64,000 nt of DNA from the human T2T-CHM13v2.0 reference genome, Homo sapiens. Position 1 is the stretch's first letter, and every line of letters starts with the position of its first letter. Location of the stretch: assembly GCF_009914755.1 (NCBI RefSeq), contig NC_060934.1; one strand, given 5' to 3'. Below the pieces are notes generated by a model. It did no database searches. It was not told the origin of the DNA and saw only the letters and a program-made list of their open reading frames with translations. Below are positions 1-64,000 of the stretch, one piece after another. The position numbers were made by a program, and so were the translations under genes.

Positions 1-945
1 TATCCTTCAGTCAGCTTGTACCATCTGTCTTTGACGGCACATCTCACCAGGAATCACTACCCAGGATGCCCGTCCCCAAGAATCTCCTCCTATCTCCTTT
101 ATCTCTTTATCTCCTTAGTTATTTCCTCCTTATGACCCTCTGATTCCATGAGTCAACATTTTGAGCATTCTTCAGCAAGTATGCTAAACTCCCTTGCTGC
201 CTTCCTTCTGTGGCATTTTCCTAGCAAAAATGCTAAGCTGAAATGAACCCCAGGCCCTGGCTCCCCCATGCCTGCTCCTGAACAGCTGAAGGCCACTGGA
301 GGAAATCACACATCAGGACTCTTGCCAAATTTACGGTCACCAACCTCAATGGACCCACACTATTTCCAGCATTGAGAAATACTTGCAAAGTAAGGAAATA
401 CAGTATCTAAGGAAGGAACTCTGGGGACTCCAAAAAGTAAAGATTGCATGCTGGTAGAAAACCCAGCAAACAAAACAAAGAAATAGATCAGTATAGTGAG
501 AACCAAGTGAGAGAGTAACTTGGAAGCAAAGAGAAGAGAAAATTTCAGCAAGGGTTGGCTCGCTGCCATTGCCTCTTCTGAGCAAAGTTCTTTGTGTCAG
601 GCCTCTCCCTGGGTCAAAAGCCAGCCAATAGAGGGGCAGTCCTAGGGTAAGGTGCTCACCCTGATCCCATCAGTAGTTATTCTTGTGCAAAGTTCAACCC
701 AGCTTATTTCCTTTTGCAGGCAGTTGAGAGAGTGGCAGTTTCAGCTGCTAATGGACACTGATCTCAGCAGACATACTGAAAGAACGAGGAAGGGTCCAGA
801 ATCTTGAGGTCTTGGAGAGGCTGAAGTGAAGAAATGTAAAGCATAGAAGGAAGGGAGATTGCAGTTGGAAAGTGGAGCACCCCAGTCAAAGTTATCGAAG
901 TTCATGCAAGAATGGGTAGTTCCAAGGTCCAGAGTGTAATCATAA

Positions 946-1178
946 GAATTGAACAATGAGAACACTTGGACACAGGGTGGGGAACATCACACACCAGGGC
1001 CTGTCGTGGGGTGGGGGGAGGGGGGAGGGATAGCATTAGGAGAAATACCTAATGTAAATGATGAGTTAACAGGTGCAGCACACCAACATGGCACATGCAT
1101 ACATATGTAACAAAACTGCACATTGTGCACATGTACCCTAGAACTTAAAGTATAAAAAAATGAAATTAAATTTAAAAA
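946..1178 (+). mobile_element. L1PA 3' end (5'-truncated)
   Basis: Characteristic L1PA 3' UTR with G-rich tract, ...GTACCCTAGAACTTAAAGTATAA and an A-rich tail. Confidence 0.9.
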
Positions 1179-2814
1179 GTGAGGTACAACAGTGAAGTAG
1201 GAGGGATTACCAATGGAGTATTAAAGTTAGTTTTCTCTGGATCTCCCTGGTCAAATTATGAGCTCTCAAAAAACACTAATCTTTCCATTTTTCTATTATC
1301 TATAACATCTGGCATATAGTAGGCACACTGTAAATAAATAAAGAATGGATAGGCATTTAAGCTAGCTACTGGGGATACACTGGTCAGAAGAAACAGACAC
1401 AGTACTAATGGATTATACAGTCTTGTGGAGGAAGAGACAGACATTAACCAAATAATCAGACAAATGCATCTAAAATTACAAATGGCAAAATGTGTACTGA
1501 GGTTAACATTGCACCATGATAATGTGTCATAAAGAATCTGGCCTTGTCTGGGGAGAGAAGGAATCACTGAGAAGTGATGTTGGAGTGAGAGCTGAAGGAT
1601 GTGTAGTAGTTAGCCAGTGGAAGAAACAGGAGAAGAGTGGGCCAGAGAGAGGGAGCAGCATGTACAAAGGCCAAGGTGCTTAGCGTGCAGAGACCAGGAG
1701 TAAGAGTTCTTGGAAACAATCTTGAGGGGAGGCAGGGGACGATGGAGGGAGAGAGGGATGATAATGTCTGTAACAGTCATGGTCCATCTTCTTGGCTAGC
1801 AGAACCCCAATTTTGTTCAGACGGCAAGGGAAATTATCATGATTGATGCAAGCCAATGAAATCTCATTTCCTCTTGGCCAATGACTGGTCTTCTTGAGGT
1901 AATAGCTGACCAATCCAATCAGATGTAAGAGAAAGTCTTATTCAGGCCTTGTAGGAGGAATTTTTCTCCCTGAAGTGAAAAGCACATAAGGAGAATGCTC
2001 ATTTTCCCCCAACACTTCCCTGCTGCTTGAGATAGTGTGTTGTGGAAACATGATGCTTATGGCAGCCAACTTCTGACCATATGGAAAAGGCCAAGAAAAT
2101 CAGACACATAACCTTAGTTCTAACATCACTGAATCGTCAAAATAAGTCTGGAAATGCTTCACTCCAGACTTCTTGCATGATGTATGATAAATAAATTATA
2201 AGCCACTATTGTTGAGTTTTGGGTTTTTTTAAGAGCCAAAAGCAATCCTAACTATAGAGCAATTTCCAAAATCAGTCATGGAAGAGAACCATATAAAATT
2301 ATACAAAATGCTTTATATCATCAGTTCCTTTCTCTTTACAAACATCAGATGATTCAGACTACTACCAAACAGATGATAGAAAATAGGTCTTGGTTTGATA
2401 CCATTTTTAATATAATCTAAAAGATACCTTTGTTATTACTTTGTTCTGTGTACAGCTTTCTCCTTGCTTTCCTTGAATTCTTTGTTCCAGAGAAGAGGTA
2501 TAGTAAGGATGCTTTGAAGTGATGTCATTGATGTCACTCCTTTACCGGTGTCACTGACAAAGACACATTTACTATCCACATGGACAATGAGCACGCAGCA
2601 TGGAGTGAAATGGCCTGCACGCTAATAAGCCCTTGACTTTGATTCAAAGGCATAATCATAATCAGAGATGAATGGGTACTTAGAGCTCTTTGGGGAAGGA
2701 CAGTAATGGGATTATGAGGCCCAATATCTGGCAATCTACGCAATGTCACACAGTCAGAGTAGGCCGAGACCCGAGGCCAACTGATCTCAGCCCAGGACTC
2801 ACATAGTGTAGCAT

Positions 2815-3030
2815 ATGAAAGAACACACACAGGCTTCGGAGTCAAGACAGACCAGTCTGATTTCTGTGTGTCACTTACTAGCTGCATGATCCTTAGCTAG
2901 TTATTTAATCTCTCTAAATTTAAATTTCCTCTTTTAAAATTAGGATTAATAGATTTTATCCTGCAACAAGGTAGAATTAAATGAGATATTCTATGTAAAA
3001 CAAAAATCCCCAATAAGTAGTAGGTATTGC
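2815..3030 (+). mobile_element. MIR
   Basis: MIR core (cacttactagctg...tttcctc...taaaat). Confidence 0.6.
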
Positions 3031-3230
3031 CATGCCATATAAACTGTTCGGTTGTGTTTTGGTTAAGAGGCAGCAGAACTCAAGAGCATCTTCATGACAG
3101 GAAAGCGCAATTAACAAAGTCATGGAATAACTCATCTGATATTTCAGATGAACAGGCGATTGCTTTTTGTGACAGGTAATTGATACCTTGTTTACAGGTC
3201 ATTGGAAACAACTTTTAAAAACCTATGCTT

Positions 3231-3573
<343 letters not shown>

Positions 3574-4046
3574 TTAGTATTTGGTGTCTGTGCCAGTTTT
3601 TGTTTGCTTTTCAGTTTATATTTCATGGGTTTATCTACAGTACAAATAGCTTTGTTAGGCTTCTTCCTCCAAAGAGTTTTGTAATACTATTGGAAAAATA
3701 ATACAAAAAAGCCTAGAATAGGGTGGGTTGGATGGGTGGGTAGGTGGAGGGACAGACAGATGAACAGGTTGCTGATGGAAAGCACATCTAACTGTTTCAT
3801 CGGTATCCTTTCCAAAGGAACACAAGTCTTACAGTAATTTTCCCTCTTCCCCTTTTTGGTTAGGTCTCTATATTATAACAATAGGCTGTCTGGACTTTAT
3901 AGTTCCCAAGTAAGTGGAAATCAGCACAAGCTTTTTATGAACTACTTAGAGCTACAACTGGTATCTGATTAAAATTCTAATGTAAAGACATTAAGACTAT
4001 CTCCAGAATTATCAAAAGTTAGCCCAAAAGAACATCCAGGAAATTC

Positions 4047-4442
4047 TGTTAGGTCTATCTCTGTCTTGTTATAAAGAAATACCTGAGATTTGATAATTTA
4101 TAAAGAAAAGAGGTTTAATTGGCCCATGGTTCTGCAAGCTGTACAGGAAGCATAGTCCTGGCATCTCTCAGCTTCTGAGAAGACCTCAGGGGGCTTTCTT
4201 TTACGCATGGTGGAAGGTGAGGCGGGAGTAGCCATGTCACCTGGTGGGAGTGGGAGCAGTAGAGTTGGGGGAGATGCCACACACTTTTAAATAAAGACCT
4301 CAGTACAACTCACTATCTCAGACACAGAACCAAGCCATGAGGGATCCACCCCCAGGACCCAACACCTCCAGCCAGACTCCACCTCCATCACTGGGGATTA
4401 CATCTCAACATGAGATTTGGAGGGGACATCCAAACTATATCA
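4047..4442 (-). mobile_element. MaLR solo LTR (MSTA/MSTB-like)
   Basis: ATAAAGAAAAGAGGTTTAATTGG...CCAAACTATATCA termini typical of MST. Confidence 0.85.
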
Positions 4443-4611
4443 AAATTAAGAAATTGTTTTTCCTAAATCAAGCAAAACTGGTCCTGTGCAGGAAGCAAAC
4501 AATATATCAATAATTTCTGTATGCCTGAAGTCCAGCTAGGTTTGCTAAATGAAGAAACCAATAACATCTACCCTCCATAGGATGCAAAAGAGAAAAACAA
4601 AGAAATACCCT

Positions 4612-4810
4612 CTGTTGAATGCTAACTGTGGATAAAGCACTGTGCTAGATGCTTTTTATATGTGAAATTTTACTTAACTTTAAAAAAAAATCCTGTGAAG
4701 TCAGTATTATCTGTTCCATTTTGCAGATGAGGAAACAGACTCAGAGAACTCCAGTTAACTTGCCAAGACCACACAATGGATCCATGGCAGAGCTGATTCC
4801 AGACCAGCTA
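4612..4810 (-). mobile_element. MIR
   Basis: ccattttgcagatgaggaaacagactcagaga core. Confidence 0.7.
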
Positions 4811-5309
4811 CCCTCGTGAGGATGAGGATTCAAATGATGTACTTTTACTTCTAAAGGCAGTAGAACAGGATAAAATTCATCATCACTTCTTCCTCTCCCC
4901 TAGAAATCTGTAATACACATGAAAATATACCTAAGACCCTTTGGTGGCTGGATACCACTCACCAGGTCTAAGAATGATGGTTTGCTCAATTGCTGTTGGT
5001 GGCTGTGCAGGGGAACATGCCTAGCGCCACCCTGTTGATGGTAACACTCTGTCATGGCTGAATGAGCAACTCTTCCTGGAAACCATTGGCATGTACAAGT
5101 GTTTAGAGAAGCCAGGCTTTTGTTTCCTCATCTGGTACAAAGGAACCCTTTCTACCCTTCCCAGGAAGACATTGGTTAAGATATGGCTGAGGGAGGCATA
5201 GGGATTTTTTTTCAATGGTAGTCACCACAGACGGTTGAGGGTAAATTGGCGTTGTTCTCAATAAGGGTTATTGTGACCATGGTCCAAAGTCTGGCAGGAA
5301 TTTTTTTTA

Positions 5310-5616
5310 TTATTAATGTGTTTGCTTTCATTTTTGGTGCTAGGCAGCTGGGACACCAAGGAGAGTTCTGTGGCAAGCCACAAGTATGAAGGCCCAGAAC
5401 TTCCCCTGAGGGCATAGCTTCCATTTCAGTTTGGGGCAAGAATAAAATCTGCTCAAGGATATTAGTTTGGGAACTTCCTGGTGGTTCAGATTTCAAGCAG
5501 AGTTTGTGCTTAATCCTCACCCAGGCACCAAGGCTCAGAGTCAGCAGGAGTGAGTTCAGGAATCCTCGGGACAAGGCACTTTCCTGAGCACTGGACCAGC
5601 GACCTCTTGGCTTCCA
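5310..5616 (+). other. PLEKHS1: PLEKHS1 non-coding exon 1 / promoter-proximal region (5' boundary approximate)
   Basis: Strong donor CCA|GTAAGT at 5616/5617, about 70 bp upstream of the known intron-1 hotspot hairpin. The TSS cannot be fixed from sequence. Confidence 0.55.
5469..5480 (+). promoter_or_regulatory. NF-kB-like site GGGAACTTCC overlapping an ETS core (ACTTCCTG)
   Basis: Exact match to GGGRNYYYCC in the exon 1 region; motif match only. Confidence 0.3.
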
Positions 5617-5675
5617 GTAAGTACTGCTTGGTGTATCTGGTTTGGACTTCCAAGGCTGGGATGATCTAGAAGCTT

Positions 5676-5699
5676 TTTTGCAATTGAACAATTGCAAAA
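5676..5699. promoter_or_regulatory. PLEKHS1: Perfect inverted repeat TTTTGCAATT-GAAC-AATTGCAAAA; known PLEKHS1 somatic mutation hotspot (G5686, C5689)
   Basis: 10-bp arms around a TGAACA core, read directly; matches the recurrent non-coding hotspot reported mainly in bladder cancer. Confidence 0.92.
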
Positions 5700-5989
5700 T
5701 TGGAAATGGAAAATTTTGCAGATATGCTGTATTTCTGTTATGGGCACTTTCTTCATAAGCTTCCTAGGCTATACTATAGTCAGAGGGAAATAGGACTGAC
5801 CTCTTGGTATACTGTATTCACCAAATCCAAAATAATGTTATAATAAATGGGTCAGGCAGTGACTGTGGGGAGATTCTCCTGAATGAGATCAAACAGCTAA
5901 ATCAGAAAGGCTTTCTTTTTTGTTTGGGGGCAATGACAAGAAAAACAAGCAGAACTATGAAAAGACTTAATTCTACTTTCTTAGATAGG

Positions 5990-6560
5990 AGGAAAAGCAA
6001 AGTAGTTAAGGCCAGCTCTCAAGCTAGAATTCTGGTTCTGCTTCTTTTTAATTACATGATCAAAGTAAAGTTGTTTAATCTCTCCGATAACCATTTCCTC
6101 GTCTGTAAATGGGCATTGTATCATTGTGAAAACAGTGCAAGCTTTAGAGTACGGTTATGAGGTTAGGATGAGATTTTATATGTATATGTGAAATTATATG
6201 TATACATATACATAAAATCTTTCATATACATATTGCTTAGAAGTGCCTGGAATGTATTAAGTACTCAAAAAATGCTACCCATTATTAAACAACCATAGAA
6301 TCATAGAATATCTGAGCTGGAAAGGACCTAACAACTAGCATTTATTGAGCTTCTATTATGTACTGAGGAGTGCTCATCAACAGGGTATCTCAAGTGATAC
6401 TCCCAGCAATCTGATGAGGGTAGTAATAACCTTCATGTTACAGATGAAGAAATGGAGGTGTAGAGAAGTATTATAAAGTATCCAAGATCACATTCCTCAT
6501 AATTCATGGAGATGAAATTTAAACCCAGATGCCAGAGCTAACACTCTAAACCACCACACC
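5990..6560. mobile_element. Two MIR fragments in opposite orientation
   Basis: MIR cores near 6090 (+) and 6440 (-). Confidence 0.55.
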
Positions 6561-7671
6561 CTACTGCCTTATCTGTCCTCTCATTTTACGGTGGGTGGGG
6601 AGATGAAGGAGGAATGGTTGCAGCACATGACTCTGGAGCCCTTTGCAGACACTGGAAGGACAGAGATGTCCTCCAAAGCACACTTTGACATCCACAGGGC
6701 ACAGGGAGGGCAAATGTTATTTGGGAGTGTCCATGAGCATGAATGTGGTGCTGTGTGGAGTTCTGCCAGGGGACCTAGGTCCAAGTCATCTCAGTCTTCT
6801 CTCAAATGCAGCTTTTCATTTGTAAAATGAGCTATCTCAGAATGAAGCCATTCTGAACACAAAAAAATAATGTATGCAAATGCATTTTATAAACTTTAAA
6901 GGCTTTAGAAATATTTTTTAAAATGATTTTTTGGCTTTTTGACAAACAGCAGCTCAAAAACAGCTTGCAGTAAACACTGCTTTAAAATATGCCACCCACA
7001 GCTAATCTCTCCTGCACATTTCTCCGATTGGATCCTTGAGGGCCATCACTCATTAGGCTAACAGCTGCATAGGGGGCGTGGCCAAGTCCTATAAACATGG
7101 ACAGAGGGAAAGGTGATGGGTTGAAAACCGCTTGTCCCCAGCTCTTCAGGCAGTGAAATCCTTGAAACTGGAAAGAACCTCATGGATTTGATAAGAAATC
7201 TCAGGGATAATTTTTTAAATATTATCCATGCATTTTGGGGAGTGGGCAAGGTTTTGAAGAGGTTACGTTCTCTTTCTCACACAGAATTGCTCTTCCAGGA
7301 AACAACAGCCTTCGGCCTCAATAGCTTGGCATCTTTCCCAGGCATTATAGCTCATTGCACAGAGCTGAGTGTGCCCGCTACAGCAGGCGAGGGCTAAGGG
7401 CACCGGTTCTTCAACATATGCCTTCAGATGCCCGAGAAAAGTTGTAATTTGTTCAAGTGATCACTACTGTGATTATACAGGATACCTCAAGGGAGAAAAT
7501 CTTTCCCTAGGGGCAGGGTAGGTATGATTCCAGGGTCCAGGAAAGCCATCCCACTGGTCTTCAAAGAGCTTCCAAATGCTCTGACAAACCACCAAAAGCA
7601 TATCTTAGAACTTGTCTTAATCTTAGGATTTTCATCTCTGAACACATATATATATATATTTGTATTATATA

Positions 7672-7962
7672 TTTTTTTTATTTGAGATGGAGTCTTGCTC
7701 TATCACGCAGGCTGGAGTGCAGTAATGTGATCTCGGCTCACTACCTCTGCCTTCTGGGTTCATGTGATTCTTCTGCCTCAGCCTCCCAAGTAGCTGGGAT
7801 TACAGGTGCCCGCCACCACGCTCGGCCAATTTTTGTACTTTTAGTAGAGATGGGGTTTTGCCATGTTGGCCAGGCTGGTCTGGAATTCCTGACCTCAAAC
7901 AATCTGCCCACCTCAACCTCCCAAAGTACTGGGATTACAGGCATGAGCCACTGCACCCAGCC
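7672..7962 (-). mobile_element. AluS
   Basis: Full dimer, antisense. Confidence 0.92.
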
Positions 7963-8250
7963 TGAATATATGTATTTTTTCATCTCTGTATATGCATATA
8001 CACACACGTAATTAAAGAATTGCTGTAAGTCATCTACATGTTAGGAAGGAAGAATGAGTTTATGTTGAAGAAAGGGAGAGGTCAGGAGGGTCAAGGGCCT
8101 CTGCTTCCTCCCCCATCTTACTTGGGGCTGCTTGGGCACCTCCCTTTTCAGGGCCTTCTATTTTGAGAGTCTTACTAACTTAAGGTAAAAGTTAGTCATA
8201 CCAAATTTGTGGTTTCAAAGACCTCACTTGCCCTGCAGCCCTTCCCCTGA

Positions 8251-8719
<469 letters not shown>

Positions 8720-9132
8720 TGATGCTTTCTCGGCTACGTTGGCTCCATGGCATCCTGCCCTTTGCCCTGTTCTTATCTCTCCTTTGTGTTGCCATCCGCC
8801 AGCTCTCTTATCAAAGCAGTAAGAACAGAGAAAATCCCAGGAAGACAAGCTCCTTCAGTCTTCTCAACAACACCTCCGCAGAACCACCCACTGTGTGAGG
8901 ACAAGCTGCTTAGATGTGTCCCCGTTACTGCAGCTACCGTCAGCCTCAGGAACAGGGAGGGAAATACTAAAGAAAGGATGGGAATGGGAGACTCACAACC
9001 CATCTCAGCAACATTCGTGAGCACAATCCTGATACTCACTGACCAGCGGTGGCTGGTCAATGAAACACACGTAGTGTTGTTTGGGGACTAACACTAACCC
9101 TTCCTTTTGACAGGGGAGGACACACAGCCATC

Positions 9133-9160
9133 ATGGAACCCAAACCTCAGAAGAGTCCAG
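9133..9160 (+). CDS. PLEKHS1: PLEKHS1 exon 2 (exon 9114-9160), start codon; MEPKPQKSP
   Basis: Branch-like CTAAC plus ttccttttgacag acceptor; Kozak gccatcATGg; donor CAG|GTACCC; ends phase 1. Confidence 0.92.
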
Positions 9161-9265
9161 GTACCCGAGGGGTATAATCGCAGAAGCAGAAATCTTTTTA
9201 TTGAAAATGCCCCACAGTTTCCTTCAAGCTAACCAGGATACAGAACTTGGTGGTTTTTGTGTATG

Positions 9266-9560
9266 TTGTTTTGTTTTGTTTTGTTTGAGACAGTCTTGCT
9301 CTGTTGCGTAGGCTGGAGTACAGTGGCACGATCTAAGCTCACTGCAACCTGCCAGCTCAAGTGATCCTCTAACCTCAGCCTCCCGAGGAGCTGGCACTAC
9401 AGGCATATGCCACCATGCCTGCCTAATTTTCGTATTTTTAGTAGAGACGGGGTTTCTCCATGTTGGTCAGGCTGGTCTCAAACTCCCGGCCTAGGTGATT
9501 CCCCACCTCTCAGCCTCCCAAAGTGCTGAGATTACAGGCATAAGCCACCATGTACAGCCC
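9266..9560 (-). mobile_element. Old Alu (J/S) with a (TTTTG)n tail
   Basis: Alu dimer, antisense. Confidence 0.88.
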
Positions 9561-9954
9561 CAGAACCCAGGTGGGGATAATGGGTGGCATTCTGTGACAA
9601 TGATTCTTGGTTTGGAGAATGTAGCAGGAACTGTTGGATTCAATTAATTATTGTGTAAGAGTTTACCTGTCTAGAAGTTTAGCATTTTCTGATTTTCATG
9701 AGCCAAATTTTCCATTCATTGCCCAAAGATGATGTTAATAGCAAACTATGGGCCAGCAAAGACTGGAGAACATTTTCTTAATTTTACGTGAAACTCACAC
9801 TTAGAGAAGTGCCTGCATTGTCACCAGGGCTTATTATGAGGGTAGCTCAATGTATGGTATCAAGTATCCTTGCTCTTATTCATACACTTCTTTGTAGATG
9901 AGTGGATAGAAAAGCTAAGTTTAGGATGAAGTCACTTAGAAGTTAAATTATCCA

Positions 9955-10765
<811 letters not shown>

Positions 10766-10768
10766 GTC

Positions 10769-11069
10769 TTTTTTTTTTTTTTTTTTTTTTGAGACGGAGT
10801 CTCACTCTGTCGCTCAGGCTGGAGTGCAGTGGTGCGATCTCAACTCACTGCAACCTCTGCCTCCCGGGTTCAAGCAATTATCTGCCTCAGCCTCCCGAGT
10901 AGCTAGGAGGCGCCTGCCACCATGCCTGGCTCATTTTTTTGTGTGTTTTTAGTAGATACAGGGTTTCACCATCGTGGCCAGGCTGGTCTTGAACGCCTGA
11001 CCTCGTGATCCACCCGCCTTGGCCTCCCAAAGTGCTGGGATTACAGGCATGAGCACCGCACTGTTGGCT
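10769..11069 (-). mobile_element. AluS
   Basis: Poly-T followed by an Alu dimer. Confidence 0.92.
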
Positions 11070-11180
11070 GATTGGCCATATTTTTAATAGCTTTATTGTA
11101 GTTTATTGTAATTGGCATACAATAAGCTATTATATATCTAAAGTGTACAATTTGATAGAAGTTTTGATATGAAACATATA

Positions 11181-12931
11181 CAAGCACACCTCAGAGATAT
11201 TTCAAGTTTGTTTCCATGCCAATACAACCAAGCAAATATCACAATAAAGCTAGTCACATGAATTTATTGGATTCCATAAAAGCTATGCGTACACTATACT
11301 GTAGTCGAGTGTGTAATAGCATTATGTCTAAGTAAATAATTTGCATACCTTAATTAAAGATATTTTATTGCTAAGATTTGCTAACAATTATCTGAGCCTT
11401 CAGTGAGTCACAATCTTTTTGCTGGCAGAGGGTCTTGCCTCGATGTTGACGGCTGCTGAGTAATCAGGCAGGTTGTTGCTGAAGATGCGCTGGCTGTGGC
11501 AATTTCTTAAAATAAGACAACAATGAAGTTGACCACATCGATTGATTGTACTTTCATGAAAAATTTCTCTGTAGCAAGTGGTGCTGTTTGATAACATTTT
11601 ATCCACAGTGGAACTTCTTTCAAAATTGAAATCAATCCTCTCAAACCCTGACACCGATTTATCAACTAAGTTTATGTAATATTTTAAATCCTTTATTGTG
11701 ATTTCAAAAATAAACAGCATGTTCACCAGCTGTAGATTCCATCTCAAGAAAACACTTTCTTTTCATATCCCGTAAGAAGGAGCTCCTCATCTGTTGAAGT
11801 TTGATCATGAGATTGCAGCAATTCAGTCACATCTTCAGGGTTCACTTCTAATTCTAGTTCTCTTGTTATTTTCACCACATCTGCAGTGACTTCCTCCACT
11901 GAAGGAAGTTTTGAACCCCTCAAAGTCATCGAGGAGTATTGGAATCCACTTCCTCCAGACTCCTGTTGATGTTGATATTTTGACCTCCTTCTAGGAATCA
12001 TGAATATTTTTATGACATCTAGAATGGTGAATCCTTTCCAGAAGGTTTTCAATTAACTTTGCCCAGATCCATCAGAGGAATCACGATCTACAACAGCTAT
12101 AGCCTTATGAAATGTATTTCTTAAATAATAAGACTTAAAAGTTGAAATTACTCCTTGATCTAGGGGCTACAGAATAGATGTTGTGTTAGCAGGCATGTAA
12201 ACAGCATTAGTCTCCTTGTACATCTCCATCAGAGCTCTTGGGTGACCAGGTGTATTGTCAATGATCAGTAATATTTTGAAAGGAATCTTTTTTTTTCTAA
12301 GTAGCAGGTCTCTGCAGTGGGCTTCTAGAAATATTCATTAAACCATGTTATAAACAGATATGCTGTCACCCAGGCTTTGTTGTTGCACTGATAGAGCACA
12401 AGTAGAGTAGATTTAGTATAATTCTTAAGGGCCTTAGGATTTTCTAGCTTTTAATTGAAAGTGAGAGACATGTAACTCACCTTTCACTTGACACTCGCCT
12501 TCACTTAGAGGCCATTGTAAAGTTATTAATTGGCCTAATTTCAATATTGTTGAGTCTCATTGAATAGGGAGGTCCAAGGAGAGGAGAGAGATGGGGGAAT
12601 AGCCAGTCAGTGGAGCAATCAGAACACACACAACATTTTTGAAGTTCACCATCTTATATGGGCACCATTCATACTGTCCCAAAACAATTACTCAAAGATC
12701 ACTCATTGCTGGTCACTCTAATAGATATGATGATGATGAAAATGTTTGAGATATTGCAAGAATTGCCAAAATGTGACACAGAGACACTAAGTAAGCATAT
12801 GCTCTTGAAAAAATGGTCCCAGTAGACTTGCTCAGTGCAGGGTTGCCATAAACCTTCAATTTGTAAATAAAAAAAAAAGCAATATATGCAAAGCACAATA
12901 AAGTGAAGTGCAACAAAATGAGGTCTGCCTG
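11181..12931 (-). mobile_element. Tigger1 DNA transposon with both TIRs and an internal deletion
   Basis: TA-flanked TIRs (caagcacacctc / gaggtctgcctg); ORF-track fragments (KTFWKGFTILD, EEVTADVV) are Tigger1 transposase. Confidence 0.92.
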
Positions 12932-12933
12932 TA

Positions 12934-19360
<6,427 letters not shown>

Positions 19361-20161
19361 GACAGTATATATTGCCCTTTGGCTTAGCAGACAAAAGCAA
19401 AACCACTCACTATTGAAAACGGGGTGGCAGAAGTGATTAAATAAAGAAGTTTCTAAAATGTTAACTGCTTCTCTATAAGTGATGAAATTATAGGCAGTTT
19501 TAATATTTTCTATATTTTCTAAAATGTCTACAATAAATATGTATCATATTCACTATTTAGAAAAACACAATGTTGTTAAACACAGTGTTGTTATTTTTGT
19601 TTTCATTTTGGGTTTGTTTTTGTTTTTGTTTTAGCTTGGATTTGCTTTCACATCCAGGCTATAGGTTTAGTTTGTCCTCAGTTTTGGAAAGGGCAGTCTT
19701 TACTAAAAAAATTAGAGCTTCTTTATTAAGTGAAAACAGACTTAAGATTTGGTAATACAGTATTTGGTAATAGCTGGGGCTATTAGGATAGTATCCAGTA
19801 ATTCTGGGGAGGTGGCTGTGTTTACCTTCACTCCTTTTCCAACTTCTGCAGCAACTCTACCTGTCCCCCTTCCCCAGATAGTTTTTGCCACTTCATTTTT
19901 AATAGCAGGTGCTTTTGCTCTTGTTTGCTAAGCCAAAGGGCAATGCAGAATTATCATGCTTCTGCAATGGAAATACAGCCAAATCTTTGCTCACACGTAG
20001 AGAGCCAACGACATACTCTAGAAACAGAAAGCCAGACAGGTGTGAGCTGAATTAACATGGTTTCAAATGTTGTTTGAATGAAGGTCTCGGCTGTGGAGGA
20101 ATAAGAATCATACATTTGGTCCTTTGTTTTCTTGGGTTATTATAGGTGTCCTTTTCCATAA

Positions 20162-20401
<240 letters not shown>

Positions 20402-20453
20402 TGAGCATTTTTAAAAATCATTTCTTTTCCTCTGAGATTTAACTAAGACATAA

Positions 20454-20633
<180 letters not shown>

Positions 20634-21181
20634 TAACAAGTTGCATGCAAATTGAAATTTACATAATTGACCAAAGGAACCTGCTTCAAGCTGATTATAA
20701 TATTTGTGACTGAATAGGAGCTAAAATAGTGAGCACTTTGAGTTAAAAGATAGTTGAATATTTGTTTCATATTGTATGTCATACTTGATAAGTCTTTAAT
20801 TAACAGGCATTCAGTTAAGGAGTTTGATTCACATAATTTGTGGATGAGAGGGAGCAGATGAAATTGTCATTTTATAAAGTCAAGATAGAGTTTTAAAAAA
20901 TATTTAGATCAGCTTTTTTTGGTCTTCTCTTTAATAAATTGTGCACCCCAAAATTGAAAAACATAATTTGTGGAATCAAGAATCCAATTAAAATAGAAAT
21001 TTTTGAATCTTAGGCTAAACAAAATAATTTCAATTAATTAACCAGATCAAAAAATCCAAACTTATCTTCTAAAATTATTGGACAATCTTGGAAACATGGA
21101 TCCAGCACATCTAAAGTTTTATTCCATTTGAATCCCAATATAAAATATTAGTTTTCTATTTCTGTATTTACCTTGGTTTAA

Positions 21182-21340
<159 letters not shown>

Positions 21341-21503
21341 TGAGAGAAGTAAGATAACACAGAATATCTACTGCATGCAAAACAAAAACAAACCAAAAAA
21401 CAAAACATTTTATACCAATAAACATGTTCTGAACCCACGCTACAAACCTCAAATGCCATCTTGGCAATCTTAGTTATTTTTAAAAATATCTTGAAAAGTT
21501 ACT

Positions 21504-21954
21504 GAGCTAGTTTCCTAGGGCTGCTATAACAAAGAACCTCATCCTGGATAACTTTGAACAACAGAAATTTATTGTCTCACTGTTCCAGGGGCTAGGAGTC
21601 CGAAATTAAGGTATGGGTAGAGCCATGCTCTCTCTGAAGACTCCAAGGAAAGATTTGTTCCAGGGGCCTCTCCTAACTATTGGTAGTTCCCTTGGCTTGA
21701 GGCAACATAACTCCAGTCTTCACATGGTGTTCTCCCTGTGTGCATAGCTCTGTGTCCAAATTTCCCCTTTTTATAAGAACATCAGTAATATTGGATTTGG
21801 AGCCCTCTCTATTCCAGTATGACCTCATCTTGACCAATTACATCTGCAACAACCCTCTTTCCAAATAAGGTCACATTCTGAAGTATTGGGATACGGAACT
21901 GAAACATACAAATTCATTGTATTTTTGCGGGGAGGGTACATTTCAACCGATAAC
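21504..21954 (-). mobile_element. MLT1-type MaLR LTR
   Basis: ctagggctgctataacaaa...caacagaaatttattgtctcac...ggtcacattctga motifs. Confidence 0.8.
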
Positions 21955-22654
21955 AGTCACCATCACCCCAGAAGCATCCCATGTAAAAGAACCCAATACA
22001 AAAACATCTACACAAGCTACATATATTAGGGAGGAACTAGGCTTGCCCCCAAAGTAGTCTGCAGTTTTTAAGAGGGGCTTCTGGTCCTAGCAAAGGTGCC
22101 TAGTGGACTCTTCATGGATGATTATCTGCTTGAGGGAGAGGCAAAGCGGGTGTGGGAGAGACTGTGCAGAGGAGGCGGACAATGCCAAAGCCAACATATG
22201 AAAAACCCTGATCTGTTTCAGATTGACCAAAGCTTCCTTTTAAGTTGTCCTGTGAGTCCATAGAAAAGATGTGATTATACAAATTCACTCAAGCACATTC
22301 TTCATCAACACATGCACTCCCTAAGGGAAGGCCCACCTGCATAGTTACACAAAAATGACACTGACAGGTTAGGGGGCTTGCTTGAGAACACAAAGGAAAT
22401 CAATGTCAAAGCCGAAAGCCCCAAACCCTGTGATTACTACTATTATTTTCTACTTTTCTTCCCTTTCTCTGAGCTTTCCTTGCAGAGGTGGCTGAGCATT
22501 AATTCTAGTGTGCAAATGTGGAGGTGGCGAGGCCATTTAAGCTACTTAGGAAAAATTCTTATTTCGCTGGTACCTGCTCTCACCACCATTCTAACATTCA
22601 TAAAAGAATCCTTCTCTGGTTCAAAAGGCACTATTGTTGCCACATGCCAACTGA

Positions 22655-22765
<111 letters not shown>

Positions 22766-23508
22766 TAATAAAATAACAGGGCACCTGAACACAACCCTCT
22801 TTCAATAGAAAACAATGGTAGCTTTCCTTTGCCTCCTTAGTAACTGGCTTTAATACAAGGAATAAATAAATGAGAAAATGTACATCCTTATTACTTTTTA
22901 TGATTAACAGAAAAAAATTCTTTTGTGTTTTGTGAGAGAGCTAAAGTACAGACACTTCAGATTTTTATTATTGTGTTAGAGGGAAGAAAAGTTAACTGTG
23001 ACATTTTTAAGTAGTAGCTAGAATATAGTATTTTCCATCATTGTTATTCAAGGTGCATGACAAGCTCCCTTTTGAATGACTAAGTCTAGGGCAGTTTCTA
23101 TAAAAATGTTTTACATGTATCTTGCATTTTTAATATAATGTATCTTTCATGTACATGCTTAGCAGTTTTAAGTTTTAAACTTATTTCAAAAGGGCCTCTG
23201 CTAATGTTCCTTTCTCAGGGCAGACCTTTATAGATGGAACTTTGGTCCCTAGGTATCTTTTTTTGACATGTTTTCTAGGTTGTTCCATGCTTACAGCAAA
23301 AGCCAAAGAGAAGGAGAAATCAAGGCATGTCTTCAAGTAGACTGAAGTGATTAGAGCAAAGGGAACTGGGGTGGAGGGTGTCAGAAAGAGACACAGTTGA
23401 GGAGACAAGTTGAGGGAAACGCTGGTCATCTCTGAGGGTCAGGCTAAATGTCCTCAAGGGTTTGGAAACAGGAGAGAGACAAGTTCGGCTCTTGTCTTGG
23501 TGAAATAA

Positions 23509-23814
<306 letters not shown>

Positions 23815-25251
23815 TAAAAATCTTACCAATTAGCAATTGAATTTAACCATGCCCACCTTCCTCAAAGCCCGATGCACTATAAGAAAGATTCTTAGCCCTG
23901 ATGTTTATCCCATACCACAGATGAGCCTCACTGAGGGCTTGCCCTGAATACCTCTCAGTGTATTCATTCATTTTAGATGCTCTTGATATGCTTTGGGTAT
24001 GCTAGGGTAAGACCCCTTTGCTAAACCAAAACCTAGCTGGCAACTTGCTTCCTTTCTTTCACACAGAGGGCACAGATCCCTCTGCCAAAAGATTTCCCAG
24101 ACACTACCTGATTTCTGCCCATTCTGTCTGTACTCCTCAGGCAAAGGCTGAGTTTCTTGTTAATCTCTTCCCTTTACCCTGATCAATCTCGCTTCTCATT
24201 CATTATAGCTGTCTATCACTTCTTCCTCATTTCTAATGAAATCCATTTGAAGACATAAAATATAATGTACCTGCCTCTTGAAAGCGACTTGTAATTGGAC
24301 CTTCAGCTTTCTTGGATTTGCAATGTTCCCAACTTGGGATATTAGTCATAAACATGCTGAGTGGTTTTGTTCTCTGGCACGGATACTATTTTGTCTCTTA
24401 GAGACTTATCCATTGACTTTACCCTGTCCATGTATACCAAGCACATCTAATGAGTCCTAGTCCCTTGTTTTATCTAGTTGGTAGCTCTCCAACTATTTTG
24501 AAAGCTTTTTGTAGCATATCAAATTCACCATGCCAAACACCTCACCTCAGTTCTTCATTTAGCGAGTAGAAACGGTGGTATGCAGCAGTTAGGAAGCTTC
24601 ACCCTTGTCTGTAAGTGCCTCTTGCTTTTCACTCATGATATCTCCCTCCCCCTAGAGATAACATTATTGGTCACTTTGCCTTTTCACACTATAGATCCAG
24701 TGATTTTTAAACCAGCTCGAGTTAACAGTACTGTTTGCCTTGCTGGGTGGTGTTGTTGTTGGTTAAATTAAGTGGGCTGCCTTTACCCCCAACTCAGCAT
24801 GATCCGGCTCCATGAGCTTGGAACTTAAAACATGGACAGAACTTAAACACACCTGTATTTTAAAACTTGACTTTTTTTCTAGAGAACATTCAGGGTCTTT
24901 TCCAAACCCCCTGCTCTGAGGCATTGTTCTTGGAATTTTTCTGCCATGCAAAGAAGCTACTTTAGTAGAATATTCTGTATCTATGGGGAAGGGGAGGCAA
25001 TAGTGGTTGAATCTAGATCACCTGGAAACCCATAATTCATACTATCATATGATCAACACAACCAAATTCCATTGCTGTGGAAACAATAGAAGTGTGTGAA
25101 CAGAACACAAAAGAAAAATATGGAGCAGGAACAGGAAAGGTGCAACGCCTTGATTCTGGGTTAATTACATTCTTAGATGGCACTGGATGATTACAGGAAA
25201 AAGATGAGGGTAGCAACTCCAGAGCTTAGTGACTTAGAATGCTACCCACAG

Positions 25252-25556
<305 letters not shown>

Positions 25557-25765
25557 AGAATACCACCCACAGGAGAAAACCACTTGTTCTGAGTGACTGT
25601 TCCAAACGGTAGAGAAAAAAAGCCTGAGTGATGTGCTTATATGTTTTCATCCTCAGTGGTGACCCAGACTCAAGAGGCAAGTTCAAGTTGTGTGAGCTTC
25701 TGGATGTAATCTTGGAAGACCCTCTGGTCTTTTTTAACCCAACTAATTTATTACGGCTTTTCTAG

Positions 25766-26032
<267 letters not shown>

Positions 26033-27966
26033 TAGGCTATGGTCAGTGGGAACACAGAAGTAAATCAAATACAGATGACGTGCTCATGGTGCTGACACTT
26101 GACTAGGAGACAGCTGTAATACAAGACAGAGGGTTCTATGCTGAAGAGAGATGCTTATAAAATACCAGGGGTGCATGAGCTATGGGAGGAGGAGATGACT
26201 TTCAAACAAAAGATCAGGAAGATTTCAGGGACGAGATGACATTAGGCCATACATGATGAGTAAAATTTGGATGTGGGGGATTGCCTTGAGGAGTCTTTCT
26301 GCATTCTTAGCAGAAAGAATAATATGAGCCAAGGTCCTTGGGTGATCAGTTGTGTGCTGTGTATCGATCAGTCTATTGATCAGTAGGAAGCCCTTACTGA
26401 ATGCCTTCTGAGCACTAGTCACTGTACTGTACTGGGCATGGTGGCTAAAGTAATGAGCCTGACATCACCCTGCTGTCAGAGTGCATAGTCTTGTCAGTTA
26501 CCACAGGATAACGCTGCACAAAAGACGTGGTCCGTGTGCTCTGGAAGCAATAGAAAAAGAACAGATTTTCTCTATCAGAGTCAAGGAAGGCTTCTGGGAT
26601 GAAGTGCCATTTGATACATGTATGGGGAATAGTTCAGTGAGGCTGCAACCTAGAGTGCGTGAAAGGCATAGTGGGAGATAAACAGAAGAAAAGGGCCAGC
26701 CCATGATGGGTCTTGAATGCCAAGTTGACTTCATTCTGTAGACAGCATAGGGGAAGCGATGGCTTCTGAGTTGGGAAATCTCAAAACCTGAATTATCCTC
26801 CATTAGTATTAACTGAGCAGCTATATCTGCCATGGACTATAGAGAGAAGAGAATGGAAGTGAGAGATAGGAAGACAGAATGGAGGGTGGGAATGCTGTGT
26901 CATTTCCCAAACTGGGGGTTTTCCGTAAGATGGTGACGTATGTTTATATAAAAGAAACATTCTGGGGTCAAATAAGTTCCGGAAACACCCAGTTAAAATA
27001 AGTTAAACAAGCTTCTTAGCAGAATTCTCAGAGCATTTAGTATGCAGTGGTGCATTGTAAATAGTCAAGTCAGATACAACACATGGCATTTCCCAAGCTC
27101 CTTTGAGCACAGAGTTCTTCTTTCACCAAAATATTTTCATATTTCTGTTTCCTGGGATGCAGTCTTTTATGATAGTTCAGCCAACCAATCAGATGTGTAC
27201 TGAGCATCAGTTATAGGCCTGGCCTTTGCTAGGTACTTTATGATAAGTAAAGTCTAGTAAAGCAGACAAAACAGCTAAAAAGACCAAAGATAAATAAATA
27301 AATAAATAAATAAGTAAAAAAACTATGCAATGGAAATTGAGAGAAAGGAGAGCTCTGCCGTAGCTGAGGTGATCAGAGTGGGCTGTGGGACTTCAGCCAG
27401 GCCTGAACATGATTTCAGTAGGCCGAAAGGAAAGATGGCACTCGAGGTGAAGAAGAGAGCACGAACATGGCGATGGAACAGCACCATTTGCAGGGGGCCA
27501 ATGGGAAGACTGGCTTGACTGGAAGGAAGGTTTCCATCATGGGTTAACGGTGAACTTAGGTAGGCCTTAGGGTTTTTGAGCAATCATTGCCACAAGTGAC
27601 TCTCTTTGTTCTAAGGGGGCTATGGAGAGCTTCCTAAGGGCAGTATTTTTCTAGAACATTGCAATGTCCCTGAAGCCACTTGGGCTGCCTGTGAGCATAG
27701 TAACCTGAGACCAGCTTCACATTGTGTCAGAGTCTTTGTCCCAGCCAAGTGCCATGATTCTATAGTAGAACTGATTGGGGAAATGCTTTCATGTCATTAA
27801 GTGCCGAATGGTGAAACAGAAAGATAAACAGCAATTTAGCTCAATAGAAATAACACTTGTATCCGGAGCATGAGGGATCCAGGAGAAGAAAATTGACTTT
27901 GAGTCCTCCAGAAGCTTTGCTGGTTCAGTCTCGCGGAGGTAAGGTTGGTTGATATTTCTCAAATGA

Positions 27967-28199
<233 letters not shown>

Positions 28200-28659
28200 G
28201 TAAGTCAAAATGCCGTTTCAAAATTTGATGTTTGCTCATCTGCTGTTAAGGAACAATGATTGTCAGTTCATTTCAATAGTTGATAAACTGATGCCAAACA
28301 TTACCAGAGACCAGTTTCCACATATTATTCAGTCGTCTCAACACACAAAAAATGAGGGAGTCATGTCTCTTCCCACAGAAAACCACCGATGACATCCTCA
28401 GGACCTTTTCCGTCTCCTGAGGAAGTTATCTTCTACTTTGCATTTATGTCTCTCACACTCTCACTTCTGTCCTCCAAACACTGTAAAGGGTAATTTTGAT
28501 TCCATATCTATTTTTAGAAGGAAAGTTTGTTGAATTTGATGCTAGCTGTGGCTGTGATTCTGATAGTTGGACATACGTCAAGACCTTGCTAGTCTTCACA
28601 TGGCTGTTAGCTACTTAAATCTGACACACACAGGGGAACACTGTAAAAACACATGCTAA

Positions 28660-28902
<243 letters not shown>

Positions 28903-29601
28903 TAAAGCTCTAATTTCTAAAACTTGATGGGCCCTAAGAGCAAGGCAGCCTCCCTCCCACTTTTTTTTTTAACTTAGAATTTAAATTTTAAAGCTGTTCC
29001 TAAAAATCTCCAAGTCAGCCAAAAACTTGACCATCTTCTCCCTGTCATTGATGTTGTGGCCAAGGAGAGGGGATGATAGATCTCAAGTAAAGCAGTTCCT
29101 GGGGCGGGGGGTGGCATTTTCAGCTATTTTTAAAAATTCCCCCTTGGCTACTCTTTCAGGTCCCAGGACTTGGGATCCACACCAATCTGAGTAGCATGTC
29201 ACTCAGTTTTCCCATGAGTGTAATTATGGACATGCAAGTTGCATGAGACTTAGTTATAGACCAGGAGGGGGTTATTTAGGCTTTAAGTGATACCAAGAGC
29301 ATTTGGTACGATTGATGTAATTTTAACTCTTTTCCATGCCTTCTTCTATGGAATCATTTCCAGCAGAGAAATATGCAGACTGGCCTGATGTGGACAGTTA
29401 CATAACCAATTTAGTCCATTTTTCCCTCTGTTCCCATAGCCTACCATCCGCTACCACATCCCAAGAGGATTTTTCAGTAACTTAAATTTATATTATTCTC
29501 CAAATGTTTTGGACAACCTTTACCTGGACAATATCATCTCAGAAATAGAGGCCAAAAGTCTACTCAGAAAGTACAGTTGAGAGCCAAGGTCAGTTGCCTG
29601 A

Positions 29602-29733
<132 letters not shown>

Positions 29734-30951
29734 TAGGTTGGAGATTTGACTGTTGTGGATTATAAATGGGGCTGGAAGCTTTGAAGAGAACAATTACATC
29801 TTGAAACAGTGTATTTGGCAACACTGACTAGGTTTGGGGCGGGGGAGCTTGGACTGTTGACTGGCTGTTGTTACAAAAAAATCTTTGAGGCAGAAATCAG
29901 GGTCTTGTTGTGCAGAAAAGTCAGCCTGGAGGTGAGCAGGGGGAATAACAGGACCCAAAAGTTCAGGAAGCAGCCATTTCTGACTCCTCTAAGGGAGGAA
30001 GAAGGGGCTGGGATACAGGTGGCCCAAGGACATCATTTCCAATCACTGTACAATGAGTATTTGATGAATGAGTGAAATTAGTGAAGTCAACAAGAATCAG
30101 AGGCCTAAAAGAAGAAAGCACATCAGCTTCTAAGACTTCCAGACACAAGGTTAAAAAAAAACAAAAAACAAAAACTGCTAGTCACAGACACAGACACAAA
30201 AGACTGTGTGGCAGAGAATTTTCTTAAAGCAATCACTGTCTATTTGATATGGCATTTTTTTAAAACACTTTGTAATTTATTTTGATGGAAGATTTCATCT
30301 TCATAAGGGAAGAAAACTCTTTAATGTAAACACTACACATTAATTGTCTTATAAGTTCTAAGAAGGGAGGAACCACACCTTCCATTTTTTTAAATAGTCC
30401 ACAATCTAAGGCTCAATACACACTTGACTGAAACTGTGGACTCCTCCATAACTGAGCTGCTACATTCCTTAATTCATTTATTTGTTCATTATATATTCAT
30501 TGTATAATCATTACACCCTCACTTCCAACAAACGCTGAGCACTCTTTCTTTACTTGGAACCATGGGGTTTTAAAAATTAAAAAACAAAACAAACAAAAAG
30601 GTGACATCATACTTCTGGGGTCATGTAACCTGGTAAGAAAAAGACAGCCACAAAAACAAGTAAATGTAAAATGCATTTTATTTAAAAATGTAACAAATCA
30701 GGTACTCACACAATGTAATAGAAGTCCAGGGGTAGGGGAGATGAATTATAGCAGAGGAATGGGATGTAGGATTTCATGGGCCTTTGTAAGGGTGGTATAA
30801 TTTGAGCTGGGCTTTGGAGGAAGGGTTAGGCTCCTATTGTAGTGACAGAGGAAACAATATTCTAAACAGAAGGAGATAGTCTACTTCAGAGGTGGTGCCA
30901 CGTGACCTAGAATCAGGAGACCCTGCGTGCCCTGCCCTCCTGGCCAGCTGA

Positions 30952-31146
<195 letters not shown>

Positions 31147-31215
31147 TGAACAGGGCAAATCAGTACCAGAAGGAAAAAGATCAGGGTCTTAGATGGAGTC
31201 TGAGAAGTACCCTGA

Positions 31216-31503
<288 letters not shown>

Positions 31504-31708
31504 TGAGGTAATATGTGTAACGTGCTTACAAAGGTGACTGGCACATATTAGGTGCTCAATAAAGCTACTAGTTACTTTTACTTCTACTACAACTGACCAT
31601 GGAATGTTATTCAAGCCCATTTTTTAAAGCCTCAGTTTCATTATCTCAGAAATCGTCACAGCCCTAACTTCCTCATAGAATATTGCAAGAATTAAACATA
31701 ATATGTGG

Positions 31709-31872
31709 TGCTGGGCACGGTGGCTTACACCTGTAATCCCAGCACTTCGGAAGGCCAAGGCAGGAGAATCAATTGAGCCCAGGAATTCAAGGTTACAGTG
31801 TGCTATGATTGCACCACTGCACTCCAGCCTGGAAGACAGAGCGAGACCCTGTCTCAAAAGAAAAACAACAAC
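31709..31872 (+). mobile_element. Alu monomer (FAM/FRAM-like)
   Basis: About 150-bp single arm with an A/CAA-rich tail. Confidence 0.8.
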
Positions 31873-31920
31873 AGACCACCCCTAATATTATATGGGTATG
31901 CACTAAGTATGTTGTTTTTT
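31859..31920 (-). ncRNA. MIR4483: pre-miR-4483 hairpin; mature GGGGUGGUCUGUUGUUG at 31866-31882
   Basis: Reverse complement equals the recalled miR-4483 sequence; terminal arms AAAAACAACA / TGTTGTTTTT are complementary. Confidence 0.8.
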
Positions 31921-32507
31921 CAAGGACTAGCTATTGTCCTGCATATCACTGCAGTCTTCATGTGTTAATTCCTTCCCTGGTCTACTTTTCTTTCTAACTA
32001 GCCCTGTGACCTTAGGAAATTCACTGCCTTCTCTGGGCTTCAGCTTATTCTCACTAAAGTGAGAGGCTGGTTTTCAAACTGTGCTTCTTGCATCCCCAGG
32101 ATGGAGGTGAAAGGAGAGGAGAGGAAGGAGAGAGTATGCTGGGTCTTCAACTGGAGAAGCTTACATTTATCTTTTATCTTTTATGAAAAAAAGATTAGTC
32201 CAAAATATTGGACTTTCCTGTTAGCTTTCCTTAAAAAACAGTTCTTTGGCTTCAAATTTCTGAAAACCATTGTATTAGATGATTTCCAAATTTCTTCCAG
32301 CTCTAGGAATTTTGTGATTGTGTAGCATATCTATATTAAGAACACATCTTATCTCTTCTGCACTACGTAATAATCCCATTGGTCACACAAATTGTGCCAT
32401 CCCTATTACTCATTACCCTAAATGAGTAATTCCAGTGAGGATAAGTGAATGAGTTGTCTAAGATATATAACTAGTTAGTGGCAGGGCAAGTACACATTCG
32501 TTCACTT

Positions 32508-32799
32508 TCTTTTTTTTTTTTTTTTTTTTTGAGACGGAGTCTCGCTCTTTCGCCCAGGCTGGAGTGCAGTGGCGCAAACTCGGCTCACTGCAAGCTCCGC
32601 CTGCCGGATTCACACCATTCTCCTGCCTCAGCCTCCTGAGTAGCTGGGACTACAGGCGCCGGCCACTACGCCCAGCTAATTTTTTGTATTTTTAGTACAA
32701 ACGGGGTTTCACCGTGGTCTCAATCTCCTGACCTCGTGATCCGCCCGCCTCGGCCTCCCAAAGTGCTGGGATTACAGGCGAGAGCCACTGCGCCCGGCC
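32508..32799 (-). mobile_element. AluY with a 12-bp left-arm deletion (AluYd-like)
   Basis: AluY diagnostics; TTTCACCGTGGTCTC lacks the TTAGCCAGGATG segment. Confidence 0.85.
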
Positions 32800-33157
32800 C
32801 ATTCACTATTTATTGAGCATCTGCTGGGTGCTGTATACTGTGCTAAATTCAAGAGCTACAAAAATGGCCTCAGCCTGAGCTGAAGCTCACAGATTAGTGG
32901 ATGAAGCAGGCATGTTATGTGCTACTTGCTATACAGTGTGTGCCCTGAGATATGAACACAGGGCCATAGGATCACAGAGGTAGAATGGAGTAAATCTACA
33001 TGAAGGAGGCCAGGAAGGTGTCTCAAAGAAAGTGGTGTTTGGCTTAGGTTTTGAAGACTGGATAGGAGACTGCATGGTGGAAAAGAAGTAGATTTCAGGG
33101 CCCTAGTCCAACAATCTGGTAACTATAGTACATTTTCTCTGCCAAAGATCCACACTG

Positions 33158-33545
<388 letters not shown>

Positions 33546-34470
33546 TTAATTCAGAAGCCAAGAAAAGGGTTTTTGCCTGTGAGCAGATCCAGGAACTGTA
33601 CCTGGGTGTTGCTGACTGCAGTTTATCCTGACTGCCTTTCTAGACTGTGGAGTCATTGCATTTCTCTTGTGCTCGTTCTGCCTTCCCTTTCTAATTGATA
33701 ACAGCCCCTACATGCTATTGAGAAATATGCAGTATTCATCTTCATGATTATCTGGAAGATAGAAAATTCCCTTACTTTCTCACTGCCTCCATTCCTGATT
33801 TCTTTGTGTTGATGGGTATCCACTGCTCTTTTAAAATTCAAACACATAGTCCCTGGAAGGAAAAAGAATATTGGAAAAGGGAGATATGGAACCAAAGGAA
33901 GAACAGCCATTGGCCCTTGATGTTTTAAAGTGCCTGAGCCAATCTCATTTACTCTCCTTCCTGTTATGCTACAGATGAGGGAAGTGGAGGTTGGGGTGGG
34001 GATGGGGCAGGGATTGGGAGGGGAGAGAACTGAGATTTTCAAGGGAAGGGGAGAAGGTGTGTGCAGGGGAAGGACATGACAGGTTGCAGGAGAAACTGAT
34101 CAAGTTTAAGTTTCCTCCCAATCTTGTCTGGGGGAGTCCTGTCTGGTGGTTTCATTTTGATTCACTTGTTTGAAGAGGCCTTTTTAATTCTTGGTGCAAT
34201 TGGACCCCTTAGAGCACCATCAATGCTACCTGGATCCTTCCTTAAAAGCTCAGCTTCCTTTTCAGGCCATGGATGCCAGAAAATAAAAATCCACCTTCCA
34301 CCTAACTAGCCAAGTAAGTCATCCCTGTCTATTTCTGGCCCAGATATTACAGTTCACTGCAGGACTTTCTTCAATACCAGCTCCCAAGGGTATGAATGAG
34401 GACAGATTGGGAAGCAACAAGCTTAAAGATAATCTTTAGCCATTTAACTTTCTTCTTTCTTGTGTTTTAG

Positions 34471-34650
34471 AAATTAAAGCTTACCATCGGCAGGATCCCA
34501 AATTCAGAGACATTCCATGCCGCATCCTGTATGTGTCCCTCAAAATGCCAAAGTGCTGCACCTTCTCAGCTGGATAAGCCTAGACTGAACAGAGCTCCCA
34601 AGAGGAGTCCGGCCATTAAAAAGAGCCAGCAGAAAGGAGCCAGGGAGTAA
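34471..34650 (+). CDS. PLEKHS1: PLEKHS1 last coding exon, KLKLTIGR...QQKGARE*
   Basis: Long pyrimidine tract plus ttttag acceptor; 59 codons then TAA at 34648-34650. Confidence 0.93.
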   Translation, partial: KLKLTIGRIPNSETFHAASCMCPSKCQSAAPSQLDKPRLNRAPKRSPAIKKSQQKGARE

Positions 34651-35051
34651 CGCACCCCAGACCCATGGCAGCAGAACCAGGATGGAGCTGGGACTGTCCA
34701 GCTCTGCCCCCTGCTGCTGCCATGTGATAGGAGACAGTCGGCACCCCCCTCTGAATTTCTGTATCTGCATCTTAACAATGGGGATGACTATCCCCTCTCT
34801 GGTTATTGTATCAGAGATGTTAAGAGGGTCATGTGGCATGATTGGAGAACCTGGGGGAATTGGAAGGCCTTATTATCTCAGCTATTGTCCCAAACACCAC
34901 AGACACAGATTGGGTCAGTCCTTCATGTAATACATGCTGTGTTCTGTGAGGATGTGGTCCACACAATTCCTTCTTTGTTAAGGGACATACAGTTGCAAAT
35001 ACTCACTGCAAGAAGGCAAGATTCCCAAGGGAGATGTGATAGCTGATCAGG

Positions 35052-35467
35052 CTTCCCAGACACCTCCTTCCCAAACACCTCCTTCCCAACACCTCCTTCC
35101 CCAACACCTCCTTCCCCAACACCTCCTTCCCCAACACTTCCTTCCCAACACCTCCTTCCCAAACCCCTCCTTCCCCAACATCCTTCCCAACACCTCCTTC
35201 CCAAACACCTCCTTCCCAAACACCTCCTTCCCAAACACCTCCTTCCCAACACCTCCTTCCCCAACACCTCCTTCCCAAACACCTCTTTCCCAAACACCTC
35301 CTTCCCAGACACCTCCTTCCCAACACCGCCTTCCCAACACCTCCTTCCCAAACCCCTTTCCCAAACACCTCCTTCCCCAACACCTCCTTCCCAACACCTG
35401 CTTCCCCCTTCCCCAACACCTCCTTCCCCAACACCTCCTTCCCAAACATCCCCTTCCCAAACACCTG
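35052..35467 (+). repeat. VNTR of about 28 units of 14-15 bp, CACCTCCTTCCC(C/A)AA, in the PLEKHS1 3' UTR
   Basis: Units counted by eye; variant units present (cccaa, ccccaa, cccaaa, cccaga). Confidence 0.95.
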
Positions 35468-36059
35468 CCTCTCTTCAACCCCACAGGCCAGAGTGCTGAG
35501 ACAGAGTGGCCTTTTGGATTCAATAAGTATCTTGTTCTCTTAAAGACTCAGCAACGATTTTAGAAGTCGCAGCAGTTTTACATCACATGCAGCCAAGATC
35601 AGCTTGCTCTACAAGCAATAACAGAACTACTTAGCACTTCAAGGTTGAAAGTTCTTCACTAATGGATCCATTGACTAATTGATCCTGGAAGGCCAAAGGA
35701 ATAAAATTCTTTTATATAAATAGGAAAACAAAGGCAGAGAGCTAAAGCACTAATCAAATCGGGGGGTGTTAGAGCAAAAACAGGCTTCAGAAAGAGTATT
35801 TTACCACGCTTCACATGGAAAAAATCGAGCCCCGGAGAGATGAAAGGCATATTTTCTTTGTTTCTCCAAGTTTCATAACCGTTCAGTTGCAGAACCAAGA
35901 ATCTAAAACCAGCTCTGGGAAACAAATGTCCAGATGCCAGCCTCATAGTTGAACTTGGATTTGAAAATACCTTCAGCACTTAGAAGAGACATTCAAATAC
36001 ATTTCATTTCCTGTTATCCAGATTGTTCGGAAAGTATTAAAAATTTTTCATTTACCTGC

Positions 36060-36460
36060 TGATACGGTTTGGATCTGTGTCCCTAACAAATCCCATGTCG
36101 AGCTGTGGTCCCCGGTGTTGGAGATGGAGCCTGGTGGGAGGCAGCTGGATCGTGAGGTCATGGGGGTGGAGTTCTCACGAAGGAGTTAGCATCATCCCCT
36201 TGGCGCTATTCTCGTGAGAGTAAGTTCTCGTGAGATCTGGTTGTTTAAAAGTGTGCAGCACCTCTCCGCTCACTCTCTTCCTCCTGCTCCTGCCGTGTAA
36301 GATGCCTGCTCCATCTGCCGCAAGTGAAAGCTTCCTGAGGTCTCCCCGGAAGCAGATGCTGCCACGCTTCCTGTACAGCCTGCAGAACTGTGGACCAATC
36401 AAACCTCTTTTCTTATAAATTACCTGGTCTTGGGGATTTCTTTATTTAATGTGAGAACGC
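36060..36460 (+). mobile_element. MaLR solo LTR (MST-like) in the 3' UTR
   Basis: TGATACGGTTTGGATCTGTGTCCC start; AAACCTCTTTTCTTATAAATTACC near the end. Confidence 0.85.
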
Positions 36461-36581
36461 ATGCCCTTTTGGATCTACTGTTTCTACTTTTATAAATTTA
36501 TCCTGCAGAAATACACAAATACACAAAGATACATGTAAAAAAAGTAGTTTACTGCAGTACTGTTTGTAATAATAAAAAATC

Positions 36582-36882
36582 AGGCTGGACGTGGTGGTTC
36601 ATGCCTATAATTCCAACCCTTTGGGAGGCCGGGACAGGTGGATCACCTGAGGTCTGAAGCTCGAGAACAACCTGACCAACATGGAGAAACCCTGTCTCTA
36701 CTAAAAATACAAAACTAGCTGGGCATTGTGGCACATGCCTGCAATCCCAGCTACTTGAGAGGCTGGGGCAGGAGAATCACTAGAACCGGGAGGCGGAAGT
36801 TGCAGTGAGCCAAGATCATGCCATTGCACTCCAGCCTGGGCAACAAGAGGAAAACCCAGTCTCAAAAAAACAAAAAAAAAAA
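36582..36882 (+). mobile_element. AluS (Sp/Sq-like)
   Basis: Full dimer, TSD aaaaaatca. Confidence 0.92.
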
Positions 36883-37036
36883 TCATGTGGGTATTGCTTA
36901 ATTCTGATTTCATATCACTGAACACTGTAGATATTAAAATGTTCAGCAGGCACAGTTCTGTAAAATTGTTCGTGATACATTAAGAATGAAAGAATCAAGT
37001 TGTATAATAAGGATAACATCATCCCACTTTTGTACA

Positions 37037-37042
37037 AATAAA
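37037..37042 (+). terminator. PLEKHS1: Candidate PLEKHS1 polyadenylation signal AATAAA (others at 35700 and 36571)
   Basis: TGTA just upstream and a GT-rich tract just downstream. Confidence 0.55.
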
Positions 37043-37388
37043 TGTTTGGTGTTTGTGTGTATGTATATGTGTATATCAAATTTCTTCAACCCTTACTAGA
37101 GTGAGAGGTCCGTACCTCCCAGGGCTACTGTGAGGTTTCCTTATAAGTACACTGCCTGATCAGGAGTAAACACTCCACAGGTGTTCTTTGTCCCACTGTT
37201 GCTCTACGTGCTTTTTTAAAAAATTAAAACTTAGAGTCAAATTTTTAGTAAAGAGTTATCTCTGAGAAATACGATCAGGGTTGGCCATGGGAAGAGAGGC
37301 ATTTCTGTAATGTTTGAATACTTTTTTTTGCAATGTGCATATGTCACTTTTATAATACAAAAATACAAGCGTGGGAATGTATATATAA

Positions 37389-37700
<312 letters not shown>

Positions 37701-38174
37701 ACATGTACATATTTTTTAAACTTTCAGAAATGAGAAGCCAAGCCACTACAATGAAAGAAATAAAAAAAAAAACCTGCAGGTAAAACCACCTGGCAACCAA
37801 TAGTGTGGGTGGATACACGGCTTTGAAGCCCAAAGATCCTTCCCTGGGCCTGCTCAGAGGCCACACTACCAGGCCAATAAATGCTAAATGGAGGCTGGTG
37901 GACAAGCCTTACCCACCAGTCTTTCCACCCCCTCAATGAGGCAAAGAACAGCGGGAGGCCTCAGGAGTTGAATCACTGACATGGCTCAAGGAAGTGCCGG
38001 GCCCAGAACACAGAACTCCTGGCTCCCAATCCCATGCTCTTCCCAGCCCAGCACGGGGAGATCAGCCAACCTACCCTTGGCCCTCTCTTAATCCCAAAAC
38101 TTTCCTCCAACATCAGGGCCAGCTGGGGTCCTTGTTATTAGGATCCTGCTCTGGGGGCTTCTCTCACATGAGGC

Positions 38175-38345
38175 GTTTGTTCTCAAGGAAAATCTCAGGG
38201 CAGATTCCAAGTCTTCCCCAACTGAAAGATTCTGATTCTGCAGATCCGGTGTGGGGCTGTGGAATCTGCATTCTAACAGCCACCTTCCCTGAAGGGGATC
38301 TGACTGCAGGTGGAACAGGGAACATACACTGGGGAGCATTGTGCC
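38175..38345. mobile_element. MER5A-like hAT element (similar pieces at about 53110-53284 and 61770-61915)
   Basis: gattctgattc...gtggggc...gaatctgcatt motif. Confidence 0.55.
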
Positions 38346-39597
38346 TGGGGTCCCGTGGAGAGGCACGCGAGTCCTCCCAAGAGGCTGCAGAATGTGGAGG
38401 ACGCACACGGGCATTATTGAGGGGAGAAGGCCCACAGTTTCCAATAGTTCCGAAAGACGTTAATGGCTGTCACCCCCTCCCCACCTGCAAAAAGGCTTGA
38501 TTCCTGAAGGGAGAAGCCTGGCTTTCACTCCTTGCTATCTGTTACTTAGGGAAGGGTACAACCAGTGCCTGGAGGAACTGGGCACTGCCACATGCTGTTG
38601 TGCAGTTGAGGTGGAGAGAGGAGCCCACAGCTTTGGCTTCAGCAAAGCCACTTCTGCCTGCCGCTCCTCAGGGCCCGGGTTCACTCCTCTATGCCCCTTC
38701 TTTCCCAGGCCTGGGGACCACACTTCCCCAGGGGTCCACCAAGGCTCTTTCTCCTGAAAATGGGAGTGGCCCCAAGGGAAGCTCATGACCAAACTGGCCC
38801 CAAAGCCCAGTCATCAAGCCATTTGTCTCAGACCTCAGCTTTTAGAGCCCTCTTCTGCTGCACGGCTAAGAAAAGAAAGGTATAGGACAGGCTGCTGGGA
38901 GATGCAGACAGTTCCCAGGCCAAGGCTAGAAAAACACTTGTGCCTCATATATATATATATATATTATATGATTCTGCCAGAGCTAAGAGGGTGGGACAGA
39001 CCCTCCTGACACACTGCCCACCACAGCCACGTCCACACCCACCCTCAGTGCCTTCTGCCACCTGTGATATTTCCCCTTCCAGAACTGCCCTTGATATTTG
39101 TCCCGACCTGGTTCTAGGTGGGTGAATGTGGGGCTGGGGACTACAAAGTGATTGGCTCAGCTGTCCTGCCAGGATGGCCCTGTCTGGCAGATTTCTGGAG
39201 GAAAGGAGGTCATGAGAATGGACTGGAGCAATTCTTGGCCATCACATCCTCGGCTCAAATCTGGTGCAGCCCTTCAGTCTTGCTGGAGAAGAAACCAGAG
39301 CCCAGACATGTGGAGATATTGGCCTGGGCTTCCCCAGCTCCATGCCATGCCTCCACCTCCCAGGCCAACACCTTCCCTGCACTCACACTTCTCAGCAGGG
39401 CATCTGGAGCTACCACCTCTCTGGCCTGCTCTCCCTTCCAAATGCTTGCCTTATGCCTGCAGAACAGGCCACAGAGGGAGTCTACATATTTCCACTTTGT
39501 TCTCTCGGCTGAGGATGCAAACCCTTCAGAGTGAAATCTTAAAAGCAGCTGGTAAGATAAGGAATGAATGCAGAGGGCCAAATACATGCATCCTTAC

Positions 39598-39648
39598 TTG
39601 AAGCTGTCAACATGTGAGTGTAGATTCCAGCAAGGTATTCTTCTCTAC
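39598..39648 (-). pseudogene. 51-nt exon relic (REEYLAGIYTHMLTAS in phase 1), followed by a terminal-exon-like acceptor at 39282
   Basis: cattctctag acceptor, CAA|GTAAGG donor; frame uncertain. Confidence 0.55.
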
Positions 39649-40131
39649 CTAGAGAATGAGCCACTGTACATTCAATATATGTACCTAAATGTGTGTGTGT
39701 CTGTGTATATTGAGGGGGAGTGGAGAGGACAGGTGGAGAATCACAATAATTCTTTAATAAGGTAAGATGATGGCGCACCACGATCCCCCCACCTCCATCC
39801 CATTTCTCTCCAGAGCTTGTGCCAAGTGACTTTCCCTTGAGATGATAAGAGGAATTTAAAGTATCATAAACAGGCCCAAAGGGAGAGGATGCTCAGATTT
39901 AGCTGGATTAACTCAGAGTTCTTCAGTGAAGTTGAACTTTGTGGATATGCAAGATATGTGTTTTACTGAAAAAGCTCTTTAAAATGTCTGAGTTAATGAA
40001 GTCTTTGTCTAATGATCAAGAATCTGGTAGGACTTAGGGGCCGTTCTCCATATCAACTCTGGTTAGATGGTTCTAGAAAATGAAGGGAGGTTTAAGGGGC
40101 CCCCTTGCAGTCACAGCACTGGGCTCTGGAG

Positions 40132-40339
40132 CTGTGCTGCCGCATATGACAGCCACTAGTTTCATGGGGCCATTTAACTGTAACTAATGCAAATTAAATA
40201 AAATTTAAAATTCAGTTTCTCAGTTGCACTAGCCATATTTGAAGCATTCAATAACCCTGTATGGCAATTTGGTACTGTATTAGATGGCACAGATGTGAAA
40301 TATTTTCATCATCACAGAAACTTCTAGAGGCCAGCACTG
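40132..40339. mobile_element. MER3-like hAT element
   Basis: aattaaataaaatttaaaattcagtttctcagttgcactagccatattt motif. Confidence 0.7.
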
Positions 40340-40661
40340 ATCCAGAGTATTAAGCCCCCAAGAGGAGAATAATTCACATCTTTCTTATTCACCACCATAT
40401 TCCTAGCATATAAATATAGGGCATGGCACATAACAAGTACTCAATAAGTATATGTTAAAAGAAGGAATGTTCTGTTAAATATAATTCACAAACCTTGTTC
40501 ATAAATTGGTATTTATTAATTGCATCTGACCCCAGCACCACCCCCCGCCCCCCCCCCCCCCCACCACCACAAAAAATGTTATCAGAGTCATTCCAATGTG
40601 AGGCTAATAACTACTTTTTGGTCTGGGGTCAGATGCAATTAATTGAAAATCAAGCTATGGG

Positions 40662-40662
<1 letters not shown>

Positions 40663-40699
<37 letters not shown>

Positions 40700-40984
40700 A
40701 GACAGCGTCTTGTTCCTGTCACCCAGGCTGGAGTGCAGTGGCAGGATCTTGGCTCACTGCAGCCTTGATTTCCCAGACTCAAGCGATCCTCTCACCTCAA
40801 CCTCCTGAGTAGCTGAAACTATAGGCAAACACCACTGCACCTGGCTAATTTTGTGTGTGTGTTTTTTGTAGAGATGAGGTCTCACTACGTTGCAGGTTGG
40901 TCTCGAGCTCCTGAGCTCAAGTGATTTGCCTGCCTCAGCTTCCCAAAGTGTTGGGATTCCAGGCATGAACCACCATGCCGGGCC
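40663..40984 (-). mobile_element. AluJ with a T36 tract
   Basis: AluJ-type right arm. Confidence 0.9.
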
Positions 40985-41842
40985 TTTTTAATGTAAGCTA
41001 TTTTTTCAACAATTAAGAGATTTCTAAGGTTCCTATGCAGCAGTTAATAGGCTTGGTGCTGTTATGGGGACATAAAAGAAATAGAAGATCTAAAACTCTC
41101 TTAAAAAGAGCTTACTACACAGTGAGGAAGAGAAAAGTTGAGCATACCATGATCTTTTGTTTACCTGATATGATTTGAGATGGCACTATTCTGTAAGTTT
41201 AATTTTTAGCTTATATGAATCATAATCTTTCTAAAATTTCTTAACACTTTCCTGTATTCTTAAACTCCTCCCACTCAGGGACATGGTTATGGGCATTCTA
41301 AGTATCTACCACACTCTAAATATTTCCTAAGGAGTACTGAGCTGTGGGGGACTATTCCCACCTATGCCAATTGATCCTAGACTGCTTTGTTTATGCTGTG
41401 GGCTGCAAAAGCAGAGGATGCAGCTTGTTCTAACCATACACACTAGGAATCAATAGGCTTTGAGTGTAGGTCCAAGAGGTTTTATGAGTAAAGATGTTGG
41501 TTCTTAATCCAGGGGTTCTGTGACACTGATTTAGAGTTCTCAGTTGCCTTGGTGCTAGTGGTGGTGGTGGCGGTGGAGGTATTGCCATTTGCTTGCCTCT
41601 TGGCTCTCAAGTATGTTCTGGATAGGTGAGACCACCAGAAAAATAATTAGAGGCAGTGTAAAATCACTCTCCAAGAAAAATCAGAGGACAATGAACTATC
41701 AAACTACATGGTGATAGCAGGGTTCAGAAAGGAAGGAGATCGTGATGGAACAGAATGCCAACCATGACTAACATGCAGAGAGTGCCTTCTATCTGCCGGG
41801 CAATATTCAAACACTCTACTGACTCCTATAAAAGCCCTGTGG

Positions 41843-42150
41843 GCCAGGTGCAGTGGCTCACATCTGTAATCCCAGCACTTTGGGAGGCCGAGGCAGGTGG
41901 ATCACTTGAGGTCAGGAGTTCAAGACCAGCTTGGCCAATATGGAGAAACCCTGTCTCTACAAAAATACAAAAATAAGCTGGGCGTCGTGGCGGGCATCTG
42001 TAATCCCACCTGCTCGGGAGTCTGAGGCAGGAGAATCGCTTGAGCTTGAACTCGGGAGGTGGAGGTTGCGGTGAGCTGAGATACTGCCACTACGCTCCAG
42101 CCTGGGTGAGAGAGCGAGACCCTCTCTCAAAACAAAAACAAAACAAAAAA
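41843..42150 (+). mobile_element. AluS inserted in a MIR
   Basis: Full dimer, agccctg TSD, MIR sequence on both sides. Confidence 0.9.
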
Positions 42151-42652
42151 CAGCCCTGCGAGACCAGGACTCTTATTGTCCCCGGGTTTCGGATGGGGAG
42201 ACAAAGCACAGAGAAGATACATCGCTTGCTCAGGGCTATGGCTAGTACCAGACAGAGCCAGAACTCAGACCAGAAAGACTGGCTTTGGAGACCACAGGCG
42301 TCCTGAAAGAGGAGCTGAAACTGAGCTCTGGAAGAGAATAATCCAGCAAGGGACGGCGGTGCAGACAGGATCAGACATGGAGCTCACTTTCCAAAAGTAA
42401 AAACAGGGAACATGTTGGAATGACTCATAGAATGACTCAGCGTTTTTATACATCTCTCATTTCAGTAACACGCATTCATCTTTGGGCCTATTGCCCAGAA
42501 GAATCACAAAAGTGGTTCCTTTTGTGGTTCCGGGAGCCAGGGGAATTCTGTGGCAGCTTCTGTTATGACTAGTAAACGCGTTTCATAACCCTCCTTTGAG
42601 TTGGCCATCTGGCTCTATATTATACTCAAGTTAATACAAAACTAATGCATAC

Positions 42653-42763
42653 TTCTAGTGACAAAGGCATTAGGCTAGTCCTCTGGACAGGAGATAATAA
42701 AGAATCCTTGGCTTTGTAGACCTCGTCATCAAGTGAAGGTAATAAAAACATACACATAGATAC
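42653..42763 (-). pseudogene. Exon relic VSMCMFLLPSLDDEVYKAKDSLLSPVQRTSLMPLSLE
   Basis: tttgccttgtag acceptor, GAA|GTATGC donor; 111 nt, fully open, phase 0-0. Confidence 0.6.
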
Positions 42764-43207
42764 CTACAAGGCAAATATGATTATCCTAAATCCTTTGTTA
42801 AAGTCACAACTCAATGTTACAAACACAAAAGGCTTAAAGACTAATTCTATCTAGTTGGTTTGGAAAAAGCTTCAAGGGAGGGATATATTTGGGGTGCAGA
42901 GATGTAGTGGGAGGGATTTCATGTCTTGAAGAATGAATAGGATTCACTTAATATTCTAGAACAGGTCAAACCCCCAGTGCACAGCCACCAGAATGTAACT
43001 GGAGGGCCAAAGAAGTTCTCAAGGGTCCTGTAGAACTCCCTAATCCCTGTCGGCTGTCACTGTCATCACTTTTCCAGCATCTTCTGGGTTCAGGGGACTG
43101 TCAGGCACTGGTGATATTAACAGGAATAAAATATGTTCCCTCAGGGAGGTGATAGCCTAATTAAGGATACAGGTGTGAAAATTGTTTAGGGGTAAAAAGT
43201 TCCCTTG

Positions 43208-44335
<1,128 letters not shown>

Positions 44336-44614
44336 AAGAAAATTTCCCTCTTAGACTCTAAACCGGGGTAGGGAAGTTTTATATTAAGGCATCTTTCAAT
44401 GTTGGAAATGGGCTTCATTTATAGTTCATACAGAAAAAAGGCAGGAGTCACTTTCCCGTGGAGTAATTAAGCAGCCTTTTCTAAAACAGTACTTCATGTG
44501 AATCTCCTAAGAGTTTCCCCGCAGAAGAAACAGTTGACTACCTGCTCAATGAGAATCTTTAACTCCTTTATAGTTAATAATTACTATAATCATCAAATCT
44601 TAAAATAAAATTAC

Positions 44615-45718
44615 CCCCAACAACCAGGGGTTCCACTTGAAGATCCGTTTATACTAAAGTGTAAATGACTATATGCATCTTAACAGAGCAAAAAGATGGC
44701 AAGAAAGGACAAGAGGGCACTCAGTGCCCAGAAGAGCAGGATGTGCGAAGCTAGATTTCAGAGAAAGTGGAAAGATACCAGTAAAGCACCCAAGACAAAT
44801 GGCATATTTCTCAACTTATCAATAGCTAAGTAGCTATTGACAGTGGCTAAAGTAGCTAGAAATTACACTTTCTCCCCTAAAGCCTTCTTTTGGAAGTTGA
44901 TAAGAAAACATAATTGCTATTTTTGCATATTTGGGACTGGCAGGATTTTGCTGCGCTCCAAAGAAAGGTAACCCCTTGACCAAATGTTTTGTTTTGGGGT
45001 TTCTTGGTGCGTGTGTGTGTATGTGTGTTTTCCTTATATGCTAATCCAACCCTGATTTCTCATAGACTGTCTTGCAATCCCATTATCTTGCCAGGCAAAA
45101 TCACATAAAATTTAACACTGTAGGAGAAAAGGTCTTCAAAAGTCTAAATAATGACCAAATCATAAGGCCTAGCTAGGAGACGAGAAGCTCTAACTGCGAG
45201 CTAAGTGGAGGAGGCGTGGGCTTAAACTCAAGAAGAGGGATATTTAGGAAGAAATTAGTCTTGAGCGATTACAGATTGCTAGCAAGATGTTGCCAGCACA
45301 AATCAGCCTAGATGCTATAATCTACCTTTTCCTTAATTAATATCTTACACTTTTGAAGTGAGTGAAACTGCAAAGGGCTCTGCCAAGATTCCTCCCAGTT
45401 TACATAAGCCAAACTTGAGCTGGGTTGTGGATTTATTAGGCAGTGCTGTGAACATGTTTAATGCAGTCTTTATTTATTGAGCTATATAAATAGACTTGAT
45501 ACTAGTGTCGCCATCAATTCAGGAAGGATGCTTCCCTTCACATGGTCTCATGGTGGCTGTTAGGCATTTGCATGCTATTCATGATCATCAGAGCATTTTC
45601 ACCTCTGCAACCCTCCTTTCCCCTGCTATCCCTCCTTCCCAATTCGCTAGATTTTGAGAATGTAGATCACCCAGATCATTAAAACAATATCAGGATTGCC
45701 TTATTAACTCTCTGTGAT
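44615..45718 (-). pseudogene. Three short exon relics: 45671-45718 (HRELIRQS*YCFNDL), 45038-45117 (LNFM*FCLAR*WDCKTVYEKSGLD*H), 44615-44653 (YKRIFKWNPWLLG)
   Basis: Pyrimidine-tract acceptors; phases 1-1, 1-0 and 0-0 chain; the middle donor reads ATAAGG (GT lost). Confidence 0.55.
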
Positions 45719-46133
45719 CTAGGAATTAAAGAGAAAAGAAGCATGAAGCATATTGCAGTGCTCTGAACGATTTTAATAAAGTATGTATTTACTTGGTAAA
45801 CATTCAACCCACAGGGTCTAGCTCAAATGTCATGCTTCTCAACAGCTCTCTTTGCTTCTCCTTCCTGGACCTAATTGATTGTCCCATCTGTATTTCCACA
45901 TCACTTTGTATCCATTCCCTCTGCAGCATGCAAATCTATTGAGGTTATTTGTAAATATATCTGTTATTCCACACAAATCCATGGATTCTTTGAGGACAAA
46001 ACCACACCTTGGTCGTGTTTATATTTAAGAGTCTTTAAAAATAAAATTTAAAAACCACAAGAGTCTTTAAGAGTGCTTGAAATAATAACAATTGCATGTC
46101 AAATTGAAGTGAAATATGAGGTAACCATCTCAC

Positions 46134-46380
46134 AATGCAAAGCCTTCCACAAAGTGCAGCTGCAATGCCCACGGGTACCCCAAGTCTCTAGTTGCTTTTG
46201 CTTATGTAGATGAGTTCTTAGAGCTGTATAGTTCAGAGACTCTAGGGATAATAGAGTTCTAACATTTGTCACTAGCAAAAGCCCTCCACTTTGCCCTTGA
46301 GTCATTAAACCAAGAATTTATTCAGTGCTGCTTAATATAGGTTTGGAATGTAGATGCTATAAAAGGTATCTTCTTTATTC
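46134..46380 (-). pseudogene. Exon relic E*RRYLL*HLHSKPILSSTE*ILGLMTQGQ...CTLWKALH
   Basis: ttctttctgcgtctttag acceptor, GTGAGA donor; last 61 codons open; phase 0 to 1. Confidence 0.55.
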
Positions 46381-46401
46381 CTAAAGACGCAGAAAGAAAT
46401 G

Positions 46402-46675
46402 GGCCAGTTGCGGTGGCTCACATCTGTAATCCCAGCACTTCAGGGTGGGTGGGTCACTTGAGGTCAAGAGTTTGAAACCAGCCTGGCCAATATGGTGAAA
46501 CCCTGTCTCTACTAAAAATAAAGAAATTAGTCAGGCTGTTGGTGCACACCTATAGTCCCAGCTACTCAGGAGGCTGAGGCAGGAGGATCACTTGAAGATT
46601 ACAGTGAGCCGAGATTATGCCACTGTACTCCAGCCTGGGTGACAGAGAAAGACTCGGTCTGAAAACCAACAAAAT
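46402..46675 (+). mobile_element. Alu with internal deletions
   Basis: Alu sequence. Confidence 0.88.
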
Positions 46676-48042
46676 GAATGAAAGGGATCTGATTTTTTGA
46701 ACATCTACTCAACAATGTGAGGTGCTGTGCTAGGACTTTATAAACATTATTCCATTTAATCTCCTCAACAACTGCAAGGTAAGTACTGTCAACGTCATTT
46801 TTCAGATCAGAGAGGTTAAATAACTGTGTTGAGGTGATGGATTCTCACTCAGGTTGGCCTCCCTTCAAGGCCCACTGTATAAGGCACAGTCTTTAGAGTC
46901 CTACTGATGTACCACTGAGTTTGATCTTTAGCCTGGAAAATTCACTTCACCTTTCTAGGTCACAATCACTGCATCAGTAAAATGGAAATTTTTTTTGACA
47001 AATGGTAATGTAATCTTTTAAGAAACCCATGAAACCCTAAGGCCTATCAGTCTAAATCCATTCACGGAAATATGAATAATTAGCATGAACTAAGTATTGT
47101 GAAACAGAAGAGAGAATGTATTTAGGTGCCTAACCCACCATATAAACCATAAGTGATGCAAGAATTCAGAGAAAGTGAACATGCATACAAGCTATTGTAC
47201 TCAAAGAAGGCTCCCTGAAACAAGCAGGTCTTAAATTGGGACTTAAAGGATGAATGACATTTGGAAAGACAAGTAGATTGAGCATAGGGAGAAAAATGAC
47301 TTAAAATGAACATAATAGTGAAGAGACACTGCACATAAAAATAATGAAAACTACCATCTGTTGAGTGATTACAGCAGGAAGCGAGCCAAGCCCTCTGTAA
47401 GCATTGTTTCACTTAATCCTCCCAATAATTTTTATAAGGTTGGGTGTTGGATTATTCCCATTTTACTGATGGGGAAACTAAAGATCAGAGAGGTCATACA
47501 GTTATTAAGTTGTAGAACTAAGATCTAACTCCACATTCTTGTCTAACTAGGAAAGACAGTCCATGTTGGAGAGAGGTTATGGAGAGGAATATGGGAAGTC
47601 CAGATGGTTTCTACAGTCACTGGGATTTATCAGTCTATGTGAACTAATTTTCCCCACAAAATGTTAACAGATGCAACATCTCACCCAGATTCCTAAAACT
47701 TGCCCTACCCTTTGATGGAAAAACAAATCCCACTCATTTGTCTTGACTTTCTCTGGGTATCACTGAAACATTTCATTTTTGCCAATGTCAATAGACGTCA
47801 TGTTTTGTTTGTCATATCTTGATGTCAACACAAAATCAAGGTGGTTTCCAGTACCTACTTTTCTTCCCACTTGAAAATTATCCTTTCTTCTCCTTTTTAA
47901 AGTTAATATCCAAAAACCTTTTAACTTAATAACTTGTCTATTATTTCATGTTGAGAGAACAATAATGACAGGCTGGCTGGTCAACGAATCAGCAGATTTA
48001 TTTCCTTAATTTCATCTGACAGATGGCAGCCACATGACATAC

Positions 48043-48135
48043 TTTCCAGAGACACATTTCCCAAAAATTCTTCAGAGGAAGATAGTTATTTGAGGTCTTT
48101 GTTTTGCAGTCAAAATTTATTTTAATCCCATTATG
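48043..48135 (-). pseudogene. Exon relic HNGIKINFDCKTKTSNNYLPLKNFWEMCLWK
   Basis: ttttttaag acceptor, AAA|GTATGT donor; 93 nt, fully open, phase 0-0. Confidence 0.6.
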
Positions 48136-48584
48136 CTTAAAAAAGTGTTCCACATTTGATTATTGTTATAATCTTAGACTCATTCTCTTGTGTGCCTATT
48201 GATATTTGTCTCTTTCTATCTTTCTCTCAGGATTTTTAATCCTTTGTTCATTTCTTTGAGCCCTTAAACAAATACAACTCTTTCTGCATGATATTGTATC
48301 AGAGAATGTCTAGGCTAGAAGCTTGGGTTCTATCATATTTTCAGTCCTTGTGCCCCAAGCAGTTCAAGAATTTAAAGCTAGACCTCTAATATAGAAATGA
48401 CATGATCTAAAAAAGTCACTTCCCTCATTGTCCTTCACAAAATAAAGCAATCAAATCCTGTGACTATGTGACTTCAGGGTTCTGGAAGTGATCTGGCTTC
48501 AAAGTAAGCCAACATTGGTTATTGTCTTTTAGGTTGAGAAAGAACTACTTTTCTCATCACCACCATGGCTTGAAGCATCCACAC

Positions 48585-48952
48585 CTGCTTCTGTTCATCT
48601 ATAATGGCAGTCAGTCTACTTGTCACCCAGCTTCTCAGTATAAATGCTGTGCCTTCAAGGTCGGGGTCCCCAGCAGTTAGTGGGAGTTTCTGCCTCGAGT
48701 GCATGGTACGAGGGAATCACTTAAAGACTCAGGGACCATCAGGTGAAGCTGCTACCGTTAAACGCTCTGTTGATTTTCTTGGGATGCCAATTATTAAAGA
48801 CTAAATGAATATTTAGGAAAAACGTATGTCTTTTCAGATGGGAAAATTCTGGATCCCATCACTCTAGACACGAAGATTGCCACTTGGAAAGGAAGCAAAG
48901 TGTATAGAAAGTTAGCATTCAAAAACACTGCAGTGACTTTAAAGAATGTGGA
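48585..48952 (-). pseudogene. Exon relic PHSLKSLQCF...WDPEFSHLKRHTFFLNIHLVFNNWHPKKINRAF.../DLEGTAFILRSWVTSRLTAIIDEQKQ
   Basis: ccttcccctgtcctatcag acceptor, CAG|GTGTGG donor; 368 nt, phase 2 to 0 with one frameshift. Confidence 0.5.
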
Positions 48953-49141
48953 CTGATAGGACAGGGGAAGGTGTAGTGAGGAGGTGGAAAGTGCATTCAC
49001 TGTACCCACTCCTTGAGTGCCCAACTGCCCCTGGTGCCATCCTATGAAAATTCAGCCATGAAGTCTCCCCTGCTGTGTGACATGAGCCCTGCTTAGGTGG
49101 GGGCAGCACAGGGCAAACTTAGCCAGTAAGTGTCAACCTAC

Positions 49142-49309
49142 CTGACTCTCATATCGAAATGCTTATTAACCACAGTATCTTAATACAACATAAATCCACT
49201 GTAAAACCACATGGGAAAGCATGCAGCTAGCACTTCCTTAGAAAATGACAGGCAGGTAGAGAGGAATTGTGCAGCATTTCCCATATGTTAACTGATTTTC
49301 ATTTCAGGT
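49142..49309 (-). pseudogene. Exon relic PEMKIS*HMGNAAQFLSTCLSFSKEVLAACFPMWFYSGFMLY*DTVVNKHFDMRV
   Basis: ttttatttccag acceptor, CAG|GTAGGT donor; phase 2 to 2. Confidence 0.6.
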
Positions 49310-49831
49310 CTGGAAATAAAACCAAACTTAATCATTGTGGCAGGACTGAATAACAATATGTCTATGTGTTCAGCGCTTATGTCGTTCCTTTCCCAGAATA
49401 AAATTTGCCAAGAAAAATAGAAAGCTATGCTTAAAACGTAAGTTGCCTATTCCAACACAACTCTATAAGTATGCACTGAATACCCACTATGCACAAGACA
49501 CCCTGAAGACATAAAGACACATTAAATATAACCCCTCTTTCTATTGCCATCTCTGGCATTGCAAACTGTCAAGGTGAGCACGTGGCTGCACATACAGGGG
49601 CTGAAGATTTGGTAAAAACAAAATCAACATCAAAACCAAATTCCCTTCCTTAATCCCAAATTGATGAAACCTGAAAATAGGAATAAGCTCTAAGTACTAA
49701 GTGCTCTTTAGCTTTGGTAAGTTGTCCACAATTTTAGTTTTGTCTACTTGCTAGCCAATTTGTATCAGTTTAAGAAAAGCCGTTCACTCAACAAATATTT
49801 CTAGGACCAATCACATTCCAAGTACTAATCA

Positions 49832-50630
<799 letters not shown>

Positions 50631-50733
50631 AATTAATAGTGTACTTATGCTAAAATTAAGTATAATTATGCTATGGACTAAATACACATATTTTAAATTA
50701 ATCATCTAAAAATTTTCAATAGATTTAACATAC

Positions 50734-51014
50734 TGATAACATCAAAACCCTTTTGTGAATTTGCTGTTATTCCTAAAATCTTGGGTCTTGCTAGACTGGG
50801 TTTCTGCTGCCAGCATAATCTTGCCTTTCTCCTTTTTTGTCTGACAAATGTAATCTTTTGAATAACTTGTCTTTGTCCTGAGAAATAGCAGTCCCACATG
50901 AGTACCCTTGTAAAGCCTCCAAATATTTTTTTGCTTCATAATTTTGCTGTATTTCTGCAAGGCGGTTGGAATGGATCAGACATTTCCTAGTGACATCTTT
51001 TGGAATAAAGAGCT
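50734..51014 (-). pseudogene. Exon relic LFIPKDVTRKCLIHSNRLAEIQQNYEAKKYLEALQGYSCG...IHKRVLMLS
   Basis: ttccag acceptor, TCA|GTATGT donor; 73 consecutive open codons, then 3 stops; phase 1 to 0. Confidence 0.6.
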
Positions 51015-51258
51015 CTGGAATTTAACATTCAAATGACAGAGTGCACAGTTTGAAAAAGGCAAGAAATTGGTTTAAAATCTGCAGAGGTTTGCATTTATCA
51101 AGAGAACTAAAATGAGAGTATTGTCACTAATGAGTTCAACAGCGGGGTTCCCAAGGCAATGGAATATTGGTGACCACCAAAACATCTGAAGTTAGTCCCA
51201 CCCTCCCCATTTACTCACTGTACAACACTGAATATGTTTTAAGTTCTCTATGTCTCAC

Positions 51259-51686
51259 CTTGATTTTAAACCTGTCTGCCCTCCAAATAACGAAACTTCC
51301 CTTCCAAACAATTTGGTGATGTTTAAATCCAGTAAACTGGATTTCCGTGAGTAATCCTGTTTAGTTTTAAATAGTTTAAATAGGTATGACAATTCATTTT
51401 AGTGATAATATTTTGGTTGAGATTGACACTAATCTCAGGAATTTAAAACTAGCTGTTTACATTTCAGTATCGAAGGGCGCTGAAATGGTTTCCTTCCATG
51501 TACAAAATAATTTTAACAGAAATTTTAAAAATCACATTATCCCCCTAGGTCTGTTGTAAATAATCAGAATTAGAATCTTAATCTAATCAAGTATGGCTAA
51601 AAATACTCACCAAAGACATAGCCATTGTTCTAAACCTCTAATTTTAATTAATATTGAGAAATTCACCAGGACAATCATTTAATCTT
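51259..51686 (-). pseudogene. Two exon relics, 51611-51686 and 51259-51356
   Basis: Strong donors TTG|GTGAGT and AAG|GTGAGA with AG acceptors; frames ambiguous. Confidence 0.5.
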
Positions 51687-51860
51687 CTAGATAAAATAAG
51701 GGTGAGAGATTGGGCTAGTGGGTTGTTTTCAAATTATTTCAAGATCACATCTCTCTAGTTTTGTAACTCATTTCTTCAGCCATGGAAATAATTACACGAT
51801 ATTTTTAGAACTTAAACCAAGTTGAAATCAGGCAATAAAACCGAAAACAACTGAATTTAC

Positions 51861-52033
51861 TCTGCCTTTCTTTCATGTTGCCTTAATTTTTGTAAGATTA
51901 GTATTTACTGGAAATCTTTTAAGTTCAGTGAAAATTTCAGATCCATCTTGTTCAAGAATTGCTTATGTTCTATTATATTATTTCCCCAAAAAGTTACCAT
52001 TGGGGCTAACAGTGACAAGTCTCTCTCATCAGA
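51861..52033 (-). pseudogene. Exon relic SDERDLSLLAPMVTFWGNNIIEHKQFLNKMDLKFSLNLKDFQ*ILILQKLRQHERKA
   Basis: tttttcag acceptor, GTAAAT donor; 57 codons with one stop. Confidence 0.5.
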
Positions 52034-52201
52034 CTGAAAAATCACTCCTTAACAAGATTGTGAATTTTGTGTGGTGTTCCTAAAAGTTTTAAAGCTCAAA
52101 GTCTAAAAGCCAAAAGCTACTAAGAGGGTTTTTTGTTGTTGTTTGGTTGGTTTGTTGGTTAGTTGGTTTTGATTTTGGTTCTGTTTTTCCAGAAAGCTCA
52201 C

Positions 52202-52339
52202 ATAGTTAAGGAGAAAATGCCACAGCTTCGGTGTCCCTAGTTCCAGGTGGCTCAGCAAGTCAGAGGTACAGGCAATGATTAAAAAAAAACTGACATTCTC
52301 TACTGACAACATGGAAAGCATTCCAACAATTATGAGAAT
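52202..52339 (-). pseudogene. Exon relic, 46 open codons in phase 0 (ILIIVGML...KLWHFLLNY)
   Basis: ctaatag acceptor, TAT|GTGAGC donor, 138 nt; true frame uncertain. Confidence 0.45.
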
Positions 52340-53644
52340 CTATTAGAATATGCACATCACATTTCCATTTGGGCTACTTGAGATTGGGGTTAGCTGGGGT
52401 CTAGGGGCGCTTCCTGACCCTCAGACCTACAGAATATCTCCTGGGAAAACAGGATTGATGCTTGCTTATTTTATTAGATATTCTTTGGATCATTTGTTAA
52501 ATTCACTTCCAAGAATATCAAACCCTTATGTCCCACTCATTTGAAATATGTAAAAATACATAGGATCTGTACATAATGTATTGTGTGTGTATAAAGCTTA
52601 TATTATTTTCTTCTGCAAATTTTCAGTTTTCCTCATGATTAGACAGAAATTCAATCTCAAATAAATTGCCTTTTCAATCTATCTGCTTACAAAGTAATCA
52701 AGCTTCTGATTTTTTAGTCTAACTTCAATGTGGAAAAGGGATGCAACATTTATAGGAACATTAATATAAAATACAAGCCTACTTCTTTCTGAATTATACC
52801 TTTTTCAGAACTCATTTTATTTTTAGTACTTGTTTATATCATAGCTTATAATATGAAATGTGGAAAAAATAATAAAGCTGATTTACTTTAGGGTGTATTC
52901 CTGTTTAATCATGAGGAAAATCCTGAAAGACTGCAAATAATTGATTTCAATTTTTTAATCCATAAAAAGCACATAGAGTTGGAGTGAGTTATATTAACAG
53001 TATAAAATGAGTTGGAGAACTCGTCTAGATATGACCAAATTGAATGCAGATTTTCCTTGGTTACATTAACTTTCCCATTATCTGTACTAGTTAGACTTGA
53101 TTGTTTAGGCCAGTGGGTCTCACTGGCTACATATTACGTATTAGCTCTCTGGTGAACTTTTCAGAAAATACTGGTGATCGTTTCCAAATTAAATGAATCT
53201 GAATCTCTAGGGGTGGGACTTGGGCATTAATACTTTTGAAAATGTCCCATATGATTCTAATATGCAGCTGGAATTGAGAATCACTTAAGTCTTACAGAGA
53301 GTCTGACCCAGGGAACACGAATGATCTTGTGGCTTATGTTCTGGAAGATGCCACTGCAGATGTACTACCAGCAGATGGCAGAAGAGGGAAATTAAAAACA
53401 GGCTGGACGCTAGCCCTGATTAAGAAGCACACCGGACACCAAAAGGAATCTTTAAGGACTGAAGAATTTCTTAAAATTATTCTCAAGGATTGGTGTGGAG
53501 TTTTCTGGCTTTTCCTGAAATTCATACTTGGGTCTGATATTTGGGAAGTTCAATGCATGCAACCGAGGCAAGGTATGTGAAAGCCTGGAAAAGTATGGGG
53601 AAGAAAAATGTCACTGAATAAAGGATTTCTTCTTTCTTGAGGAC

Positions 53645-54854
<1,210 letters not shown>

Positions 54855-56374
54855 TATTTTCTTTAATTCAAGTTGGCTTTCAGGTACACTGGAATTTCAG
54901 GGGAAATCCCCTAACAATAATTTTTTTGAGGGTCTTCCATGTGGAGAGGCCTAAACTAAGGGCTGTTATTTAATGGGAACCCTGGTGCATTATCAAGTGC
55001 GGCTAAGAACACTCACCCAAAACGTAGCTATTGTTCCAAATACCTGTGCATGCCCTGACTTTTTCTTGGTGTTTCAAGAACTAGCTAATAGGAGTTAAGG
55101 TTCAATTAAAGTTACTTAAATGTGACTAAAATAGGACATTAACTTTTCAGCAACTGGAAAGAAGACTGCTGCATCTCCGAGTGCTGGCTTCTGGAGAGCA
55201 GCCGAGTTTAAAATGTTTATATCCCCATGTCCGCCTGCCCCAAAGGCTTAATAAAGATTCTGGTTGGAATTAAATTTACAATATGGTGACTGGACATTTC
55301 ATTCCAATAAAATCCCCTTAGAGTATTGTATTTCATCCATGTAAATATCTACAATTTGCAAACATCTGTCCCTACGCTAACAAATTGCAAAAGAGTTGAT
55401 GATATTTGGCCTCCCAAGAGCTCACAGACTTGTTTACGAATTGCATTCAGTATTATTTTCCAGTGCTGCAGTCAAAATTGTGAGTCTCAGCCATCAACGG
55501 CCTGGGCATTCCATGACACATAGCCTCATACTGATAACACTGTGTGGTGCCTTCACTCCCCAACTGCACTCTAGTTACTGAGGAGCAGGTACCAAGACTC
55601 TGTCTCACTCATAGCAGGCACTCGAAGCTTCTCTATAATACATGGCGTGCTGGGATTGGACAGAGTATGGGAGGCCATCCAATCTAACGTTCTCATCTAC
55701 AGAATGAGGTTTAAGGACCCCAGGAAGTTGAAAGACTTGCCCAAGTTGACTCAGTTAGTAGCAAAATAAGAACTTGAACCTAGGACTCCTAACTTCTAGA
55801 TCTGTTGTTTGAATCAATAGGGAGCACTGAGAAGCTCGAAGATGATCTGGTGATTTCAAAGGCTGCTGTTGAAAAGGAGTAAAGGATGTGGAGTCCTTCT
55901 TCTTCCCCTCCTGGTTCTCTGCAGGCCCCCTATGATGGAAGAACACTAAGCTACACGTCTGAGTAGAACAAACAAAAGCAGAGTAGCAGCATTTGGGAAG
56001 AGACAAGGATATGGGGAGAAAGTGGGAGAATTCTTCTAACCCAGCCTGCTTCTAGTAACTTTCTTAGCTGGTCCAAACCTGGTTCTGGAAAGAAAAGAAC
56101 AAACTGGTTTACCAAAGCTCTGAGTAAGGGCTATCAGGACAGCTGCACAGGTTGGTCTGGGTTTGGCTAAGTGAGATGACTGGGGCAAGGCTTTGTAAGT
56201 AATAAAGCAGTAGATGAGCAAGAGGAAGATTAATGTCAGTCATTTATTTTAATCCAAAAAAGGCTTGGCTTTCATTGTACTGTTGGAATTTGGAGTCAGA
56301 ACAAAACAGTACCAAGAATGTTACAGAATCCAATCAATCTTGGCTTTTAAAATGCAGAATGGCTTCACTGCTAT

Positions 56375-56723
56375 TTTTCTTTTTCTCTTTCTCTGTCTCT
56401 CTTTATCTTTCTTTTCTCTTTCTTTCTTTCTTTGAGACAGGGTCCCACTCTGTCATGAAGGCTGGAATGGAGTGGTGTGATCACAGCTCACCGCAGCCTT
56501 GATCTTCCCAGCTCAAGAGATCCTCCTGCCTTAGCTTCCCCAGTAGCTGGGACTACAGGCACATGCCACCACGCCCAGCTAATTTTTGTATTTTTTTTTT
56601 TTTTTTTAGAAATGGGATCTTACTATGTTGCCCAGTTGGTCTCAAACTCCTGGGTTCAAGCAATCCTTCCACCTCGGCCTCCCAAAGTGTTAGGATTACA
56701 GGCATGAGCCACCACATGTGGCC
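56375..56723 (-). mobile_element. AluJ with a CT-rich tail
   Basis: AluJ-type sequence. Confidence 0.88.
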
Positions 56724-57742
56724 TACACTGTTATTTCCATCACGAGAGAGACCCAGCTTGCTATCAGTGAAGTTCCCTTGCTACTTCCTCATTCCACGGT
56801 ACATAGGAAGTATGTATCTCTTATTGGATTCACGTCCACACATGGTTAATCTTTCAAAGGCTGACAAAACACACAAACAGAAGAACAGCTTTGCAAGTAG
56901 TTCTTGTTTAATGTAATCATTTGGGGCATTCTGGCACTGGGAAGTTTACAAAGTTAAATATCAATTTCAGTTCTGTTGCTTGATTCATGACAAGAAATCT
57001 CTGAGGTAGTAAAGACAGGAAAACAACACTGGGGTTGTAATTCATGTCTCCCTAGCACAAGACCTAGCATGGATATGCTGGCACAACGCCTGGCAAAAAG
57101 ACAATTAGAGGAACAGCTAACCTGAGTGTGTTACTGAGGGTCTAAACTGAAGGCTGTGCTTATCCCCAATCATGGGGCTCAGGAGCCAGAATTTAATCAT
57201 GCAAAAAGCCAAATATCAGATATGGATAGAGTGACCACGTAAAGTTAAAATGCAAGTTAGCTCAGGCACATGGATTTAGTGCCTAAAACAAAATAAATCC
57301 AGGCCTGAAGAACTGAGAACTCAGCCAAAGACTGGGGAAAGATGGATGATTCTTCTTTGAATAGAAAAACTGCAAATACTAATGACCTCCCAGGCATTTG
57401 TGCTAGAATTAGTCTTAAATTTCTATAAGTAATTCAGAATTGAGATCTCCAAGTTTGCACATCACGATACGTTTTCTAGAGAAGCAGAATGTCAAGCTAC
57501 TAAGAATAAATGGCAAAACAGCTCACTAAGTTCTGAGAGCGGCCAGAATAGAAGTAGAAAATTTCAAGGTAAGCAAGAGAACAAGGAAATCACACTTAAA
57601 TAATTATGGGATTCAGCAATCCCTGTGAGTTATCCTTATGGAGTTTCCTGTGAGCTCAAAGTACTGGAACTAAAAACAAACGCCAACTAAATGTAAAGCA
57701 TCCTCAGAAAGGGATATGCAAGCTAAACTCTCTGTAAATTAC

Positions 57743-57903
57743 AGTGTATCTAGAATCTTTGAAACAATTTCAATTGCCACATTCCAAGGCTCATTGGAGA
57801 GGAGTCAGAATGCCTCTGAAGGGTCTGAATGGAATTGGGAGCGCGGGCTGCCATATCAAGATTCCTCAGGATGAAAGCTTGGAGGGGCCTTCAACATGAC
57901 ATT
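57743..57903 (-). pseudogene. Exon relic NVMLKAPPSFHPEES*YGSPRSQFHSDPSEAF*LLSNEPWNVAIEIVSKILDT
   Basis: cccactttacag acceptor, GTAATT donor; phase 0 to 2, compatible with the next relic 57527-57669 (phase 2 to 1). Confidence 0.55.
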
Positions 57904-58503
57904 CTGTAAAGTGGGAGCATGACTAGGGAAGGTCAGAGCAAACATTCCAGGGTGCTGATTGCACCTGCTCTGTGCTAAACACCTAGCACACATGAATCTT
58001 CTCACTTATAATGTAGTGGCTCCATGGAGTGAAGACTAATTAGTAGCTTATTTTATAGAAGGAACTAAGGTGTAGAGGAGTTAAATAACCTTCTACTAAG
58101 GGGTAAGAATTCCAACCAAGGCTGTTTGACTCCCAAGCCACTGATGACACTAAACTGCTTTTCTTTAGTGTTTTTATAAAATGTTGATTTCCTTTCTTCC
58201 AGGAGTCCAAACCAGCCATTAGTAATCAGTGGCTCCTTTTTGATTTGTGCTTGGGTAATTGCACTCCTTCTGCATCCCCTCCTCCTATCCTCAACAATTT
58301 CTCTTCAAAAGGTACAAAAGGGGTTGCTCTCCCTTCTTCTTGCAATGCTCCCGAGAAAGAGAAGACACTGAGACACTGAGATTGGGTAGAGACACAGTAG
58401 AGCACTAGTGATATTTTGAAAGTGTAATTTGAAAGAAGTGAATTTAGGATAAACAAATTTCTGAATTTCTAAAAAAAAAAAAAAAAATCGAGAAACTCCT
58501 CAT

Positions 58504-58697
58504 TCCATGGGGAGGTGCAGGTTGAAAACAGATGAGTTTAAGAAAGTTTTAAATAAGTTTTTGAGTCAATGATATATCCAAATGGCTTATTCGAGGACAT
58601 GGGGAATGTCAGAGGGACATCTCTAATCCTTTGGAAATGTATAGTGTTGAAATTGAAATCACATCCCTCAGTGTTACCATCAAAGGTCATTTTTACA
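58504..58697 (-). pseudogene. Exon relic VKMTFDGNTEGCDFNFNTIHFQRIRDVPLTFPMSSNKPFGYIIDSKTYLKLS*THLFSTCTSPW
   Basis: atgcag acceptor; 64 codons with one stop; donor reads ATGAGG (GT lost); phase 2 to 1. Confidence 0.55.
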
Positions 58698-59194
58698 CTG
58701 CATGAATTTAGAGGCTAGCCTAGTTGGAAAATTTTTACTTAGCTTTCTTTAGGATCCTGAGCATCAACAATTTTGGGCAGAGAGTATATAAAAAAACAAA
58801 CAAACATGTAGTTAACCACTCCGAAATTCTGTAGCTATTTTATGACAACATTTTCCGTTGTTTCCATTCATTGGAGTCATATTTTCCTCCTCATGCATTT
58901 CTTTTGATAATGTTTTACAGACATTGCTGATTGACATTTATTATCTGAATGTCTCCTTCCCAGACTGAAGTATGATCTTCGTTAGCCATAAGCAGTCAGC
59001 AAGCATCTCCTATGACTTGGGGTCCTGGGCTAGTTGCTGGCTACCTTTTCAGTTATTCCCAAAGTGTGGTCATTGCTTTAAGAATTCATTTATTTCAAAA
59101 TAATACAAGGTCTACTCAATTAGTAGCAACAAAGAGTCAACCAACCCTAAAAATCAAGATAACAACAAAATAGGGACTATTACATTTTCCTCTT

Positions 59195-59600
<406 letters not shown>

Positions 59601-60124
59601 TAAAACTCAACTTCTTTGCTATAGTCAGCCAGGTCCTGTACAATAACATCGCTTCCAGCATCGTCACTGTCTCCAGAGCGCCCACACTCCACCCATACTG
59701 GTTTCCGTTTGTACCTCAAATGCTTCAAGCTTTTTTCCCCCACAGCAAGCTGTTTGTACATGCTGTTCCCTCTTCCTTTCCAGCTTTTTCTTCCTCTGCC
59801 TTTGCCAGCTAGATCTTTCTCATTTACTGCCTCTTTAGAAAAACCAAAATGCAAAACAAAAATACATGTATGGGGCCAAGAGGTGAGCACTATTTCCCAA
59901 AACTTATTAGGATTGAGTAATAATGGAAAACAGTTTAGCAACATAAACCTTTATAAATAAAAAGCAGAGAGCTGTCTTAAGTTTTTAATCATTCATCTCA
60001 ATTATTTATTTAAAACAGCTTATTTTTGATAAACTGCAGTTTGGTTTAAGTTTAAATAAATACGAGTCTTCTACTCCCACCCATGAAAAATGAAGTCTAA
60101 CAGGTGATTAAGGAGTATAAAATA

Positions 60125-60424
60125 GGCTGGGTGCTGTAGCTCATGCCTGTCATCCCAGCACTTTGGGAAGCTGAAGCAGAAAGATCACTTGAGCTCAGAA
60201 GTTTGAGACAAGCCTGGGCAACATAGCAAGACCCCCATCTCTACAAAAAATACAAAAATTAGCTGAGCGTGGGGGTGCACGCCTGTGGTTCCAGCTACTC
60301 AAGAGGCTGAAGCAGGAAGACGGCTTGAGCCCATGAACTGGGGGCTGCAGTGAGCCATCATCGCACCACTGAACTTTAGCCTGGGCAACAGAGCAAGACC
60401 CTCAACCCATACCAAAAAAAAAAA
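60125..60424 (+). mobile_element. AluJ
   Basis: Full dimer, TSD-like gga(g/a)tataaaatag. Confidence 0.88.
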
Positions 60425-60759
60425 AGGAATATAAAATAGAAAACACAGGAGCTTTTTTGTTTGTTTCTTTTTTGCCTTGGGTTATTCTCAGATGCCAGGT
60501 TTTCAGGTGTGTTTGGTGATATTTTATCTTTCACCACATTGTTAGCTGGATGGTCCTCTCCCCTGATGCTTCCTTCCCTCCCCTCCCCTGTGTGGGTCAT
60601 TTATGATCATCTTCTAGGAGCTCCTGCATATTAAGCCACAGGAGAGAAAACCCAGCAGCATGGGTTCCATGATGAGGCTATGCCAGCCACCTGGCTGGGC
60701 ACTAAATCTCAATGTCTTTCCACCTCATAATACTATTAATACTATTAAAAGTTGGCTGT

Positions 60760-61361
<602 letters not shown>

Positions 61362-62124
61362 TTATATTCTTAAGCTCCCAGCAGATGAGGCTCCCAAATC
61401 TTATTCTTTAGAGACCTGTTATGCTGGTATCTTTTATGCTGTCTGTGGCGTAGCAATGCAGAAGCTTTTTCCTCTTTCGGTATTTGCACATACATATTTC
61501 TTTAATATTTCAGGAGGCTTAGAGCTAAGCAACACCCACATTTCTTGCCTGATGATTCAGGTGCTAAAAAAAAAACTGCTAAATTTTCTGTGTTTTTTTC
61601 TTTTTCTTTTCTTTTTCTTTTTTTTTTTTTAAGTCTTGCCGAATTAAGCAGAACTAAATTTTATCTTTTACAGGGAGAAAAACAGAGTTCTGGGACCTAC
61701 GGATTAAAGCAGATTCTCGAATTTTTGTTGGCATCAAGAAACATCTGAAGGCCTTGTCTCTTTCAAACAAAAGCAAAAAAGCCCTGCAGATTACAAATTC
61801 CCAGGTCCCACTCCTAGAGATGCTGATTTCGGCTCAGGAATTTGTCTATTTTTTTTAAAGCTAGGGCCCTAGGTAATTCTGAGAAAGACTCACAGACTAT
61901 GCTCTGAGAAACCTTAGAATGAAGATGAGTGGTTTCAGGTATTCTCACCTAATTGTCCAGCTGCCATCAAGGGTAATTTCGGTCTGAGCTCAGAAAGAAA
62001 CCCACACAAGTCCTTCTGTGAGTGAACTGAATATTCTACAATAAGTGGTTTTAGATGCCTTGGGAAGAGAGAAAGGCAAATGTTTTGTTTCAAAAAAGTA
62101 GCCTTATTTCACACTCTACCGTCT

Positions 62125-62240
62125 TGTTCTTCTTGTCCTCTTCTTCTTCCTTTTCTTTTGCCTTCTCTTCCTCATCTCCCTTATCCCCCTCTTCTTCCTC
62201 TTCTTCCCTTTCTTCTTCCTTTCTTCCTCCTTCTTCTTTT
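62125..62240 (+). repeat. CT-rich low-complexity tract, (CTT/CCT)n-like
   Basis: Direct reading. Confidence 0.8.
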
Positions 62241-62806
62241 TTGGTTCATTTGGGCAAATGTTATTTTCTCCTCTCCTTATCCAATCTCCTTTTTCAGAGG
62301 CTGAAGTGAAGTCTGCCACAAAACTCTTAAGAAGATGAGGTAGGTACGTCTCTACTGCTAGCAGAACTTAAAGGTAGGACTCAGAACTTAAGAGACCACT
62401 CTCTGCAGAGTCCTGGAATTGGCTGGGAATAAATCACCTTTCTTATTTTTCAAGACGAATCTGATAGGCATGACGTAAAATAGTGGAGAAATTCAGGAAT
62501 GCACCATTGCTTGGATCCTAGCAAAGGAGCATTGCTCTCTATCCCACTCCATACACCATAACAGGAACAGGCAAACAGGTGGCAGTCCGTGGAGTGCCAC
62601 TACATTCAAACAAGTTCAAAGCCATCACACACAGGAGCTAAGGAAGAGGCTGCCACAAGATTCTCAGGCAGCCCCAGTAGTATCCTCTAGGAACTGATTA
62701 TCAGGATTAGCACCCAGAGTATAACTCATAGCCTAGGAAGGGAGCAGTGCTTTTGAAGGAGCCATTGGGGAATGGGAGGGTAGCAAGACTAATTTAAGAG
62801 ATTGTG

Positions 62807-63112
<306 letters not shown>

Positions 63113-63140
63113 GATTGTGAACACAGACAAAACTATTTAC

Positions 63141-63334
63141 AAACAAGTTCCTTCATTCTTTTGTCGGTGAAGCAAATCTGCTGCCTGTTAGTCTTGACGC
63201 TGTCATCTGAGCGGACGGTTAGCAACATCTCTCTCACTGAACCAGGAAAGGGTGACAAAGTATCTCCATGGACCCCTTGAGGGATAAATGGGTGGGTTGA
63301 GGGAAGGAGTGCTCATTGTCTTTTGAACATTTAG
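63141..63334 (-). pseudogene. Exon relic (A)[64 protein letters not shown]
   Basis: ccctttccaacag acceptor, GTAAAT donor; 194 nt, consistent with phase 1-1 plus a 1-nt deletion. Confidence 0.5.
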
Positions 63335-63418
63335 CTGTTGGAAAGGGAAGAAAGGAGTTGCAAAAAATGGGTGAACAATGAACAGTGGGGTTTGAATCCC
63401 GGCAGTGTCTGTACTCAC

Positions 63419-63442
63419 CTCCTTGTAGTCAGAGGTGCTGTC
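63419..63442 (-). pseudogene. 24-nt micro-exon relic
   Basis: ctcttttctctcccag acceptor, GAG|GTGAGT donor. Confidence 0.55.
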
Positions 63443-64000
63443 CTGGGAGAGAAAAGAGAACTTTTAACAACTACTCTTTTTTTTTTTTTTTTTTCGAGAA
63501 GTGGAATAGCTCTGTCCTCTGTGCCCTCACTAGGAGTCAGACCCCTGGATGGACTTGCCAGATAGGGAATTAACCCATTTTCCATCTGGGAACCTGGCTC
63601 TCCTACGACTAAAGAAGGTATCTGGAGTACATGGCAGGGAATGGCATGAAAGAGCGCTCTCCTGTGAGTAGGAGATGAGCAGTTCTTACTCAGGGTCACT
63701 CAGCTTCTATAGGTTTCAACTTCCGATTCTCCCTAAAGCCACATGAAACCTTCAAATGTATCCTTTCTGTTCATGTCTCTTGGGCCATCAATTTATTCTA
63801 CGTGCAGGGGAGGAGCAGATACTGCGGTGTGTTTATTGTCCAACAGGAATCACCAAAGACATTCCATAGGCTGCTAAAAGGCTGTTCATGTGTTACACCA
63901 CTAACTTGAATCTGGAAACTGCAGTTCTGAACTGTAAGCCATTGTTTGGCAACTGATGTAAGATACATAGGTTTCACCAAGTATTTGTATCAACACATTG

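What the first reader, a model, noticed from the sequence alone, without database searches (positions are those of the whole stretch)
35052..35467. 3' UTR VNTR resembles the 15-lipoxygenase DICE translational silencer
Seen: about 28 tandem units 400 nt after the stop codon and upstream of all candidate poly(A) signals; the RNA unit is CACCUCCUUCCCCAA. Established: rabbit 15-LOX DICE is a 3' UTR tandem array of CCCCRCCCUCUUCCCCAAG bound by hnRNP K and hnRNP E1/E2 (PCBP) to block translation. The unit matches the DICE core CACCCUCUUCCCCAA at 13 of 15 positions. Inference: a copy-number-tunable KH-protein platform controlling PLEKHS1 translation or stability.
Basis: partly seen in the sequence, partly recalled or inferred. 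Interest (0 to 1): 0.7.

Follow-up and report, generated by a model that had tools for sequence, protein, structure and literature searches.

The report
Length-variable C-rich repeat in PLEKHS1 mRNA
The tail of one PLEKHS1 mRNA form carries a C-rich repeat whose length differs between people and is already catalogued; it likely attracts C-binding proteins such as hnRNP K, but it resembles the lipoxygenase silencer only loosely and its length probably does little to PLEKHS1.

Summary
The array is real: 35052-35466, period 15, 27.9 copies, 402 nt after the stop codon, in unique sequence. It is a catalogued VNTR: 656 bp in GRCh38, 570 +/- 103 bp over 16 assemblies, about 416 bp here. The DICE likeness is weak. 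Only 6 of 28 units match 13/15, and 17,439 genomic sites match that well. The two mismatches destroy DICE's middle C-triplet, and C-patches are mostly 11-12 nt apart, against 1-4 in DICE and human ALOX15. Unrelated C-rich arrays match the 19-mer better. What holds up is generic: a predicted unpaired RNA with 32 C-patches and 30 UC3-4 hnRNP K motifs, so binding is likely but untested. In published GTEx data, length associates with CASP7 (10 of 14 rows) and an overlapping lncRNA (3 rows). PLEKHS1 has one row: testis, positive slope, q=0.0496. The locus is absent from the fine-mapped table (PIP >= 0.1), which points to linkage. Reported alleles carry far more patches than the three hnRNP K needs, so tuning by copy number is unlikely. 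Verdict: a known polymorphic minisatellite, probably an hnRNP K landing pad, not shown to be a DICE.

The parts
35052..35466 (+). C-rich minisatellite, 28 units of mostly 14-15 nt (commonest CACCTCCTTCCCAAA, 8 of 28); 231 C, 93 A, 87 T, 5 G; G-rich on the template strand
   Evidence: same locus as GRCh38 chr10:113781181-113781837 by coordinate offsets (numbers and the annotation)
35158..35176 (+). First of only three places with three C-patches spaced 2-6 nt (the alphaCP SELEX layout)
   Evidence: layout
35347..35362 (+). Second closely spaced triple C-patch
35441..35458 (+). Third closely spaced triple C-patch
34471..37061 (+). Distal last exon of PLEKHS1 (NM_001395068.1): coding to 34650, then a 2,411-nt 3' UTR that holds the array
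   Evidence: annotation
35700..35705 (+). First AATAAA after the array; weak downstream element
37037..37042 (+). AATAAA 19 nt before the annotated 3' end, with UGUA upstream and a GU-rich element downstream
31276..31589 (+). Exon of other transcripts with AATAAA at 31558; inferred alternative last exon, giving mRNAs without the array
   Evidence: annotation; (terminal status inferred from the signal's position)

Best explanation
This is a length-polymorphic, GC-rich minisatellite in unique 3' UTR sequence of PLEKHS1; its RNA is predicted to be single-stranded and likely binds hnRNP K (PCBP1/2 probably less well) through repeated UC3-4 patches, and its copy number likely has little effect on PLEKHS1. 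Shown: the array, its position, its unique flanks, its length variation and its motif content. Inferred: growth in place by ordinary minisatellite turnover; protein binding; saturation, because hnRNP K reaches full affinity with three C-patches while this short allele has 32; and that the published CASP7, lncRNA and PLEKHS1 associations arise because array length tags a regulatory haplotype around CASP7.
For: Polymorphic: 656 bp in GRCh38, 570.1 +/- 103.3 bp over 16 assemblies, VST 0.0000, eQTL False (Lu 2021 supplement); the coordinate offset jumps 231-242 bp across the array. Each flank hits only itself, and a unit dimer has 14 hits, all here. 36 other matches to C-rich arrays at 64-81% identity show that the composition is common. 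Unpaired: no pairs inside the isolated array; mean unpaired probability 0.83 in context, with 24 of 32 C-patches above 0.8. Repeated UC3-4 is the optimal KH3 site; three C-patches suffice for full hnRNP K affinity in the Xist B motif, and constraints relax in unstructured RNA. 13 of 14 length associations are with CASP7 or RP11-211N11.5, genes whose mRNAs lack the array. Other VNTRs nearby give CASP7 motif associations down to p=1e-34. The locus has 0 rows in the table of variants with PIP >= 0.1.
Against: A PLEKHS1 association does exist in testis (slope +0.21, p=1.9e-4, q=0.0496). The authors say their fine-mapping may undercount causal motifs, and short-read dosage is noisy. mRNA eQTLs cannot see translational control. 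Motif content does not always predict binding. The 13/15 match is reached by only 405 of 20,000 shuffles of the unit. No binding, reporter, protein-level or cross-species data were available, so 'little effect' is an inference.
Confidence: 0.58

Rival explanations
1. DICE-like silencer: hnRNP K and PCBP bound to the array would block 60S joining and keep PLEKHS1 mRNA untranslated until Src phosphorylates hnRNP K. Presence of the array, not its length, would matter.
For: Tandem 3' UTR layout and dense UC3-4 motifs. TAK1 mRNA is silenced through repeated UC3-4 motifs that DICE competes for. A 38-nt CURE stabilised a reporter mRNA while repressing its translation, which is compatible with a positive mRNA slope. 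Human ALOX15's own repeats also match the 19-mer at only 14/19 without gaps.
Against: One C-patch of three or more per unit, 23 of 31 gaps of 11-12 nt, no CCC-purine-CCC and no AAG; DICE and human ALOX15 have gaps of 1-4 nt. The match is common. C-rich elements also stabilise mRNA or enhance translation, so binding does not fix the outcome. The mouse prostate paper reports protein distribution broadly matching mRNA, though whether mouse has the array was not tested.
Confidence: 0.14
2. Weak copy-number-dependent mRNA stabiliser of the alpha-globin type: more units would recruit more PCBP/PABP and slow deadenylation, raising PLEKHS1 mRNA slightly.
For: Positive slope in testis. PCBP stabilisation through C-rich 3' UTR elements is established.
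Against: One tissue, q=0.0496, not fine-mapped, not an eQTL in the 2021 analysis. Only three sites have the close triple-patch layout PCBP prefers.
Confidence: 0.12
3. DNA-level element: the G-rich strand would form quadruplexes or bind transcription factors and repress CASP7 and its overlapping lncRNA about 50-100 kb away, more so when longer.
For: Consistent negative slopes for CASP7 in 10 tissues (best p=2.4e-12) and for the lncRNA in 3 (best p=5.4e-16). G4Hunter-type mean score -1.41; eight four-tract matches with loops up to 12 nt (my own implementation).
Against: Not fine-mapped; other VNTRs tag CASP7 as well or better; no canonical short-loop quadruplex; no RefSeq functional element is listed here.
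Confidence: 0.07
4. Inert passenger: the array is seldom in mature mRNA (the alternative last exon dominates) or is not bound in cells.
For: An inferred alternative last exon with AATAAA at 31558; C-rich regions are not always bound in vivo.
Against: The selected RefSeq transcript includes the array, and the distal acceptor has the better pyrimidine tract (0.77 against 0.43).
Confidence: 0.09

Closest known systems
VNTR locus 9631, GRCh38 chr10:113781181-113781837 (Lu et al. 2023, PMC10234305; Lu et al. 2021, PMC8275641)
   Same: The same locus, by coordinate offsets and by motif; listed as length-variable and as an eVNTR for CASP7, RP11-211N11.5 and PLEKHS1.
   Different: It appears only as supplement rows; I saw no mechanism proposed. 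The CHM13 allele is shorter and lacks the unit variant behind the lead lncRNA motif association.
15-lipoxygenase DICE (ten 19-nt CU-rich repeats; hnRNP K, hnRNP E1/E2)
   Same: Tandem C/U-rich 3' UTR array with UC3-4 motifs; 13/15 local match in 6 of 28 units.
   Different: 15-nt unit; one C-patch per unit instead of three; gaps of 11-12 nt instead of 1-4; no AAG ending; polymorphic; no binding or silencing shown.
CU-rich elements (CURE, alpha-complex sites; TAK1 3' UTR UC3-4 clusters)
   Same: Single-stranded C-patch clusters that recruit hnRNP K or PCBP.
   Different: Those were shown by binding and reporter assays; this one is predicted only, and it is a repeat array.
Xist B-repeat
   Same: Tandem C-patch array read by hnRNP K through multiple patches.
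   Different: Nuclear lncRNA, structured motif, silencing of chromatin.
GC-rich human minisatellites with the classic core (motif recalled)
   Same: The G-rich strand matches the recalled 10-base core with one mismatch at 22 places; the recalled PRDM9 13-mer matches with one mismatch at 13 places.
   Different: No perfect match to either motif; mutation rate not measured.

Membership tests
15-LOX DICE | Tandem CU-rich repeats in the 3' UTR, sense strand | tested here: met
   annotation
15-LOX DICE | 19-nt unit with three closely spaced C-patches (CCC-purine-CCC, then UCUUCCCC, then AAG) | tested here: not met
Period 15; CCC-purine-CCC 0, AAG 0, CCCUC-pyrimidine 1; 23 of 31 gaps 11-12 nt; best 14/19.
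15-LOX DICE | Similarity beyond that of generic C-rich sequence | tested here: inconclusive
   405 of 20,000 unit shuffles reach 13/15 (2%; commonest unit 963 of 20,000 for 12/15), but unit and core were chosen after the fact; 17,439 genomic sites against 12,974 for the reversed control; arrays L002 and L003 reach 15/19
15-LOX DICE | Bound by hnRNP K and hnRNP E1/E2 | not testable with these tools
   No eCLIP or binding data on hand
15-LOX DICE | Blocks 60S joining; released by Src phosphorylation of hnRNP K | not testable with these tools
   Mechanism; nothing for PLEKHS1
hnRNP K/PCBP C-rich element | Three or more C-patches; repeated UC3-4 | tested here: met
   32 C-patches, 30 UC3-4; criteria
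hnRNP K/PCBP C-rich element | Single-stranded presentation | tested here: met
   Prediction only:
hnRNP K/PCBP C-rich element | alphaCP optimum: three patches 2-6 nt apart | tested here: inconclusive
   Met at 3 places only when patches of three or more C are required
Human VNTR | Length varies between haplotypes | tested here: met
Causal eVNTR | Fine-mapped over neighbouring SNPs | tested here: not met
   0 rows in the PIP >= 0.1 table; a look-up in published results, not a new analysis

The most novel reading that the evidence does not exclude
The array is a recently grown hnRNP K-dependent translational brake on PLEKHS1 that Src releases. Src phosphorylates hnRNP K at Y458 and frees DICE mRNAs, and Src-family kinases also phosphorylate PLEKHS1 to drive PI3K. 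One kinase would then both switch on synthesis of the adaptor and activate it: a feed-forward loop, escaped by the alternative last exon and possibly set by allele length.
Probability: 0.07. Interest if true: 0.65.

Novelty: already known. Interest (0 to 1): 0.24.

Why it matters
As it most likely stands, little: a catalogued VNTR that tags the CASP7 haplotype, and a caution that C-rich minisatellites resemble DICE by composition. If the array does repress translation through hnRNP K, a minisatellite would have created a signal-released translational switch on a PI3K-activating adaptor linked to prostate and thyroid cancer, and mRNA eQTL studies would be blind to it. A reporter series settles this cheaply.

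Tried and rejected
Transposon or paralogue origin: each flank hits only itself; that search skips very common words. Structured RNA family: Rfam found nothing over 35052-35466 at E <= 1, only Alu-derived SRP-like hits at 36584-36865 and two weak matches. Hairpin in the array: z=0.32, no internal pairs. Hidden coding: frames are open only because the unit has no stop codon, and they give low-complexity peptides. Several recalled motifs (PCBP1, PCBP2, Y-box) each match 22-28 times, which shows that motif matching does not pick out one protein. Supplements without the gene or locus: PMC11701250 (4 files; gene names and id only), PMC8096271 (1 file held; gene names and id only), PMC13263140 (2 small files). 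Not held: Garg 2021 AJHG, Sulovari 2019, Ostareck-Lederer 1994 and 2002. No other vertebrate genome was available, so age and conservation are untested. Which PLEKHS1 C-terminus is conserved across mammals is also left open. The promoter palindrome was located, but the paper checked gave no coordinate for it, so CASP7 and lncRNA ends were used for the offsets.

Full report
OBSERVATION. Tandem Repeats Finder gives 35052-35466, period 15, 27.9 copies, 86% matches. An exon of other transcripts, 31276-31589, has AATAAA at 31558, so some mRNAs probably end before the array; this is inferred from the signal's position. Both flanks are unique in the genome, and a unit dimer with up to one mismatch has 14 hits, all inside the array.

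IT IS A KNOWN VNTR. The supplement of Lu et al. 2023 (PMC10234305; passages and supplement rows seen) lists locus 9631 at GRCh38 chr10:113781181-113781837. Offsets from the CASP7 and lncRNA ends put its start at window 35044-35055. The offset from the PLEKHS1 end puts its end at 35469, assuming GENCODE and RefSeq share that end. The offset jumps 231-242 bp across the array, about 16 units. Lu et al. 2021 (PMC8275641; passages and supplement rows) give reference length 656, assembly mean 570.1, SD 103.3, n 16, VST 0.0000, eQTL False. The CHM13 allele is therefore a short one.

HOW GOOD IS THE DICE MATCH? A review confirms DICE as a tenfold 19-nt CU-rich repeat bound by hnRNP K and PCBP1 that blocks 60S joining (PMC9701828, passages; mechanism also in PMC8034617 and PMC3615732, passages). 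13/15 holds for 6 of 28 units, and the best match to the whole 19-mer is 14/19. In fairness, the human ALOX15 3' UTR (identified by a lipoxygenase family hit and a recalled C-terminus) also reaches only 14/19 without gaps. The genome holds 17,439 sites at 13/15 or better, against 12,974 for the reversed control. Of three other C-rich arrays examined (four loci, from the 36 other matches), L002 and L003 match the 19-mer at 15/19 in 8 and 22 places, and the third array once at 15/19; their position relative to genes was not checked. The architecture differs. DICE has 15.8 C-patches per 100 nt with gaps of 1-4, the human ALOX15 segment 13.4 with gaps of 1-4, and this array 7.7 with 23 of 31 gaps at 11-12. 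CCC-purine-CCC and AAG are absent, and the two mismatches turn CCCUCU into CCUCCU, removing the middle triplet. It fails membership of DICE on unit structure.

WHAT IT WORKS LIKE. Repeated UC3-4 motifs are the optimal KH3 site, and they mediate hnRNP K binding to the TAK1 3' UTR, where loss of hnRNP K raises translation (PMC4024643, passages). The array has 30 such motifs and 32 C-patches; 1,206 other 416-nt windows on both strands have means of 1.9 and 4.1 and maxima of 10 and 15. It holds 30 of the 40 UC3-4 motifs of the UTR. It is predicted unpaired alone and largely so in context. In the Xist B motif hnRNP K needs three C-patches for full affinity and is more tolerant in unstructured RNA, although motif match does not always predict binding (PMC7498318, passages). 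PCBP prefers three patches 2-6 nt apart (PMC3367169, passages), a layout met at three places. Binding by hnRNP K is thus likely, and by PCBP less sure. The outcome of binding is open: such elements stabilise, repress, or both (PMC1475749, passages). Since three patches saturate affinity and a short allele has 32, a graded response over roughly 28-45 units is not expected; this is inference.

EXPRESSION DATA. All 14 length-association rows for the locus were read: CASP7 in 10 tissues (slopes -0.19 to -0.39, best p 2.4e-12), RP11-211N11.5 in 3 (best p 5.4e-16), PLEKHS1 in 1 (testis, +0.21, p 1.9e-4, q 0.0496). The motif table, which was cut when stored, has 4 rows, none for PLEKHS1. An RNA element cannot act in cis on CASP7 mRNA, which does not contain it. 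Other VNTRs near CASP7 give motif associations of 1e-34 and 3e-29, and the locus is absent from the table of variants with PIP >= 0.1. The authors state that most eVNTRs are linked to nearby eQTLs and that their causal count may be too low. Linkage is the simplest reading. None of this tests translation. Files I could not see (Data S1, the supplementary PDF, the cut part of Data S3, cut files of the 2021 paper) may hold allele sequences or further rows.

RIVALS. A length-independent DICE-like brake remains possible and is invisible to mRNA data. It would be notable because Src both releases hnRNP K and activates PLEKHS1 (bioRxiv 10.1101/2023.05.18.541123, passages; the term UTR does not occur in that text). 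A weak stabiliser fits the sign of the testis slope. A DNA-level repressor of CASP7 fits the negative slopes and the G-rich strand but has no fine-mapping support.

LITERATURE. PLEKHS1 with VNTR returned one paper, on bladder cancer genomes (listing only). CASP7 with VNTR and tandem repeat returned three unrelated reviews (listing). The first 40 of 240 PLEKHS1 papers listed concern expression, promoter mutations and signalling. A search for VNTR, UTR and KH-protein terms listed no paper on this locus among 20 of 55 shown. Course et al. 2021 (PMC8327921, passages) count 6 of 467 human-specific VNTRs in 3' UTRs and do not name PLEKHS1 in the main text; the supplement was not seen. So I found no RNA-level proposal for this array in these searches, but the locus itself is catalogued.

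VERDICT. A real, known, polymorphic minisatellite; probable hnRNP K landing pad; not a DICE by unit structure; no sound evidence that copy number tunes PLEKHS1. Interest 0.24.

Noticed in passing
window 34664-34725: A nested hairpin starting about 14 nt after the PLEKHS1 stop codon is kept in both the minimum-energy and the centroid fold; significance not tested.
   Followed up: no
window 5676-5699: Perfect palindromic arms in the first intron of PLEKHS1, matching the described cancer mutation hotspot hairpin.
   Followed up: partly
window 36584-36865: Sense-strand Alu-like element in the distal 3' UTR (two SRP-like Rfam hits), starting just after the AATAAA at 36571.
   Followed up: no
window 31276-31589: Probable alternative last exon that would change the PLEKHS1 C-terminus and drop the array; weak pyrimidine tract (0.43).
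   Followed up: partly
L002 (C5, near 174,999,340), L003 (C2, near 26,515,165), L005 (C20, near 61,168,671): Other C-rich minisatellites (periods 12, 24 and about 30) that match the DICE 19-mer better than this array; gene context unknown.
   Followed up: partly
L019 (C17, below 4,521,335, minus strand): The human ALOX15 3' UTR has about three degenerate DICE-type repeats followed by a CU tract, not ten tandem copies.
   Followed up: partly
window 35052-35466, other alleles: The motif behind the strongest lncRNA association (p=7e-27, testis) is absent from the CHM13 allele, so unit variants mark haplotypes.
   Followed up: partly
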